Shown here: in pieces, positions 1 to 64,000 of the stretch
Position numbering within the stretch: the first letter of the stretch is position 1
How the letters are laid out: every line of letters begins with the position of its first letter
Sequence record: MZ417521
DNA length: 64,000 bases
Reading direction: 5' to 3' (one strand)
Source of the DNA: Escherichia phage 132
Made by a program: the position numbers and the translations under genes
The notes under the pieces: model-generated
What the model was told of the DNA's origin: nothing
The model's input: the letters and a program-made list of their open reading frames with translations, nothing else
The model's database searches: none

Positions 1-1509
1 GAAGGTTTACCGGAAATTGCTAATAGCAAACAAGCGATTATCGCTAAAATCTTTGAAAACCAGGAAAAAGATTTCCAGACAGCTCCAGAGTACAAAGACG
101 AAAAAATTGCTCAGGCATTCGGTTCTTTCTTAACAGAAGCTGAAATCGGTGGTGACCACGGTTACAACGCTACTAACATCGCTGCTGGTCAGACTTCTGG
201 CGCAGTAACTCAGATTGGCCCAGCTGTTATGGGTATGGTACGTCGTGCTATTCCTAACCTGATTGCTTTCGATATTTGCGGTGTTCAGCCGATGAACAGC
301 CCAACTGGTCAGGTATTCGCACTGCGCGCAGTATATGGTAAAGACCCAATCGCTGCCGGCGCTAAAGAAGCATTCCACCCAATGTATGGTCCAGATGCAA
401 TGTTCTCTGGTCAGGGTGCTGCTAAGAAATTCACAGCTCTGGCTGCTAGCACACAAACCACAGTAGGTGATATCTATACTCACTTCTTCCAGGACACTGG
501 TACTGTGTATCTGCAGGCTTCTGCTGTAGTAACAATCGATGCTGGCGCAACTGATGCAGCTAAATTAGATGCTGAAATTAAGAAACAAATGGAAGCTGGT
601 GCACTGGTAGAAATCGCTGAAGGTATGGCTACTTCTATCGCTGAACTTCAGGAAAGTTTCAACGGTTCCACCGATAACCCATGGAATGAAATGGGCTTCC
701 GTATCGATAAACAAGTTATCGAAGCTAAATCTCGTCAGCTGAAAGCTGCTTACTCTATCGAATTAGCACAAGACCTCCGCGCTGTTCACGGTATGGATGC
801 TGATGCTGAACTGTCTGGTATTCTGGCTACCGAAATCATGCTGGAAATCAACCGTGAAGTTGTTGATTGGATTAACTACTCAGCTCAGGTTGGTAAATCT
901 GGTATGACCCTGACTCCAGGTTCTAAAGCTGGTGTATTTGACTTCCAGGATCCGATTGATATTCGTGGTGCTCGCTGGGCGGGTGAATCCTTTAAAGCTC
1001 TGTTGTTCCAGATTGACAAAGAAGCAGTTGAAATTGCTCGTCAGACCGGTCGTGGTGAAGGTAACTTCATTATCGCTTCCCGTAACGTAGTTAACGTTCT
1101 GGCTTCAGTTGATACCGGCATTTCTTATGCTGCACAGGGTCTGGCTACCGGCTTTAACACTGATACTACCAAGTCAGTATTTGCTGGTGTTCTGGGTGGT
1201 AAATACCGTGTATATATCGACCAGTATGCTAAACAGGATTATTTCACTGTAGGTTATAAAGGTCCGAACGAAATGGATGCTGGTATTTACTATGCTCCAT
1301 ATGTAGCTCTGACTCCGCTGCGTGGTTCCGATCCGAAGAACTTCCAACCAGTAATGGGATTCAAAACTCGTTACGGTATCGGTATCAACCCATTTGCAGA
1401 ATCCGCTGCTCAGGCTCCGGCTTCTCGCATCCAGAGCGGTATGCCTTCTATTCTGAATAGCCTTGGTAAAAACGCTTACTTCCGCCGTGTATATGTTAAA
1501 GGTATCTAA
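1..1509 (+). CDS. 23: Major capsid protein gp23, 5' end lies outside the window
   Basis: Frame 1 is open from nt 1; translation EGLPEIANSKQAII...RRVYVKGI matches T4-type gp23 from memory. Confidence 0.95.
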   Translation, partial: EGLPEIANSKQAIIAKIFENQEKDFQTAPEYKDEKIAQAFGSFLTEAEIGGDHGYNATNIAAGQTSGAVTQIGPAVMGMVRRAIPNLIAFDICGVQPMNSPTGQVFALRAVYGKDPIAAGAKEAFHPMYGPDAMFSGQGAAKKFTALAASTQTTVGDIYTHFFQDTGTVYLQASAVVTIDAGATDAAKLDAEIKKQMEAGALVEIAEGMATSIAELQESFNGSTDNPWNEMGFRIDKQVIEAKSRQLKAAYSIELAQDLRAVHGMDADAELSGILATEIMLEINREVVDWINYSAQVGKSGMTLTPGSKAGVFDFQDPIDIRGARWAGESFKALLFQIDKEAVEIARQTGRGEGNFIIASRNVVNVLASVDTGISYAAQGLATGFNTDTTKSVFAGVLGGKYRVYIDQYAKQDYFTVGYKGPNEMDAGIYYAPYVALTPLRGSDPKNFQPVMGFKTRYGIGINPFAESAAQAPASRIQSGMPSILNSLGKNAYFRRVYVKGI

Positions 1510-1524
1510 TCTTTGACGATTTAA

Positions 1525-1540
1525 GGGACCTTCGGGTCCC
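1525..1540 (+). terminator. Hairpin GGGACC-TTCG-GGTCCC followed by TTT, downstream of gene 23
   Basis: Perfect 6-bp GC stem with UUCG loop and T-tract seen in sequence. Confidence 0.6.
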
Positions 1541-1557
1541 TTTAGTTGTTTTTATGG

Positions 1558-1565
1558 TATAAATA
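1558..1565 (+). promoter_or_regulatory. T4 late promoter TATAAATA for gene 24
   Basis: Exact TATAAATA 28 nt upstream of gene 24 ATG; GGAAAG RBS follows. Confidence 0.7.
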
Positions 1566-1592
1566 AATCATATAAACCAAAAGGAAAGCGCA

Positions 1593-2876
1593 ATGGCTAA
1601 AATCAACGAACTTCTGCGCGAATCAACCACAACGAATAGCAACTCAATCGGTCGCCCAAATCTCGTTGCTTTGACTCGCGCTACCACTAAATTAATATAT
1701 TCTGACATTGTAGCAACGCAAAGAACTAATCAACCTGTTGCTGCTTTTTATGGTATTAAATACCTTAACCCAGACAACGAATTTACGTTTAAAACTGGTG
1801 CTACTTACGCTGGCGAAGCTGGGTATGTAGACCGAGAACAAATCACAGAATTAACAGAAGAGTCTAAATTAACTCTCAATAAAGGCGATTTATTCAAATA
1901 TAATAATATCGTTTATAAAGTATTAGAAGATACACCATTTGCTACCATTGAAGAAAGCGATTTAGAATTAGCTCTTCAGATTGCAATTGTTCTTTTAAAG
2001 GTTCGTCTATTTTCTGACGCAGCGTCAACGAGCAAATTTGAAAACTCTGATAGTGAAATTGCGGATGCTAGATTCCAGATTAATAAATGGCAAACTGCAG
2101 TTAAATCTCGTAAACTTAAAACTGGCATCACAGTTGAATTAGCACAAGATTTAGAAGCAAATGGATTCGATGCTCCTAATTTCCTGGAAGATTTGCTTGC
2201 AACTGAAATGGCGGATGAAATCAATAAAGATATTCTACAGTCTTTGATTACAGTATCAAAACGCTATAAAGTTACAGGAATTACTGATACTGGATTCATT
2301 GATTTGAGCTATGCATCTGCACCTGAAGCTGGTCGTTCATTATACCGAATGGTATGTGAAATGGTTTCACATATCCAAAAAGAATCAACTTATACAGCAA
2401 CGTTCTGTGTTGCTTCAGCTCGTGCCGCTGCGATTCTTGCTGCATCAGGTTGGTTAAAACATAAACCAGAAGATGATAAATATCTTTCACAAAATGCCTA
2501 CGGGTTCTTAGCTAATGGTTTACCGCTTTATTGCGATACTAACAGCCCATTAGATTATGTAATCGTTGGTGTAGTAGAAAATATCGGCGAAAAAGAAATT
2601 GTTGGATCAATTTTCTATGCTCCGTATACAGAAGGTCTTGACTTAGATGACCCTGAACATGTAGGTGCATTTAAAGTTGTAGTTGATCCAGAAAGTTTGC
2701 AGCCATCTATCGGTTTATTAGTTAGATATGCTTTATCTGCAAATCCTTACACTGTAGCAAAAGATGAAAAAGAAGCAAGAATAATTGATGGTGGAGACAT
2801 GGATAAAATGGCGGGTCGTTCAGATTTGTCTGTTTTATTAGGTGTTAAGCTACCAAAAATTATCGTTGATGAATAA
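1593..2876 (+). CDS. 24: Head vertex protein gp24
   Basis: 427 aa, same length as T4 gp24; position directly after gene 23. Confidence 0.93.
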   Translation: MAKINELLRESTTTNSNSIGRPNLVALTRATTKLIYSDIVATQRTNQPVAAFYGIKYLNPDNEFTFKTGATYAGEAGYVDREQITELTEESKLTLNKGDLFKYNNIVYKVLEDTPFATIEESDLELALQIAIVLLKVRLFSDAASTSKFENSDSEIADARFQINKWQTAVKSRKLKTGITVELAQDLEANGFDAPNFLEDLLATEMADEINKDILQSLITVSKRYKVTGITDTGFIDLSYASAPEAGRSLYRMVCEMVSHIQKESTYTATFCVASARAAAILAASGWLKHKPEDDKYLSQNAYGFLANGLPLYCDTNSPLDYVIVGVVENIGEKEIVGSIFYAPYTEGLDLDDPEHVGAFKVVVDPESLQPSIGLLVRYALSANPYTVAKDEKEARIIDGGDMDKMAGRSDLSVLLGVKLPKIIVDE

Positions 2877-2882
2877 AACAAA

Positions 2883-2898
2883 GGGACCTTTCGGTCCC
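2883..2898. terminator. Bidirectional hairpin GGGACC-TTTC-GGTCCC between convergent gene 24 and rnlB
   Basis: Palindromic GC stem flanked by A-run and T-run. Confidence 0.6.
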
Positions 2899-2905
2899 TT
2901 TTTAT

Positions 2906-3910
2906 TTAACTTACCAATTCAATCCAAGCCGGACGAAGTACATCTTGTACCATTTTAACCAATTCCTTTTTAATCAAAGAAGGATTATCCGCTTGAGTTA
3001 GAGTAATACCTTCACGAGAAGTTTCTTCCAAAATATCTTGAACAGTTAGCCCCATCACCTTTCCAAAATCCTTCGGACCAATTTCGCCAATTTTAGAAAT
3101 AACGTTATTTACTCGGTTCAGTGTAACGTAGCAAGCTAAAATTCCCAGCAATTTATTATCAGCTTCTGACAACTCAACTTTAGCTTTAATAGGCTTATCA
3201 GACTTTTTCTTTTCACTAAATTTAGAGTTCTTGCATTTAATCGCTACGCGATTGCCATTAGGCATCCAAGAAGGATAACAAGGTTTCAATACATATCCTT
3301 CAGCGGTAAATACTTCGCCTTTTGCTTCGGCATTCCAAACACATTTATTTGCATCAACTAATCCAGCATGGCCTACTGTAAAATTATAATCTTGGACGAC
3401 AGAATCTAAATCATTTGGCAATTTAATAAGCTCTTCAAATTTACCGCGACCCAAAAGTGGAGCCATTTTAAATTTAAATGTATTACAGAATGATTCCATC
3501 ATATAATCATCGACATAAGTTACATCACCACTTTCTGTAGTAACAATAATGTCAAATACATAAAAATCTTTATCACCATAATCGACATTCTTCTGAATGC
3601 CAGGTCCAGCGAATTCACCAAAGACTTGATAAGATACAACTGCTGAAGTTTCCATAATATCTTGTACTGCTTTAATGGAATCAGCGTAATTCTTTAGAAT
3701 AATTTCATACCCAAAGAAATCTTCAGCAGGAAGAATCGGTCCAGTACGTTTAGCACAAGTTGCTTTATCGCGTTCAATAATCAGTGAGAAATTTGTGCCA
3801 TGAATCTTTTCACGAGCTACCCATTCGCCGCCAGTCAATCCTAAACTATAAAGTTTTTCAATGAATTTAGAATTGTAATGATTTTCAAGACTGCTATACT
3901 TTTTAAACAT
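2906..3910 (-). CDS. rnlB: RNA ligase 2 (Rnl2)
   Basis: 334 aa; [21 protein letters not shown]-terminus and KIHGTN nucleotidyltransferase motif I match T4 Rnl2. Confidence 0.93.
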
Positions 3911-3919
3911 AATTAATCC

Positions 3920-4198
3920 TCAAAATGTAATTTCTAACCAATCACCATCACGTTGGTCACTATTGACTTTAAAGCTAAATCCTTCTTTTCTCAGCCAATC
4001 ACCAATTTCTTCAGTAATCAATTTATCGCGAGCAGTGCAATAATAACTAAAATATGTTTTACCTTGTTCAGCTGCTTTATTAGCAAGTTCCGAAAAATCT
4101 TTAATAAAACACTCTAGCTTAAACTGTTTGCTTTTAAGTGCTTTTTCACGTAATTGATTAGCAAAAGATTCATTTTCATAAAGATCATACTGTTCCAT
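3920..4198 (-). CDS. Hypothetical protein at the T4 24.2 position
   Basis: 92-aa ORF between rnlB and hoc. Confidence 0.65.
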   Translation of the reverse strand: MEQYDLYENESFANQLREKALKSKQFKLECFIKDFSELANKAAEQGKTYFSYYCTARDKLITEEIGDWLRKEGFSFKVNSDQRDGDWLEITF

Positions 4199-4400
4199 TT
4201 TTCACCTTCTTATTAATATGTCTTTTTCTATAGACAACTTTTTCTCGAGTCTCAAATTTATTCTTAGCAGTCATAGCTCGAGCCCATAATACAGCCACTT
4301 CCTTTGCCTGTAAGTTCAATTCACGAGCAATTTCAATGAATGACTTTCCAGACTCATGGAGTGTAAACACCACAACCTCAGTTCTCATAATCAATCTCAT
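4185..4400 (-). CDS. Hypothetical small basic protein with putative helix-turn-helix, at the T4 24.3 position
   Basis: 71-aa ORF; SGKSFIEIARELNLQAKEV looks like an HTH. Confidence 0.6.
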   Translation of the reverse strand: MRLIMRTEVVVFTLHESGKSFIEIARELNLQAKEVAVLWARAMTAKNKFETREKVVYRKRHINKKVKNGTV

Positions 4401-4469
4401 GTTATCGAGTTGGTGCCATTATATACATCGTTTTCTGATTGCGTTTTGTGTGCTTTCAAAATGAAGAAA

Positions 4470-4483
4470 GGGGCCGAAGCCCC
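4470..4483 (-). terminator. Hairpin GGGGC-CGAA-GCCCC downstream of hoc
   Basis: GC stem with GNRA-like loop followed by T-rich tract on the minus strand. Confidence 0.6.
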
Positions 4484-4488
4484 TGAGA

Positions 4489-5913
4489 TTATGGATAGGT
4501 ATAGATGATACCAGTTTCTAAAGCAGTTTTATGAATGATGTATCCATTACGCGATTCTTGAACATCAACTTCTGGATAGTCTTTCATCATCTTCTGAAGA
4601 GTGTAACGATGCAAGTAGTATTTACTATCTGGATCTTCAGTTTTCCAATCTTTACCTTCTTCAGTCATTTTTTGGATTTCATCCATAACCCACCAACCGC
4701 ACCAGATATAAGCTGAGCTACGATGTGGAAGAGGATGAACATAAGGTAATTCACCTTCTGGTTCCGGAGCAACTTTATCAGTCACTTGAACTTGACCTGT
4801 GGCTTTAACTGTTTTACTATCATAGTCAGTTGCTGTAACGACAGCAGTAACTTCAATAGTTTGACTTCCAATAGATGAGGTATCAACAGTATATACGTTA
4901 GTTGACCCTTCCACAGGAGAAGAATCTTTCTTCCATGAGTAAGTAATTTGTGCTGCTTCAGGTGCGCCAGTAACATTAGCAGTAAATGTAGCCGAAGCAT
5001 CTTGCTGAACATTAATAGAAGGAGGAGTCAATGTAACCTGTGGATTCATTGTCTTCTTATTAACTGTCAATGATACTTCATTGGAAGTAACTTCCTTTTC
5101 ATTATAATTTTCTGCAGTTACTTGGGCTACGCATTTAATTCTTTTTACTCCACTTGTAGTTGGAGTATAGTTAAATGTAGAGTTAGTTTCTCCACCAACT
5201 TGTGAATCATCTACATACCACTGATACGTGGCAGACGCTCCATCAGGTTGAGAAGCTAAGGCAGCAGTAAATTGAACCGGGGTTCCAATTACTCCAGCAG
5301 CAGGACTATCAGGAGTTACTGCCAAGGTAGTTGTCTGCGTCTTTTTATTAACCGTCAATGATACTTCATTAGAAGTAACGCTCAGTGCATCATAATCTGT
5401 CGCAGTTACTTGAGCTACACACTTAATTTTTTTAACTCCGCTTGTAGTAGGAGTATAATTGAATGTAGCAGAAGTTGCTTCGCTCACAGGAGAACCGTCA
5501 ACGTACCATTGATACGTAGCAGATGCGCCCGATGGCTGTGAAGCTAAGGCAGCAGTAAATTCAACGGCTGTTCCGATTACTCCTTCTGGAGGACTATTAG
5601 GAGTTACAGCTAAGGTAGTTGTCTGTGTCTTATTTTGAACTGTGATAGTTGTACTAATTTCAGCTGTTTCAGCTTCAGCTTCAGCTTCTGGAACTGTATT
5701 TGTTGCAACCACTTTAATAGTCTTTTGACCAGCAGGTCCTTTTAATACATAATTAAAGGTTGCTTCAGCTCCATCCTGTGGAACATTATCTACACTCCAA
5801 GCATATGTAATAGGTCCATCTCCAGTTTGACCACTGGGTGTAGCAGTAAACTGCTTGGTTTCATCAATAACCCCTGTTGGTGTTTTAGGAGTTATATCAA
5901 CTGTAAAAGCCAT
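4489..5913 (-). CDS. hoc: Highly immunogenic outer capsid protein Hoc, long form with an extra Ig-like domain
   Basis: 474 aa; N- and C-termini match T4 Hoc (376 aa); internal ~96-aa unit duplicated. Confidence 0.9.
   Translation of the reverse strand: MAFTVDITPKTPTGVIDETKQFTATPSGQTGDGPITYAWSVDNVPQDGAEATFNYVLKGPAGQKTIKVVATNTVPEAEAEAETAEISTTITVQNKTQTTTLAVTPNSPPEGVIGTAVEFTAALASQPSGASATYQWYVDGSPVSEATSATFNYTPTTSGVKKIKCVAQVTATDYDALSVTSNEVSLTVNKKTQTTTLAVTPDSPAAGVIGTPVQFTAALASQPDGASATYQWYVDDSQVGGETNSTFNYTPTTSGVKRIKCVAQVTAENYNEKEVTSNEVSLTVNKKTMNPQVTLTPPSINVQQDASATFTANVTGAPEAAQITYSWKKDSSPVEGSTNVYTVDTSSIGSQTIEVTAVVTATDYDSKTVKATGQVQVTDKVAPEPEGELPYVHPLPHRSSAYIWCGWWVMDEIQKMTEEGKDWKTEDPDSKYYLHRYTLQKMMKDYPEVDVQESRNGYIIHKTALETGIIYTYP
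5058..5633 (-). repeat. Tandem ~288-bp in-frame duplication inside hoc (two copies of one Ig-like domain)
   Basis: Protein repeat NKKTQTTTLAVTP..ASQP.GASATYQWYVD..SGVK.IKCVAQVTA..EVSLTV occurs twice; nucleotide repeat visible near 5050-5090 and 5335-5380. Confidence 0.8.
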
Positions 5914-5922
5914 AAGTTATCC

Positions 5923-6603
5923 TTATTTTAATGTTACGAAAGAAGAGTTACGCGTTTCACGAATTAGAACTGATCCGTCACGGTTAATGTAGTAAATTAA
6001 GCTAAATAAAGTTTGGTGTGCCGACGCATGTTCAAAACTAGTTGGGTGAGATTTCCAATCCGGAGTTTCAGCAATCCACTGGTAAATCCACCAAGGAACA
6101 GTGCAGAATCCTGGATTTTTTCCAATCAGCTGAAGATTCGGACTAAAGTTTTCCGGAAGAGTAAATACAGACGGCTTTTCAGATTCAATAATCTCAGCTA
6201 CAGCCTGTTCGAATTTTTCTTCAACAAAAGGAGTATCTTCAATCAAAACATCGGTATTTTCAGGAATTTTATCCGTTTCTACTACTTCAATTTTAATGTC
6301 AGATTTAACCGGAGAATCAATCAGAAGTGCTGCTTCTGGATTGACTTCTTCATCGTCATATTTTAATCCCTCTGCGGCATCAGCAGCATCAATTAAGTCT
6401 TTAATAGATAACCCATCAGTCTCTGGCATAGGTTCACTAGCGAGCTTCTGGAGGGCTTCTTCAATATCAATAACGATATTATCAAAAGATTTATTCTTTT
6501 TGACCTTTATACCAAACTGTTCAGCATATTCAGCTAATTTAGCTTTAGCTTCTTTATTATCATCAAGAGCCTTCAGCTCTGCAATATAATCTTTATCTAT
6601 CAT
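5923..6603 (-). CDS. inh: Inhibitor of prohead protease (Inh)
   Basis: 226 aa, at the T4 inh position between hoc and uvsW. Confidence 0.8.
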   Translation of the reverse strand: MIDKDYIAELKALDDNKEAKAKLAEYAEQFGIKVKKNKSFDNIVIDIEEALQKLASEPMPETDGLSIKDLIDAADAAEGLKYDDEEVNPEAALLIDSPVKSDIKIEVVETDKIPENTDVLIEDTPFVEEKFEQAVAEIIESEKPSVFTLPENFSPNLQLIGKNPGFCTVPWWIYQWIAETPDWKSHPTSFEHASAHQTLFSLIYYINRDGSVLIRETRNSSFVTLK

Positions 6604-6616
6604 AATATTTCCTCAG

Positions 6617-6624
6617 TATAAATA
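6617..6624 (+). promoter_or_regulatory. T4 late promoter TATAAATA upstream of uvsW
   Basis: Exact TATAAATA 30 nt upstream of uvsW ATG. Confidence 0.6.
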
Positions 6625-6653
6625 TAGATATATTTATTACATGGTATTTAGAC

Positions 6654-8165
6654 ATGACTGACATTAAAGTACATTTTTATGATTTTAGTCACGTGAGAAT
6701 TGATTGTGAAGAAAGTACATTTCATGAACTCCGTGATTTCTTTAGCTTTGAAGCTGACGGGTATCGTTTTAATCCGAAATACAAATATGGTCACTGGGAT
6801 GGACGAATCCGTCTTTTAGATTATAATCGCCTTCTTCCATTCGGCTTAGTCGGGCAAATTAAAAAGTTCTGTGATAATTTTGGCTATAAAGCCTGGATTG
6901 ACCCACAAATTAATGAAAAAGAAGAATTATCAAGAAAAGATTTTGATGAATGGCTTTCTAAATTAGAAATCTATTCAGGAAATAAAAGAATTGAACCACA
7001 CTGGTATCAAAAAGATGCAGTGTTCGAAGGATTAGTTAATCGTCGTAGAATTCTTAATCTTCCAACATCCGCAGGTAAATCTTTAATTCAAGCTTTGCTT
7101 GCACGTTATTATTTGGAAAATTATGAAGGTAAAATTCTTATCATTGTTCCAACAACTGCTCTGACAACTCAGATGGCTGATGACTTTGTTGACTATCGTT
7201 TATTCAGTCATGCAATGATAAAGAAAATCGGTGGTGGAGCATCAAAAGATGATAAATATAAAAATGATGCACCGGTAATTGTTGGTACATGGCAAACTGT
7301 AGTAAAACAACCAAAAGAATGGTTCTCACAGTTTGGAATGATGATGAATGATGAATGCCATCTTGCCACAGGAAAAAGTATTTCATCTATCATATCAGGT
7401 TTAAATAACTGCATGTTCAAATTCGGTCTATCAGGTTCATTACGTGATGGCAAAGCCAATATAATGCAGTATGTTGGAATGTTTGGTGAAATATTTAAGC
7501 CAGTAACGACTTCTAAATTAATGGAAGATGGGCAAGTAACTGAGCTAAAAATTAATAGTATTTTTCTTCGCTATCCCGATGAGTTCACTACTAAATTAAA
7601 GGGAAAAACTTACCAAGAAGAAATAAAAATTATTACTGGGCTCAGTAAAAGAAATAAATGGATCGCTAAATTAGCTATTAAGCTTGCGCAAAAAGATGAA
7701 AACGCTTTTGTCATGTTTAAGCATGTATCACATGGTAAAGCTATTTTCGATTTAATTAAAAATGAATACGATAAAGTTTATTACGTATCAGGGGAAGTTG
7801 ATACTGAAACACGCAATGTAATGAAAACCTTAGCTGAAAACGGTAAAGGAATAATTATAGTAGCTAGTTATGGTGTATTTTCTACTGGTATTTCAGTTAA
7901 AAATCTGCATCACGTTGTTTTAGCGCACGGTGTTAAATCTAAAATTATTGTATTGCAAACAATAGGTCGCGTATTACGTAAGCATGGTTCTAAAACAATC
8001 GCAACGGTCTGGGACCTCATTGATGATTGCGGTGTTAAGCCAAAATCTGCTAATACGAAAAAGAAATATGTTCATTTGAACTATCTTTTAAAACACGGCA
8101 TTGATCGTATTCAGCGCTACGCAGATGAAAAATTTAATTACGTAATGAAAACAGTTAATTTATAA
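6654..8165 (+). CDS. uvsW: UvsW SF2 DNA helicase / annealing protein
   Basis: 503 aa; Walker A-like LPTSAGKS, DECH box (MNDECHL), helicase C-terminal motifs. Confidence 0.93.
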   Translation: MTDIKVHFYDFSHVRIDCEESTFHELRDFFSFEADGYRFNPKYKYGHWDGRIRLLDYNRLLPFGLVGQIKKFCDNFGYKAWIDPQINEKEELSRKDFDEWLSKLEIYSGNKRIEPHWYQKDAVFEGLVNRRRILNLPTSAGKSLIQALLARYYLENYEGKILIIVPTTALTTQMADDFVDYRLFSHAMIKKIGGGASKDDKYKNDAPVIVGTWQTVVKQPKEWFSQFGMMMNDECHLATGKSISSIISGLNNCMFKFGLSGSLRDGKANIMQYVGMFGEIFKPVTTSKLMEDGQVTELKINSIFLRYPDEFTTKLKGKTYQEEIKIITGLSKRNKWIAKLAIKLAQKDENAFVMFKHVSHGKAIFDLIKNEYDKVYYVSGEVDTETRNVMKTLAENGKGIIIVASYGVFSTGISVKNLHHVVLAHGVKSKIIVLQTIGRVLRKHGSKTIATVWDLIDDCGVKPKSANTKKKYVHLNYLLKHGIDRIQRYADEKFNYVMKTVNL

Positions 8166-8190
8166 GGGCTTCGGCCCTTTGGAGAAAAAG

Positions 8191-8421
8191 ATGTTACTAG
8201 AATTTAAACAATTTCTTTATGAAGCTTCTATTGATGAATTTATGGGTAAAATTGCCTCTTGCCAAACATTAGAAGGTCTAGAAGAACTTGAAGCTTATTA
8301 TAAGAAAAGAGTTAAAGAAACTGAATTAAAAGATACTGATGACATCTCCGTGAGAGATGCTTTGGCAGGAAAAAGAGCTGAATTAGAAGATTCAGACGAT
8401 GAAGTAGAAGAAAGCTTTTAA
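8191..8421 (+). CDS. uvsW.1: UvsW.1 small acidic protein
   Basis: 76 aa from ATG at 8191 (track ORF starts at TTG 8179); +1 frame relative to uvsW. Confidence 0.75.
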   Translation: MLLEFKQFLYEASIDEFMGKIASCQTLEGLEELEAYYKKRVKETELKDTDDISVRDALAGKRAELEDSDDEVEESF

Positions 8422-8476
8422 ATTAAAAAAGGCCCAACCAAAAAGGAAGGGCCAAAACTATAGACTAAAGGTCACA

Positions 8477-8644
8477 CTATAGCAAAAGTTGTGTTTCATT
8501 TAATTGTTCTTCCGAACTTTCTGAAACTGGTAGTTCTTTAATGTAATTATAGCAAGGCCCAGGATGTACAGGACCTTTGTCTGTTTCAACAACCAATGCA
8601 GAATCGATTGGAGTTTTACAGACAACACAAATCTTATCTGACAT
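8477..8644 (-). CDS. Small Cys-containing protein at the T4 uvsY.-2 position
   Basis: Hand-translated 55-aa ORF MSDKICVVCKTPIDS... with GAGGAG RBS; below the ORF-track length cutoff. Confidence 0.55.
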   Translation of the reverse strand: MSDKICVVCKTPIDSALVVETDKGPVHPGPCYNYIKELPVSESSEEQLNETQLLL

Positions 8645-8672
8645 GATTGTCTCCTCTAAATTATATATCTAT

Positions 8673-8897
8673 TTATATAACTCTCATATGCATATCAATG
8701 CCCATATCTTTAGAATAAAAATATTCATCAAGATATCCGGCAAATTTTCCTTTAATATAAAGTACATCTTCACCGCATGGGTGGTCAGCCAGGATACGAA
8801 TATCCTGACGCTTGAGATTATACTTTTTCATTAAGAATTGAATTTCCGTTTCGAATTCTTCTTCATAATTAAAAGCATCATCAATGCTATATTTCAT
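8673..8897 (-). CDS. Hypothetical protein at the T4 uvsY.-1 position
   Basis: 74-aa ORF whose start overlaps the uvsY stop. Confidence 0.7.
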   Translation of the reverse strand: MKYSIDDAFNYEEEFETEIQFLMKKYNLKRQDIRILADHPCGEDVLYIKGKFAGYLDEYFYSKDMGIDMHMRVI

Positions 8898-9310
8898 TAT
8901 TTTCCAGCCTCAAATGCTCGCATGTCTTGAATATGCTTAATAGCAAATCCACGTGATTTAATAGCATCAAGAGCTCCGCTACAGAAATCCAATAAAATTC
9001 CCCAATATTGTAATGAAGTATCAACTTTTAAAACATCCTTATCAGCTGATAGAACTGTCTTCATTTCTGATTTTTCATAACGATCCATACTAAATTCATC
9101 ACCATCTCCTCGTCCCGAGTAGTAGTCTAATTTAGCTTTAAGAGCAACTTTTTTCTGTGCGTCAATTCTAAGCATTTCCTTTTTAATACTTGAATGCTTA
9201 TTAAGCCATTTACTATATAACATCACATTATTAGCTGCTTCATACTGTAATTTAGTCGAATCTATAAACACATCTTTCTTCAATTCTTCTTGAAGATCTT
9301 CTAATTTCAT
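8897..9310 (-). CDS. uvsY: UvsY recombination mediator
   Basis: 137 aa, same length as T4 UvsY; MKLEDLQEELKKDVFIDSTKLQYEAANN. Confidence 0.93.
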   Translation of the reverse strand: MKLEDLQEELKKDVFIDSTKLQYEAANNVMLYSKWLNKHSSIKKEMLRIDAQKKVALKAKLDYYSGRGDGDEFSMDRYEKSEMKTVLSADKDVLKVDTSLQYWGILLDFCSGALDAIKSRGFAIKHIQDMRAFEAGK

Positions 9311-9344
9311 ATTGTTCTCTATTCAATTGTTATTGGATGGACTT

Positions 9345-9380
9345 AGATTCATTATACCACGTTTATACGTGAAGCATTAT
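9345..9380 (-). promoter_or_regulatory. Putative MotA-dependent middle promoter for uvsY (MotA box aaTGCTTCA plus TATAAT)
   Basis: Minus strand reads AATGCTTCA, 13-nt spacer, then TATAAT. Confidence 0.5.
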
Positions 9381-9775
9381 ACTCTATTACTGGAAGCCAG
9401 TTGCAGTTTTATCTGCTCAATATCATCAGGGTTATCGATGACCGAAAAGCGTATTTCTACTATCAGAGTATAATCATCATAAACTGGTATTACATTAACT
9501 GCTAATTTATCAATACGCGGCTCGTAGTTTCTTACTGCGCTTTCGATGTTACGCTCAACTGTATCAGCAGTAAGAGGAGTCATATTCTCAAAAAGTTGAT
9601 CAGATAAATCGCATCCAAATTCTGGGTCAAACGGTCTCGACCCTTTTCTGGTTGTGATAATTCCCAAAAGGCTATTTTTAATTGACCTTAATCCAAGAGA
9701 TCTAGAAACATCTTTGTCCCAATCCATTTTCATTTCTGGGTCAATGTCAGAATAAAGCTTATTAATATTTGCCAT
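9377..9775 (-). CDS. 25: Baseplate wedge protein gp25
   Basis: 132 aa; [19 protein letters not shown] matches T4 gp25. Confidence 0.93.
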   Translation of the reverse strand: MANINKLYSDIDPEMKMDWDKDVSRSLGLRSIKNSLLGIITTRKGSRPFDPEFGCDLSDQLFENMTPLTADTVERNIESAVRNYEPRIDKLAVNVIPVYDDYTLIVEIRFSVIDNPDDIEQIKLQLASSNRV

Positions 9776-10401
9776 TACAATAGCTCAAAGAATTCTTTGA
9801 GTCCTCTTATTACATGAGCGTGAGTTTTTCCACACTCTGGACACTTAATTGGAACAGCCAAATAAACAGTAGGCTTTAAAAGCATATCTTTTATAGCTAC
9901 AATATCTGACTCTGTGATGATAGAATATAAATCTTCCAGTTCCTTTTCATTTAAATCTTCAACTGGAATGCTTTCCCCGTTAGCATGAATCGTTTCTATG
10001 CATGATACTATCATGTGGGCTATATTTTTATCATCAAAAATTTTAGGGTAATGGAACTTAATTTTAATGTCACCCAGTGTATACCAGAGGTCTTCTGGTG
10101 CATCTATTTGTGTATGTAATAGATTTATATGGGTTGGTATTTCAGTTCCACAGGTGCATTTCCAGGAGTTTTCGTGATTAACTTCTCCAAGAGAATGCGC
10201 CCATAAATGAATCAGCAGTAGTTCTGATTCTTGGCGGTTTAAATCTTTTGCATTTGTGCAGTCTTTGATTAGCTTTTTAACAATTTCTTCGACTGAACCG
10301 TTCTTTTTAGCAGTAATAAGTTCTAGATATTCTTTAAGAGTAAATGCGCGACAGTTGATTATTTTAGAACCAACTCTCACGTCAAATTTGTATTCATACA
10401 T
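9775..10401 (-). CDS. 26: Baseplate hub protein gp26
   Basis: 208 aa, T4 gene order 25-26-51. Confidence 0.9.
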
Positions 10402-10422
10402 ATTTAGCTCCTTTATTTATCA

Positions 10423-10434
10423 TATTTATAAATA
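10423..10434. promoter_or_regulatory. Divergent overlapping late promoters (TATAAATA on both strands) for genes 26 and 51
   Basis: Plus TATAAATA at 10427-10434; minus-strand TATAAATA is the complement of 10423-10430. Confidence 0.6.
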
Positions 10435-10451
10435 GAATAAAAGGAGCATCT

Positions 10452-11201
10452 ATGGCAAACATTATTCGTTGTAAATTACCAGATGGTGTTCATCGTTTTA
10501 AACCATTTACGGTAGAAGATTATCGAGATTTTTTGTTAGTTCGAAACGATATAGAACATCGGTCACCACAAGAACAAAAAGAAATAATTGCTGATTTAAT
10601 TGCCGATTATTTTGGAGACTATCCGAAGACTTGGCAACCATTTATATTTTTGCAGGTATTTGTAGGGTCAATAGGTAAAACTAAAGTACCGGTCACATTT
10701 GTATGTCCAAAATGTAAAAAAGAAAAGACAGTTCCATTTGAAATATATCAAAAAGAATTAAAGGAACCTGTTTTTGATGTAGCTAATGTTAAAATTAAAT
10801 TAAAGTTTCCTTCTGAGTTTTATGAAAATAAAGCAAAGATGATTACTGAAAATATTCATTCTGTTCAAGTAGATGAAACATGGTATGATTGGAAGGAAAT
10901 TAGTGAATCAAGTCAAATAGAACTTGTTGATGCCATCGAGATAGAAACATTAGAAAAAATTCTCGATGCAATGAATCCTATTAATTTAACGCTACATATG
11001 TCCTGCTGTGATAAGTATGTAAAAAAATACACTGATATAGTAGATGTGTTTAAGCTATTAGTTAACCCAGATGAGATATTTACTTTTTATCAAATTAATC
11101 ACACACTTGTAAAAAGTAATTATAGCTTAAATTCAATAATGAAAATGATTCCTGCCGAGCGCGGATTCGTATTAAAACTGATTGAGAAGGATAAACAATA
11201 A
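10452..11201 (+). CDS. 51: Baseplate hub assembly catalyst gp51
   Basis: 249 aa; AAGGAG RBS. Confidence 0.9.
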
Positions 11202-12376
11202 TGAGTATGTTGCAACGCCCTGGATATCCAAATCTCAGCGTTAAATTATTTGATAGCTACGACGCTTGGAGTAATAATAGATTTGTTGAATTAGCTGCTA
11301 CTATTACCACATTAACTATGCGGGATTCTCTTTATGGCCGAAATGAAGGAATGCTGCAGTTTTATGATTCTAAAAACATCCATACAAAAATGGATGGAAA
11401 TGAAATAATTCAGATTTCTGTAGCTAATGCAAACGATATTAATAATGTTAAAACAAGAATTTATGGATGTAAGCATTTTTCTGTGTCAGTAGATTCAAAG
11501 GGTGATAACATCATTGCTATTGAATTGGGAACTATTCATTCTATAGAAAATCTTAAATTTGGCAGACCGTTTTTCCCTGATGCAGGTGAATCTATAAAGG
11601 AAATGCTTGGCGTCATTTATCAAGACCGCACATTATTAACTCCAGCAATAAATGCTATAAATGCTTATGTTCCTGATATTCCGTGGACTAGTACATTTGA
11701 AAACTATTTGTCATATGTCAGAGAAGTTGCTCTAGCTGTAGGAAGTGACAAATTTGTATTTGTATGGCAAGACATCATGGGAGTTAACATGATGGACTAT
11801 GATATGATGATAAATCAAGAACCATACCCAATGATTGTCGGTGAGCCATCTTTAATAGGTCAATTCATCCAAGAATTAAAATATCCATTAGCATATGATT
11901 TTGTTTGGTTGACTAAATCGAATCCTCACAAACGTGACCCAATGAAAAACGCTACTATCTATGCTCATTCATTTTTAGATTCTTCATTGCCAATGATTAC
12001 TACAGGAAAGGGCGAAAACTCTATTGTAGTGTCAAGGTCAGGTGCTTATTCTGAAATGACTTATAGGAATGGATATGAAGAAGCTATTCGTCTTCAAACT
12101 ATGGCGCAATACGATGGCTATGCTAAATGTTCTACTGTCGGTAATTTTAACTTGACACCTGGCGTTAAAATTATTTTTAATGATAGTAAAAACCAATTTA
12201 AAACAGAATTTTACGTTGATGAAGTTATCCACGAATTATCCAATAATAATTCAGTAACTCATCTATATATGTTCACTAATGCAACGAAACTGGAAACAAT
12301 AGACCCAGTTAAGGTTAAAAATGAATTTAAATCTGATACTACCACTGAAGAAAGTAGTTCTTCCAATAAGCAATAA
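11201..12376 (+). CDS. 27: Baseplate hub subunit gp27
   Basis: 391 aa, same as T4 gp27. Confidence 0.93.
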
Positions 12377-12854
12377 AGAAGTTTCTATTCCTAAAATGGG
12401 TCTTAAACATTATAACATTTTAAAAGATGTTAAAGGTCCTGATGAAAATTTAAAACTTTTGATCGATTCTATTTGTCCGAATTTATCACCGGCAGAAGTT
12501 GATTTCGTTTCTATTCATTTATTGGAATTTAATGGAAAGATTAAATCTCGCAAAGAAATAGATGGTTATACTTATGACATTAATGATGTTTATGTATGCC
12601 AAAGATTGGAATTTCAATACCAAGGAAATACATTTTATTTTAGACCTCCTGGAAAATTTGAACAATTTTTAACGGTGAGCGATATGTTATCCAAGTGCTT
12701 ACTTAAGGTCAATGATGAAGTTAAAGAAATTAATTTTCTTGAGATGCCAGCATTCGTTTTAAAATGGGCAAATGACATTTTTACAACTTTAGCAATTCCT
12801 GGCCCTAATGGTCCAATAACCGGAATTGGCAATATTATTGGATTATTTGAATGA
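12321..12854 (+). CDS. 28: Baseplate hub distal subunit gp28
   Basis: 177 aa; overlaps the gene 27 3' end as in T4. Confidence 0.88.
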
Positions 12855-14623
12855 AAAAGCCACAAGAAATGCAAACGATGCGCAGAAAAGTTATTTCAGA
12901 TAATAAACCAACACAGGAAGCGGCTAAATCCGCTTCTAACACTTTATCTGGACTTAACGATATATCTACGAAATTGGATGATGCTCAAGCTGCTTCTGAA
13001 TTAATTGCTCAAACTGTTGAAGAAAAATCGAATGAAATAATTGGAGCAATTGACAACGTAGAAAGCGCAGTAAGTGATACTACTGCTGGTTCTGAGTTAA
13101 TTGCTGAAACTGTCGAAATTGGCAATAATATTAATAAAGAAATCGGTGAATCACTCGGGAGCAAATTAGATAAATTAACGAGTTTACTAGAGCAAAAAAT
13201 TCAGACAGCTGGAATTCAACAAACAGGAACCAGTTTAGCCACGGTTGAAAGTGCTATTCCTGTTAAAGTTGTTGAGGACGATACAGCTGAATCTGTGGGT
13301 CCTTTATTACCGGCTCCTGAAGCAGTTAATAATAATCCTGATGCTGATTTTTTCCCTACCCCTCAGCCAGTTGAACCTAAACAAGAATCGCCAGAAGAAA
13401 AACAGAAAAAAGACGCATTTAACTTAAAATTATCTCAAGCTTTAGATAAATTAACAAAGACTGTTGATTTTGGATTTAAGAAATCCATTTCAATTACTGA
13501 TAAAATATCAAGCATGTTATTTAAGTATACCGTCAGTGCTGCTATTGAAGCCGCTAAAATGACTGCAATGATATTGGCTGTTGTTGTTGGAATAGACCTG
13601 TTGATGGTTCATTTCAAATATTGGTCAGATAAATTTTCGCAGGCTTGGGATTTGTTTAGTACGGACTTTACTAAATTCTCTAGCGAAACCGGAACATGGG
13701 GTCCTTTATTACAGAGCATCTTTGGTTCTATTGATAAAATTAAACAGCTTTGGGAAGCTGGAGATTGGGGCGGATTGACAGTAGCTATTGTAGAAGGGCT
13801 TGGAAAGGTTCTTTTTAATTTAGGAGAGCTTATTCAATTAGGTATGGCTAAATTATCTGCTGCAATTCTTCGAGTCATTCCTGGCATGAAGGATACCGCT
13901 GATGAAGTAGAAGGAAGAGCACTAGAAAATTTCCAAAATACTACAAATGCTTCTCTTAACAAAGAAGACCAAGAAAAAGTTGCAAACTATCAATATAAAA
14001 GAATGAATGGAGAACTTGGTCCGATAGCAAAAGGACTAGACAAAATTGCGAACTGGAAAACTCGTGCATCTAACTGGATTCGCGGTGTTGATAATAAAGA
14101 AGCACTAACGACTGATGAAGAGAGAGCAGATGAAGAAGAAAAATTAAAGCAACTTTCTCCGGAGGAAGCTAAAATTGCTTTAATGAAAGCTAATGAAGCT
14201 CGTGCTGCTATGAATCGTTTTGATGAATATGCTGATTCAGCTGATATGAGTAAAGACTCAACAGTTAAATCAGTTGAAGCTGCCTATGAAGACCTTAAAA
14301 AACGGATGGATGACCCGGATTTAAATAATTCGCCGGCAGTTAAAAAAGAACTTGCTGCTAGATTTTCTAAAATTGATGCTACTTATCAAGAGCTCAAGAA
14401 AAATCAGCCTAATGCCAAACCTGAAACTTCTGCTAAATCGCCAGAAGCAAAACAAGTCCAGGTAATAGAAAAGAACAAAGCACAGCAAGCTCCTGTTCAA
14501 CAAGCATCTCCTTCGATCAATAATACTAATAATGTTATTAAGAAAAATACTGTCGTTCATAATATGACACCTGTTACGAGTACAACTGCTCCCGGTGTAT
14601 TTGACGCGACTGGAGTTAATTAA
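12851..14623 (+). CDS. 29: Baseplate hub / tail length determinator gp29
   Basis: 590 aa, same as T4 gp29. Confidence 0.93.
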   Translation: MKKPQEMQTMRRKVISDNKPTQEAAKSASNTLSGLNDISTKLDDAQAASELIAQTVEEKSNEIIGAIDNVESAVSDTTAGSELIAETVEIGNNINKEIGESLGSKLDKLTSLLEQKIQTAGIQQTGTSLATVESAIPVKVVEDDTAESVGPLLPAPEAVNNNPDADFFPTPQPVEPKQESPEEKQKKDAFNLKLSQALDKLTKTVDFGFKKSISITDKISSMLFKYTVSAAIEAAKMTAMILAVVVGIDLLMVHFKYWSDKFSQAWDLFSTDFTKFSSETGTWGPLLQSIFGSIDKIKQLWEAGDWGGLTVAIVEGLGKVLFNLGELIQLGMAKLSAAILRVIPGMKDTADEVEGRALENFQNTTNASLNKEDQEKVANYQYKRMNGELGPIAKGLDKIANWKTRASNWIRGVDNKEALTTDEERADEEEKLKQLSPEEAKIALMKANEARAAMNRFDEYADSADMSKDSTVKSVEAAYEDLKKRMDDPDLNNSPAVKKELAARFSKIDATYQELKKNQPNAKPETSAKSPEAKQVQVIEKNKAQQAPVQQASPSINNTNNVIKKNTVVHNMTPVTSTTAPGVFDATGVN

Positions 14624-14631
14624 GGAATAAT

Positions 14632-15726
14632 ATGGCAATTGTTAAAGAAATAACTGCTGATTTAATTAAAAAGTCCGGTGAGAAAATTTCAGCCGGACAG
14701 AGTACTAAATCAGAAGTAGGAACTAAAACATACACTGCCCAGTTTCCAACTGGGCGTGCTAGTGGTAATGACACTACAGGGGACTTCCAGGTAACAGATC
14801 TATATAAGAATGGATTATTATTTACTGCATACAATATGTCATCTAGGGATTCTGGAAGTCTTAGATCGATGAGATCTAACTACTCTTCTTCATCTTCGAG
14901 TATTTTACGTACAGCCAGAAACACTATCAGTAATACAGTATCAAAACTGTCAAATGGATTAATATCAGATAATAATTCAGGAACAATAAGTAAAGCTCCT
15001 GTGGCAAACATTCTTTTACCGAGATCTAAATCTGACGTTGATACATCATCACATAGATTTAATGATGTTCAAGAAAGTCTTATCAGTAGAGGCGGAGGAA
15101 CTGCTACTGGTGTGCTAAGTAATATTGCTTCAACTGCAGTATTTGGGGCACTGGAAAGTATAACACAAGGTATAATGGCTGATAATAATGAACAGATTTA
15201 TACTACAGCCAGAAGTATGTATGGTGGTGCTGAGAATAGAACTAAAGTGTTTACATGGGATTTGACTCCACGTTCAACAGAAGATTTAATGGCTATTATT
15301 AATATCTATCAGTATTTTAACTATTTTTCTTATGGTGAAACGGGCAAATCTCAATATGCTGCTGAAATAAAAGGGTATTTAGATGATTGGTATCGTTCTA
15401 CATTAATTGAACCTTTATCTCCGGAAGACGCAGCTAAAAATAAAACACTATTTGAGAAAATGACATCGAGTTTAACTAACGTTCTAGTAGTTTCAAACCC
15501 GACAATTTGGATGGTGAAAAACTTTGGTGCAACATCTAAGTTTGATGGAAAAACGGAAATATTTGGTCCATGTCAAATACAGAGTATCAGATTTGATAAA
15601 ACACCTAATGGTAACTTTAACGGATTAGCTATTGCTCCAAACCTCCCTAGTACATTTACTCTTGAGATTACTATGAGAGAAATTATCACGTTAAACCGTG
15701 CTTCTTTATATGCGGGGACTTTTTAA
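14632..15726 (+). CDS. 48: Baseplate tail-tube junction protein gp48
   Basis: 364 aa. Confidence 0.93.
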   Translation: MAIVKEITADLIKKSGEKISAGQSTKSEVGTKTYTAQFPTGRASGNDTTGDFQVTDLYKNGLLFTAYNMSSRDSGSLRSMRSNYSSSSSSILRTARNTISNTVSKLSNGLISDNNSGTISKAPVANILLPRSKSDVDTSSHRFNDVQESLISRGGGTATGVLSNIASTAVFGALESITQGIMADNNEQIYTTARSMYGGAENRTKVFTWDLTPRSTEDLMAIINIYQYFNYFSYGETGKSQYAAEIKGYLDDWYRSTLIEPLSPEDAAKNKTLFEKMTSSLTNVLVVSNPTIWMVKNFGATSKFDGKTEIFGPCQIQSIRFDKTPNGNFNGLAIAPNLPSTFTLEITMREIITLNRASLYAGTF

Positions 15727-16691
15727 TGTATTCTTTAGAGGAATTTAATAATCAAGCAATAAACGCAGATTTCCAACGTAATAATATGTTTAGCTGCGTT
15801 TTTGCGACAACTCCATCAACTAAAAGCTCTTCGTTGATAAGTTCAATTAGCAACTTTTCTTATAATAACTTGGGTCTAAATTCAGATTGGTTAGGATTGA
15901 CTCAAGGCGATATTAATCAGGGAATTACCACGCTAATTACAGCTGGCACACAAAAACTGATAAGAAAATCAGGAGTTAGTAAATATCTTATTGGTGCCAT
16001 GAGTCAACGTACAGTTCAAAGTTTATTAGGCTCATTTACAGTTGGTACATATTTAATTGACTTCTTTAACATGGCATATAACTCATCTGGATTGATGATA
16101 TATTCCGTAAAAATGCCAGAGAATAGATTATCCTATGAAACTGACTGGAACTATAATTCTCCTAATATTCGTATAACTGGGAGAGAATTAGACCCTTTGG
16201 TTATTTCATTTAGAATGGATTCAGAATCATGTAATTATCGTGCAATGCAAGACTGGGTTAACGCTGTTCAAGACCCAGTAACTGGACTGCGTGCTTTGCC
16301 ACAAGATGTCGAGGCAGACATTCAGGTTAATCTTCATGCTCGTAATGGATTACCTCATACTGCTGTGATGTTCACCGGATGCATTCCGGTGTCAGTGAGC
16401 GCTCCTGAGTTATCATACGATGGAGATAACCAAATAACTACATTTGATGTTACTTTTGCGTATAGAGTCATGCAGGCTGGAGCAGTTGATAGACAAGCTG
16501 CGCTTGAATGGCTTGAATCTGCTGCTATAAACGGTATTCAAAGCGTTCTCGGAAATAGCGGAGGCGTTACTGGACTATCTAATTCGCTTTCACGACTTAG
16601 TAGATTAGGAGGAACTGCTGGAAGCATTTCAAACATTAATACTATGACGGGAATTGTCAACTCGCAAAGTAAAATATTAGGAGCAATATAA
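15726..16691 (+). CDS. 54: Baseplate tail-tube initiator gp54
   Basis: 321 aa. Confidence 0.93.
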   Translation: MYSLEEFNNQAINADFQRNNMFSCVFATTPSTKSSSLISSISNFSYNNLGLNSDWLGLTQGDINQGITTLITAGTQKLIRKSGVSKYLIGAMSQRTVQSLLGSFTVGTYLIDFFNMAYNSSGLMIYSVKMPENRLSYETDWNYNSPNIRITGRELDPLVISFRMDSESCNYRAMQDWVNAVQDPVTGLRALPQDVEADIQVNLHARNGLPHTAVMFTGCIPVSVSAPELSYDGDNQITTFDVTFAYRVMQAGAVDRQAALEWLESAAINGIQSVLGNSGGVTGLSNSLSRLSRLGGTAGSISNINTMTGIVNSQSKILGAI

Positions 16692-16695
16692 CAAT

Positions 16696-16713
16696 GGGGA
16701 CCGAAAGGTCCCC
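16696..16713. terminator. Bidirectional hairpin GGGGACC-GAAA-GGTCCCC between gene 54 and the convergent alt block
   Basis: 7-bp GC stem with GAAA loop and flanking T-run. Confidence 0.6.
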
Positions 16714-16719
16714 ATATTT

Positions 16720-17010
16720 TTATTTACGGAATGAAATAAAAGCAGCAACTGAAGCAACTAAACTGTCTTCAATATAAACTTCAATTTTTACCGGAGCTTC
16801 TGACTCAAATTTACCTGTTACTACACCTTGGAAAATGCTTTCAGTCTGTTCTGGCTTTGAAAAATTTTCAGAAGGAAAAATTCCGAACTTTTTATCTGTT
16901 CCAAAAATTTTGATAAATTCGTCGTAAACCGCTTCATTAAAAGCGTTATCAGCAGGAATAACGCCTTCAACTGTGAGTTCTTGACCTAAAAAGCGTAAAG
17001 AAGATTTCAT
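16720..17010 (-). CDS. Hypothetical protein at the T4 alt.-3 position
   Basis: 96-aa ORF with its own early promoter and GAGGA RBS. Confidence 0.65.
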   Translation of the reverse strand: MKSSLRFLGQELTVEGVIPADNAFNEAVYDEFIKIFGTDKKFGIFPSENFSKPEQTESIFQGVVTGKFESEAPVKIEVYIEDSLVASVAAFISFRK

Positions 17011-17039
17011 TTTGTGTTCCTCATGTTATGTCAGTAAAA

Positions 17040-17072
17040 TTATTATAACACAACACGAGGGACTTGTAAACT
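17040..17072 (-). promoter_or_regulatory. T4-type early promoter (GTTTAC -35, TATAAT -10)
   Basis: Minus strand: GTTTAC, 18-nt spacer, TATAAT, then conserved leader ttactgacataacATGAGGA. Confidence 0.6.
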
Positions 17073-19128
17073 ACATTTTGAACTTTTTAGACATTCCGTT
17101 GATGTTAACCAAAGAAGCCAAGATTTGAGAAACTTCGTTTTCCTCTTCTTTTGATTCTTCTACAAGGAATTGATTAAATCCAGCCATTGGACGAACTTCA
17201 CCAGTTTCCATTAGATGGTCGCCATCATATACCGATTCTTCTAATTGTTCAGAAGGAGGAACGATTGTGCCTTCGATTAGATACTTGTTATAAGCAGTTT
17301 CTTTCATCATGTACGTACTCACTTTATTAATCTTCAGCAAAATTCCACGCGGTAAAATAACTTCAGCTTCTGATGGAAATCCTGATAAATGTCCTGGAAC
17401 GATAACTTTGATTCGCTCAGCTCCTTTAATTACCATACCCACGCTAGTTTCAGCATCTTCATTCGCATAAGCAGAGTGACTGCCCATATGCATCAAATCT
17501 TCAGCATCAACTGAACCTTCTCCTTCACCAGAAAATACTGTGCCGGAATCATCTAGGGCCATATAGTTTTTACCATACTCACCGAAGATATTTGGTTTAA
17601 GCGATGTGGATACGAAGTTCTTGAAGTAGAACATTTTATTTTCAATGTTATGACGCAAAGTTTTAAAGGTAACTTCTTGCCCACGATAAAGAGTAGTTCC
17701 TGGAGGAAGAACAGAACCTTTAGCAAATGCAGAATCCAACGTCTCGATGTGTTTAATAGCTCGTTCCATATATTCTTCACGGGTAGAATCAGGTTTACCT
17801 AAAAGGAACGAGTTCATTTCAACATATGAATCTGCACAATAATCTTCAATTACATCAGATTCAGCTTGAGTTAATCCTTTTGGAGTTACTTCGGTGCTTG
17901 CGTATTCATATGCCTGAGCGGCAGATTCATTAATCAATTTATAAATGCCATTCATGACAAATTGAATAATAGCTGTCTTTTCATCTGGTGTAGCTTTAGA
18001 ACCTTTAACTAAATCATTGATAATTTTCTTAATAACATCAAAGCTATTAGAAATATTAATGTCAGCAAGATCGCTTAAAATTTTATCAGTTTTATAATCA
18101 AAGAATTCTTTATTCTTTAAATATTCTTGAGAACCTTGATATGTTATATCGCTCTGCAACTTGATAGATGGATCACGTAAACGTGCATGGGCTAATGCAA
18201 TATGATTTCGGAAACTTTCTAGTTCATAATCGTTAGATTTAAAACGAGAAGCACTTCTCATACCACCGATAGCTCCTTTGCTAAAGTTTGAACCAATCTG
18301 AATAACGCCAGAGTTCATCGGACCTTCTGCTTTATATACCGGAACTTTAGATTCAAACTCTTGATATTTCTTAGCAGCGAAGCTATCACCCTGAAGTGAA
18401 GCATCAACAGTAGAATATTGAGCTTGTGCTGCTAATCGACGACTAATTTTAGTTTTCTGAATAACAGCTTGATCCGTGCGCTTATCATTTTCTAAAGCAA
18501 TAGAAGCAGCAACAGCGACAGCTTTAGGAACAGCATTACCTGTTTTAACGTCTACATAAACATCACCAACCTTTGATTCAACTTTTGTGAATAACTCAGT
18601 TGAAATAGGAGGTACACCTGGAATGTCTTCTAAATTGGCATTTTTACGGTAAACCATAATATATGCATATTTCTTATCATAGTCCCAGATTTCCTTTAAA
18701 AGAACATATCGACCTGCTCCTTTAGTACGTACTAAACGGTCGGCAATAACTTGCATTTGACGAGCTGCACCATTTGTTTTACTCTTTAGTACGCGGAATA
18801 AGCATGCGTCAATTTTATATTGTTTCATTGTTTGAAGAGCAGTATCAAAAACGGCATTAATGACACCAATTGGATTTCCACCCAAGTTTCTAAGTTTAAC
18901 TAATGATAGTTTCTCATTAACACCTATCATTACGATATGCATCATTTTATCGCCTGGCTTAACGTTTTTATTTGTATCACCACCAGAGGTGTATGTACAA
19001 AATCTAAATCCAGGAAGCACACTTTCTTCACCGGCTTGAATAGCAAAAATTTGAGGTATTTTATGCTTAGGATTTAAGTTAACAACCGGCGCCGAAGCGC
19101 CGTCAAATAATTCTGTAATAAGTTCCAT
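17071..19128 (-). CDS. Alt-family ADP-ribosyltransferase paralog, capsid-packaged internal protein type
   Basis: 685 aa; N-terminus MELITELFD... parallels the adjacent Alt; C-terminal R-S-E triad (LYRGQ, VSTSL, EAEVILPRG). Confidence 0.85.
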   Translation of the reverse strand: MELITELFDGASAPVVNLNPKHKIPQIFAIQAGEESVLPGFRFCTYTSGGDTNKNVKPGDKMMHIVMIGVNEKLSLVKLRNLGGNPIGVINAVFDTALQTMKQYKIDACLFRVLKSKTNGAARQMQVIADRLVRTKGAGRYVLLKEIWDYDKKYAYIMVYRKNANLEDIPGVPPISTELFTKVESKVGDVYVDVKTGNAVPKAVAVAASIALENDKRTDQAVIQKTKISRRLAAQAQYSTVDASLQGDSFAAKKYQEFESKVPVYKAEGPMNSGVIQIGSNFSKGAIGGMRSASRFKSNDYELESFRNHIALAHARLRDPSIKLQSDITYQGSQEYLKNKEFFDYKTDKILSDLADINISNSFDVIKKIINDLVKGSKATPDEKTAIIQFVMNGIYKLINESAAQAYEYASTEVTPKGLTQAESDVIEDYCADSYVEMNSFLLGKPDSTREEYMERAIKHIETLDSAFAKGSVLPPGTTLYRGQEVTFKTLRHNIENKMFYFKNFVSTSLKPNIFGEYGKNYMALDDSGTVFSGEGEGSVDAEDLMHMGSHSAYANEDAETSVGMVIKGAERIKVIVPGHLSGFPSEAEVILPRGILLKINKVSTYMMKETAYNKYLIEGTIVPPSEQLEESVYDGDHLMETGEVRPMAGFNQFLVEESKEEENEVSQILASLVNINGMSKKFKM

Positions 19129-19131
19129 GAT

Positions 19132-21228
19132 TTATCCTTGAACGAACTTGTAAGGCATGTTTGTAATATCTATGCAAGACGCAATAATTCCGAGAGATGA
19201 TTCTGCTTTCTGTTTAACATTTGATGAAACAAATGATGCAAAGTCAACTCTGTCTTCTATTTCAATATCACCTGTCATTGCAACCAATTCACCAGTTTCC
19301 ATTAAATGGTCTCCATCATAGATTACCGATTCGGTGAGCTCTTCCGTGGTCATAACTTCAGCTTGAATGAGTTTTGTATTATTAGATGTTGTTCCGTCAT
19401 TATTAGAAGCATCAGTTATTTTATTAACCTTGACCATCAATCCGCGTGGTAGAATAACTTCAGCTTCTGTTGCTATTCCGAGACTTCCTGGATATACAAC
19501 ATTAACTTTATGAGCTCCATCAATTGCCCATCCTATTTGAACTTTAACGTATTCAGGATTTTCTTTATACGCTCTTATTTCGTTTGGATTAATAGTTATT
19601 CCTTCTTCATTTTTATCAACTGTTAATTCATTGCGAGCTTCTGGTTCTAAAAGACCAATACCAGCATGTGTGATTCCAAAACGTCCAAAAATGATAGGAG
19701 TTAAAGAAGTAGATACAAAATTTCTGAAGTAGAACACTTTATTTTTAACTAAAGCTTCGTATATAGGAGCAGTCATACTCTGAGCACGATAAACTGTAAT
19801 GCCTTCTGGTATACGATCACCATTTTCAAAAGCAGAATCTAAATTAGTTATAGCAGCTTCAATTTCTTTTTCACTCATTACTTCATAACGTTCTGGATCA
19901 TAACGACCCAAAAGAAGATTATTGATGTCAGTATACCCTGATCCACAGTATTCTCTAATACCTCTCTTTTGTGATGGAGTATATTTAGAACCATCACGAG
20001 CGATTGTAATATCAATCATAGGACCAGCTCCTACGCCAGAGAAACTGTATATCATTCGTTTAAGAAATTTAGTTTTTGCTGCGTTCCAGGAATTTTTAGT
20101 TATTTCTTCCCAGACTTCATCTGGTTGTCCTTTACGATTTTTATTGTGTTTAGCAAGCCAACTATCTTTGTATTCATCAAAAAGTGAATTAACTGCTGCT
20201 GCGTATTTTTCTAAACATTTTATTGAGGTAGTTGGCTCATTTTTAATAGCATGTAGAATTGTATCTTTAATTTTTTCAGAAACTTCACCAACCCGACTCA
20301 GCGGAAAGAATTTATAATCATAATGAAGTTCATCTGCCGTTCCTTCAGCAATAATTTTTGCTGCCTTTGTTTTAGAAGCTAATGAATTAATTCCAATTTT
20401 CATTTCTTCTGCTTCGGGAATTAAAGGTGCAGTAGCTGGTTTATTAAAATTAGCTGCTGTAGATTCATACTTCTGGAATAATTCACTTTCAAATCTAGAA
20501 GATTCCAATGACTGACTTTGTGCAATTGCTCTACGGGAAATTTTAACTTTAGTAATAACAGCTTGGTCAGAACGCTTATCATTTTCTTGTGCAATTGATG
20601 CTGCAATTGCCTCATTTTTAGTTACTTGGGCTCCAGTATCTTTATTGATATAAACATCGCCGACCTTCGATTCAACTTTAGTAAAGAGCTCGGTACTAAT
20701 TTCCGGAACTCCTGGAATGTCTTCTAGTGATACGTTTTTGCGATGTATAAGAATATATGCATACTTTTTATCATAATCCCAGAGTTCCTTAAGAAGGACG
20801 TATCTGCCACCTGAACGACTACGGATAAGTCTATCAGCAATAACTTGAATTTGTCGAGCTTGACCAGCGGTTTTAGACTTAAGAATACGGAGCATACAAG
20901 CATCAATTTTATATTGACGCATTGTTTGCATTGCAACAGTAAAAACTGAATTGATATAATTAATTGGGCTTGGACCGAGACCTTTTAATTTAGCAATTGA
21001 ACCTTTAGCAGTTAATGTAAAAGGAACAATGTGCATCATTTTATCGCCCATCTTTAAATCACGGTTAGTATCACCTCCAGATGTATAGGTACATAAACGA
21101 AAGCCTGGTTGCTCAATTGCGTCATCAACATGAACTGAAAAAATTTGCGGTATTTTCTTCTTTGGATTTAAGTTTGTAATCGGAAGAGTAGTATCTTCGT
21201 CAAATAATTCTGTAATAAGTTCCATCAT
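19132..21228 (-). CDS. alt: Alt ADP-ribosyltransferase (injected; modifies host RNA polymerase alpha in T4)
   Basis: 698 aa (697 from second Met); R-S-E triad (VYRAQ, VSTSL, EAEVILPRG); adjacent to gene 30 as in T4. Confidence 0.88.
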   Translation of the reverse strand: MMELITELFDEDTTLPITNLNPKKKIPQIFSVHVDDAIEQPGFRLCTYTSGGDTNRDLKMGDKMMHIVPFTLTAKGSIAKLKGLGPSPINYINSVFTVAMQTMRQYKIDACMLRILKSKTAGQARQIQVIADRLIRSRSGGRYVLLKELWDYDKKYAYILIHRKNVSLEDIPGVPEISTELFTKVESKVGDVYINKDTGAQVTKNEAIAASIAQENDKRSDQAVITKVKISRRAIAQSQSLESSRFESELFQKYESTAANFNKPATAPLIPEAEEMKIGINSLASKTKAAKIIAEGTADELHYDYKFFPLSRVGEVSEKIKDTILHAIKNEPTTSIKCLEKYAAAVNSLFDEYKDSWLAKHNKNRKGQPDEVWEEITKNSWNAAKTKFLKRMIYSFSGVGAGPMIDITIARDGSKYTPSQKRGIREYCGSGYTDINNLLLGRYDPERYEVMSEKEIEAAITNLDSAFENGDRIPEGITVYRAQSMTAPIYEALVKNKVFYFRNFVSTSLTPIIFGRFGITHAGIGLLEPEARNELTVDKNEEGITINPNEIRAYKENPEYVKVQIGWAIDGAHKVNVVYPGSLGIATEAEVILPRGLMVKVNKITDASNNDGTTSNNTKLIQAEVMTTEELTESVIYDGDHLMETGELVAMTGDIEIEDRVDFASFVSSNVKQKAESSLGIIASCIDITNMPYKFVQG

Positions 21229-21248
21229 ATCCTCTCTAGTGTTTATTC

Positions 21249-21256
21249 TATTTATA
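21249..21256 (-). promoter_or_regulatory. Late promoter TATAAATA (minus strand) upstream of alt
   Basis: Complement of plus-strand tatttata at 21249-21256. Confidence 0.5.
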
Positions 21257-21277
21257 AAATTAAAGGCCCGAAGGCCT

Positions 21278-21466
21278 TTAATAATCTAGTGGTAAGAGAG
21301 TACGATATATTTCAAACTTCGGACCTTTTTCATAGGCATCAAATGTTTCTGTGAATTTATTATAAGCATATGCATCTACAAATTCGAGAATGACTTGTGA
21401 TACAGAAGTAGAAACATCTCCACCTTCTTTTTGAGCAATGACAATTGTTTCTAAGTAAGCTTTCAT
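21278..21466 (-). CDS. Hypothetical small protein between gene 30 and alt
   Basis: 62-aa ORF, start overlaps the gene 30 stop. Confidence 0.55.
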   Translation of the reverse strand: MKAYLETIVIAQKEGGDVSTSVSQVILEFVDAYAYNKFTETFDAYEKGPKFEIYRTLLPLDY

Positions 21467-22926
21467 AGACCAGTTACCTCATGAAAATCACCAAATACAT
21501 CCTCGAATGTATTAGCTTTAGTTTTATCTTCACGTAAACGAATCGCAATCGGAAGAAATAATTTAACGTAATCAGTGCGGCCATCAGATTTTAACCAACC
21601 GTTGCATTCGCACTCTAGAATTTTTCCAATATAATAATTTTGGTTTTCCATAATGCGAGTACGGTCAAGTTCATGCGATTTTACACCGGCTTTATCTTTT
21701 AAGCCTGAACCAGCATTTACTTTAATTTTTCCACACTCTGACTCAAGAATAAATCCACCTGCTTTAGTAGGGTCTTTACGGTGAGGATAAATTCCTACAA
21801 TTTTTAAATCAACATCAATTACTTCTTTAAATTTATAGAGATTTTTTGAACGAGCATTTTCCCATAATCCATCGATATTTTTGAGAATAATACCTTCAAG
21901 ACCTTGGTCAATATACTTTTTATAAATTACCTTAGCTTCATCTAGGTTATTTACTACCTGGTTTTCAATTAAAATTACTTTATCATATCCCGATGTCATT
22001 TGTTCTAGTTTAGAAAAACGTACATCATATTTTAAACGAAACGCTGGAAGACCGTATATTTCTACCAACGGGACATAATCCCAGACCTGAAACTTCATAC
22101 ATTGAGCTTCTTTTTCAGAAATGGTTCCTTTTAAGGATTTATTGGCGATTCCATTAGAAGTAGTACGAGATTCCGCTACTTCGGCGAATTCTTTGGCTTT
22201 ACTAATTTCAGGATAAGCATCAAAAAGAAAATCTAGGCCTTCTGGTTCCTTTTTAACTTGCTCATGGTATACCAATTCGCCATCAATTAACACACCTTCT
22301 GGATGAATCTGGCGGGCTTCAGCAGTCATTTTGATTAACTCTTCCTTAAGAAGATCTAATCCTAGATATTCATTACCAGCTCGTGATAAAAGACGAACAT
22401 CATCTAATTCATCGCCTCGGACTTCAGCAAAACACCGAGCTCCATCTGCTTTTAACTGCGCAAAGGCTGGAAACTTGATATTCTTATTAATGCCTTTTTC
22501 ATCATAAGAACTTGCAAGCATTTGAGGTTGTTCAGGAATTAAACCTGGCCAAACTTTATTTGCAATAGATACTGAAGCACCGCATTCAAGGTCTCGCATC
22601 ATAACTCGACGCAAAACTTCAACATCATCCTTTTTACCATCAGTGATATATCCAGTTAATTCCTCAATTGCAGCATTTCCAGTCAATTTCCGAGTAGCTA
22701 ACGTGAATTCAATGAAGTCAAGCATATCGGTAATAGTCAGCATTCCAAAACTCTGGGTAGCAATACCCGGTTTAGGCCATTTCTTGATATAATACTGTAA
22801 CCCACGAGAATAAGTCAGACGATATACTCGTTTAAGCAATTCATTATCTTTATTCTTTTCAAGAATTGCTTGCTTCTGCTTAGTTGAACCAATAGATGCT
22901 ATTTCGTTCAGAATTTTAAGAATCAT
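21463..22926 (-). CDS. 30: ATP-dependent DNA ligase gp30
   Basis: 487 aa, same as T4 DNA ligase; MILKILNEIASIGSTKQKQAILEKNKDNELLKRVY. Confidence 0.96.
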   Translation of the reverse strand: MILKILNEIASIGSTKQKQAILEKNKDNELLKRVYRLTYSRGLQYYIKKWPKPGIATQSFGMLTITDMLDFIEFTLATRKLTGNAAIEELTGYITDGKKDDVEVLRRVMMRDLECGASVSIANKVWPGLIPEQPQMLASSYDEKGINKNIKFPAFAQLKADGARCFAEVRGDELDDVRLLSRAGNEYLGLDLLKEELIKMTAEARQIHPEGVLIDGELVYHEQVKKEPEGLDFLFDAYPEISKAKEFAEVAESRTTSNGIANKSLKGTISEKEAQCMKFQVWDYVPLVEIYGLPAFRLKYDVRFSKLEQMTSGYDKVILIENQVVNNLDEAKVIYKKYIDQGLEGIILKNIDGLWENARSKNLYKFKEVIDVDLKIVGIYPHRKDPTKAGGFILESECGKIKVNAGSGLKDKAGVKSHELDRTRIMENQNYYIGKILECECNGWLKSDGRTDYVKLFLPIAIRLREDKTKANTFEDVFGDFHEVTGL

Positions 22927-23192
22927 TGTTCATCCTTTAGAGTTTGGTTTACAGCTCTATTATAAATCAATTCATCATTAAGCTCAGTCAAAGACCTGTG
23001 GTACGTGGTTCTAACTTTATTTCCTTGCATCCAGTGCTTGACGTAAATGAAACCTTGCTCTACACATTTTTTAAAAATTCGTTCGTCTTTTTGAGCTCGG
23101 AATTCTGGATTGCATCTAAAAAATTGATTTACGTGACCGTAATCACGTGTAGTATTACCTTCATTTTCATAAATAGTGTGAACAACAAACAT
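22923..23192 (-). CDS. Hypothetical protein at the T4 30.1 position
   Basis: 89-aa ORF in the 30.x cluster. Confidence 0.65.
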   Translation of the reverse strand: MFVVHTIYENEGNTTRDYGHVNQFFRCNPEFRAQKDERIFKKCVEQGFIYVKHWMQGNKVRTTYHRSLTELNDELIYNRAVNQTLKDEQ

Positions 23193-24055
23193 TAGAATGC
23201 TCCTTGGAAAATATTATCACCACTAGTAAATCTATTAAAATATCCTGCATCACCAGGCTTAGTATAACTCCACGTATGGAATGGATTCATATGATACGGG
23301 TGTGTATAATATGGATTATATGGATGTGTATAATATGGATTATACGGATTAAATCCAGGAGTTCTCCAGGTAGTGTTCCAACGAAAAGAATCGTTTTTAA
23401 CCATCTTCTCAATTACATCTTTTATAGCTTTTTCACTATCAAAACTTTCTTTATTTTCCTTCGGTGAAAAAAGCTTATTTTCTACATCATTCCATGTATA
23501 AACTCGCTGCGCAGTTTTTGGAATATTGTCACGCTCTCCTCGAGCCATCCAATAAACAGGAACATTTAATATTTCACTCGCATGATCGCAGTGGTGGGCG
23601 AGATCGTCAATATAACAAATTACATTATATTTCTCTTTTGCCTTTTTGAATAACTCTTCTTTTGAAGAATCATGACCACACATCATTACTTCTGAGAAGG
23701 CACCAGGAAAAAGAGCATTCAAATTAAATTGACGATTCAGCAGAGCGTCAATAGAATCACCCAATGCTGTAACAGCTACAAAATTATAATCTTCTTTTAG
23801 TTTGTTAATTACGCACAGGGCATCTTTATATGGAGACAGGTAACGAATAAAATCTGATCGATTGTATTTTTCAATTAGCTTGACACCAAGTTCTTCATCA
23901 CAATTAAAGAGTTTACCCGGAGAAATAAATTTCTCATCTTGGATCATTTTTAAAATATGTTCTAACGGAAGATTATATTTCTGAGCAAAATAAGGAAGAC
24001 CTGATTGCCAGCTTAAACATACTCCATCAATATCAGTTAAAATAGTAGGCTTCAT
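23192..24055 (-). CDS. HAD-like phosphatase / nucleotidase-like protein with Tyr/Pro-rich C-terminal tail, at the T4 30.2 position
   Basis: 287 aa; N-terminal LTDIDGV (HAD motif I-like) and YIDDLAHH; C-terminal NPYNPYYTHPY repeats. Confidence 0.7.
   Translation of the reverse strand: MKPTILTDIDGVCLSWQSGLPYFAQKYNLPLEHILKMIQDEKFISPGKLFNCDEELGVKLIEKYNRSDFIRYLSPYKDALCVINKLKEDYNFVAVTALGDSIDALLNRQFNLNALFPGAFSEVMMCGHDSSKEELFKKAKEKYNVICYIDDLAHHCDHASEILNVPVYWMARGERDNIPKTAQRVYTWNDVENKLFSPKENKESFDSEKAIKDVIEKMVKNDSFRWNTTWRTPGFNPYNPYYTHPYNPYYTHPYHMNPFHTWSYTKPGDAGYFNRFTSGDNIFQGAF
23301..23348 (-). repeat. 24-bp tandem direct repeat (x2) encoding NPYYTHPY in the 30.2-like tail
   Basis: tgtgtataatatggattata occurs twice with 24-nt period. 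Confidence 0.7.
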
Positions 24056-24516
24056 AGAGAGTCTCTTAATAGGTTTAACACATCAATAAATTCAGCTTCG
24101 GTTAGTATTGTATCATCTTTTGTTAGACCACTAGCCATGCTGTGCTTCAAAACTTTTCCTTTCGAGGCTTGTAATGCATCGCGAAAGCCCCTGTTTTGGA
24201 ACGCTGCTTCAAAATATGCATTTGTGTATAATTCTTTCCACGCTGGAGAGTATCTTGAAAACGGAACTCCAAGCCAGAAGAGGGTCCCACGGTCCTGAGC
24301 TCTAGCATAAGACCTTCCAGCTTGTTGGGCGGCAAGCCCGGATAACCCAAATATACGACGTTGCTGTTCAATATTTTTCACCTTACACCCTTGGAGGAAT
24401 CCTTCGAGACCTCCAAATTGGATACCATCCATAACAAAAGGCCATTGGGCGAAATTACTTAATGCGCATGATGGCCATCTAAAATTGCTTCTAATCTCTA
24501 ACTCAGACATTTTCAA
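24052..24516 (-). CDS. NADAR-domain (YbiA-like) protein, at the T4 30.3 position
   Basis: 154 aa; ALSNFAQWPFVMDGIQFGGLEGFLQGCK resembles the YbiA/NADAR signature SNFA.WP..VDG...E..FQ..K. Confidence 0.7.
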   Translation of the reverse strand: MKMSELEIRSNFRWPSCALSNFAQWPFVMDGIQFGGLEGFLQGCKVKNIEQQRRIFGLSGLAAQQAGRSYARAQDRGTLFWLGVPFSRYSPAWKELYTNAYFEAAFQNRGFRDALQASKGKVLKHSMASGLTKDDTILTEAEFIDVLNLLRDSL

Positions 24517-24709
24517 TACTTATAATTTCAACATCAGCCCAATGACCATAGCAAGGAAGACGAAATTCAACTGGCCAGTTAGGGTCCTTTTCTAATATAA
24601 TAGACTTAACTTGTGGTTCTTCGTGTTCATCAGTATATGGATTTTTATCTGTTACTTTATATGTGACCTTAATGTACTGAATTCCAAAAATCTTATTAAT
24701 TATATTCAT
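24503..24709 (-). CDS. Hypothetical protein, 30.x cluster
   Basis: 68-aa ORF. Confidence 0.55.
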   Translation of the reverse strand: MNIINKIFGIQYIKVTYKVTDKNPYTDEHEEPQVKSIILEKDPNWPVEFRLPCYGHWADVEIISIENV

Positions 24710-24903
24710 ACTAATTCCTTTAATCCGTAGATAGGAGATAATTCATCACCCATACGAAGGTCTTCATTTCCATCTACCCAGGAAACAATATAAGCCTCTT
24801 TTATTTGAATACCACTCCATTTAAATGGAGGTAGAACCTTAGAAATTAATCCAGGTATACCAACTCCCTTTAATTCAACAGTTTGACCTAAAAAGAATTT
24901 CAT
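24706..24903 (-). CDS. Hypothetical protein, 30.x cluster
   Basis: 65-aa ORF. Confidence 0.55.
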   Translation of the reverse strand: MKFFLGQTVELKGVGIPGLISKVLPPFKWSGIQIKEAYIVSWVDGNEDLRMGDELSPIYGLKELV

Positions 24904-25190
24904 TAAAACCTCATCTGAAAACCGTGCGATTTAACATTACCGCCATTAATATCAGAACTATTAATTTCACGTGCAATTGAGGGATCAATGTCAATTTCGC
25001 GATTGAGTTTAGTGATAGCTAAAGTATCGCGCCCATTTACAGTACGGAACTCTAAAGGGCAGACTACATTAACGTAGTTTTTAATCGATTCACTGGTAGG
25101 TTGCAAATGTGCAGGAAGGTCTTTAGGCGCCTTTGAGAAAACTACTTCGCAGAAGTTTTTACGGGTATCAAAATAAGTAGTCATAAACAT
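24903..25190 (-). CDS. Hypothetical protein, 30.x cluster
   Basis: 95-aa ORF. Confidence 0.6.
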   Translation of the reverse strand: MFMTTYFDTRKNFCEVVFSKAPKDLPAHLQPTSESIKNYVNVVCPLEFRTVNGRDTLAITKLNREIDIDPSIAREINSSDINGGNVKSHGFQMRF

Positions 25191-25206
25191 AACATTTCCT
25201 CAGTAA

Positions 25207-25220
25207 GGGGCCAAAGCCCC
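25207..25220 (-). terminator. Hairpin GGGGC-CAAA-GCCCC
   Basis: GC stem followed by T-run on the minus strand. Confidence 0.5.
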
Positions 25221-25229
25221 TCATTTATT

Positions 25230-25607
25230 TTAAATATCAAATTCGTTAAGAACTACATCAAAGATTGCTTCAAGATGCTCAGGTTTAGCTCTGTTACTCA
25301 GAATATGACGAATCCAAGTTTTAACCAAAAGCTTGCGATTAACGCCATTCCAGCAAGGATGAGTCCCTAAATCGCGTTCACGGAAATCATCATCCAGAGC
25401 GATTTTAAAGTTGGAACCTTCCATCGTGATTGAAACCGTGATACCGTTTTCAAATCGCATATAAACGTAATTAGGAGTCATATACTGCTCAATTTCGCAT
25501 ACTGATCCATTTTGATGTTTCCAAAGGCAAATAGTATCAATAGAACCTGCAATACCATTAGAAACATATTTACGTTCAAAGTTGATGTAGTTCATTTTAT
25601 TCTCCAA
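25230..25607 (-). CDS. Hypothetical protein, 30.x cluster
   Basis: 125-aa ORF with upstream early promoter. Confidence 0.65.
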   Translation of the reverse strand: MENKMNYINFERKYVSNGIAGSIDTICLWKHQNGSVCEIEQYMTPNYVYMRFENGITVSITMEGSNFKIALDDDFRERDLGTHPCWNGVNRKLLVKTWIRHILSNRAKPEHLEAIFDVVLNEFDI

Positions 25608-25629
25608 GATGTTTAATTGCGGTACAGGT

Positions 25630-25662
25630 ATATAATATCATATCCTGTACCAAAGTAAACAA
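25630..25662 (-). promoter_or_regulatory. T4-type early promoter
   Basis: Minus strand GTTTAC, 17-nt spacer, TATTAT. Confidence 0.55.
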
Positions 25663-25995
25663 TTATTTTACTACTTTCCAATGCTGCATGTCAAGTTTAC
25701 CAACTTTTTTCATCTTCTCAATTAAGCGTTCGGCACGTTGGCGAGCTGTAACATAATACCATTCACCTAATTCATTTTGTTCAATTTTTCCAACGATTAC
25801 TGTATTCAATTCATAAATCCAACCAGTAAAGAAATTATGAACTTGAATTGTAAAGGTGAAATCTGTTCCCATACCTTCTGTTGTTTCTACTTCAATAATA
25901 TCACCTTCAACTGCCATTAAGAACCACATAGTTTCATCATATTTACCATTGAAGCATTTAGTTTTAACTGCAGCGTTCAGATTAATCGTTTTCAT
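25663..25995 (-). CDS. Hypothetical protein, 30.x cluster
   Basis: 110-aa ORF. Confidence 0.65.
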   Translation of the reverse strand: MKTINLNAAVKTKCFNGKYDETMWFLMAVEGDIIEVETTEGMGTDFTFTIQVHNFFTGWIYELNTVIVGKIEQNELGEWYYVTARQRAERLIEKMKKVGKLDMQHWKVVK

Positions 25996-26004
25996 TTTAT
26001 TCTC

Positions 26005-26042
26005 CTTTGTTTGTGTAAGATAATACTATCACAAAGGAACCA
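26005..26042 (-). promoter_or_regulatory. T4-type early promoter
   Basis: Minus strand GTTTAC then a TA-rich -10. Confidence 0.5.
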
Positions 26043-26082
26043 TACTGTAAACAACTTTATGCAATCTTTGGAAAATAAAAAA

Positions 26083-26100
26083 GGACTCCCGAAGGAGTCC
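26083..26100 (-). terminator. Hairpin GGACTCC-CGAA-GGAGTCC with T-run
   Basis: 7-bp stem flanked by aaaataaaaaa on the plus strand. Confidence 0.6.
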
Positions 26101-26105
26101 TCAAC

Positions 26106-26282
26106 TTATGCTTTCTGCTTACCAAAACGAGAAGCATCATCTCGAAGAACCGCACGTGCTCGGCGCATGATCTTCTCAACAGTTTGATTGATACGAGAGT
26201 TCGACCCACGCTTGTAGCCAGCGCGTTTAGAATCACCAACTTTCTTTTCAACTGCTTTCTTTGCTTTAGCTTGTTTTGCCAT
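26106..26282 (-). CDS. Small highly basic protein (Lys/Arg-rich), possible nucleic-acid or ribosome binding
   Basis: 58 aa from internal ATG (MAKQAKAKKAVEKKVGDSKRAGYKRG...); track ORF extends to 26324. Confidence 0.55.
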   Translation of the reverse strand: MAKQAKAKKAVEKKVGDSKRAGYKRGSNSRINQTVEKIMRRARAVLRDDASRFGKQKA

Positions 26283-26526
26283 TATAAATTCTCTTTTAAA
26301 TGAAAATGCAGGACTTATTGGCATTGCCTGCGCAAGCCCTCAAGGGGAACATAGGTTTTTGGATATTTAACGACCAGGATAACCATAAACCCGTCATCAT
26401 TCACATTCAAGAGGTACACCGTAAAACTGCCGGGGTCTTAAAACTATAATGATTCGCAAATCATTAATCAGACAGTTCGACGGCTCCTCGATTTAGCTCA
26501 CACTAAGGCAGTGAATCTCCAATAAA

Positions 26527-26775
26527 TTACTTCAATGTTACCACAAAGTGACGAACTGCTTTTCGCGCAGCAGAAGCCAAAGGCTTAGCATATTTAAGTT
26601 CATCTTTTTCCTGAAGCTCAGCAGCTAATGCAGTTTGAGCAGGATTCAGATGTTTGAAATAACGCAGGATTTCAAGAGCTTCGGCTTCAACATCAATAGA
26701 TGCGCCATAGTTTTCGTGACCATTATTCCATGCGTTTCGTTGCAGTTCAAGAGCGTGTTGTAATTGTTTAATCAT
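26527..26775 (-). CDS. rIII: rIII lysis-inhibition accessory protein
   Basis: 82 aa, same as T4 rIII. Confidence 0.9.
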   Translation of the reverse strand: MIKQLQHALELQRNAWNNGHENYGASIDVEAEALEILRYFKHLNPAQTALAAELQEKDELKYAKPLASAARKAVRHFVVTLK

Positions 26776-26914
26776 TTAAAAATTCTCGTTAGAGATTAAA
26801 ACTCGGTAGTCACGTTCTTCTGAATTTCATCTTCTTTCGACAGATCTCTCAGTTGTAGACTACCACATAGAATTGTTCGGTTAACTTATTATTCCGACAC
26901 CCAATTCATATTAT

Positions 26915-26922
26915 TATTTATA
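26915..26922 (-). promoter_or_regulatory. Late promoter TATAAATA (minus strand) in the rIII upstream region
   Basis: Complement of plus-strand tatttata. Confidence 0.45.
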
Positions 26923-27258
26923 TCACTTATAAAGACACGGAATAGCTTTATAGTGACAAGTAACGAATTTTTGTTTAATTTCTTTTGGCTGCTTAAGACC
27001 CAGAGCTACAAAAGGATGCGGAACATTTCGAATTTGACCAACTGGAAGAGAAGTCAAATCACCAACTTCGCAGAAACCTTCAGGAACATCAGGACCGACA
27101 GAGTGAACTACACACAGTTCAGGAACTTCACCTTGAACACGTTTACCGATAATAAGTCCTGATTCTGTAACTTCTTCATCACCGGCTTGTGCAGGTTCAG
27201 AAACTAAAATAACATATTCACCGACAGCACGAATTGGTAGCTGTTGTACTTCAGACAT
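26923..27258 (-). CDS. 31: Co-chaperonin gp31 (GroES-like)
   Basis: 111 aa, same as T4 gp31. Confidence 0.93.
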
Positions 27259-27314
27259 CGTTTTTCCTTTTTGTTAACAGATGAATTAATAATAACAAAT
27301 AATTCTTAAAGCAT

Positions 27315-27622
27315 TTATTTACCAATAAATTGGAGCAAATGCTCAACTTTCATACCATTAACGGAAATCAATTTGTCAATAGAAAAACCTCGCCATGCAC
27401 CAAGTTCAACATCAAATACTGGAATCATATCAGTAGATTCTTTCCGAGTAGATTCAGTCAATTTACCAGTTTGCATGGTTGGCATAAAGTCAGCATCGCG
27501 AGTACCTTTCATAACACGAATAGTACCATCAGACTTTTCAAAAACTACGTTTGAAACACCATGGACAATTTAGTTTTCAAAATTTCACGAATTGCTACTT
27601 TTTGTTCAGTCGTCAGTTTCAT
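27315..27622 (-). pseudogene. Gene 31.1-like ORF split by an apparent -1 frameshift
   Basis: 25-aa N-terminal piece (27545..27622, MKLTTEQKVAIREILKTKLSMVFQT) and 65-aa body (27315..27512) whose frame is open upstream to 27569; the pieces overlap. Confidence 0.45.
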
Positions 27623-27859
27623 TTATTTACCTATTACAGTTTTAATATGAGTTGTTCCACGTTCTTTAAGAGTGGAAAGTAATTTTTGGCATTTTTCTAA
27701 ATCAGATTTCCAACTATGTGGTCTATCAATACAAACCCAGTTTGACTTATAATACTGCTTCCATTTAGAGAAAAAATACTTCTTATACTCTACAGCAAAT
27801 GAAATGTTCTCGTTGGAATAAGAACTAATTGCTGTGAGCTGTACCAAACGAAATTTCAT
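27623..27859 (-). CDS. Hypothetical protein at the T4 31.2 position
   Basis: 78-aa ORF. Confidence 0.65.
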   Translation of the reverse strand: MKFRLVQLTAISSYSNENISFAVEYKKYFFSKWKQYYKSNWVCIDRPHSWKSDLEKCQKLLSTLKERGTTHIKTVIGK

Positions 27860-28440
27860 TATTCACCACAGAATTCGTTGATATTTTCCCAGTTTAACTT
27901 ATTTAAGTTTTTCTTAGGAACATTAAACACTTCAATACCTGCATTTCGCAGAATATCATCCCAGCCAGGTTTATTTTTATCGTATGTTTCACAATAAACC
28001 AGCTTTTTAATTCCAGATTGAGCTATTGCTTTTGCACAATCTGGGCAAGGAGAAAGTGTTACATACATAGTAGCACCTTCAATTGAAGAACCGTTTCGTG
28101 CAGCAAACAAAATCGCATTTAGTTCAGCATGAATTTCATTTTTAGACGACCATTCAGAGTGCGCGCTACGATGTTCTTTCGCCAATACAAAACGATCAGT
28201 TGAACCAAACGATACACATTCAGGCTTATGACCTTGAATGATAGTATGTTTAGGCTTATTCAGCAACCAACCTTGCTCAGCAGCATAATCACAGCAATTC
28301 ACACCACCTGCAGGCGAACCATTATATCCAGTAGAAATAATACGTCCATTCTTTTCAATTACTGCTCCTACCTTCCAGGAGCAACATTTTGATTCTTGTG
28401 ATACTAAATATGCAATTTGAAGTACTGTACTCGCTTTCAT
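27859..28440 (-). CDS. cd: dCMP deaminase
   Basis: 193 aa; zinc-binding HAELNAI and PCPDCAKAI motifs. Confidence 0.95.
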   Translation of the reverse strand: MKASTVLQIAYLVSQESKCCSWKVGAVIEKNGRIISTGYNGSPAGGVNCCDYAAEQGWLLNKPKHTIIQGHKPECVSFGSTDRFVLAKEHRSAHSEWSSKNEIHAELNAILFAARNGSSIEGATMYVTLSPCPDCAKAIAQSGIKKLVYCETYDKNKPGWDDILRNAGIEVFNVPKKNLNKLNWENINEFCGE

Positions 28441-28775
28441 TTCATAATCACCAGATAAGCAGATTTAGCAGTTTCAACACGATAAATTTCGTGACGAAGT
28501 TTAGTTATACTTTTAATAACAGAACTAATTATATTCTGCCCATCTTTAAAGCGGTTTTTCTTATCAATAAAAATTGCGCCAACCATCTTTTTGTGAAGCT
28601 CAACCGGATACTTCGTCACAATAATAGCATCATACACAGAAGGATGAATACTATTCACCAGAGTATCATTCATTAAAGTTATTCTAATGAACTTTGCTGT
28701 TTCAGAGTCAAGCGCTCTATGATCGCCAGTATCATTTTCAAGACAATTATCAATTATATCAGTTAAATTCATCAT
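28437..28775 (-). CDS. Hypothetical protein, cd.x cluster
   Basis: 112-aa ORF. Confidence 0.65.
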   Translation of the reverse strand: MMNLTDIIDNCLENDTGDHRALDSETAKFIRITLMNDTLVNSIHPSVYDAIIVTKYPVELHKKMVGAIFIDKKNRFKDGQNIISSVIKSITKLRHEIYRVETAKSAYLVIMK

Positions 28776-29008
28776 AGTACGCCATACACCCTTTGTGCTT
28801 CAACTAATCCATCAAAATCCAATTTGAGATGTGTTATTTGGTCACCATCACCTGGATTCACAATTACTAATACCGAACGAGGAGTTTCGGTAATAACACG
28901 AACCGACGTTTCAGGAAATCGTTCAGAAACCTTATTTACCAATTCTTGAGCAAATAGTTTAACTTTTTCTTGGAATTCTTTAACAGTAATTGGTTTTTCG
29001 CTTAGCAT
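28772..29008 (-). CDS. Hypothetical protein, cd.x cluster
   Basis: 78-aa ORF. Confidence 0.65.
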   Translation of the reverse strand: MLSEKPITVKEFQEKVKLFAQELVNKVSERFPETSVRVITETPRSVLVIVNPGDGDQITHLKLDFDGLVEAQRVYGVL

Positions 29009-29529
29009 GTTGATCCTAGCTCCTTACTTTCAACATTTTTAACTAATTTGACAGAAACTAATTCAGCATCTTGGGTAATCATTACCGGACCTTCTTCATG
29101 CTCTTCAAGATATTCTAGAGCTTTCTTTTTAGCTTCTTCCTTCGTATCAGTTTGAGCATAGATATAGAACATACAACCAGTAATACCTACTACTTTCCAC
29201 TTAATTTCTTTATCAGTTTTAATTTCAAATTTACTTACAGAATCATCTTTTTGAACTTCTTCGAAAAAAGAATATTCTAACATATAAGCAATTGAAAATA
29301 ACGGGCTAACTTTATAGGATTCACCCATTACATCAACAGCTTTATACCAACAATCATCAATTTCACGTTTAATGCTAATAACATTTTTCGCAGGATCTAT
29401 TTTTACTTTAAATGAATTTTCCCCAATAAACTGGGCAATTCGTTTATTAGCCCCGCAAGTTTCATTAAAAATATCTTTATACCCAGTTTTAAAGCGATAA
29501 ACCTTATCTTCTTCAAACCATTCGCTCAT
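29002..29529 (-). CDS. Hypothetical protein, cd.x cluster
   Basis: 175-aa ORF with upstream early promoter. Confidence 0.65.
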   Translation of the reverse strand: MSEWFEEDKVYRFKTGYKDIFNETCGANKRIAQFIGENSFKVKIDPAKNVISIKREIDDCWYKAVDVMGESYKVSPLFSIAYMLEYSFFEEVQKDDSVSKFEIKTDKEIKWKVVGITGCMFYIYAQTDTKEEAKKKALEYLEEHEEGPVMITQDAELVSVKLVKNVESKELGSTC

Positions 29530-29554
29530 TTCAATTTCCTCGTTTGTTTTGGTA

Positions 29555-29592
29555 GAGCTATAATATCACAACTCTACCGTAAAGTAAACTTT
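29555..29592 (-). promoter_or_regulatory. T4-type early promoter
   Basis: Minus strand GTTTAC then TATTAT-like -10. Confidence 0.5.
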
Positions 29593-29866
29593 AAATTGCT
29601 TTGAATTCTGATGTCTGTGATTCAAAGCGAATATCGCCTTTGATGACTAGCTCAGCATCAAGACCGAATACGACAATGATATGCGCGGAACCTGGATACA
29701 ACGTGATGGCAACAGAATCCACCTGGTCTGGAAGCAAAGTGTTCAATACATGAGTCACTTGAGCATGGATTCGAAGCTCAGCTGCGTTATCAAGTTTTTC
29801 AAACATATTATTAGCGATAATTTGGCTAAACACTACTTCTACGATTTTAGAGTAAGTCGGAAACAT
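29591..29866 (-). CDS. Hypothetical protein, cd.x cluster
   Basis: 91-aa ORF. Confidence 0.65.
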   Translation of the reverse strand: MFPTYSKIVEVVFSQIIANNMFEKLDNAAELRIHAQVTHVLNTLLPDQVDSVAITLYPGSAHIIVVFGLDAELVIKGDIRFESQTSEFKAI

Positions 29867-29868
29867 AT

Positions 29869-30069
29869 TTACCTCACATAATTTTCTTCAAGCCAATCAA
29901 TAACATCCAAAGCGTTATCAAAAGTTGCGCCATCTACTTTGTCTTCTGTTTCATAATCAAGAACATCTAAGCCTACTCTTCCGTCAACAATAGGCCATAG
30001 ACAAAATAGATATTTCTTTTCTTTTTCAATTTTATCACAAAGACGATAAATCTTTTCTAGATTATTCAT
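29869..30069 (-). CDS. Hypothetical protein, cd.x cluster
   Basis: 66-aa ORF. Confidence 0.6.
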   Translation of the reverse strand: MNNLEKIYRLCDKIEKEKKYLFCLWPIVDGRVGLDVLDYETEDKVDGATFDNALDVIDWLEENYVR

Positions 30070-30258
30070 AAGTTTTCCACGGTAAAGGCAGTTTAGTTTT
30101 CTTTACTGTTAGTTCAACATCAGGATTCTTTTCTCTTAATTTAAGACATTCCTCCCAAGCCCTAATTTCACTAGCGAATATGCAAAATTGCCCATTACTA
30201 GTACCAACTAAACCGCTATTTACAATAACAATAGCCCAAGTTTCATGATGCCAAGCCA

Positions 30259-30259
<1 letters not shown>
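30062..30259 (-). CDS. Hypothetical protein upstream of pseT
   Basis: 65-aa ORF. Confidence 0.55.
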
Positions 30260-31462
<1,203 letters not shown>

Positions 31463-31466
<4 letters not shown>

Positions 31467-31693
31467 TTATTTTTCTCAACCAATGATTGAATATAATCAT
31501 GCAGGTCTTTAGATGCTTTACCCCACTTATTTTGGTATTCATTTTTGAGATTAGCACGTGATTGAGCTAATAAAACATCATTAGTTGGAGGTAAAGATTC
31601 TAATCGTTGAATCTGGCGTCCATAAATCATTGCAGCCATCTCAGATTCATAAATCAATCCTTTGAGATGTTCAAATTGATGCCATGAAATCAT
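31463..31693 (-). CDS. Hypothetical protein, pseT.x cluster
   Basis: 76-aa ORF. Confidence 0.6.
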
Positions 31694-31989
31694 TTACATT
31701 TATCCTCTTTTAGCTCTTGACGATAATAACATATCATAGTTTTTTGATCATGTACATATCGTTTTACATCATTAAGCCAAATGCGAAATTCCTGGGAATC
31801 TTCAAATGGCATACCGACCCAAGCTTTGCCATCAATAACTTTAACTTGCCAAGATAGTTTAGCTTCATCATATGACTTTATCTGCAAAGGCCAATTAGGA
31901 TGAACTGTTTCTTTCTTTACTTCTAGAGGCTTTGTCGAACAACCAACTAGAAGACCAATAGATAATATTACTGCCGATAGTTTAATCAT
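31690..31989 (-). CDS. Outer-membrane spanin (o-spanin, lipoprotein)
   Basis: 99 aa; signal peptide with lipobox LLVGC; directly downstream of the i-spanin-like gene. Confidence 0.7.
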   Translation of the reverse strand: MIKLSAVILSIGLLVGCSTKPLEVKKETVHPNWPLQIKSYDEAKLSWQVKVIDGKAWVGMPFEDSQEFRIWLNDVKRYVHDQKTMICYYRQELKEDKCK

Positions 31990-32339
31990 TTAGAAAGGTC
32001 CTGGATGTCTTCTGCGAACTTGTTGAAGGAGTTGTTGATTTGTTTTTCAACCAATCCTGGCTTATGAGCCACCACATCCGCCTTCTTTGCGTCTTTGCGC
32101 AGTTTTTCATTTTCACGCTCAATAGCAGCAATTGCCTCACGATTTTTATTATTCATCGCATCAATATAATTATACTGAATTCGCAAATTATCTAATGCTA
32201 AAGCGTTTTCATTGGCCGTTTTTGTAATTTCAGTAATCGATGTTTCTAATCTTTCTACCTTATTTTTTAAAATAATAGATGTTCCGCCAAATGCTATTAC
32301 AAGTAATAGCAATCCAGCTGTAAAATTACTTACATGCAT
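31986..32339 (-). CDS. Inner-membrane spanin (i-spanin, Rz-like)
   Basis: 117 aa; N-terminal TM helix TAGLLLLVIAFGGTSIIL then coiled-coil-like region. Confidence 0.7.
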   Translation of the reverse strand: MHVSNFTAGLLLLVIAFGGTSIILKNKVERLETSITEITKTANENALALDNLRIQYNYIDAMNNKNREAIAAIERENEKLRKDAKKADVVAHKPGLVEKQINNSFNKFAEDIQDLSK

Positions 32340-32836
32340 AAAGTTTTAATAACCTCTACAATATCGTCTTGAGAAAGACCGTTAATTAAAATATGATGTT
32401 CAGCTGGAGATTTAGAAATTTTAAAGCATGCCTCAACATCTTCTGCCATATCTGATGCACTACGATTTGGATTACTAATTCCAAGACGATGTTTTCCCGT
32501 CAAAGGATTAACGATGATGTAGCATTTACAGCTATTAATGTGAACATTAGGTTGAGTCTGATTAATGAATACTTCGCAGTCGTATTTCGCAAGCTGATTT
32601 TCTAAAAAGACTTTCATCTCCTCAACCGCATCAGGAAGCATATCACGGGCTTGCTCAAGACGACGATTTCGATATTCTTTAATGGTCGTTTTCCGCTTTG
32701 CTTGCTTAGCTAAATCTTTCTTAAGATCGGTGATATATCCAACTCGACGATTTCCTTTAAATACAGAAATCCCATCCGTGGTATCACCGTATGCTTCAAC
32801 GACCATTTCAGTAGTAATAAGCTGTAAATCCATCAT
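32330..32836 (-). CDS. alc: Alc, inhibitor of host transcription on cytosine-containing DNA
   Basis: 168 aa (167 from second Met), T4 alc position. Confidence 0.88.
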   Translation of the reverse strand: MMDLQLITTEMVVEAYGDTTDGISVFKGNRRVGYITDLKKDLAKQAKRKTTIKEYRNRRLEQARDMLPDAVEEMKVFLENQLAKYDCEVFINQTQPNVHINSCKCYIIVNPLTGKHRLGISNPNRSASDMAEDVEACFKISKSPAEHHILINGLSQDDIVEVIKTLCM

Positions 32837-32861
32837 AAAGTCCTCATGTTATGTCAGTAAG

Positions 32862-32896
32862 TCTACTATAACACAACATGAGGAACTTGTAAACAG
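32862..32896 (-). promoter_or_regulatory. T4-type early promoter for alc
   Basis: Minus strand GTTTAC, 17-nt spacer, TATAGT; leader shared with the 17040 promoter. Confidence 0.55.
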
Positions 32897-32897
32897 C

Positions 32898-34485
<1,588 letters not shown>

Positions 34486-34492
34486 AATAAAA

Positions 34493-34508
34493 TGGGCCTT
34501 GCGGCCCA
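34493..34508 (-). terminator. Hairpin TGGGCC-TTGC-GGCCCA between nrdB and denA
   Basis: 6-bp GC stem seen in sequence. Confidence 0.5.
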
Positions 34509-34512
34509 CTCC

Positions 34513-35691
34513 TTAAAAATATTTTTTAAAACTCATCATAACTTTATCATCAACATCATTATCAATCTGTGCTACAAGGTAAGATGACAGTTCTACTTCT
34601 TGTGGCGCGGATTGAACATTATCAGAATTAAGGTATTCACGAATCCAAGGATATGGATGTTTAACCGGAGCATCGATAATTGGGCATGGAAGACCACACT
34701 GTTTCATACGAGATACAGTTAAGTAATCAATAAAGCTCCACATGCTATTTGTATTTAATCCAGGAACATCACCATCTTTAAATAAATGAACTGCCCAGTC
34801 TTTTTCTTGGCGGTTAACTTCCATGAAAATATCAACTGCTTCTTGTTCACACTCTTGAGCAATTTTAACCCATTCATCACCGTCAGTGCCAAGTTGAAGT
34901 TGACGAATAATATATTGAGTGCCTTTAAGATGAAGTTGTTCATCACGCGCAATGAACTTCATAATCTTGGCATTACCTTCCATGATTTCCATGTTCTTAT
35001 GGAAGTTAAAGGTACATGCGAAAGATACATAAAAACGAATAGCTTCCAATGCATTGATTACATGGAGGCAAAGATAAAGAGATTTCATTAGTGCTCGTTT
35101 AGCTTCGGCTTCTTGTTTAATAGCTCGATTTAAACGAAAATCAGCATCAGGAGATTCTTTAGCTAGTTCTACAAATTCTTTAGCATTTTCCCATTCACGG
35201 GTCTTCTTAAGAACATCATCGTAATAGCGGCCAATGGACTCAGCGCGTTTCATAATATCTTCATCTAATACAATCTCATCAAATACCTTTGATGGGTCAG
35301 TATAAAGATTTCGCATGATATGAGTATATGAACGGCTGTGAATAGTTTCACTAAAAGTCCATGTAGCAACCCATGTATCAAGGCTTGGGTCTGAAATTAA
35401 CGACATAAGTACAGCAGACGGTGCACGACCCTGAATGCTATCCAAAAGTGATTGATACTTCAGGTTATTAGTAAAAATATCTTGCTGATACTGAGGAAGC
35501 TTGTTAAATTGTGCAGCATCCATCATTAAGTTTACTTCTTCAGGACGCCAGAAAAATGACAACTGCTTTTCGGTTAAATCTTCAAAAACTTTATGACGTT
35601 GAATATCATAACGCGCAATACCAAGACCTGATCCGAAGAACATAGGTTCTTTTAAAACATCAACTGGATTTGTATTAAAAACTGTGCTCAT
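34513..35691 (-). CDS. nrdB: Ribonucleotide reductase small subunit, uninterrupted (no intron)
   Basis: 392 aa continuous ORF; T4 nrdB carries a group I intron. Confidence 0.95.
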   Translation of the reverse strand: MSTVFNTNPVDVLKEPMFFGSGLGIARYDIQRHKVFEDLTEKQLSFFWRPEEVNLMMDAAQFNKLPQYQQDIFTNNLKYQSLLDSIQGRAPSAVLMSLISDPSLDTWVATWTFSETIHSRSYTHIMRNLYTDPSKVFDEIVLDEDIMKRAESIGRYYDDVLKKTREWENAKEFVELAKESPDADFRLNRAIKQEAEAKRALMKSLYLCLHVINALEAIRFYVSFACTFNFHKNMEIMEGNAKIMKFIARDEQLHLKGTQYIIRQLQLGTDGDEWVKIAQECEQEAVDIFMEVNRQEKDWAVHLFKDGDVPGLNTNSMWSFIDYLTVSRMKQCGLPCPIIDAPVKHPYPWIREYLNSDNVQSAPQEVELSSYLVAQIDNDVDDKVMMSFKKYF

Positions 35692-35742
35692 AAATTTTCC
35701 GCTTAGTTAGTAGATAGTGACTCGTCCGTGAGTCAAATTATA

Positions 35743-38007
35743 TCATAATTTACAGGATGAACAATCTTCAGCTTTTGGAGTTTCTATTTCATAATCATCA
35801 GTACCAGAACCGTCGCGGGTATTATGATAATAGAAATTTTTTCCGCCAAAATACCAAAAGTACAAAAGGTCATCAATCATTACAGACATTGGAACCTTTC
35901 CTTTTGGAAAAATCTGCGGGTCATAATATGTATTCGCTGAAGCTGATTGACATACCCATTTCAGCATAATAGCTACCTGCGTAAGATAAGGTTTATTACC
36001 TTTCTTAGCTAATTTCCATGTATAATCATAGAGGTCTATGTTATGTTCAATATTGGGCACGACTTGATTAAAGGAACCCTCTTTTGATTCTTTAACCGAG
36101 ACTGGTCCACGTGGAGGCTCGATACCGTTTGTACTGTTAGAAACTTGGGAAGATGACTCACATGGCATAAGTGCTGATAATGTGCTATTACGGATGCCAA
36201 AGAGCTTAAGGTCTTCCCGCAGCGACGACCAGTCACAAACGTATTTTGGAGCTGCGATTTGGTCAATCTTTTTATTGTACCAGTCGATAGGTAATTCGCC
36301 TCGAGACCAACGAGTGTCTGAATAATATTCGCAAGGTCCTTTTTCTTTGGCGAGCTTAATGGATGCTTTAATGAGTCCATACTGCAATCTCTCAAATAGT
36401 TCATGTGTTAAATCGTTAGCATCTTCATAAGAAGCAAAGTTACTTGCCAGCCAAGCTGCATAGTTGGTAACACCTACGCCAAGATTACGACGCTTTTTAG
36501 CTTTTTCTGCTTCAGGAACTGGATATCCTTGGTAATCCAAAAGATTATCAAGAGCGCGAACTTGAACTTCTGCTAATTCATTAATTTTATCTTGGTCTTG
36601 CCAATCGAAGTTATCCAACACAAATGCAGATAACGTACACAATCCAATTTCAGCATCAGGACTATTTACATCATTTGTTGGAATAGCAATTTCACAACAC
36701 AAGTTACTCTGGCGAATAGGTGCCTTTTCACGAATAAACGGAGTATAGTTATTCGTATTATCAATGAACTGCACATAAATCCTTGCTGTTCCTGAGCGTT
36801 CAGTCATGAGCAATTCAAATAGTTCACGGGCTTTAATACGCTTTTTACGAATATTAGGGTCTTTTTCTGCGGCTTCATATAATTCACGGAAACGGTCTTG
36901 GTCTTTAAAATAAGAATAATAAAGCTCGCCACCCATTTCGTGTGGACTGAACAAAGTAATGTAGTCGTTCTTTCCGAATCGTTCCATCATTAGGTCATTC
37001 AGCTGGACACCATAATCCATATGGCGGATACGGTTTTCTTCTACGCCTTTGTTATTTTTCAAAACGAGAAGATTTTCAACTTCCAAATGCCAAATAGGAT
37101 AATAAGCAGTAGCAGCGCCGCCACGAATTCCGCCCTGTGAACATGATTTAACAGCAGTCTGAAAATGTTTCCAAAAAGGAATAACACCAGTATGACGCAC
37201 TTCACCTGTGCCAATCTTAGAACCTTCGGCACGAATCATACCAACGTTAATACCAATTCCAGCGCGTTTGGAGATATATTCAACAATTGAAGCGGAAGCC
37301 TTATTGATAGACTTCAGCGAATCACCTGCCTCAATAACAACGCATGAACTAAACTGTCGAGTCGGAGTACGACAGCCAGCCATAATAGGAGTTGGTAATG
37401 AAATCTGTCGAGTAGATACTGCTTCATAAAAACGAATAACATGTTTTAATCTATTAACAGGTTCATCTTGATGCAATGCCATTCCAATAGTCATAAATGC
37501 AAACTGTGGAGTTTCATAAATTTGACCAGTGGTTTTATCTTTAACGAGATATTTTTCTTTTAATTGCATCGCCCCGGAATAAGTAAATTCCATATCCCGC
37601 TCGTGCTTAATTTTTGATTCTAAAAATGTAATTTCTTCTGCAGAATATTTTGACAACAATTCAGGGTCATATTTACCTTCATTTACACAGTAAGAAATAT
37701 GGTCAATAAATGAACGTGGTTCATACTGACCGTAAACATGCTTACGAAGAGCAAACATTAAACAGCGTGCAGCTACATATTGATAATCAGGCTCTTCAAC
37801 TGAAATAGAATTCGCAGCAGCCTTAATTACAATGGTTTGAATGTCATCAGTGGTCATTCCATCACGGAGATATGATTTAATATTTTCATATAATTCATAA
37901 GGATCTACAGATGTTCCTTCAGCTGCCCAAGATAAAACTTTAATAATTTTTTGCGGGTCAAAGCTTTGAGAAACACCACTACTTTTGATAACATTAATTA
38001 ATTGCAT
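35743..38007 (-). CDS. nrdA: Ribonucleotide reductase large subunit
   Basis: 754 aa; N-terminal ATP-cone, C-terminal CxxC. Confidence 0.96.
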   Translation of the reverse strand: MQLINVIKSSGVSQSFDPQKIIKVLSWAAEGTSVDPYELYENIKSYLRDGMTTDDIQTIVIKAAANSISVEEPDYQYVAARCLMFALRKHVYGQYEPRSFIDHISYCVNEGKYDPELLSKYSAEEITFLESKIKHERDMEFTYSGAMQLKEKYLVKDKTTGQIYETPQFAFMTIGMALHQDEPVNRLKHVIRFYEAVSTRQISLPTPIMAGCRTPTRQFSSCVVIEAGDSLKSINKASASIVEYISKRAGIGINVGMIRAEGSKIGTGEVRHTGVIPFWKHFQTAVKSCSQGGIRGGAATAYYPIWHLEVENLLVLKNNKGVEENRIRHMDYGVQLNDLMMERFGKNDYITLFSPHEMGGELYYSYFKDQDRFRELYEAAEKDPNIRKKRIKARELFELLMTERSGTARIYVQFIDNTNNYTPFIREKAPIRQSNLCCEIAIPTNDVNSPDAEIGLCTLSAFVLDNFDWQDQDKINELAEVQVRALDNLLDYQGYPVPEAEKAKKRRNLGVGVTNYAAWLASNFASYEDANDLTHELFERLQYGLIKASIKLAKEKGPCEYYSDTRWSRGELPIDWYNKKIDQIAAPKYVCDWSSLREDLKLFGIRNSTLSALMPCESSSQVSNSTNGIEPPRGPVSVKESKEGSFNQVVPNIEHNIDLYDYTWKLAKKGNKPYLTQVAIMLKWVCQSASANTYYDPQIFPKGKVPMSVMIDDLLYFWYFGGKNFYYHNTRDGSGTDDYEIETPKAEDCSSCKL

Positions 38008-38324
38008 AAGTCCTCAACTTGAAAATCGTCTTTAAACAATCGGTTAACTATATGAGCTATTATATCACCATGACACGGCTTTGGTTTACATGTGCATCCT
38101 AGCCTCATTCCACGTAAAGGCTCTAAATGTGCTTTAGTTATTTCTCCGGATTTAATTCGACGTATAAAATCTTTTTTGAATAATTCAATGGCAGCCTCCC
38201 GGCTGCCAGCATCTTTACCGACGTAATTTCCCCAAAATGTACCACGGTGAATATTAACATCAAAGTCGGATTTATATTTATTCACTACCTGGCATAGACG
38301 GCCCGCGCGGTGATAATTCGTCAT
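37998..38324 (-). CDS. DUF4326-like protein, at the T4 nrdA.1 position
   Basis: 108 aa; GNY...R..AI..F and C-terminal [12 protein letters not shown] resemble the DUF4326 signature. Confidence 0.6.
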
Positions 38325-38553
38325 ATTGTTTTTCCGTTAAAACAGTAATATCATAGTAACAATCTGAAGAAGTTTTAACTGTAGAAATTTTATTATCAAA
38401 ATACTCACGAGTCATTTTATGAGTATAATATTTTTTGCCATAAATGATAATAGGCTGATTTGGTCCTGGAACTTCTAACTCACTTGGGTTAGGAAGTGTA
38501 AAAAGAACTACACCAGAAGTATCTTTAAATCGTAAAATCATATATCCTCGCAA
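38278..38553 (-). CDS. Hypothetical protein, at the T4 nrdA.2 position
   Basis: 91-aa ORF overlapping the previous ORF by 47 nt. Confidence 0.55.
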
Positions 38554-38564
38554 TTAATAATTAA

Positions 38565-39425
38565 TTACACCGCCATTTTTCCTTTAATAGGAGGGTGTGA
38601 TTCGTAACCTTTAAGAACGAAATCTTTAGGCCTGAGTTTAAGAACATATTTTAATTGTTCTTTAGTAGAAAGATGACGGAATTTATAAGGCAATCCGCCT
38701 ATTACCAGTTCACAAAGCTCTTTAGGTTCACGACGTAAAATTTCTTTACATTGTTCAACGTGATTCATATAGATATGAGTATTACCGCCAGAAAATATCA
38801 AATCTCCAGGAATAAGATTACACATCTTAGCTACAATATGAACTAACGCAGCATATGATGCAATATTAAATGGAAGACCGAGGAAAACATCTACTGATCG
38901 TTGATACCACTGTAAATCCAAATAGCCATTACGCACATTAAACTGATAGAACATGTGACAAGGCGGTAATGCCATTTGCTTGAGTTCAGCTGGATTCCAT
39001 GCTGAAACAACTTGACGTCTATCATTTGGCAGTTTTTTAATACGATCAATAACTTCTACAATTTGGTCTACACCGCCAAAATCACGCCATTGTTTTCCAT
39101 AAATTGGACCAAGTTCACCGCTATGGTATCCTAAATCTTTTGCTTGATTTTCGTAATTTTCATCCCAGACTGTTTTGCCTTGAATTAATGAATCATGCTG
39201 AATTAATCGTAAATCATTTACGTTAGTACTTCCTGACAAAAACCATATTAGCTCAGCAATACAAGCTTTCCAGGCGAGCTTCTTAGTCGTTACTGCAGGA
39301 AAACCTTTAGTTAAATCCCAGCGTAATTTAGTACCGAACAAAGCAATTGTTCCTGTGCCTGTTCGGTCATCGGTTTCATAGCCATTTTCAAAAATGTCTT
39401 TAATTAAATCTTGGTATTGTTTCAT
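38565..39425 (-). CDS. td: Thymidylate synthase, uninterrupted (no intron)
   Basis: 286 aa continuous ORF; active-site region around LPPCHMFYQF. Confidence 0.96.
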   Translation of the reverse strand: MKQYQDLIKDIFENGYETDDRTGTGTIALFGTKLRWDLTKGFPAVTTKKLAWKACIAELIWFLSGSTNVNDLRLIQHDSLIQGKTVWDENYENQAKDLGYHSGELGPIYGKQWRDFGGVDQIVEVIDRIKKLPNDRRQVVSAWNPAELKQMALPPCHMFYQFNVRNGYLDLQWYQRSVDVFLGLPFNIASYAALVHIVAKMCNLIPGDLIFSGGNTHIYMNHVEQCKEILRREPKELCELVIGGLPYKFRHLSTKEQLKYVLKLRPKDFVLKGYESHPPIKGKMAV

Positions 39426-39470
39426 TTAGTACCTTATATAAATTATAATACATTTTATGAAGCTAAATAA

Positions 39471-39833
39471 TCAATACGGTTTAGCATCAAATTTTCTTTC
39501 AATTTCAGGCGTGAAATACAATTCTTTACCGCGTTTGGAAAAGCGACCAATAATATGATAATTATTCTCATCAAACGTAATATTGCCAATATCCATAGCT
39601 TTCAACCAAATATCGATATTTCTATCCAGTTTTATATCAAAATTCCAATACGGAGAACTATTACCGAAAATACTGCAAGCGGATTCAGTGCAATAACTGC
39701 TGCTATAAATCTTGTCTTTGGGAACTACTAATTGATAGACGCCTTTGATAAACTGAGGACCCTGCCATTTTGGTTGTTTCGCGTCTTTTTCTAATAGAAT
39801 AGGATAATAATTAAAGTTCATATTTTCCGCCAC
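39471..39833 (-). CDS. Hypothetical protein inserted between frd and td
   Basis: 120-aa ORF with no recognisable motif, tightly packed between frd stop and td start. Confidence 0.7.
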   Translation of the reverse strand: MAENMNFNYYPILLEKDAKQPKWQGPQFIKGVYQLVVPKDKIYSSSYCTESACSIFGNSSPYWNFDIKLDRNIDIWLKAMDIGNITFDENNYHIIGRFSKRGKELYFTPEIERKFDAKPY

Positions 39834-39841
39834 GCGTTATT

Positions 39842-40671
<830 letters not shown>

Positions 40672-40681
40672 ATTATTTTCC

Positions 40682-40924
40682 TTAAACAGACTTTTTCACA
40701 ATTTTCCAATCAGCTTTAAACTGTTCAACGTCAGAGTGGTAAATCCAGAATCCTGCGCTTTCTCCATCCTCATAAAGAGGGCATCCATCGCATTCATCTT
40801 CCCATCCCATGTCACGTAAAAGATGTTCAGCTTTTTCAACAAGTTCAGAATCTTTACCTATGATATTAAAATACCATTTACCTCTAACTTCTGAATCTTT
40901 AATGCTCTGGCGTTGTAATCTCAT
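40682..40924 (-). CDS. Hypothetical protein, frd.x cluster
   Basis: 80-aa ORF with upstream early promoter. Confidence 0.65.
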   Translation of the reverse strand: MRLQRQSIKDSEVRGKWYFNIIGKDSELVEKAEHLLRDMGWEDECDGCPLYEDGESAGFWIYHSDVEQFKADWKIVKKSV

Positions 40925-40934
40925 TTTATTCTCC

Positions 40935-40975
40935 TTAGTTGATAGGGTAATAGTATCACACTACTACCCTACTGT
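40935..40975 (-). promoter_or_regulatory. T4-type early promoter
   Basis: Minus strand GTTTAC, spacer, TATTAC, then conserved cctatcaact start region. Confidence 0.55.
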
Positions 40976-40978
40976 AAA

Positions 40979-41359
40979 CTACTTTTTGAAAGTTTTTCGC
41001 AAAAGTTCAATGATTTCATCTACATTGTTTTCGTCTACAATGCAGTGAATTTTTGTTACGCCAGAAATCTTGTCTTCGACTTCATCTTCTTCAGAAGTCG
41101 GTTCTTTATACTCACGAAAACAATGAAATTCGTCTTCACAAATTTCTAAAAGTCTATCTTTGAGGTAAAAATGCTTTCCATTTGCGCATTCAATGTGTTT
41201 TACTGCTTTATATCCATTAGCGACAGAAACTTCTTTAACTTCAAACCATCCGCCATTATCTCGAATAGCTTTAACTATTGATGAATTAGAACGTGGGCTA
41301 TAATTAATAAATGTATCAATAAGTCTTGGAACAAGTTCATACTTTCTACCAGTATACAT
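40979..41359 (-). CDS. Hypothetical protein, frd.x cluster
   Basis: 126-aa ORF. Confidence 0.65.
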   Translation of the reverse strand: MYTGRKYELVPRLIDTFINYSPRSNSSIVKAIRDNGGWFEVKEVSVANGYKAVKHIECANGKHFYLKDRLLEICEDEFHCFREYKEPTSEEDEVEDKISGVTKIHCIVDENNVDEIIELLRKTFKK

Positions 41360-41379
41360 TGTGTTTTCCTCATTTTAAC

Positions 41380-41396
41380 GGGGCTGTAATAGCCCC
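41380..41396 (-). terminator. Hairpin GGGGCT-GTAAT-AGCCCC
   Basis: 6-bp GC stem seen in sequence. Confidence 0.45.
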
Positions 41397-41403
41397 TTGA
41401 TAA

Positions 41404-41634
41404 TTATTGTTCAATCAGTCCCATATAAAATTCTGCATCTTCAGAATCCATGCCATCACAATATTCATTAGCCATAAAGCGGGTGAGGTCTTCAAGAGGA
41501 CCTTCAATGACAATAGAAAAATTGCAATAATTGGGATCATCATGAATACTTGTGATACTAAGTTCAGGATAACGATTACGAATAATTTCTTCAATATATT
41601 CAAAATCAACGATGTCAATATCAACTTTAGCCAT
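41404..41634 (-). CDS. Hypothetical acidic protein, at the T4 32.1 position
   Basis: 76-aa ORF downstream of gene 32. Confidence 0.6.
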
Positions 41635-41664
41635 ATTATTTTCCTCTTTTAATCATCAGCAGTA

Positions 41665-41712
41665 TTGCCGATAGTTGTATAGTACCATGGAATGACAAGA
41701 ATGTAAACTGTT
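41665..41712 (-). promoter_or_regulatory. T4-type early promoter with A/T-rich UP element
   Basis: Minus strand aaaattttttcacaaaac-GTTTAC, 17-nt spacer, TATACA; near-identical cassette at 58315-58362. Confidence 0.6.
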
Positions 41713-41739
41713 TTGTGAAAAAATTTTAAAATAAAAAAA

Positions 41740-41758
41740 GGGGACCTCTAGGGTCCCC
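41740..41758 (-). terminator. Hairpin GGGGACC-TCTA-GGGTCCCC downstream of gene 32
   Basis: 8-bp GC stem, T-run on the minus strand. Confidence 0.6.
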
Positions 41759-41780
41759 AATTAATTAGTAATATAATCTA

Positions 41781-42689
41781 TTAAAGGTCATTCAAAAGGT
41801 CATCCAGGTCCGTGTCATCAGCACCAGATGAACTGCCAGAGCTTGAGCTCATAAAATCATCTTCAGTTTTTGTTTTGAAGTCATCAACATTGAATGCATC
41901 CAAATCATCAGCAACTTTATCAGCTTTCTTAGCGGCAGTTGCTGCGGCACCGCCCATAGCAGCAGTTCCCATAACTTGACTGAACTTAGTGCTCAGTTCT
42001 TCAAACGATTTGAATTTATCTTTAGAAGTCATTTCAGAAAGGTCAACCATTTGTTCGAACAGTTCTTTCTGGAAAGATTCATCATCAATGTTTGGAATCG
42101 CAGATTGATTCAGGAATTTAGATTCGTCGTAGTTACTAAAACCAGAAACTTGTTTAACTTTCAGTACAAAGTTAGCACCTTCCCACGGACAAGTTACATC
42201 AACCGGAGTTTCACCCATTTCAACATCAACTGCAATCATTGCATTGATTTTATCCCAGATTTTCTTACCGAAACGGTATTTAAATACTTTACCTTCATTT
42301 TCTGGAGCAGCTGGGTCTTTTACTACAAGAATGTTAGCCCAGTAAGAAGTTTTACGTTTAACAAGACCGTACTCTTTATTGTCAGTGTTATACAAATCAT
42401 TTTTACTGATGTACTGACATACTGGACAAGAATCGTAATCACCGTGGGTAGATGAACAGTTTTCAATATACCATTTACCATTTTTCTTGAAACCGTGATT
42501 TACAAGAATTGCGAATGGTGCTTGTTCATCATTTTTAGACGGAAGAAAACGAATTACTGCTTGACCGTTACCCGCATTGTCGAGTTTCAGTTTCCACTCG
42601 CCTTTATCTTCAGAAGAAAAACCACCTTTATTTCCAGCCAGTTTAGCCATTTGTGCAGCGAGTTCAGCAGTAGATTTACGTTTAAACAT
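41781..42689 (-). CDS. 32: Single-stranded DNA-binding protein gp32
   Basis: 302 aa; zinc site around [10 protein letters not shown]; acidic C-terminal tail [12 protein letters not shown]. Confidence 0.96.
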
Positions 42690-42755
42690 TTTTATTTCCT
42701 TTTTAATTTAATTAACAGTTGGTGCTATGACGATGTATGACCTCATAGCTGGTCA
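42690..42755 (-). promoter_or_regulatory. Gene 32 translational operator: A/U-rich leader plus 5' pseudoknot
   Basis: Minus strand UGACCAGCUAUGAGGUCAUACAUCGUCAUAGC (stems UGACC/GGUCA and GCUAUGA/UCAUAGC) followed by A/U-rich tract up to the ATG. Confidence 0.75.
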
Positions 42756-42772
42756 GTGAGATAATTATAATC

Positions 42773-42780
42773 TATTTATA
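42773..42780 (-). promoter_or_regulatory. Late promoter TATAAATA (minus strand) upstream of gene 32
   Basis: Complement of plus-strand tatttata. Confidence 0.55.
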
Positions 42781-42788
42781 ATAAGCAA

Positions 42789-43442
42789 TTAATACTTGCA
42801 GGATTTCACAGTTTCAATGAAAACACTTTTGGCTTTCTGTGAATCAATATTTAAAATTTTTCTATAAGCTTTTAACTTTATAGAATAATTATTCCAGATT
42901 AAATTATCAGTCTGTTCATCATGTTTATCAATTATATTTAAAAACGAATCAAGCAAGATAAACGTCTCAAACGAAATTATATTCGATTGAAGTAGTTTAA
43001 AAATATAACTTGATTGAACTTTTGGATTATATTCAAAGATTTCTTTAAAAGCAGAAACTTCAACTTTTTTACTAAAATAGTAAATATTGCGAATATCTTC
43101 TTCAAACTTAAATTTAATTTGCTTTAAGCGTCCGATATATTCACGATAAAACACAAGTGCATCAGCGTCAGAGATGTCACCAATCCAAGCATCCTGGTTA
43201 GCAACAAGATTGCTTATAAAGATTAAAGCAAGTTCCTTTAATTTATATTTTTCTGATAACTTCTGGAAAAAATACTTATCCCTTCGCTTTTGATAAGCGG
43301 CATCAGACACCCGCATGCACCAATTATACTTAATTACATCATACTTTCCATTCATATGTTGTTTTATCATTAAGTATAATTTATAAACTGATTTACCATC
43401 AATATATCTTTCACCACCAGCAGGCATGCGGAGTTTAATCAT
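42789..43442 (-). CDS. 59: Helicase loader gp59
   Basis: 217 aa, same as T4 gp59. Confidence 0.92.
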   Translation of the reverse strand: MIKLRMPAGGERYIDGKSVYKLYLMIKQHMNGKYDVIKYNWCMRVSDAAYQKRRDKYFFQKLSEKYKLKELALIFISNLVANQDAWIGDISDADALVFYREYIGRLKQIKFKFEEDIRNIYYFSKKVEVSAFKEIFEYNPKVQSSYIFKLLQSNIISFETFILLDSFLNIIDKHDEQTDNLIWNNYSIKLKAYRKILNIDSQKAKSVFIETVKSCKY

Positions 43443-43777
43443 AGTAGAAAATCTAATGTATTAGTTTTTTCACAACGAACAACAGAAGGACGTAAAAGAT
43501 TTTCGTCAATAGCTTCTGACTGAATTTTTTCAATTATACCCGAAGGAATAAATTTAGCAAATTGAGTTTCAGGAATAGAATTTTCTTCCAAGAATGCTGT
43601 TGTAGCTTCAAGATAACTCATTCCAAACTCTTCTACCATTTTTTCAATAATAAATCCATTTTCTTGGCGGTCAAGAAGTTTTGCTATTTCATCCTTTTCT
43701 TTCTTAATTGAAAGTTCTTTTTCTGAAAGACCGGTCTCATCGACCGGACGAATATCATTTAGAGAAAACTGTGTCAT
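43439..43777 (-). CDS. 33: Late transcription co-activator gp33
   Basis: 112 aa from MTQFSLNDIRP (track ORF 115 aa). Confidence 0.88.
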   Translation of the reverse strand: MTQFSLNDIRPVDETGLSEKELSIKKEKDEIAKLLDRQENGFIIEKMVEEFGMSYLEATTAFLEENSIPETQFAKFIPSGIIEKIQSEAIDENLLRPSVVRCEKTNTLDFLL

Positions 43778-44024
43778 AAAGTTCAACTACCTCTTCGGTT
43801 TCAGCTTCAAACACATCACGGTTATCTTTATGATACAAAGCTAACAGACGATTAAACATCTTACCATCAACGCCAAGTTCATCTTTAGCACGAATTCGAA
43901 TATCTTTAATCAATTCATTATAACCAGAAATTTTCAGTTTATGGTCAGATGCTTCTTTAATAAATTTAGCTAAGTCTTCGCCATGGATAGCTTCATCAAA
44001 TTCAACCATTTCTTTTTTAGCCAT
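43755..44024 (-). CDS. dsbA: DsbA double-stranded DNA-binding late transcription protein
   Basis: 89 aa, T4 gene order 33-dsbA-rnh. Confidence 0.85.
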   Translation of the reverse strand: MAKKEMVEFDEAIHGEDLAKFIKEASDHKLKISGYNELIKDIRIRAKDELGVDGKMFNRLLALYHKDNRDVFEAETEEVVELYDTVFSK

Positions 44025-44032
44025 TATTCACC

Positions 44033-44950
44033 TCAAAATTCATTAATGCTATTAGTTAATTTAGAAAGACCCGCTTTTACAAAATATGAATAAATTTTGC
44101 CACGCGGTGGTAATTTATATGAATTATAGTAATTCACAATGTTTGAAGCAATATTATCAGGAATATAATCAAAATCAATTAGAACTAAATTTTCTTTGTA
44201 TCGATTATATTCAGATTCGGTGAGAAGCACCTTAGCTTGCTCACGGTCATTAGCAATAGCTTCAACAATAGATGTTTTCATTGAAGGAGTTCGTTCACCT
44301 TCAACTCTGGTAAACCAAAAGTCAGATCGTACTTTAACTGAAGCGACGTTATCCTTTTTGTCGCCTTTAAGGATTTTAGTCATACAGTCAATTTCAGCAG
44401 AACCGCTTTTAATTTTAACCCATTTCTTGTGCATCGGTGACCATTGCTTAACATTTGGGTATTTATGAAGTTGAGTAAAGTCACCATCCGATGAAATGAT
44501 TAAAATCTTATGTCCTTCTAAAGAGAACTTTTTAACAAGAACAGCAATATGGTCATCTGCTTCATACTTATCAATATCCATAACAATGTATGGCATATAA
44601 GCTTTCAATTCATCTATAACTTTATGGCTGGATTCAAAATAACCTTCCCAGTCCCAAGTAGATTCTTCTCGTGCTTTTCCACGGTTTTTCTTATAGTAAT
44701 AAGCAAAATCACGACGCCAGTATCCAGATTTCGCGTTATCGATACACAGTACAATTTTAGTGTATCCAAGAGTTTTTGCTTTTTTGACATTAAACTTAAT
44801 TGAGTTCAATATCAAATGACGAACCATTGATAAATTAATTTTTTCTTTATCTGGAAAGTTTACTAAAGCAGTCGAAAGTGCAATTTGACTAAAGTCAATT
44901 AAGCAAATTCCTTCTTTGTAATCTTCATCCAGCATCATTTCTAAATCCAT
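44033..44950 (-). CDS. rnh: RNase H (5'-3' exonuclease, FEN-1 family)
   Basis: 305 aa from MDLEMMLDEDYKEG (track ORF extends 5 codons). Confidence 0.92.
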   Translation of the reverse strand: MDLEMMLDEDYKEGICLIDFSQIALSTALVNFPDKEKINLSMVRHLILNSIKFNVKKAKTLGYTKIVLCIDNAKSGYWRRDFAYYYKKNRGKAREESTWDWEGYFESSHKVIDELKAYMPYIVMDIDKYEADDHIAVLVKKFSLEGHKILIISSDGDFTQLHKYPNVKQWSPMHKKWVKIKSGSAEIDCMTKILKGDKKDNVASVKVRSDFWFTRVEGERTPSMKTSIVEAIANDREQAKVLLTESEYNRYKENLVLIDFDYIPDNIASNIVNYYNSYKLPPRGKIYSYFVKAGLSKLTNSINEF

Positions 44951-45012
44951 ATGAACCTCGTTCAATTAGTGAGATTTCTATTATATACCATCCAAATCTT
45001 AAAGTAAACAAG

Positions 45013-45020
45013 TATAAATA
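45013..45020 (+). promoter_or_regulatory. Late promoter TATAAATA for gene 34
   Basis: Exact TATAAATA 35 nt upstream of gene 34 ATG. Confidence 0.65.
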
Positions 45021-45054
45021 CTTATTATTGAAAACACAATAGGAGCCCGGGAGA

Positions 45055-48000
45055 ATGGCCGAGATTAAAAGAAAGTTCAGAGCAGAAGACGGTCTGGACG
45101 CAGGTGGCGATAAAATAATCAACGTAGCTTTAGCTGATCGTACCGTAGGAACTGACGGTGTTAACGTTGATTACTTAATTCAAGAAAACACAGTTCAACA
45201 ATACGATCCAACTCGTGGATATTTAAAAGATTTTGTAATCATTTATGATAACCGCTTTTGGGCTGCTATAAATGATATTCCAAAACCAGCAGGAGCTTTT
45301 AATAGTGTACGCTGGAGAGCATTACGTACTGATGCTAATTGGACAACTGTTTCATCAGGACCTTATCAATTAAAGTCAGGCGAATCAATTTCAGTTGATA
45401 CTGCAGCTGGTAATGACATTACATTTACTTTACCATCTTCCCCAATTGATGGAGATACTATCGTTCTCCAAGACATTGGAGGAAAACCTGGAGTTAACCA
45501 AGTTTTAATTACCGCTCCGGTGCAAAGCATTGTAAATTTTAGAGGTCAGCAAGTACGATCAGTACTAATGACTCATCCAAAATCGCAGATAGTTTTAATT
45601 TTTAGTAATCGTCTGTGGCAAATGTATGTTGCTGATTATAGCAGAGAAGCTGTAGTCGTAACACCGGCAAGTCTTTATCAGGCGCAATCTAACGATTTTA
45701 TCGTGCGTAGATTTACTTCCGCTGCGCCGATTAATATTAAACTTCCGAGATTTGCTAATCATGGCGATATTATTAATTTCGTCGATTTAGACAAATTAAA
45801 TCCACTTTATCATACAATTGTTACTACATACGATGAAACAACTTCAGTGCAAGAAGTTGGAACTCATTCCATTGAAGGCCGTACATCGATTGATGGTTTC
45901 TTGATGTATGATGATAATGAAAAATTGTGGAGATTGTTTGACGGGGATAGTAAAGCACGTTTACGTATTATAACAACTAATTCTAGTATTCGTCCAAATG
46001 AAGAAGTTATGGTATTTGGAGCGAATAACGGAACAACCCAAACAATTGAACTTCAGCTTCCAACCGATATTTCCATTGGTGATACTGTTAAAATTTCCAT
46101 GAATTATATGAGAAAAGGACAAACAGTTAAAATCAAAGCTGCTGGTGAAGATAAAATTGCTTCTTCAGTTCAATTGCTGCAATTCCCAAAACGTTCAGAA
46201 TATCCACCTGAAGCTGAATGGGTGACTGTTCAAGAATTAGTTTTTAACGGCGAAACCAATTATGTTCCAGTTTTACAGCTTGCTTATATAGAAGATTCTG
46301 ATGGAAAATACTGGGTGGTGCAGCAAAACGTGCCAACAGTTGAAAGAGTTGATTCTTTAAATGATTCTACTAGAGCAAGATTAGGCGTAATTGCTTTAGC
46401 TACACAAGCTCAAGCAAATGCTGATTTAGAAAATTCTCCGCAAAAAGAATTAGCAATTACTCCAGAAACATTAGCTAACCGTACTGCTACAGAAACTCGT
46501 AGAGGTATCGCAAGAATAGCAACTACTTCCCAAGTGAACCAGGATACTACATTCTCTTTTGCTGATGATATTATCATCACTCCTAAAAAGCTGAATGAAA
46601 GAACTGCTACAGAAACTCGTAGAGGCGTTGCTGAAATTGCTACACAACAAGAAACTAATGCAGGTACTGATGATGCTACAATCATCACTCCTAAAAAGCT
46701 TCAAGCTCGACAAGGTTCTGAGTCATTATCTGGTATTGTAACCTTTGTATCTACTGCAGGAGCTACTCCAGCTTCTAGTCGTGAATTAAATGGTACAAAC
46801 GTTTATAATAAAAACACTAATAATTTAGTTGTTTCGCCTAAAGCTTTGGATCAGTATAAAGCTACTCCAACCCAACAAGGTGCAGTAATTTTAGCAGTTG
46901 AAAGTGAAGTAATTGCTGGACAAAGCCAAGAAGGATGGGCAAATGCGGTTGTAACGCCAGAAACGCTACATAAAAAGACATCAACTGATGCAAGAATTGG
47001 TTTAATTGAAATTGCTACGCAAAGTGAAGTTAATACAGGAACTGATTATACTCGTGCAGTCACTCCTAAAACTTTAAATGACCGTAAAGCAACTGAAAGT
47101 TTAAGTGGTATAGCTGAAATTGCTACACAAGTTGAATTCGACGCAGGCGTCGACGATACTCGTATCTCTACACCATTAAAAATTAAAACCAGATTTAATA
47201 GTACTGATCGTACTTCTGTTGTTGCTCTATCTGGATTAGTTGAATCAGGAACTCTCTGGGACCATTATACCCTTAATATTCTTGAAGCAAATGAGACACA
47301 ACGTGGTACACTTCGTGTAGCTACGCAAGTTGAAGCTGCTGCAGGAACATTAGATAATGTTCTAATAACTCCTAAAAAGCTTTTAGGTACTAAATCTACT
47401 GAAGCGCAAGAAGGTGTTATTAAAGTTGCAACTCAGTCTGAAACTGTGACTGGAACATCAGCAAATACTGCTGTATCTCCAAAAAATTTAAAATGGATTG
47501 TGCAGAGTGAACCTACTTGGGCAGCAACTACTGCGATAAGGGGCTTTGTTAAAACTTCATCTGGTTCAATTACATTCGTTGGTAATGATACAGTAGGTTC
47601 TACCCAAGATTTAGAACTGTATGAGAAAAATAGTTATGCAGTATCACCATATGAATTAAACCGTGTATTAGCAAATTATTTGCCATTAAAAGCAAAAGCG
47701 GTAGATAGTAATTTATTGGATGGTCTAGATTCATCTCAGTTCATTCGTAGGGACATTGCGCAGACAGTTAATGGTTCACTAACCTTAACCCAACAAACGA
47801 ATCTGAGTGCCCCTCTTGTATCATCTAGTACTGCTACGTTTGGTGGATCAGTTACAGCAGATAGTGTACTAACTATTTCTAATACTGGAACAGAAACTCA
47901 TCTGATTTTTGAGAAAGGACCTCAAACTGGAACTAACCAAGCACAGACGGTGACTATTAGAGTGTGGGGTAATCAATTTAGTGGGGAATCAGATGCAACA

Positions 48001-48924
48001 CGTTCTACTGTATTTGAAGTTGCCGATGAAACATCTTATCACTTTTATTCTCAGCGCGAAAAAGCTGGAAATATAACGTTTAGCATTAATGGTACTGTAA
48101 TGCCAATAAATGTGAATGCTTTAGGTTCTTTGAACGCGAACGGCGTTGCAACATTTGGTAGTTCAGTTACAGCCAATGGTGAATTCATTAGCAAGTCTGC
48201 AAATGCCTTTAGAGCAATAAATGGTGATTATGGATTCTTTATTCGCAATGATGGATCAGTAACGAATTTTATGCTTACTGCATCGGGTGATCAGACTGGT
48301 GGATTTAATGGATTACGTCCTTTAGCTATTAATAATGCATCTGGCCAAGTAACGATTGGTGAAAGCTTAATCATTGCCAAAGGTGCTACTATAAATTCAG
48401 GTGGTTTGACTGTTAACTCGAGAATTCGTTCTCAGGGTACTAAAACATCTGATTTATACACCCGCGCACCAACATCTGATACAGTAGGATTCTGGTCAAT
48501 CGATATTAACGATTCAGCCACTTATAACCAGTTCCCTGGTTATTTTAAAATGGTTGAAAAAACTAATGAAGTGACTGGGCTTCCATACTTAGAACGCGGT
48601 GAAGAGGTTAAATCTCCTGGTACGCTGACTCAATTTGGTAACACACTCGATTCGCTTTACCAAGATTGGATTACTTATCCAACGACCCCAGAAGCGCGCA
48701 CCACTCGCTGGACGCGTACATGGCAGAAAACCAAAAATTCTTGGTCAAGCTTTGTTCAGGTATTTGATGGAGGTAACCCTCCTCAGCCATCTGATATCGG
48801 TGCTTTACCATCTGATAATGCTATAATGGGGAATCTTACTATTCGTGATTTCTTACGAATTGGTAATGTTCGCATTATTCCTGACCCAGTGAATAAAACG
48901 GTTAAATTTGAATGGGTTGAATAA
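45055..48924 (+). CDS. 34: Long tail fibre proximal subunit gp34
   Basis: 1289 aa, same as T4 gp34. Confidence 0.96.
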   Translation: MAEIKRKFRAEDGLDAGGDKIINVALADRTVGTDGVNVDYLIQENTVQQYDPTRGYLKDFVIIYDNRFWAAINDIPKPAGAFNSVRWRALRTDANWTTVSSGPYQLKSGESISVDTAAGNDITFTLPSSPIDGDTIVLQDIGGKPGVNQVLITAPVQSIVNFRGQQVRSVLMTHPKSQIVLIFSNRLWQMYVADYSREAVVVTPASLYQAQSNDFIVRRFTSAAPINIKLPRFANHGDIINFVDLDKLNPLYHTIVTTYDETTSVQEVGTHSIEGRTSIDGFLMYDDNEKLWRLFDGDSKARLRIITTNSSIRPNEEVMVFGANNGTTQTIELQLPTDISIGDTVKISMNYMRKGQTVKIKAAGEDKIASSVQLLQFPKRSEYPPEAEWVTVQELVFNGETNYVPVLQLAYIEDSDGKYWVVQQNVPTVERVDSLNDSTRARLGVIALATQAQANADLENSPQKELAITPETLANRTATETRRGIARIATTSQVNQDTTFSFADDIIITPKKLNERTATETRRGVAEIATQQETNAGTDDATIITPKKLQARQGSESLSGIVTFVSTAGATPASSRELNGTNVYNKNTNNLVVSPKALDQYKATPTQQGAVILAVESEVIAGQSQEGWANAVVTPETLHKKTSTDARIGLIEIATQSEVNTGTDYTRAVTPKTLNDRKATESLSGIAEIATQVEFDAGVDDTRISTPLKIKTRFNSTDRTSVVALSGLVESGTLWDHYTLNILEANETQRGTLRVATQVEAAAGTLDNVLITPKKLLGTKSTEAQEGVIKVATQSETVTGTSANTAVSPKNLKWIVQSEPTWAATTAIRGFVKTSSGSITFVGNDTVGSTQDLELYEKNSYAVSPYELNRVLANYLPLKAKAVDSNLLDGLDSSQFIRRDIAQTVNGSLTLTQQTNLSAPLVSSSTATFGGSVTADSVLTISNTGTETHLIFEKGPQTGTNQAQTVTIRVWGNQFSGESDATRSTVFEVADETSYHFYSQREKAGNITFSINGTVMPINVNALGSLNANGVATFGSSVTANGEFISKSANAFRAINGDYGFFIRNDGSVTNFMLTASGDQTGGFNGLRPLAINNASGQVTIGESLIIAKGATINSGGLTVNSRIRSQGTKTSDLYTRAPTSDTVGFWSIDINDSATYNQFPGYFKMVEKTNEVTGLPYLERGEEVKSPGTLTQFGNTLDSLYQDWITYPTTPEARTTRWTRTWQKTKNSWSSFVQVFDGGNPPQPSDIGALPSDNAIMGNLTIRDFLRIGNVRIIPDPVNKTVKFEWVE

Positions 48925-48932
48925 GAGGTATT

Positions 48933-50051
48933 ATGGAAAAATTTATGGCAGAGTTTGGACAAGGATATGTCCAAACGCCATTTTTATCGGAAAGCAATTC
49001 AGTAAGATATAAAATAAGTATAGCGGGTTCTTGCCCGCTTTCTACTGCAGAAGGACCATACGTTAAATTTCAGGATAATCCTGTTGGAAGTCAAACATTT
49101 AGCGCAGGACTTCATTTAAGAGTTTTTGACCCTTCTACAGGAGCATTAGTTGATAGTAAGTCATATGCTTTTTCGGCTTCAAATGATACTACATCAGCTG
49201 CTTTTGTTGGTTTCATGAACTCTTTGACGAATAATAGACTTGTTGCTATATTAACTAACGGAAAAGTTAATTTTCCTCCTGAGGTAGTATCTTGGATAAG
49301 AACCGCAGGAACGTCTGCTTTTCCATCTGATTCTGTATTGTCAAGATTTGACGTATCATATGCTGCCTTTTATACTTCTTCTAAAAGAGCTATTGCATTG
49401 GAACATGTTAAACTAAGTAATAGAAAAAGCACAGATGACTATCAAACTATTTTAGATGTTGTATTTGATAGTTTAGAAGACGTCGGAGCTACAGGATTTC
49501 CTAAAAGAACATATGAAAGTGTCGAGCAATTTATGTCAGCAGTTGGTGGAACTAATAACGAAATTGCGCGATTACCAACTTCAGCTGCTATAAGTAAACT
49601 ATCTGATTATAATTTAATTCCTGGTGATGTTCTTTATCTTAAAGCACAGTTATATGCTGATGCCGATTTACTTGCGCTTGGAACTACAAATATATCTATC
49701 CGTTTTTATGATGAATCGAATGGATATATTTCTTCAACACACGCTGAGTTTACTGGTCAAGCTGGGTCATGGGAATTAAAGGAAGACTATGTAGTTGTTC
49801 CTGAAAATGCAGTAGGATTTACGATATATGCACAAAGAACTGCCCAAGCAGGTCAAGGAGGCATGAGAAATTTAAGCTTTTCTGAAGTATCAAGAAATGG
49901 CGGAATTTCAAAACCTGCTGAATTTGGCGTCAATGGTATTCGAGTTAATTATGTCTGTGAATCTGCTTCACCTCCAGATATAATGGTACTTCCTACACAA
50001 GCATCGTCTAAAACTGGTAAAGTGTTTGGACAAGAATTTAGAGAAGTTTAA
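48933..50051 (+). CDS. 35: Long tail fibre hinge connector gp35
   Basis: 372 aa. Confidence 0.93.
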   Translation: MEKFMAEFGQGYVQTPFLSESNSVRYKISIAGSCPLSTAEGPYVKFQDNPVGSQTFSAGLHLRVFDPSTGALVDSKSYAFSASNDTTSAAFVGFMNSLTNNRLVAILTNGKVNFPPEVVSWIRTAGTSAFPSDSVLSRFDVSYAAFYTSSKRAIALEHVKLSNRKSTDDYQTILDVVFDSLEDVGATGFPKRTYESVEQFMSAVGGTNNEIARLPTSAAISKLSDYNLIPGDVLYLKAQLYADADLLALGTTNISIRFYDESNGYISSTHAEFTGQAGSWELKEDYVVVPENAVGFTIYAQRTAQAGQGGMRNLSFSEVSRNGGISKPAEFGVNGIRVNYVCESASPPDIMVLPTQASSKTGKVFGQEFREV

Positions 50052-50057
50052 ATTGAG

Positions 50058-50075
50058 GGAGCCTTCGGGTTCCCT
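50058..50075 (+). terminator. Hairpin GGGAGCC-TTCG-GGTTCCC with T-run after gene 35
   Basis: GC stem with UUCG loop followed by ttttt. Confidence 0.6.
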
Positions 50076-50083
50076 TTTTCTTT

Positions 50084-50091
50084 ATAAATAC
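50084..50091 (+). promoter_or_regulatory. Late promoter TATAAATA for gene 36
   Basis: Exact TATAAATA 24 nt upstream of gene 36 ATG. Confidence 0.65.
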
Positions 50092-50114
50092 TATTAAAAT
50101 AAAGGGGCAATACA

Positions 50115-50804
50115 ATGGCTGATTTAAAAGTAGGTTCAACAACTGGAGGCTCTGTCATTTGGCATCAAGGAAATTTTCCATTGAATCCAGCCGGTGACGA
50201 TGTACTCTATAAATCATTTAAAATATATTCAGAATACAATAAACCACAGGCAACTGATAACGATTTCGTTTCTAAAGCTAATGGTGGCACAAAGTCTCAA
50301 GGTTTCCAAAAAGAAGTAGAATTTAAAGAAGGCGTTAAGATTTCTGCAACGTTTTCTGGCGGTTCAGACCTGAATGGGTTATATTCTGGCAATGGAGATG
50401 GAGCTTCCAGAGAAAAAGCTAACATGGATTTACGTTCATGGTACGGCATTGGTATTTGGAACACATGCACAAGCGATGGGATCCAGGGACGCACAATCTG
50501 GTTTAATGCCAGGAGTGGTAAAGTTGAAACAGTTGGCAATATTGTTTCTGGCCAACAAGTTATTTCTAATGCTTCAGTACCGACCGGCCCAGCACACTTA
50601 ACTCGCAAAGATTATGTCGATGGAGCAATAAATATTGTTACAGCAAACGCAAACTCTAGAGTATTACGCTCTGGAGATACTATGACAGGAAATTTAACTG
50701 CGCCAAACCTTTTTTCACAGAATCCTGCATCTCAACCCTCGCATGTTCCACGATTTGATCAAATTGTTATTAAGGATTCTGTTCAAGATTTCGGCTATTA
50801 TTAA
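50115..50804 (+). CDS. 36: Long tail fibre distal connector gp36
   Basis: 229 aa. Confidence 0.92.
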   Translation: MADLKVGSTTGGSVIWHQGNFPLNPAGDDVLYKSFKIYSEYNKPQATDNDFVSKANGGTKSQGFQKEVEFKEGVKISATFSGGSDLNGLYSGNGDGASREKANMDLRSWYGIGIWNTCTSDGIQGRTIWFNARSGKVETVGNIVSGQQVISNASVPTGPAHLTRKDYVDGAINIVTANANSRVLRSGDTMTGNLTAPNLFSQNPASQPSHVPRFDQIVIKDSVQDFGYY

Positions 50805-50812
50805 GAGGACTT

Positions 50813-53800
50813 ATGGCTACTTTAAAACAAATACAATTTAAAAGAAGCAAAACCGCAGGAGCACGTCCTGCCGCTTCAGTATTAGCCGAAGGTGAATTGG
50901 CTATAAACTTAAAAGACCGTGTACTTTTTACTAAAGACGATCAAGGGAATATCATTGATCTGGGTTTTGCTAAGGGTGGTAGTATTGACGGGAATGTTAT
51001 TCATATAGGAAACTATAATCAAACCGGTGATTATGCCCTGAAAGGTACTTTTACCCAAACAGGTAGTTATGCGGCATCCGGAAGTATAACAGCAAATGGT
51101 GATATTACTGCAAAAACCCGTTTAATGACAGATAATGGTGAAGTTCTTGTACGAGGTACAGGAACCACTCATGTTCGATTCCAGGATTTGGCTGATGCAC
51201 GTGAAAGAGGCATAATTTATTCACAATCACGCCCAGGAAATACCAAGCAAATCTTGAACGTTCGCGTCCAGGATTACGCTAATTCAACATCTAATATTTT
51301 TGCATTCAACGGTGATGGTTTATTTTATGCCCCATCTATTTCCGGCGGAACATCAGTAAAATCTCCAGTAATTTATACCAATACTGTTAATACAGACAGT
51401 AAGAATATTGGCGATTACGATATATCTTCATTAGCAAATAATAATTCTGACACAGATAAAAACTATTTGCGCATTGTACGTACCGATCCAGCGGCCGCAA
51501 TGCTCCATGAAATTTGCGAAAATAACGGCATAAGTTGGTATTCGGGTTCGACTCCAACTGAGTATATGTTGTCATTTTCTTATTCTGGTGGGCTTCAAGC
51601 AGGCCATTCAATTGCAGTAGGTATGGAATCAATGCCTATGACATATTCAGCCTTAGGTAAAGGTTCTATTGCTCTTGGCGATAATGATACCGGGCTAAAA
51701 TGGCATCAGGATGGATATTTCTATACAGTAAACAACGGAACAAGAACTTTCATCTATGGTCCAGGAGAAACGCAAAGCCTTAGAAAAATGGTTATGGCTT
51801 ATTCTCCAGATGGGCTTCTTATGACAACGCCACCGACAGAAAACTATGCTTTGGCTACTGTTGTTACTTACCATGATAATAACGCGTTTGGAGATGGTCA
51901 GACTCTTTTAGGATATTACCAAGGTGGTAATTATCATCATTATTTCCGCGGTAAGGGTACTACAAACATTAATACTCACGGCGGTTTATTAGTTACTCCA
52001 GGCAATATTGACGTTATTGGTGGTTCGGTTAATATTGATGGTCGTAATAATGCTTCTACTCTGATGTTTAGAGGTAACACAACTGGTAGCAGTTCAGTTG
52101 ATAATATGACAATTTCTGTATGGGGTAATACGTTTACTAATCCTAGTGTAGGTAATCGTAAAAACGTCATGGAAATTTCTGATGCAACTAGTTGGATGAG
52201 CTATATTCAAAGACTTACAACAGGTGAAGTAGAAATGAACGTTAACGGTTCATTTGAATCATCTGGTGTTACTGCTGGACATAGAGGAGTTCACACAACA
52301 GGTGAAATTTCATCTGGAGCAGTGAATGCGCTTCGCATTTGGAATGCAGATTATGGAGTCATTTTCCGTCGTTCAGAAAACAGTCTTCATATTATTCCGA
52401 CTGCTTACGGTGAAGGTAAAAATGGAAATATCGGTCCACTTCGCCCGTTCCGTATGGACCTTGATACAGGTAAAGTAAGTATTCCTAATATGGATACTAC
52501 TAATTTGACTATGAACTCAAATGGTTCTATTAAATTTACTGGTCATGGTAATGGTACCGAGCTGTATATTAATCAGTATGGGCAAGCGGCACCGATTTAT
52601 CAAGAAATTAATAATGATTCCGCTTCTGCTTATATTCCAATTATAAAACAGAAATACTTAAATGGCGGTATAATGTGGTCTATGGGAACAGAACTTAATT
52701 CCGGTGATTTTGTAATCCATAGAATTAATGCCGCCGGTGATGAAAACCAAATTATTAAATTTGATAGTAACTGCGTTCCGCATTTCCCGGATAACGTGCT
52801 GGTTGGCGGTGATATTAACATGAAAGGCGCGATGACTTTTGACGCCGGACGTTTAGGATCACGAGATTATTTTAAATTTAACCATTGGGGTGATAGTAAT
52901 AATGCTCGTGATAACATCATCCAGTTAGAAGATAGTCAAGGCGCCCATTTTTCCACTGAACGTACTTTAGCGACTGGTGCAATTAAAACTCGTTTCTTTG
53001 GCGAAACATTCACTGATGGTACATTATACCTAAATCAGATGAATAATAGCTCTGAACGATTCCATATCAATAATTGGGGAAATTCAGAAGTTGGTCGCGC
53101 GGCAGTGATGGAAGTCGGTGATTCCAAAGGTTATCACTTCTATACGGAACGCAGGACAGATAACAGTTTGACGTTTGATGTTGCTGGCGATTTTACTGTG
53201 CATGGATCTTCCGGGATTACTATCAAAACCTCTACTGGTGCTCGCCATGTTTGGTTTAGAGGTGATAGCGATATAGAAAAGGCTGTTATTTGGGCGACCA
53301 ATGATGGTATTTTACATATACGAAATAATTTTGGGGGTTCATTTAGTCATCACTTCCAGGGCGCAATGATTAAAGCGGGAGAGCGTGTTCCTTATGCCGG
53401 AGATCAAGGGCTTATTCGCGGTGAAGTTTCTGGTGGTGCTTATGTGGATTGGAGAGGCCGCCCTGCTGGTTTGTTGCTTGACTGTCAACAAAGCGTTGAT
53501 AGTGCTCATGCTATTTGGAAAGCGGTTGATTGGGGGCGTAACTACATCGCTGCTCTGGACGTTCATATGCCCGGTAATAGTAATAATACTGCAGCAGCGG
53601 TTCTCCATGTTCAGTCTGCTGATTATCAATTCCATGCAAGTGGAGAATTTCATGCCACTGGTAACGGAAGCTTTAACGATGTGTATATTCGTTCTGACCG
53701 TCGCCTTAAAGACAATATAGAAGATTATACAGGAAATGCAACTGATTTAATCGGTAAACTGAAAGTTAAAACCTACGATAAAGTTAAATCATTATCCGAC

Positions 53801-54046
53801 CGTGAAATTATCGGTCATGAGATCGGCATTATCGCACAGGATTTACAAGAAATATTACCAGAAGCGATTAATATTTCGAAAATTGGCAATCTTGATAAAC
53901 CAGACGAAGTTCTGACAATTTCTAACTCTGCTGTGAATGCTCTTTTAATTAAGGCCATTCAGGAAATGAGTGAAGAAATTAAAGAATTGAAAACGCCTTT
54001 CTTCACTAAAATTGCTCGCAAAATTGGTAAATACTTTAAATTCTAA
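50813..54046 (+). CDS. 37: Long tail fibre distal subunit gp37 with C-terminal autoproteolytic chaperone-type domain
   Basis: 1077 aa; C-terminal YIRSDRRLKDNIEDY matches the S-D-x-x-x-K self-cleavage signature of intramolecular chaperone domains. Confidence 0.93.
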   Translation: MATLKQIQFKRSKTAGARPAASVLAEGELAINLKDRVLFTKDDQGNIIDLGFAKGGSIDGNVIHIGNYNQTGDYALKGTFTQTGSYAASGSITANGDITAKTRLMTDNGEVLVRGTGTTHVRFQDLADARERGIIYSQSRPGNTKQILNVRVQDYANSTSNIFAFNGDGLFYAPSISGGTSVKSPVIYTNTVNTDSKNIGDYDISSLANNNSDTDKNYLRIVRTDPAAAMLHEICENNGISWYSGSTPTEYMLSFSYSGGLQAGHSIAVGMESMPMTYSALGKGSIALGDNDTGLKWHQDGYFYTVNNGTRTFIYGPGETQSLRKMVMAYSPDGLLMTTPPTENYALATVVTYHDNNAFGDGQTLLGYYQGGNYHHYFRGKGTTNINTHGGLLVTPGNIDVIGGSVNIDGRNNASTLMFRGNTTGSSSVDNMTISVWGNTFTNPSVGNRKNVMEISDATSWMSYIQRLTTGEVEMNVNGSFESSGVTAGHRGVHTTGEISSGAVNALRIWNADYGVIFRRSENSLHIIPTAYGEGKNGNIGPLRPFRMDLDTGKVSIPNMDTTNLTMNSNGSIKFTGHGNGTELYINQYGQAAPIYQEINNDSASAYIPIIKQKYLNGGIMWSMGTELNSGDFVIHRINAAGDENQIIKFDSNCVPHFPDNVLVGGDINMKGAMTFDAGRLGSRDYFKFNHWGDSNNARDNIIQLEDSQGAHFSTERTLATGAIKTRFFGETFTDGTLYLNQMNNSSERFHINNWGNSEVGRAAVMEVGDSKGYHFYTERRTDNSLTFDVAGDFTVHGSSGITIKTSTGARHVWFRGDSDIEKAVIWATNDGILHIRNNFGGSFSHHFQGAMIKAGERVPYAGDQGLIRGEVSGGAYVDWRGRPAGLLLDCQQSVDSAHAIWKAVDWGRNYIAALDVHMPGNSNNTAAAVLHVQSADYQFHASGEFHATGNGSFNDVYIRSDRRLKDNIEDYTGNATDLIGKLKVKTYDKVKSLSDREIIGHEIGIIAQDLQEILPEAINISKIGNLDKPDEVLTISNSAVNALLIKAIQEMSEEIKELKTPFFTKIARKIGKYFKF

Positions 54047-54052
54047 TAACAA

Positions 54053-54065
54053 GGGGCATTGCCCC
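54053..54065 (+). terminator. Hairpin GGGGC-ATT-GCCCC after gene 37
   Basis: GC stem followed by ttt. Confidence 0.45.
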
Positions 54066-54079
54066 TTTGGAGATAAATT

Positions 54080-54859
54080 ATGGCAGTAGTTGGTGTTCCT
54101 GGTTGGATTGGAAGTTCATCCGTAAATGAAACAGGACAACGATGGATGAGTCAAGCGGCTGGTCAATTAAGATTGGGTGTTCCTTGCTGGATGAGTCAAT
54201 TTGCAGGACGCTCAAGAGAAATTATTCACACACTTGGAGCAGACCATAACTTCAATGGTCAATGGTTCCGAGATAGATGTTTTGAGGCAGGTAGTGCACC
54301 TATAGTGTTTAATATCACTGGAAATTTAGTATCATATAGTAAAGATGTTCCATTATTCTTTATGTATGGCGATACACCAAATGAATATGTTACTTTGAAT
54401 ATTCATGGTGGAGTTCATATGTGGGGACGAGGTGGTAACGGTACTGTAAATGGAAACCCAGGCACAAATGGCGGCGATGTAATCCAAAATGATATCGGCG
54501 GAAGACTTCGTATTTGGAACTATGGCGTTATTGCATCAGGCGGCGGTGGTGGTGGTGCAGTGTCATTACAGAATAGCTGGGCGCCAAATGCTACAGCAGG
54601 TGGCGGTGGTGGTAGACCATTTGGCATCGGCGGAGGCGGCGTTAATTGGCCGGGTGGTAATGCTAGTTATGACGCCCCGGGCGGTGCCGGTTACACTTCC
54701 CAATTCGGCGGAGGCAATGGCGGTGATGCTGGAGGTCGGGGCGGAGATGGATGGGGTAATCACTTATCTAGATCTGGCGGTGGTGCTCCTGGCAGAGCAG
54801 TATTCGGTTCTTCACCATCATGGGGCGCTACAGGCACGATCTACGGCTCCTGGATTTAA
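54080..54859 (+). CDS. 38: gp38 receptor-binding adhesin, T2-type with glycine-rich motifs
   Basis: 259 aa; four Gly-rich runs ([49 protein letters not shown]) separating variable segments. Confidence 0.88.
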
Positions 54860-54877
54860 ACGATAATACCTCTCAGT

Positions 54878-54885
54878 TATAAATA
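54878..54885 (+). promoter_or_regulatory. Late promoter TATAAATA for holin t
   Basis: Exact TATAAATA 20 nt upstream of t ATG; GGAGG RBS. Confidence 0.65.
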
Positions 54886-54904
54886 TTGATAAATTGGAGG
54901 TAAT

Positions 54905-55561
54905 ATGGCAGCACCTAGAATATCATTTTCGCCCTCTGGTATTCTGTTTGGTGTTCTAGATCGCTTGTTCAAAGATAACGCTACCGGGAAAGTTCTTGCT
55001 TCCCGAGTAGCTGTCGTAATTCTTTTATTTATGATGGCGATTGTTTGGTATAGGGGAGATAGTTTCTTTGAGTACTATAAGCAATCAAAGTATGAAACAT
55101 ACAGTGAAATTATTGAAAAGGAAAGAAATGCACGCTTTGAATCTGTCGCCCTGGAACAACTCCAGATAGTTCATATATCATCTGAGGCAGACTTTAGCGC
55201 GGTATATTCTTTCCGCCCTAAAAACTTAAACTATTTTGTTGATATTATAGCATATGAAGGAAAATTACCTTCAACAATAAGCGAAAAATCACTTGGAGGA
55301 TATCCTGTTGATAAAACTATGGATGAATATACAGTTCATTTAAATGGACGTCATTATTATTCTGATTCAAAATTTGCTTTTTTACCAACTAAAAAGCCTA
55401 CTCCCGAAATAAACTACATGTACAGTTGTCCATATTTTAATTTGGATAATATCTATGCTGGAACGATAACCATGTACTGGTATAGAAATGATCATATAAG
55501 TAATGACCGCCTTGAATCAATATGTGCTCAGGCGGCCAGAATATTAGGAAGGGCTAAATAA
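54905..55561 (+). CDS. t: Holin T
   Basis: 218 aa; single TM LASRVAVVILLFMMAIVWY with large periplasmic domain. Confidence 0.95.
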   Translation: MAAPRISFSPSGILFGVLDRLFKDNATGKVLASRVAVVILLFMMAIVWYRGDSFFEYYKQSKYETYSEIIEKERNARFESVALEQLQIVHISSEADFSAVYSFRPKNLNYFVDIIAYEGKLPSTISEKSLGGYPVDKTMDEYTVHLNGRHYYSDSKFAFLPTKKPTPEINYMYSCPYFNLDNIYAGTITMYWYRNDHISNDRLESICAQAARILGRAK

Positions 55562-55834
55562 TTATTTGTTTGTATACATCTCTAGATATCGATATACACC
55601 TTCAAAACCCTCGTTGAATTCGTCGATGAGGGTTTTCTTATCTTCTTGGGTTAATTCAGAAACAATTTTACGGAATGAATTCTGATTTAACTTTCTACCT
55701 TCATGCGTTACTCCAATCTCATTCAGAAATGCAATAAAATTAGCACGATTCTCAACAATATCTTCTCTGGAAAATTTAATCAAAATAGATGCAACAGTAA
55801 TAATTTCACGAACTGTATCAATGTTTTTATTCAT
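55562..55834 (-). CDS. asiA: AsiA anti-sigma70 factor
   Basis: 90 aa; MNKNIDTVREIITVASILIKFSREDIVENRANFIAFLNEIG. Confidence 0.95.
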   Translation of the reverse strand: MNKNIDTVREIITVASILIKFSREDIVENRANFIAFLNEIGVTHEGRKLNQNSFRKIVSELTQEDKKTLIDEFNEGFEGVYRYLEMYTNK

Positions 55835-55846
55835 TAACTATACCAC

Positions 55847-55999
55847 TCAATTAGTTGACTTTATTATAATATCATCAGACACTTGATTTGTAAACCGGTC
55901 TGTGCTATTTTCTTCAAAAATTTTTTCTACGAATTCCTTGAACGACTCACGTTCCTGAGCTACATTATGCTCGATTACCTTTTCAAGATTATGACTCAT
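55847..55999 (-). CDS. Hypothetical small acidic protein between arn and asiA
   Basis: Hand-translated 50-aa ORF MSHNLEKVIEHNVAQERESF...; ATGA overlap with arn stop; below track cutoff. Confidence 0.4.
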   Translation of the reverse strand: MSHNLEKVIEHNVAQERESFKEFVEKIFEENSTDRFTNQVSDDIIIKSTN

Positions 56000-56274
56000 T
56001 CGAAATAATCTTCAATTTCGTAATCATGGACGTAAATCATTATAGTTTTTAATACATCATCAATACTTTTTCCTGGAGCTGGAATTACGTAAAAATATCC
56101 CGCCTTTGAGTTATCTTTATAAGTTCCAACCAAGAAATCATTATTCTCGAGATGTAGTTCTTCAACTAATTCATTAACAATTGAGTGGTATAAATTTGGT
56201 AGAAACTTATATAGCTTTTCTAGAATATCAATTTTTATTGTATATTGAACTACAGATTGAGAATCAATAATCAT
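55996..56274 (-). CDS. arn: Arn, anti-restriction nuclease (McrBC inhibitor)
   Basis: 92 aa, same as T4 Arn; acidic DNA-mimic-like composition. Confidence 0.9.
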   Translation of the reverse strand: MIIDSQSVVQYTIKIDILEKLYKFLPNLYHSIVNELVEELHLENNDFLVGTYKDNSKAGYFYVIPAPGKSIDDVLKTIMIYVHDYEIEDYFE

Positions 56275-56357
56275 AGACCTTCCCCTTATGTTTCTGTTTG
56301 CGATTAGATTCTTTAAACGCTTTCTTCTTATCTTTATGGACAGAAGCTCTATTAAAA

Positions 56358-56576
56358 TTATGTTTTGCGACTAAATTGTTCATAGTGCTGAATTACCTCT
56401 CTCAAACATTTGCACGTGAATGAAAACTTTTTAGCTACACCACATTCAAATATATGTTCTCTTAAATCACGTGTATCAGTATATCCCATCTCAACAATAA
56501 AATGCCGTATTAGATTTTTATCTTTATCATTGAGAGAGTTAAAATAATCGGATTTTGAATTAATTTCCCTGGCCAA
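56358..56576 (-). CDS. Hypothetical protein, arn-motA accessory cluster
   Basis: 72-aa ORF. Confidence 0.55.
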   Translation of the reverse strand: MAREINSKSDYFNSLNDKDKNLIRHFIVEMGYTDTRDLREHIFECGVAKKFSFTCKCLREVIQHYEQFSRKT

Positions 56577-56856
56577 ATTGAATCACCTTCAGTTGACGTT
56601 TTAGTTCTTTTATCATTTCTTCGTTCATCGCAATATAAAGATCGCGTAAAGCAGGTTTTAGCATTCCATTTATTGGAGAACTAAATGGACACACATAATC
56701 TTTTCCTACGAGCTTTTTGGTGAATTCCATATTACAGAACTGAAATGCCGGTTCATTGGCATAAATTCCCCAATTAGTTGACATCATTTTATTGGCATAT
56801 TCTAATGCCTGGATTTGATTCATAATTCCATCAATTTGAAACTTTTTAATATTCAT
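56560..56856 (-). CDS. Hypothetical protein, arn-motA accessory cluster
   Basis: 98-aa ORF. Confidence 0.6.
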   Translation of the reverse strand: MNIKKFQIDGIMNQIQALEYANKMMSTNWGIYANEPAFQFCNMEFTKKLVGKDYVCPFSSPINGMLKPALRDLYIAMNEEMIKELKRQLKVIQFGQGN

Positions 56857-57317
56857 TAGTAAAGGTCCTCAGAGTAAAGTTCTTTTTCACTACCACCACG
56901 TTCAATACGTACTTGTCCAGCGTAAGTTGCAATAATCATTGCTTCTTCACGTGTCCAATAATTACTATATTGGTCAATAAACCCTTGATCATCATCACAA
57001 ACTTGCTGAGTAACTAATTGGGGTTTAACTACATCTAAAACTGCTGCCATATCTTTAGAATAATGACGAGCACCTGGAATAACAAGAGTTCGTCCATCTT
57101 TTAATTTAAAACGGTTGGCTGCGCAAACAATTCGTCGTTGATACTTTTGGTTTTCATCCCAGTATGCGGTTTGCCAACAGATTTCAGGAACTTCTGCAAG
57201 AATATCTTCTTCTGTGCATTTATAACCATGCGCTTTAAATTTTTGAACAAGACTTTCTGGAGTCTCACGAGATAAAGGAACATTCAGCATTTTTAAACGA
57301 TTAATAAATGGATTCAT
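56856..57317 (-). CDS. Hypothetical protein, arn-motA accessory cluster
   Basis: 153-aa ORF, no motif recognised. Confidence 0.65.
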
Positions 57318-57643
57318 TTAAACCATCCTTTAATACGTTGCCGCAAAGTTTTCTGTTGAGCTTTGTTAACACCAATTGAGCGAATAACTGGTTGAGATTC
57401 CTGGAATTCTTTATAATCAGCAAGGTAAATTTCATAAGCTGAATCCGTAAAGGAACTTATAGCTGCCATGAAATTATTGCGAATACCTACTGGAGCATCT
57501 TTACTTTCACGAATAATCATGTATTTGCCAGTCTTAATCTTTACGATAGTTCCAAGATAAGCTCCATGATACCAGATGTCCCATCCCTCTTGAGTAGGTT
57601 CTGCACAACGACGAAGTTCATTAACAATTTCTAACTTGTTCAT
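57314..57643 (-). CDS. Hypothetical protein, at the T4 motA.1 position
   Basis: 109-aa ORF immediately downstream of motA. Confidence 0.65.
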
Positions 57644-57653
57644 TATTTATTCC

Positions 57654-58289
57654 TCACAGTTCAGATGCTACAGTAATTACCGCTTCAATGTTTTCTGCCG
57701 AGCGTTTAATGTCAAGATACACATTACCGTTTTTAGCGATTTTACATGACATACCGATGTCAGTAAATTTCTGAATATGATGTTCCATCATTTTGTATCC
57801 AAAAATTCGCATATTTCCATTGTTATTAATTTCAAAATTACGAATTCCGTGAGTGCGTTTTTCTAAAATAGCAAGATAGTTACTACGATAAGTTTCAACT
57901 TTTTTAAGAACAAATCCATTTTCATCTAAAAGTTTTAGCATGAGGTCTTTATCTTCTTCCATATCAGAAGTAATCTCGCGAGCTTTACGAGTAGCACGTT
58001 TTTTCAGAAGTTCTGGAGCATTTTCCTGCGCATATAAAGTTGCTGCGTTTGAAATAATATCTTGCGCTTCGCCTGTGATGATTAATCCATCACCTGATTT
58101 CTCTACCAGGCCTTTTTTAATCAATACCCCAATATTACTATTAACTACTGCGTTACCTAAATCTGGATGCACCTCACGAACTTCTGCAGCTGTAATGAAA
58201 TCTTTCTTAGCAATGGTAATTAAAATCGCAGCAGTTTTTTCATTCAGAACATCGTTAGAAGCTTTGATGATGTAAGTTACTTTAGACAT
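57654..58289 (-). CDS. motA: MotA middle-promoter transcription activator
   Basis: 211 aa, same as T4 MotA. Confidence 0.95.
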   Translation of the reverse strand: MSKVTYIIKASNDVLNEKTAAILITIAKKDFITAAEVREVHPDLGNAVVNSNIGVLIKKGLVEKSGDGLIITGEAQDIISNAATLYAQENAPELLKKRATRKAREITSDMEEDKDLMLKLLDENGFVLKKVETYRSNYLAILEKRTHGIRNFEINNNGNMRIFGYKMMEHHIQKFTDIGMSCKIAKNGNVYLDIKRSAENIEAVITVASEL

Positions 58290-58314
58290 TTTCTAATCTC
58301 CGTAATTCTGTATC

Positions 58315-58362
58315 AGTAGTTGATAGTTGTATAGTACCACAGTATGCTTTGGTTGTAAACAG
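58315..58362 (-). promoter_or_regulatory. T4-type early promoter for motA with UP element
   Basis: Minus strand aaaattttttcacaaaact-GTTTAC, 17-nt spacer, TATACA-actatcaactac. Confidence 0.6.
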
Positions 58363-58390
58363 TTTTGTGAAAAAATTTTAAAATAAAAAA

Positions 58391-58410
58391 GGGAGAGCCG
58401 AGGCTCTCCC
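58391..58410 (-). terminator. Hairpin GGGAGAGCC-GA-GGCTCTCCC downstream of 52.1
   Basis: 9-bp GC-rich stem, T-run on the minus strand. Confidence 0.6.
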
Positions 58411-58415
58411 TAAAA

Positions 58416-58565
58416 TTACTGCATGACTGTGATAACTGTCATGATAACACGTTGAATGCCGAACGCAAGAAGACCTCCTGCTACGGCTGGAACAACACCT
58501 AAACCCGCCAGTAAAATGCTACCGGATACTAATGCCGCGCTTGTAATACCAATGAATGGACTCAT
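58416..58565 (-). CDS. Small hydrophobic membrane peptide, at the T4 52.1 position
   Basis: Hand-translated 49-aa ORF MSPFIGITSAALVSGSILLAGLGVVPAVAGGLLAFG...; ATGA overlap with gene 52 stop. Confidence 0.5.
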   Translation of the reverse strand: MSPFIGITSAALVSGSILLAGLGVVPAVAGGLLAFGIQRVIMTVITVMQ

Positions 58566-59890
58566 TTGATTTCCTCTAAATCTTTAGTGTATTCGGTAAC
58601 TACATCAGTAGTTTTCCAATATTCGTTTTCTTCTTTTTTAGCTTTAGCTTCTTCTGCAAGTTTCTTTGCTTCATCAGAAGTCATATGAAAAATATTCATT
58701 CCGACTAGTTTATCAACATAAGAAGAATACATATCAATTTTAGAAAGTTCTTCGGTCAGTTCTTTGCGAGTTTTACCCTGTACAACAATTTCACCTGAAA
58801 TTACTTTCTTAATGAAATGCGCCTTGGCAAAGGCTAAACGAAATGCTGATTCAGTTTCCTTGATTTTGTTATCAATTCGTTTTTGGACGTAAGTTTTACG
58901 AACTTCAACAAAGTCTTTAATTAAATCAACTACGTTATCGTAAACTTGCAGTTTTCCTTTCTCATTAATGACGGTAATATTCTGAGAACGACGCTCAATC
59001 AACCCGAAGTCTTTCATAATTTTTGCATGGCGTTCTTCTTCATTATCGCTCAAAGAATATTCTTTACGGAATTTAACTTTGAATCCAAAACCATGCTCAC
59101 CACAAGCATCATCCCATGTAATGAAGCCTTTATCTTCAAGTGGGTCTAAGATTTTACTCACATAAGTTTCACGATCATACTTATACGGAATCTCAGTGAT
59201 ATGCATTTGAGTTCGTGAAGTAAACTTATATGTTCCACGAATTTCATATTGCCCATCAATTTCAACGACTTCACCACGAAATTCTGGGAATTCTACCTTC
59301 GGTTTAGTTACTTTCTTTCCTTGAAGAGCTTGCAGTACAGCTTTCTTAACAGAAGAAACACTATGAGGAAGAATGTAAGTTGCATAACCAGTTGCAATAC
59401 CGGAAACGCCATTAAGAAGAACAGTAGGAATAATAGGCAAATAGAAAGCAGGCGGAATGTGTTCTTTATCTTGATGTACTGGAGCATATTCAGTATCTTT
59501 ATATACGTTATAGAAATTTTTACTTACACGAGCAAAAATATAACGACTAGCTGCTGCCTTTTGGACAGTACGAGAACCGAAGTTTCCTTGACCATCTAAC
59601 AAAGGAAAGTTATTATTCCAAGTGTTAGCCATCAAAGCCCCCGCATCTTGTGCAGAGTTTTCACCATGGTGATATCCAAGGTCCGCTACACCACCTGCAA
59701 TAGAAGCGAGTTTGTGAAACTTATCTTTATTTCCTCGTGCCAAATCAAGAGCTCGAGCAATAACAAATCGTTGAACTGGCTTAAATCCATCAATCATATT
59801 TGGAATAGCACGATTTTCAACCGTGTACATAGCATAAGCCAATGCTTCATTATCAATGATACTTTTTAAATCGCGATTATTCAGTTGCAT
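58562..59890 (-). CDS. 52: DNA topoisomerase II medium subunit gp52
   Basis: 442 aa, same as T4 gp52. Confidence 0.95.
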   Translation of the reverse strand: MQLNNRDLKSIIDNEALAYAMYTVENRAIPNMIDGFKPVQRFVIARALDLARGNKDKFHKLASIAGGVADLGYHHGENSAQDAGALMANTWNNNFPLLDGQGNFGSRTVQKAAASRYIFARVSKNFYNVYKDTEYAPVHQDKEHIPPAFYLPIIPTVLLNGVSGIATGYATYILPHSVSSVKKAVLQALQGKKVTKPKVEFPEFRGEVVEIDGQYEIRGTYKFTSRTQMHITEIPYKYDRETYVSKILDPLEDKGFITWDDACGEHGFGFKVKFRKEYSLSDNEEERHAKIMKDFGLIERRSQNITVINEKGKLQVYDNVVDLIKDFVEVRKTYVQKRIDNKIKETESAFRLAFAKAHFIKKVISGEIVVQGKTRKELTEELSKIDMYSSYVDKLVGMNIFHMTSDEAKKLAEEAKAKKEENEYWKTTDVVTEYTKDLEEIK

Positions 59891-60027
59891 AAATTTACCA
59901 TACTAGTGAATGTAGTGCCATAATAACATCAGAAATGAAAAGCACGACTTGAATTAATCCAAACATTACTCCATAATATAGTGCTATTAATAAAATAGCA
60001 AGGGCTAATGAATAGCCCAAGATTTTC

Positions 60028-60186
60028 TTAATCATTAGTAGATAACAACACAAATGTTAAATATGCACACATACCCTGAGCTAAAGCTTGCGAAAACACA
60101 CTGCTAGCATCAATACAGATAGTTAAAACACATGCTACTATCCAACAAATAAATGAAATAACTCCTAATAATTTTGCAATATTCAT
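60028..60186 (-). CDS. Small membrane protein, possibly Ac (acridine sensitivity) type
   Basis: 52 aa from internal ATG (MNIAKLLGVISFICWIVACVL...); a paralogous ~51-aa peptide lies just downstream near 60195-60350. Confidence 0.5.
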   Translation of the reverse strand: MNIAKLLGVISFICWIVACVLTICIDASSVFSQALAQGMCAYLTFVLLSTND

Positions 60187-60359
60187 AATATTCTCCTCAA
60201 CTATTTTTAGAACCAATGTACGCGAATAATGATAAAATCGCTAATACGCCCTGAGCTGATGCTTGCAAAAATACTGAAGTTTCTCCAGTTATTACTGTTC
60301 CGATGCATAAAAAGAACCAACAGAAAAAGGCTATACCGTGAACAAATTTCATATTTTCC

Positions 60360-60440
60360 TCACTGGCGTCCGAAGACGCCTTTGGTTTTAAGATTGTTAC
60401 GATAGAACTGCATCACGTGTTCGTTGTGGAAATTACTCAT
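60360..60440 (-). CDS. stp: Stp peptide (suppressor of three-prime phosphatase; modulates the host Prr system)
   Basis: 26-aa [29 protein letters not shown] matches T4 Stp from memory; coordinates hand-derived, +/-1. Confidence 0.75.
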
Positions 60441-60898
60441 TAATATGCCTGCAAAACGAATTTAAAGTTATCAGCCAACATACGGTTCATTTCTTCAAGT
60501 GTTTGATACTCAGAATGATGATTACGAGTAAACGCCAAAGCTAACTGACCTTTACCAAATCCTGTCGTCAGAGGTTTCATCTTAGAAGCAGGCAGATAAA
60601 ATACTGTGTATGGAACATTGTTATTTGCAATAGTACGTGCAAGCTGAGACCGACGTTGACGAATATGACTTAGAACTGCACTGAATCCTTGCTTAGAACG
60701 CTGATTACCTACATAAAATCGTGCAGACACGCATGGATTACTAAATAGACGACCATCTAATTTACTTACTAAAAAGTAAAATCCAGGTTTAGATAAAATA
60801 TCTTTATGCGGAGTTCCCAAAAACCATTCACCACCCTTGATTGTACCAATAACAGTAGCACCTGCGTTGTTCAGATCAGTAACAGTCATATATTTCAT
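60440..60898 (-). CDS. ndd: Ndd nucleoid disruption protein
   Basis: 152 aa from [15 protein letters not shown] (track ORF begins at an upstream GTG). Confidence 0.9.
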
Positions 60899-60958
60899 AT
60901 TAATTTCCTCTAAATTATTTTCTACTCCAAGGCCGCATGAATACACACGGCCATTAAA

Positions 60959-61174
60959 TTACTCGTCGCAGTCGACGCTCAATTCCCAGAATTCTTCTAC
61001 GGTGTAAGTTTCAGTATCATTTTCAATACAGAAACGTTCATTACTATTATTTGCTAAAGTAGCATTAACTGTCGGTTTCTCGCTAGTGCTCTTAAGAGGT
61101 GAAATACGAATTAACTGATCACCATTATCTAAACAGAAAATTTCACCAACTTTTACATCTTTAAAACTTTTCAT
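60959..61174 (-). CDS. Hypothetical protein, ndd.x cluster
   Basis: 71-aa ORF. Confidence 0.6.
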   Translation of the reverse strand: MKSFKDVKVGEIFCLDNGDQLIRISPLKSTSEKPTVNATLANNSNERFCIENDTETYTVEEFWELSVDCDE

Positions 61175-61289
61175 AATTCACCTCAAGGAGTATAAAATCC
61201 AAATGCAGTTGTTGACCATCCCATCCAATATGGGAAATTTGCGCCAATGTAAAACATAAGAATATAAAACCAAATGTTTAGTAAATTCA

Positions 61290-61508
61290 TCATTTTACAC
61301 CATTCCAAATTGTTTCAACTACGGATTTTAAACCGTTTTGATGAATATCCATTCCGACTACCGCCATCAAATAGATTCCAACTACAACTGAACCTAAGGC
61401 AAAAATCAGCATGAAAATGAACAAAGCCGGAAAAATATTATCGAAAAACCATTCAATAAATGTAAAAGCACTGCGTTTACGCTTCATATTTTCCTCACAT
61501 AAATCCAA
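61290..61508 (-). CDS. Small membrane protein, ndd.x cluster
   Basis: 72-aa ORF with hydrophobic helix ALFIFMLIFALGSVVVGIYLMAVV. Confidence 0.55.
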   Translation of the reverse strand: MDLCEENMKRKRSAFTFIEWFFDNIFPALFIFMLIFALGSVVVGIYLMAVVGMDIHQNGLKSVVETIWNGVK

Positions 61509-61619
61509 AGTAAGCGTTTAATACATCAATCATTAAAACGATTGGGAATATACTCAAAACTATTAGTATTATAACTACATTCCATATAGCTTTAATAATC
61601 TTTTTCATTTTCTGTTCCT

Positions 61620-61665
61620 CCGTAGTTGATAGGGTAATAGTACCACGGAAGAACAGTCTTGTAAA
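61620..61665 (-). promoter_or_regulatory. T4-type early promoter
   Basis: Minus strand GTTTAC, spacer, TATTAC-cctatcaactac. Confidence 0.5.
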
Positions 61666-61851
61666 CAACTTTTTTAAAAATATTCGTAATAAATGTGAAT
61701 ACCAACTACTACCGCTGAAACCTGTGCAACCCACCACGCACAAGCAATAAGTACAGAATTCAAAATTTTCATAATAACCTCATCACAAAAGTAAATGTTA
61801 AACAAATCAATGGAATACTAATTAACCAAACAAAACACCACCATAATGAAC

Positions 61852-62115
61852 TCATAGTTCAATCTCAATGATTTCAAGATTATTTTCTTTAATAGCTTTC
61901 TTTAAATCATCGTAAATAAGAACTTCCCAAGAATTGTTTAAATCACCATTCAACAAACGCTCTTGTTGCAATTTATCAGTAAGATATGGTTGGTCTGATT
62001 CATATTTAGACAATCCCAATGAAATAAATGATGTTGCATCGTCAATTTCAGAATATTGTACATGAACAAATTCACCTGTGATTTTATGTTTAACATAAAA
62101 GAATTTAAATTTCAT
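61852..62115 (-). CDS. Hypothetical protein, ndd.x / denB-proximal cluster
   Basis: 87-aa ORF with upstream early promoter. Confidence 0.6.
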   Translation of the reverse strand: MKFKFFYVKHKITGEFVHVQYSEIDDATSFISLGLSKYESDQPYLTDKLQQERLLNGDLNNSWEVLIYDDLKKAIKENNLEIIEIEL

Positions 62116-62121
62116 TTTTGT

Positions 62122-62170
62122 TCCTCTGTAGTTGATAGTTGTATAGTACCACGGTCCTTGTGGTATGTAA
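62122..62170 (-). promoter_or_regulatory. T4-type early promoter
   Basis: Minus strand GTTTAC, 17-nt spacer, TATACA-actatcaactacag. Confidence 0.6.
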
Positions 62171-62188
62171 ACTAGTTTATGAAATTTT

Positions 62189-62746
62189 TTAGATGGAAAG
62201 ATACCATCCGTTGTAGTTGCTTTTTCGCACTACCTTACGAAGGTCTTCTCTATCACCGATGAATTTCGGAGTGTACTGGATGACACCTGGATGAATTTCT
62301 TTAGTGTTGAATATAATTATACAGTCAGCGACTTGATGATTTAGAATGGGCCCTAAATTTATTCCAGAACCATATGGATACTCTCCGCTGCATCCCGTTG
62401 TTACCGAAATCCAACGCGAGTCAGTTTGATGTGTTTTGACTTCTACACGAAGCCCGCAATATTTTGGATGCGCTAAAACATCCCATGCATACGTGTACGG
62501 ATCATCGACATTTTCTTGGCCTTTATTGACATATCCGCTTAGCCAATCTGCCACAAAAAACTCTGCGTACACAGCGATACGGCATCTTTCGATAACTTCT
62601 GCTTTATCCTGGTTCGGGTTTTGTTTTAAAGAGTATCTTGCTGTATCAGCAATTTTGACCTTCATTTCATTGGTTAAATCGCTGTTCGATAGAGTAAATG
62701 TCGGAATCTGAAATAGTCTCTGCAAACCCGGATTCGTTTTCTGCAT
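62189..62746 (-). CDS. denB: Endonuclease IV
   Basis: 185 aa, same as T4 DenB. Confidence 0.9.
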   Translation of the reverse strand: MQKTNPGLQRLFQIPTFTLSNSDLTNEMKVKIADTARYSLKQNPNQDKAEVIERCRIAVYAEFFVADWLSGYVNKGQENVDDPYTYAWDVLAHPKYCGLRVEVKTHQTDSRWISVTTGCSGEYPYGSGINLGPILNHQVADCIIIFNTKEIHPGVIQYTPKFIGDREDLRKVVRKSNYNGWYLSI

Positions 62747-62811
62747 TTAAACTTTCCTTTATGTCGGAATCACTGATATTCATATAAATCATAATTTCTC
62801 TTAAAACAAAA

Positions 62812-62823
62812 GGGCCGAAGCCC
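62812..62823 (-). terminator. Hairpin GGGC-CGAA-GCCC
   Basis: GC stem with flanking T-run. Confidence 0.45.
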
Positions 62824-62828
62824 TTATT

Positions 62829-63023
62829 TTATTTGAATTGTGCAATTCTTTTCTCTAGACATTCAGCATAAGATTTCATTGAGATAAACTGCGAAAGTAA
62901 CAGTTCTTGCTCAACTGCACTAACCGTTAGAAACTTTGCGCTTTCTAAAAATTTACTCAGTGCATTAATTTTGAGCATTAATTGATCGTATTCTTCTTTT
63001 ACTCGTGCTTGATAACCTAACAT
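62829..63023 (-). CDS. Hypothetical protein, at the T4 denB.1 position
   Basis: 64-aa ORF. Confidence 0.6.
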   Translation of the reverse strand: MLGYQARVKEEYDQLMLKINALSKFLESAKFLTVSAVEQELLLSQFISMKSYAECLEKRIAQFK

Positions 63024-63051
63024 AATTTTCCTTAGTTAAGGGCCAAAGCCC

Positions 63052-63990
63052 TTATTTAAATTGTTCAGTAACGTCTTCAACTACTTCGTATTGGCAGGTA
63101 CGCATTTTAGCATCGTTGTAATCAATCGGAATTGATACTACATCACGTGGATGTACTTTAACTTTTACAACTCGGCTGGTTGAACTGCCAAAGTGACGAA
63201 TATAAGATTTAGAACATACATGCAGACCACGAGAACAAGTTTGTGTATCATCGTCATTCACACGAGTACGCGGCATTTTAACTACTTTACCAGGACTGTT
63301 ATCAAAGGTGTTTGAGTGACAGTCAAAGTAGTTGTCACGAACTACTTTCCAAGCATAGAAGTAACCATCTTCTGTAATTTCAATATCGTTTGCTACCAAG
63401 AAATCAAAGAGTCGAGATACCGCTTTCTGGCTTGGGTTTTCCAGCAGATTTTCCAAGAACGGAAAATAAAATTCAAAGTTTTCACCTTTTTCCATCGAAT
63501 CGAGAATACGATCAACTAAACCAGACCGTAATTCGATATTTTGATAGAACAAGCTTCCGCCTTCAATTCGAACATCGCCGGAAATATATTTTTCAACAGC
63601 GCGACGAACATTAATTTTTTGTGCCGCTTCTTCTAACTTATCTGCTACGAGCAGATTAAGAATTTCCTGGAAGTTTGAATGAGTATTAGGAGTTGCGTTA
63701 TAAGTTACACCGTCAACAGTAATCGAAATGAATTTTTTAGATGCATTCCAAATAATGTCAGATTTAGCAACTGGAGCAATAACTGCATCGCTATTAACTT
63801 TAACTGTAATATCACCGCTAATAGTAACTTTAGAGCGTTTAGCTTCTTCAGCATTTTTCAAAACACGACGAATTGTGTCAACCGATACACCTTGCCAATC
63901 AGCCAATTCCTGTTGGGTGTAATTACCACTTGAATACAGTTTAACAATTTCAGCTTGTTCGTTTTTGGTCAGGCATTTAATATTGTACAT
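63052..63990 (-). CDS. rIIB: rIIB membrane-associated protector against exclusion systems
   Basis: 312 aa, same as T4 rIIB; window ends 10 nt upstream of its ATG. Confidence 0.95.
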   Translation of the reverse strand: MYNIKCLTKNEQAEIVKLYSSGNYTQQELADWQGVSVDTIRRVLKNAEEAKRSKVTISGDITVKVNSDAVIAPVAKSDIIWNASKKFISITVDGVTYNATPNTHSNFQEILNLLVADKLEEAAQKINVRRAVEKYISGDVRIEGGSLFYQNIELRSGLVDRILDSMEKGENFEFYFPFLENLLENPSQKAVSRLFDFLVANDIEITEDGYFYAWKVVRDNYFDCHSNTFDNSPGKVVKMPRTRVNDDDTQTCSRGLHVCSKSYIRHFGSSTSRVVKVKVHPRDVVSIPIDYNDAKMRTCQYEVVEDVTEQFK

Positions 63991-64000
63991 AATTTTCCTT

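Follow-up and report, generated by a model that had tools for sequence, protein, structure and literature searches.

In the long tail fibre tip of phage S16, the cleavage site of gp37 is experimentally defined and autoproteolytic release has been reported (PMC7917993), while three tryptophan residues of gp38 are the prongs inserted into pockets of gp37 (PMC6851490). Dependence on the porin OmpF has been established experimentally for RB51 and RB69 (PMC3157838; bioRxiv 10.64898/2026.04.02.716166), Bas47 (PMC8594841), FL31/33/34 (PMC12032242) and fPS-2/fPS-90 (PMC7917993), and the substitution Q206L in RB51 gp38 switches the receptor from OmpF to OmpW (bioRxiv 10.64898/2026.04.02.716166). Other adhesins of this type have other receptors, such as Tsx for T6, FadL/OmpF for T2 (PMC8594841, PMC3157838) and the OmpC of E. 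coli O157 for PP01, which is bound via loops D and E (PMC12892980).

The window analysed here, a stretch of 64,000 nucleotides from Escherichia phage 132 (sequence record MZ417521), contains a gene 37–gene 38 module which is very probably the receptor-recognition tip of a long tail fibre of the T2/T6/S16 type, with chaperone cleavage, 3:1 docking of gp38 and OmpF binding predicted by homology. The analysis directly establishes its mosaic origin and domain architecture, the conservation of the catalytic and docking residues, the similarity in fold, and the identity with adhesins typed to OmpF. The module, its structure, the cleavage logic and the receptor classes have all been published, so the locus holds no new biology, and both exact proteins were previously deposited and annotated in GenBank (Escherichia phage 132). 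All features described below lie on the plus strand.

Gene 37 (50813–54046) encodes the long tail fibre distal subunit of 1077 amino acids, which is an exact match of QWY90617.1 and matches PHROG 1699, 'long tail fiber protein distal subunit', with an E-value of 0. The C-terminal sequence of the ORF (...NDVYIRSDRRLKDNIEDY...) contains the motif SDRRLK (aa 961–966; 53693–53710), as the initial annotation had noticed when it described an S-D-x-x-x-K motif in a region starting at 53650, 43 nt upstream of the Ser961 codon. By motif position and family alignment, Ser961 (53693–53695) and Lys966 (53708–53710), five residues apart as this pattern demands, are the predicted catalytic dyad, and Arg960|Ser961 is the predicted scissile bond. 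The role of the dyad is taken from S911/K916 of endoNF, to which S961/K966 are equivalent in the family alignment, and from S587/K592 of MyRF (PMC8326128). No variation occurs at S961, D962, R964, L965, K966 or N968 across 21 homologues, the lowest identity among which is 31% by BLASTP and 33% in the alignment. YIR|SDRRLK is the cleavage context of S16 and the fPS phages, and DVYIR|SD is common to this gp37 and those of G2540, T6, T2, Bas47 and the fPS phages. The motif lies 99–117 residues from the C-terminus of gp37 in T2, T6, S16, SG1, FL33, G2540 and Bas46; Bas47 gp37 is missed by the motif pattern only because its aligned site reads SDIRCK, while a search of T4 gp37 for the S74 motif found none. 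Mature gp37 would end in DVYIR (aa 956–960; 53678–53692), which is the proposed docking face for gp38. It aligns with DLNVS of S16 and is the same as DVYIR of the fPS phages, in which cleavage has been proposed after this strand (PMC7917993).

The 117 residues downstream of the predicted site (aa 961–1077; 53693–54043) constitute an intramolecular chaperone/Peptidase_S74 domain, which is predicted to be released after trimerisation. The initial annotation had staked its reading on the alignment of this C-terminus to chaperone domains, which is borne out at the level of both sequence and model. Pfam PF13884 (Peptidase_S74) covers aa 961–1018 (E 5.7e-14; 52.6 bits, cutoff 22), and profile matches comprise S16 gp37 (6f45_A, 1e-48; the alignment spans the S16 SDRRIKK site), the MyRF ICA domain (7dc3, 7e-9) and 8jov (5.5e-7). 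The AF2 model of the domain (pLDDT 78), a monomer of moderate confidence, consists of beta strands (model residues 45–96) and a long C-terminal helix (98–134), its first 15 residues being unreliable, and is matched by Foldseek to 7dc3 (E 4e-6), 3gud of GA-1 gp12 (E 8e-3, prob 1.0) and 3gw6 of endoNF (prob 0.96–0.99). By analogy with these homologues, gp37 is expected to cleave itself.

Gene 38 (54080–54859, the final coordinate being the last base of the stop codon) encodes a putative tail-fibre tip adhesin whose length of 259 residues is as given in the initial annotation; it is an exact match of QWY90618.1. It contains the Pfam domains GP38 (PF05268; E 3.8e-83, 279.1 bits, cutoff 25) and Gp38_N (PF21721; E 1.5e-19, 70.1 bits, cutoff 25), and the E-values of these two and of Peptidase_S74 exclude a chance match. 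The protein further matches PHROG 2056 (E 9e-110) and the PDB chains 9v85 (3e-73) and 6f45_D (6e-48). Identity as a T4-type assembly chaperone was considered and rejected on sequence similarity, as the best BLASTP alignment to T4 gp38 has an E-value of 2.1 over 14 residues. The distinction drawn initially between a T2/T6-type adhesin and the T4 protein, whose length is indeed 183 residues, thus holds, with adhesin Pfam families and two solved adhesin structures matched instead.

Three domains can be delineated in gp38. The N-terminal attachment domain (aa 1–45; 54080–54214; Gp38_N covers aa 1–42) contains W9, W22 and W37, which are invariant in an alignment with T2, T6, S16 and five other sequences, a comparison with T2, T6 and S16 having been proposed in the initial annotation. 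The first part of the beta-helix domain (aa 46–115; 54215–54424) is modelled as strands at residues 48–115 with pLDDT above 90, and is followed by the glycine-rich receptor-binding region (aa 116–241; 54425–54802), delimited by column entropy and glycine fraction over 81 homologues. The AF2 model as a whole (pLDDT 86, pTM 0.80) shows a beta-helix and polyglycine-II sandwich fold and matches 9v85_C of PP01 (E 3e-26, TM 0.90 on the target, rmsd 2.0 Å) and 6f45_D of S16 (E 6e-21, TM 0.82 on the target), the remaining PDB folds searched with Foldseek scoring no better than E ~3. Homology thus points to an adhesin function of gp38.

Glycine accounts for 65 of the 259 residues of gp38, 48 of them within aa 115–245. 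Where four glycine-rich motifs had originally been counted, conservation across the 81 homologues resolves five, namely GRM1 (aa 116–121), GRM2 (154–159), GRM3 (174–182), GRM4 (210–222) and GRM5 (233–241), which flank four hypervariable segments (HVSs). This layout is that of the published scheme (PMC3157838, PMC12032242); the authors of the crystal structure count ten polyglycine-II helices (PMC6851490). The variable core of HVS1 (aa 122–130; 54443–54469) has high entropy and indels after aa 124, 126 and 129; HVS2 (aa 160–173; 54557–54598), also of high entropy, includes the lowest-confidence part of the model (aa 167–169); HVS3 (aa 183–209; 54626–54706), defined by entropy and alignment with RB51, contains Q208; and HVS4 (aa 223–232; 54746–54775) has high entropy and indels after aa 225. 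Glycine-rich motifs had been proposed as recombination hotspots.

Residues 83–259 of gp38 share 100% identity with RB51 gp38, so that the receptor-binding part shows zero differences, and Q208 (CAA, 54701–54703) aligns with RB51 Q206, the glutamine being kept. Identity over the whole protein is 99.2% with Bas46, 99% with G2540, 98.5% with fPS-2, 97% with FL33 and 94% with Bas47. Bas46, G2540, FL33 and Bas47 carry HVS1, HVS2 and HVS4 unchanged, the sole differences in the GRM/HVS region being I183L, R220W (Bas47) and a five-residue patch of HVS3 in FL33. The protein accordingly falls in the RB51/RB69/Bas47 group of OmpF alleles; the label 'T2-type' given initially is apt as to the adhesin family, but not as to the closest group. 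Given the full identity in the receptor-binding part with RB51, an OmpF-dependent phage, the porin predicted is OmpF, which gp38 would almost certainly bind, judging by its homologues.

A primary receptor other than OmpF (e.g. OmpW, OmpC, Tsx, OmpA or FadL), or OmpF as one of several required, would fit the same architecture but is unlikely. Small differences between adhesins can matter, because the single RB51 change Q206L redirects the phage to OmpW, and for Bas46, which is among the four closest relatives, the literature searched holds no receptor. The complete identity with RB51 over aa 83–259, however, includes Q208 itself; OmpF dependence recurs in five independent phage sets with the same allele type, and identity drops to 50–71% for adhesins whose assigned receptor is Tsx, FadL/OmpF (T2) or OmpC (S16). 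'OmpF alone' may nevertheless be too simple, because FhuA and a full LPS core have also been reported as needed by RB69, RB51 and SV76 (PMC3157838), and a tolC effect has been seen for FL31/33/34 (PMC12032242), both of which speak for several receptors.

The architecture itself could be read in two other ways. Several records annotate close homologues of gp38 as 'long tail fiber assembly chaperone/catalyst', as though gp38 were a T4-like assembly chaperone only and gp37 carried the receptor-binding tip; this is extremely improbable, as similarity to T4 gp38 is undetectable, the adhesin Pfam families and fold are present, gp37 lacks a T4-type C-terminal needle and ends in a removable S74 domain, and related phages change receptor when gp38 is swapped (bioRxiv 10.64898/2026.04.02.716166). 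Retention of the gp37 C-terminal domain in the mature fibre as an inactive S74 relic, with gp38 bound elsewhere, is scarcely more credible. It draws on the fact that cleavage is deduced here from homology and that upstream of the site, apart from the last strand, the sequence differs from that of S16; yet the Ser-Lys dyad and its neighbours are strictly conserved, the DVYIR|SD context is shared by G2540, T6, T2, Bas47 and the fPS phages, and T2 gp37 has the motif at a similar distance from its C-terminus.

The preferred reading is therefore a cleaved gp37 capped by an adhesin, for which the following course may be proposed. gp37 would be synthesised as a 1077-aa precursor, the last 117 residues of which act as an intramolecular chaperone that nucleates formation of the beta-helical fibre trimer. 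After the trimer has folded correctly, Ser961/Lys966 would cut Arg960|Ser961 and the chaperone would depart, exposing a flat hydrophobic tip that ends in ...DVYIR. A single gp38 monomer could then cap this tip, W9, W22 and W37 entering three symmetry-related pockets in the 3:1 docking suggested by the homologues. The remainder of gp38 would form a short beta-helix on which the glycine-rich motifs make up a polyglycine-II sandwich, and its distal variable loops would bind an outer-membrane porin, predicted to be OmpF.

The expectation that the variable part differs between nearly identical phages is confirmed by comparison with SG1, the closest backbone relative among those compared, in which the flanks are 95–100% identical and the receptor-binding part of gp38 only 46–64%. 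Relative to SG1, gene 38 has had its entire receptor-binding part replaced as a cassette. Mismatch maps against SG1 and Bas46/G2540 place the 5' crossover zone at ~54160–54320, in the conserved region coding for the beta-helix, and the 3' crossover at ~54860–54916, at the gene 38/gene t junction, which would put both breakpoints outside the glycine-rich motifs. Residues 1–45 of gp38 are of the SG1/T6 (Tequatrovirus) type, in agreement with the SG1-type gp37 tip beneath. Within the OmpF class, the receptor-binding part is under strong purifying selection, with dN/dS of 0.03–0.06 against three of the four relatives and 0.20 against FL33. It is probable that the OmpF-binding part, also found in a different genus, Mosigvirus (RB51, Bas46, Bas47), was acquired as one cassette between these two crossovers, away from the GRMs, with the native attachment domain fitting gp37 kept and the 'hypervariable' loops frozen by purifying selection within the receptor class.

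The ORFs of genes 37 and 38 are separated by a spacer of 33 nt containing a stem-loop (AAGGGGC-AUU-GCCCCUU; 54051–54067; MFE -11 kcal/mol), which follows the stop codon of gene 37 and precedes the Shine-Dalgarno sequence of gene 38 (GGAG, 54069–54072). An equivalent hairpin with another stem and loop sequence occurs in Bas46, Bas47, T2, T6 and S16, and is weak in SG1. Downstream, holin gene t (54905–55561; Pfam Phage_holin_T, E 1.3e-116) is 97–100% identical to those of SG1 and FL33 and 64–77% identical to those of Mosigvirus phages, marking the end of the exchanged cassette. The box TATAAATA (54878–54885), read from the sequence 20 nt upstream of gene t and within the 3' recombination junction zone, is a putative late promoter, which we take to resemble the T4 late-promoter consensus. 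The order gene 37–gene 38–t is also found in Bas46, SG1, G2540, FL33, Bas47, T2, T6 and S16.

gp38 is the main determinant of the outer-membrane protein used by a T-even phage, with consequences for host range and for the way in which resistance arises in bacteria. With the predicted use of OmpF, resistance is expected via loss or down-regulation of ompF, and the known single-residue route to OmpW is indicated for this gp38 as well. The receptor call may be useful for the choice or engineering of phages for cocktails.

Among known systems, T4 gp38 shares with the present protein its gene name and its position between gene 37 and t, and nothing else; the 'assembly chaperone/catalyst' names on homologues of gp38 are carried over from T4. 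The closest counterparts are the Mosigvirus OmpF adhesins of the RB51/RB69 group (also Bas46, Bas47, FL31/33/34, fPS-2/fPS-90, G2540 and phiC120), which have the same GRM/HVS layout and, in RB51, the same glutamine at the OmpF/OmpW switch position, whereas the N-terminus of RB51 gp38 reads MAVTG--PWVGSSAVVNTGQNWMGGAAQRLRMGIPFWMSNMIGRS and the attachment domain here (aa 1–45) is of the Tequatrovirus type. T2 and T6 share the architecture and the gp38 family (51% and 71% identity, respectively), and their gp37 has the SDxRLK site 99 (T2) and 113 (T6) residues from the end. The best structural match is the receptor-binding domain of PP01 gp38 (PDB 9V85), which is 64% identical over the aligned part and diverges most in HVS3 and HVS4. 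The S16 gp37–gp38 tip (PDB 6F45), whose receptor is Salmonella OmpC, has the same gene order, an S74 chaperone with the same SDRR(I/L)K site, and a gp38 with the same three domains, three docking tryptophans and polyglycine-II sandwich; its gp38 is 50% and its chaperone region 28% identical, while its gp37 shaft is unrelated upstream of the last strand. The endosialidase-type chaperones (endoNF 3GW6, GA-1 gp12 3GUD, T5 L-shaped fibre, MyRF ICA 7DC3; MEROPS/Pfam Peptidase_S74) likewise form the very C-terminal end of a trimeric beta-helical fibre, and they share the Ser-x4-Lys dyad and fold class, with 9–23% identity in structural alignments. Release of the endosialidase-type domain simply leaves a stable spike, whereas in gp37 it is thought to make the docking site for a second protein.

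The interval singled out in the initial annotation comprises the 3' end of gene 37 and the entire gene 38, both on the plus strand. The gene 37 ORF (50813-54046) encodes the long tail fibre distal subunit gp37 (1077 aa), whose C-terminal region reads ...GSFNDVYIRSDRRLKDNIEDYTGN..., and is followed, after a spacer of 33 nt, by the gene 38 ORF (54080-54859) encoding gp38 (259 aa, 65 glycines). In Escherichia phage 132, gp37 has an exact match in QWY90617.1 ('putative long tail fiber protein') and gp38 has one in QWY90618.1 ('putative receptor-recognizing protein'), and the functional annotation of these exact proteins in GenBank is already correct. The neighbouring genes are the remainder of the T-even long-tail-fibre cluster, namely an ORF in the gp35 position (48933-50051; PHROG 'long tail fiber protein proximal connector'), an ORF matching Pfam Phage_T4_gp36 (50115-50804) and, downstream, the T holin (gene t; 54905-55561). 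Residues 59-127 of gp35 match Pfam ILEI (E 1.2e-7, 32.5 bits, cutoff 27), an interleukin-like EMT inducer/FAM3-type domain whose family name is unexpected for a phage fibre protein. The backbone is Tequatrovirus-like: over its final 24 kb the window shares 94-96% identity with its best matches. For the 1.5-kb module, the phage-genome collection searched gave no record at a level of at least 99%, the best full-length match being 90%. A tRNA scan of the window found none.

The C-terminus of gp37 contains a Peptidase_S74 ('chaperone of endosialidase') domain at residues 961-1018 (Pfam, E 5.7e-14, 52.6 bits, cutoff 22), in which the motif S-D-R-R-L-K corresponds to Ser961...Lys966, leaving a C-terminal piece of 117 residues. 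This region aligns to the gp37 chain of phage S16 (PDB 6F45) across its SDRRIKK site, and a profile built from six phages matches 6f45_A (1e-48), the MyRF ICA 7dc3 (7e-9) and the tail-fibre chain 8jov (5.5e-7). The AF2 model (monomer, moderate confidence, pLDDT 78) combines beta hairpins with a long C-terminal helix, and its only significant PDB neighbours are the MyRF ICA (E 4e-6), the GA-1 gp12 chaperone 3gud and the endoNF chaperone 3gw6. The proposal that gp37 ends in a chaperone domain with an S-D-x-x-x-K motif is thus borne out by the Pfam match, the alignment to 6F45 and the model matches to 7dc3, 3gud and 3gw6. In the pattern SDxRLKxN, the residues S, D, R, L, K and N are invariant in 21 database homologues with BLASTP identity as low as 31%; the underlying protein search returned 28 mostly partial proteins, which are adequate for conservation and the domain model and leave the wider S74 family unsampled. 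The motif lies 99-117 residues from the gp37 C-terminus in T2, T6, S16, SG1, FL33, G2540 and Bas46, while a motif pattern search found it absent from T4 gp37; Bas47 gp37 falls outside the search pattern only because its aligned site reads SDIRCK.

Both endoNF (S911/K916) and MyRF use the Ser-Lys dyad for catalysis (PMC8326128). S16 gp37 cleaves off its own last ~113 residues between the two serines of DLNVS^SDRRIKK, thereby exposing the docking face for gp38, and a cut at DVYIR^SDGRLK is predicted for the fPS phages (PMC7917993). As the window reads DVYIR^SDRRLK, the scissile bond is provisionally placed at Arg960|Ser961.

The shaft of gp37 (gene 37, 50813-53300) is a patchwork, in which 51413-51650 shares 84-89% identity with Bas46 and 50-64% with the other relatives, 52163-52300 shares 98-100% with FL33 and Bas47 and 49-74% with SG1, and 51013-51350 and 52450-52750 have no match above about 70% among five relatives. 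Residues 447-546 (52151-52450) match Pfam Gp34_trimer, the trimerisation domain of the proximal subunit (E 2e-8, over cutoff), which suggests a domain common to the proximal and distal half-fibres.

gp38 is spanned entirely by the Pfam families GP38 (E 3.8e-83) and Gp38_N (E 1.5e-19), and its sequence matches 9v85, the receptor-binding domain of PP01 (3e-73), and 6f45_D of S16 (6e-48). Its AF2 model (pLDDT 86), predicted with an alignment of database homologues, retrieves in Foldseek 9v85 (E 3e-26, TM 0.90 on the target, rmsd 2.0 A) and 6f45_D (E 6e-21), beyond which no match was better than E about 3. The alternative that gp38 is an assembly chaperone of the T4 type is rejected, as the 183-aa T4 gp38 is matched only at E 2.1, and the two families together with the adhesin fold identify it as a T2/T6-type adhesin, as had been proposed. 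Three tryptophan residues (W9, W22 and W37) are invariant across T2, T6, S16 and the other aligned adhesins; the equivalent residues of S16 gp38 are prongs entering three pockets of the gp37 trimer (PMC6851490). Column entropy over 81 homologues resolves five glycine-rich motifs (GRM1, residues 116-121; GRM2, 154-159; GRM3, 174-182; GRM4, 210-222; GRM5, 233-241) and four hypervariable segments (HVS1, 122-130; HVS2, 160-173; HVS3, 183-209; HVS4, 223-232), in line with the five-GRM/four-HVS scheme of Trojet et al. and Lutz et al. (PMC3157838, PMC12032242). The glycine-rich layout of the initial annotation therefore stands, and its count of four motifs is a small miscount. The authors of the gp38 structure describe ten polyglycine-II helices (PMC6851490). 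Outside the window, P0050, a 303-aa protein from an E. coli assembly, carries Peptidase_S74 and both GP38 domains in a single chain, for which read-through between genes 37 and 38 or an annotation artefact is the probable explanation.

Within gene 38, an ORF in an alternative frame (54489-54866, plus strand, 125 aa), an antisense ORF (54566-54763, minus strand, 65 aa) and other small antisense ORFs were rejected as genes, being without support; the alternative-frame ORFs are rich in V/A/L runs, as expected when GGN-rich codons are read out of frame, and are taken as by-products. A GC-rich stem-loop (54051-54067) lies between the stop codon of gene 37 and the Shine-Dalgarno sequence of gene 38 and is present in every phage examined, with counterparts in the comparison phage loci L001 (4462-4503), L005 (4468-4503), L007 (6051-6086), L008 (8688-8725) and L009 (6794-6826). 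Its minimum free energy is -11 to -15 kcal/mol, and its stems and loops vary (an AUU triloop in the window, UUCG in T2 and Bas47, UACG in S16), that of SG1 being weakened by a 1-nt deletion. The hairpins are apparent when each sequence is folded singly; when the MAFFT-aligned spacers are folded jointly with RNAalifold they are out of register and the consensus is weak. This stem-loop may act in mRNA stability or in translational coupling. A scan for sigma-70 promoters and terminators around the module gave nothing exceeding shuffled expectation. The start codon of holin gene t is preceded, at a distance of 20 nt, by TATAAATA (54878-54885), which we take to be the T4 late-promoter -10 consensus; this box falls within the zone in which similarity passes from the Mosigvirus-like gene 38 cassette back to the Tequatrovirus backbone.

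Breakpoints were estimated from identity in simple 100-nt windows and mismatch maps against five comparison genomes. The region 53300-54320 is 86-100% identical to SG1 and takes in the final ~700 nt of gene 37 together with the first third of gene 38. Identity to SG1 falls to 46-64% from about 54400, while about 54160-54860 is 92-100% identical to Bas46, G2540, Bas47 and FL33, except for one 86% window at the FL33 HVS3 patch. The holin, from 54905, returns to SG1/FL33-like sequence (97-100%) and shares only 64-77% with the Mosigvirus phages. Starting at 54684, the window equals FL33 base-for-base for about 460 nt, and it remains 96-100% identical to FL33 through the holin. Judged from these switches, the receptor-binding part of gp38 appears to have been exchanged as a cassette, with the attachment domain remaining with its cognate gp37 tip, and the 5' crossover would lie upstream of GRM1 (nt 54425), in the conserved stretch of the beta-helix and outside the glycine motifs. 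Compared with Bas46, G2540 and Bas47, this part has 21-25 nucleotide differences, 0-2 amino-acid differences and a dN/dS of 0.03-0.06; the 'hypervariable' loops are variable between receptor classes but strongly constrained inside one class. FL33 differs in one five-residue HVS3 patch (Y197L, D198T, A199S, G202S plus I183L) resembling the PP01/T2 sequence at the same site, which points to segment-level shuffling as well.

The practical value of the module is a confident receptor prediction. gp38 shares 51% identity with the adhesin of T2, 71% with T6, 50% with S16 and 74% with SG1, rising to 94% with Bas47, 96.5% with fPS-90, 97% with FL33, 98.5% with fPS-2 and 99% with Bas46 and G2540, and from residue 83 to the C-terminus it is identical to RB51 gp38. 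Dependence on OmpF has been shown for RB51, RB69 and SV76 (PMC3157838), again for RB51 in genome-wide screens (bioRxiv 10.64898/2026.04.02.716166), for FL31, FL33 and FL34 (PMC12032242) and, with complementation, for Bas47 (PMC8594841) and for fPS-2 and fPS-90 (PMC7917993). Neither the text of the BASEL paper nor a literature search gave a stated receptor for Bas46 (ChristianSchoenbein), which ties with three other relatives at 99.2% identity, so the OmpF call rests on RB51, RB69, Bas47 and the FL and fPS phages. In a 2026 preprint (not peer reviewed), Q206L in RB51 gp38 switches the receptor from OmpF to OmpW, and the reverse change switches it back (bioRxiv 10.64898/2026.04.02.716166); the equivalent glutamine is kept in the window as Q208 (codon CAA, 54701-54703). 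Given the RB51 identity from residue 83, the OmpF-dependent relatives and the retained Q208, OmpF is very probably the primary receptor. An LPS-core or secondary requirement is possible besides OmpF, as in relatives, and the tolC effect reported for the FL phages is likely indirect, through porin expression. The GenBank gp38 sequences of RB51 and RB68 (including the database protein P0122) are identical, yet the preprint gives a Q206L difference for RB68, and its RB68 variant must therefore be a re-sequenced stock.

Taken together, the initial finding is correct and ordinary. Cleavage of gp37, location of gp38 at the fibre tip and binding to OmpF are predicted functions, and every defining feature of the families concerned that can be tested in silico was found in the module. 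Its two proteins belong to known families, the S74 intramolecular chaperones (gp37) and the GP38 adhesins (gp38), and by sequence the module can be assigned to the known OmpF receptor-allele group.

Follow-up and report, generated by a model that had tools for sequence, protein, structure and literature searches.

A dense run of very short open reading frames (ORFs) lies between gene 52 and denB in the stretch of Escherichia phage 132 that we analysed (sequence record MZ417521; 64,000 nucleotides, referred to here as the window). It raises the question of whether such short frames are genes at all and, if they are, what their mostly hydrophobic products do and what is to be made of two of them that look like tandem copies of each other.

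Identity and gene content of the block

The window is from a Tequatrovirus and is 97.5% identical to phage sutha over this region. We read positions 59895–61855 of the minus strand with high confidence as the usual, dispensable set of early accessory genes that T-even phages carry between the topoisomerase gene 52 and denB, with the expression, products and ac pair set out below. Public annotations and family libraries already include the block genes in this arrangement, together with the early promoters and even the second ac copy. The T4 gene set (52.1, ac, stp, ndd, ndd.1, ndd.2, ndd.2a, ndd.4, ndd.5 and ndd.6) is found within these limits, together with one gene beyond it, the second ac-family peptide at 60197–60352 (Table 1). 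The annotated T4 region, peptide comparison and tblastn show that the calls of 52, stp, ndd and denB in a first-pass annotation were correct; the ORF positions that it named also agree with ours, with every ORF on the minus strand, and it was right that small hydrophobic peptides are densely clustered here and include a tandem paralogous pair. Its count of at least six ORFs of 26 to 72 codons holds as to the presence of small ORFs, but there are ten of them and the largest has 71 codons. The 72-codon frame starts at an upstream TTG, and the ATG with a GAGGA Shine–Dalgarno sequence gives the 65-residue ndd.2a instead.

The corresponding region of T4 (NC_000866, 165209–166996) shares with the window the gene order, the strand, the flanking genes 52 and denB and both early promoters, and the peptides are 91–100% identical. 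Compared with T4, the window adds a B-type ac between stp and ac and an 87-residue ORF between ndd.6 and denB; its Ac has one extra Thr near the C-terminus and its ndd.2a is an intact frame of 65 residues, whereas that of T4 is split into ndd.2a and ndd.3. The split in the T4 reference is caused by a missing G, and a one-base error has most likely produced the ndd.2a/ndd.3 annotation as an artefact.

Table 1. Genes and other features of the block and its upstream flank (positions in the window).
Feature	Position	Strand	Description
52.1	59895-60035	-	46 aa, very hydrophobic, DUF7396
ac, A (T4) type, MNIAKLL...	60028-60186	-	52 aa; ortholog of the T4 acridine-sensitivity gene ac
Second ac-family peptide, B type, MKFVHG...	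60197-60352	-	51 aa; no counterpart in T4
stp	60360-60440	-	26 aa, hydrophilic
C(UUCG)G tetraloop hairpin GGCGUCUUCGGACGCC	60365-60380	-	Within the 3' end of stp
ndd, nucleoid disruption protein	60440-60898	-	152 aa
ndd.1	60959-61174	-	71 aa, acidic, soluble
ndd.2	61183-61290	-	35 aa, aromatic-rich, borderline hydrophobicity
Full-length ndd.2a (DUF7248)	61290-61487	-	65 aa membrane protein (predicted)
ndd.4	61495-61608	-	37 aa, single-helix membrane peptide (predicted)
T4-type early promoter	61637-61666	-	Upstream of ndd.4
ndd.5	61674-61772	-	32 aa membrane peptide (predicted)
ndd.6	61769-61855	-	28 aa membrane peptide (predicted)
orf87	61852-62115	-	87 aa, soluble, acidic; no counterpart in T4
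T4-type early promoter	62143-62172	-	Upstream of orf87, ndd.6 and ndd.5

Conservation of the short frames

An IMG/VR scan with Ndd returned only five near-identical loci, so conservation was assessed in annotated phage records, with 17 related loci as tblastn targets. The product of 52.1 is 96% identical to T4 gp52.1 and matches phrog_3595 and, over residues 1–46 of 46, Pfam PF24129 (DUF7396; E = 1.3e-22, 80.1 bits against a cut-off of 27); it is present in all 17 loci, with its lowest identity (54%) in Klebsiella phages, and has a pN/pS of 0.31. Stp is 100% identical to T4 Stp and matches Pfam PF08133 (Nuclease_act; E = 2e-21) above the curated cut-off. Ndd and Ndd.1 are 97% and 99% identical to their T4 counterparts (pN/pS 0.09 for ndd; phrog_2183 for ndd.1), and ndd.2 (phrog_4135) is 91–100% identical across 11 Tequatrovirus loci with a pN/pS of 0.15. 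The full-length ndd.2a matches phrog_2401 and Pfam PF23906 (DUF7248; E = 4.4e-20, 71.9 bits against a cut-off of 27, profile positions 4–57 of 58), and its pN/pS over 11 sequences is 0.09. Identities for ndd.4 (phrog_3098) are 92–97% in Tequatrovirus and 58% in Gaprivervirus, and ndd.5 (phrog_5011) is 97–100% identical in 11 loci. ndd.6 (phrog_8851; pN/pS 0.47) is found in Tequatrovirus, Gaprivervirus (39%) and Mosigvirus (50%). The flanking orf87 (phrog_2390, E = 7.6e-39) is 98% identical in sutha and about 53% identical in most other Tequatrovirus loci.

Frames of this length could be chance openings in AT-rich and T-rich DNA, which would naturally code for hydrophobic residues, and some results lean that way: a generic sigma-70 promoter scan gave 19 sites against 13.3 ± 3.8 in shuffled sequences, which is not above background; NCBIfam holds no model for any of the nine block peptides tested; and the hydrophobic peptides of the block are all marked 'NA' (undetected) in a T4 proteome time course (PMC9697503, Table S2). 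This last point is weak evidence against translation, as tryptic mass spectrometry is expected to miss hydrophobic peptides this small. The lack of conservation by which the first-pass annotation proposed to recognize chance ORFs was looked for, and the opposite was found. The small ORFs are intact in every relative examined (4–15 distinct homologous sequences each), with strong third-position bias and pN/pS values of 0.08–0.52, and of the six frames it is always the called one that has the lowest pN/pS; constraint is only moderate for the B-type ac, ndd.4 and ndd.6 (pN/pS ∼0.5). All ten ORFs of up to 71 codons match a PHROG family, and for three of them there is also a Pfam match that passes the curated threshold (DUF7396, DUF7248 and Nuclease_act). 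The ORFs follow one another along one strand, with Shine–Dalgarno sites or overlapping stop and start codons, and homologues extend to Klebsiella phages, in which 52.1 is 54% and ac 44% identical. The PHROG matches, the intactness in relatives and the low pN/pS of the called frame thus indicate, at the level of sequence, that the small ORFs are not chance ORFs; the conservation data refute the chance reading, which we consider barely credible.

Promoters and translation signals

As promoters we accepted only the two sites that show the extended T4 early consensus, and these only after a conservation check. They have the form GTTTACA-N15-TGGTACTAT, at 62172 and 61666, and are conserved across most of the relatives examined. 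Every Tequatrovirus locus has the promoter upstream of ndd.4 in this position, identical or with one substitution; the promoter is part of a 40-nt repeat (D3). The one upstream of orf87, which is the first gene after it, is present in most of the Tequatrovirus loci examined, with no match in Aplg8. Mosigvirus and one of two Klebsiella-phage loci have divergent versions of it at the corresponding positions. Several of the peptides had been credited with their own early promoters; early-type promoters do exist, but the claim is overstated, as two promoters serve two polycistronic groups and four ORFs start at overlapping stop and start codons. From these two sigma-70 T4-type early promoters, polycistronic mRNAs would be made from which the ten very short genes would be translated. 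Six of the ten have their own GAGG-type Shine–Dalgarno sequence, that of ndd.4 being GGAGGA, and the overlapping codons of the other four suggest translational coupling. The ATG of 52.1 overlaps the ac stop by 8 nt, the start of stp overlaps the ndd stop (TAATG), that of ndd.2 overlaps the upstream stop and that of ndd.6 overlaps the stop of orf87. In T4 the transcripts of 52.1, ac, stp and ndd.2–ndd.6 are classed as early and Ndd.1 has been detected as an early protein (PMC9697503, Table S2).

The hairpin at the 3' end of stp has a stem of six pairs, five of them G–C, and lies just upstream of the Shine–Dalgarno sequence of the next gene; its positions are invariant or G–U compensated in six phages. 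An Rfam scan of 59700–62900 at E ≤ 1 returned no RNA family.

Membrane character of the products

Seven peptides are clearly above the transmembrane hydropathy threshold, with Kyte–Doolittle maxima of 2.15–3.06 (for instance 2.48 for 52.1, 3.06 for Ndd.4 and 2.17 for Ndd.5), and Ndd.2 is borderline (1.29). Ndd.2a has an N-terminal KRKR, a 30-residue uncharged segment and a polar tail. Stp is hydrophilic (GRAVY −1.03), as is Ndd.1, which has a net charge of −8 and no hydrophobic segment. Both ac products have two hydrophobic helix-length segments separated by a short polar loop, with uncharged runs at 6–25/27–51 in the A type and 3–23/25–48 in the B type. An AlphaFold2 model of the B-type Ac is a helix–loop–helix hairpin (helices 2–22 and 27–50) of medium confidence (pLDDT 75.9), and T4 Ac has likewise been reported as a two-helix hairpin (bioRxiv 10.1101/2025.06.30.662393). 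The expectation that most of the peptides consist of a single transmembrane helix therefore stands as far as their hydrophobic, membrane-type character goes, but the model of the B-type Ac shows a hairpin, and the ten include two soluble products, Stp and Ndd.1. Hydropathy and the one medium-confidence model suggest that membrane insertion is most likely, and the eight hydrophobic products (52.1, the two Ac peptides, Ndd.2, Ndd.2a, Ndd.4, Ndd.5 and Ndd.6) would most likely enter the inner membrane of the host in the first minutes of infection.

The two ac genes

The paralogy proposed for the two peptides of about 50 residues is supported by BLASTP (17 of 40 residues identical, 43%, E = 6e-10) and by matches of residues 1–50 of both to phrog_2501 (E = 3.7e-25 for the A type and 4.9e-26 for the B type). 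Both lie in the ac slot between stp/ndd and 52.1, and both have the SVF-x-Q-x(2)-AQG motif of the family, in which S26, V27, F28, Q30, A33, Q34 and G35 are invariant alignment columns and which includes the glycine that is G38 in T4. The first-pass annotation had missed that the MNIAKLL peptide is T4 ac itself and that the MKFVHG peptide is a widespread form absent from T4. The A-type product is 96% identical to T4 Ac (pN/pS 0.08), and the Ac variant with the additional Thr is reported to be functional in phage PP01 (bioRxiv 10.1101/2025.06.30.662393). Pfam PF26944 (Phage_T4_Ac), precomputed on close homologues of the B type, already covers B-type members; our local Pfam scan gave no match for either copy, and the local release probably lacks this newer model. 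A word-indexed homologue search gave only seven clusters, and an exhaustive HMM search of 1.84 billion representatives found only six clusters of ∼50 residues and two spurious long proteins, which marks the family as narrow and confined to T4-like phages.

The tandem pair is present in 50 of 485 matching phage records (∼10%) and is 98–100% conserved there. Aplg8 (KT184308), sutha (PV245934), SHBML-50-1 and pSs-1 have the same arrangement with two annotated acridine-resistance genes ('acridine resistance protein' twice in Aplg8), and in Aplg8 and sutha both copies are 100% identical to the window proteins. Across the tandem-ac Tequatroviruses the 325-nt pair has 98–99.7% DNA identity to the window, with no substantive difference. 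Phages with a single copy have either the A or the B type in one slot with identical flanking sequence. The single B-type ac of RB51, RB33, RB68, Gaprivervirus, Mosigvirus and Jiaodavirus shares the slot, the length and the TGETSVF-Q-AQG core with the window B copy but, unlike the window, these phages lack an A-type copy.

Two adjacent genes of the same length and strand, with a 47-nt stretch found in both at 72% DNA identity (repeat D2), might be taken for a recent local duplication in this lineage, with the second copy redundant or a decaying spare. Yet the copies are only 43% identical, and the B copy resembles the single ac of other phages (72–81% for RB51, RB33, UPEC01 and Gaprivervirus, 44–61% for Mosigvirus and Jiaodavirus) more than it does its neighbour; both copies are intact and conserved as a pair in the 50 records, and a peptide intermediate between the two types was found in a metagenome. 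We rejected recent duplication on the low identity and on the closeness of the B copy to the ac of other phages, and regard it as very improbable. The A type was observed only in Tequatrovirus, and B-like copies were also found in Gaprivervirus, Mosigvirus and Jiaodavirus. Read from sequence, the B type appears as the older, widespread Tevenvirinae form and the textbook ac of T4 as a lineage-restricted paralog.

Functions of the block

The peptides had been proposed to be host-takeover or defence-modulating factors. Such a role is documented for Ac (acridine sensitivity) and Stp (EcoprrI/PrrC), but Stp is not a membrane peptide and the others have no such record; only Ac, Stp and Ndd are known to have a documented biochemical function. 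The T4 peptide to which Stp is identical is reported to inhibit the type Ic restriction enzyme EcoprrI and thereby to trigger PrrC (PMC1484252). Expression of Ac sensitizes E. coli to acriflavine and the G38R variant is resistant (bioRxiv 10.1101/2025.06.30.662393; also PMC13250531); a block of AcrAB-TolC by Ac is a hypothesis of the preprint, in which the interaction is only proposed (bioRxiv 10.1101/2025.06.30.662393). The A-type Ac would thus cause acridine to accumulate in infected cells, possibly through blocked AcrAB-TolC efflux. We infer that the B copy may act in a similar way, perhaps against another membrane target, as it keeps SVF-Q-AQG including the glycine whose change to Arg makes T4 acriflavine-resistant.

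E. coli AcrZ (49 residues, AcrB-binding; PDB entries 4C48 and 5NG5) offers a functional analogy only, being a membrane peptide of about 50 residues that modulates AcrAB-TolC, as proposed for Ac. AcrZ, a single bent helix, helps the pump, but Ac is predicted to be a two-helix hairpin and is proposed to block it. Homology of the two was rejected (hhalign probability 0.2%), and a PDB sequence search with the Ac profile gave no match at E ≤ 10.

The T4 deletion sa-delta-9 removes 52.1 through denB; the phage is viable with a 50% yield and does not stimulate phospholipid synthesis, and this loss of phage-induced phosphatidylglycerol synthesis is the only phenotype linked to the interval (PMC6071114). 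It could mean that the hydrophobic peptides, instead of each having its own target, form one module that remodels the inner membrane (for example in the phosphatidylglycerol burst, lysis timing or superinfection exclusion). The deletion covers exactly this interval, no gene lost with it looks like a lipid enzyme, and a membrane location is predicted for several of the products (PMC6071114); the genes are also co-transcribed from the two early promoters. Against this, gene content varies between genera, which is unlike an obligate complex: over the 17 loci, tblastn matches to ndd.2 and ndd.5 came from Tequatrovirus alone, and Mosigvirus gave none to stp, ndd.2a or ndd.4. Moreover, sa-delta-9 also removes ndd and denB, and denB/alc/dCTPase mutants likewise lack phosphatidylglycerol stimulation (PMC6071114). 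We judge a single module to be unlikely.

The value of the analysis lies in clarification (the ac types, the lipid interval and the ndd.2a/ndd.3 annotation) and little in discovery. Phage-induced phospholipid synthesis is lost on deletion of just one interval, the one that encodes the block peptides, and this makes them a small and tractable knockout target. Beyond the accessory-block reading, it is a speculative idea, to which we give little weight, that the A and B types represent one inhibitor of membrane proteins in two versions of different specificity or, alternatively, that the eight-peptide battery triggers the T4 phosphatidylglycerol burst. As specificity variants, the two types may act on different inner-membrane targets, for example RND efflux pumps, or on the pumps of different enterobacterial hosts, and phages may swap or stack Ac types in a fixed cassette slot, with effects on host range or on resistance to host-made intercalators. 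Both Ac types merit study, that of T4 as the apparently restricted paralog and the B type as the apparently pan-Tevenvirinae form.

Gene content and coding status

The region was mapped by comparison with the annotated T4 reference and by translation of all candidate ORFs. The first-pass annotation, which had described a cluster of small hydrophobic peptides here, had the coordinates and gene names right; where it counted at least six small ORFs, the cluster has ten with no more than 71 codons each. Positions 59800–62200 are 97.5% identical to Escherichia phage sutha and match 555 phage records, of which almost all come from Tequatrovirus (T4-like) phages with Escherichia, Shigella, Yersinia and Salmonella hosts. 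Existing annotations of T4 and related phages already cover the block, duplicated ac included.

Positions of the genes and early promoters between and flanking gene 52 and denB
Feature	Position	Strand	Length (aa)	Remarks
gene 52	58562–59890			one flank of the block
52.1	59895–60035	−	46	
ac (A type)	60028–60186	−	52	
second ac-family gene (B type)	60197–60352	−	51	
stp	60360–60440	−	26	
ndd	60440–60898	−	152	
ndd.1	60959–61174	−	71	
ndd.2	61183–61290	−	35	
ndd.2a, full length	61290–61487	−	65	
ndd.4	61495–61608	−	37	
early promoter	61666–61637	−		upstream of ndd.4 and genes beyond
ndd.5	61674–61772	−	32	
ndd.6	61769–61855	−	28	
orf87	61852–62115	−	87	no T4 counterpart; phrog_2390; acidic, soluble; between ndd.6 and denB
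early promoter	62172–62143	−		upstream of orf87, ndd.6 and ndd.5
denB	62189–62746			other flank of the block

The small ORFs are real genes. Each of the small peptides has a PHROG family match (E values of 1e-17 to 1e-38), and 52.1 (DUF7396), the 65-residue protein (DUF7248) and Stp (PF08133) match Pfam families above the curated cut-offs. We compared 17 homologous loci, from T4, sutha, RB51, RB33, Aplg8, five IMG/VR contigs and Gaprivervirus, Mosigvirus and Jiaodavirus phages; tblastn recovered each peptide in Tequatrovirus loci and several in other genera. The codon alignments are gap-free with intact frames in all families, the sole deviations being T4 Ac, which is one residue shorter, and T4 ndd.2a, which lacks one base. 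Third codon positions carry an excess of variation, and among the six frames pN/pS is lowest in the called one for every family; pooled values are lowest for ac A type (0.08), the 65-residue ORF (0.09) and ndd.2 (0.15) and highest (∼0.5) for ac B type, ndd.4 and ndd.6. Chance ORFs in AT-rich DNA are rejected on these family matches, intact frames and pN/pS values. GAGG-type Shine–Dalgarno sites are present for six of the ORFs, and four start codons (52.1, stp, ndd.2 and ndd.6) overlap the upstream stop, the usual arrangement in T4.

In the T4 reference (NC_000866, AF158101 and X75802; positions 3433–3629 of the T4 locus, L001) one G is missing at codon 2 of the 65-residue DUF7248 gene, which yields the annotated 'ndd.2a' (40 residues) and an out-of-frame 'ndd.3' (26 residues). 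A 121-nt query gave a 122-nt match to the independent T4 sequences HM137666, KJ477684, KJ477685, OZ209023 and OZ209057 and to other relatives among the matches listed (∼490 records match overall), implying an extra base and an intact 65-residue ORF in those strains and relatives. The split most likely stems from an error made when T4 was first sequenced.

Two neighbouring genes may be mentioned. orf87 has two allelic forms (98% identity in sutha, ∼53% in most other Tequatrovirus loci), with homologues at 33–43% identity in Gaprivervirus and Mosigvirus. Just past gene 52, motA.1 (58416–58565, minus strand) encodes a conserved, very hydrophobic 49-residue peptide (Kyte–Doolittle maximum 2.26), so the run of tiny membrane peptides reaches beyond the reported interval.

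The tandem ac genes

The two ∼50-residue peptides, proposed earlier to be paralogous, are true paralogues: 17 of 40 residues are identical (E = 6e-10) and both belong to phrog_2501. The MNIAKLL peptide (A type) is the ac product of T4 itself, with 96% identity and one additional C-terminal Thr that is reported to be functionally neutral in phage PP01 (bioRxiv 10.1101/2025.06.30.662393). The MKFVHG peptide (B type), which T4 lacks, shares 72–81% identity with the lone 'ac' product of RB51, RB33 and Gaprivervirus UPEC01 and 44–61% with that of Mosigvirus and Jiaodavirus phages, whereas the A type reaches only 32–44% against all of these and was seen in Tequatrovirus only among the loci compared. 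The 'extra' B-type copy is thus the form spread across the Tevenvirinae.

In single-copy phages either type occupies the same slot with identical flanks: the stp hairpin and then GAGGAAAATATG upstream, and AAAAATGATTAAG, overlapping the 52.1 start, downstream. A 325-nt query across both genes was at least 80% covered in 50 of 485 matching records, and several tandem-pair records already carry two genes labelled 'acridine resistance protein'. Searched exhaustively with an HMM, a set of 1.84 billion representative proteins yielded only six ∼50-residue clusters; PF26944 ('Phage_T4_Ac') in Pfam already takes in B-type members. An S-V-F-x-Q-x-x-A-Q-G core is invariant in both types, its glycine being T4 G38, and the G38R substitution confers acriflavine resistance on T4 (bioRxiv 10.1101/2025.06.30.662393).

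One of these six clusters, a 50-residue Ac-family peptide (P0009; positions 912–1064 of L018, a 1.4 kb metagenomic contig from Logan SRR8048111) encoded downstream of an ndd homologue, combines B-type loop residues (TGES) with an A-type second helix (QGTCAYLTF) and is an intermediate linking the two types.

A hairpin with a C(UUCG)G tetraloop, GGCGUCUUCGGACGCC, is formed by the last codons of stp (GVFGR; 60365–60380, minus strand) and lies a few bases before the Shine–Dalgarno site of the next gene. The hairpin is kept in six phages, with a G–U change in UPEC01, and has no Rfam match; a role in mRNA stability or processing is possible. In UPEC01 (L010, 2329–2487) the Stp homologue is annotated at 52 residues: a hydrophobic N-terminal extension of 26 residues, MIKLLLLCALVVGISVLNAYAKCVVY, precedes the Stp Met in the same frame. 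Either the annotated start lies too far upstream or this is a Stp variant anchored in the membrane.

Membrane character

The earlier description of most of the peptides as single transmembrane helices is only partly right. Kyte–Doolittle 19-residue maxima are 2.15–3.06 for 52.1, both Ac peptides, the 65-residue protein, Ndd.4, Ndd.5 and Ndd.6, but the aromatic-rich Ndd.2 is borderline (1.29). Two of the products are soluble: Stp (GRAVY −1.03) and Ndd.1 (net charge −8). The AlphaFold2 model of the B-type Ac, from a nine-sequence alignment, has two helices (2–22 and 27–50) joined at the TGET loop (mean pLDDT 75.9), in agreement with the hairpin that ESMfold is reported to give for T4 Ac (bioRxiv 10.1101/2025.06.30.662393). 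We infer inner-membrane insertion, at an early stage of infection, for the eight hydrophobic peptides.

Promoters and expression

The generic promoter count in the region shows no excess over shuffles, so only the two sites with the full T4 early-promoter form, GTTTACA-N15-TGGTACTAT, were accepted; both belong to a 40-nt direct repeat. The ndd.4-proximal promoter keeps its position in all Tequatrovirus loci and differs by one substitution at most; its orf87-proximal counterpart is found in most of them and is unmatched in Aplg8. Mosigvirus has divergent counterparts at matching positions, and Klebsiella phages have counterparts of one or both sites. In T4, 52.1, ac, stp, ndd.2, ndd.2a and ndd.3–ndd.6 are early transcripts by RNA-seq with products not detected ('NA') in the proteome, in which Ndd and Ndd.1 do appear, as early proteins (PMC9697503 Table S2).

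Function

Ac sets acridine sensitivity and, expressed from a plasmid, makes E. coli more sensitive to both acriflavine and ampicillin; block of AcrAB-TolC by Ac is the authors' hypothesis (bioRxiv 10.1101/2025.06.30.662393; repeated in PMC13250531). As the functionally critical motif is kept, the B-type Ac would be expected to have the same kind of activity. No homology was detected between Ac and AcrZ, an AcrB-binding peptide, and Ac has no relative in the PDB; its resemblance to AcrZ would be a functional analogy only. Stp inhibits the type Ic restriction enzyme EcoprrI and thereby unleashes the PrrC anticodon nuclease (PMC1484252). The T4 deletion sa-delta-9, which removes 52.1 through denB, is viable with a halved yield and abolishes phage-induced phospholipid and phosphatidylglycerol synthesis; the same source gives the ndd.1–ndd.6 products as of unknown function (PMC6071114).

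The earlier interpretation of these peptides as host-takeover or defence-modulating factors is broadly right but generic. Worth keeping are the A/B relationship of the ac paralogues, the location of the Ndd.x and 52.1 peptides within the sa-delta-9 interval and the apparent one-base T4 reference error behind the 'ndd.2a' and 'ndd.3' annotations.
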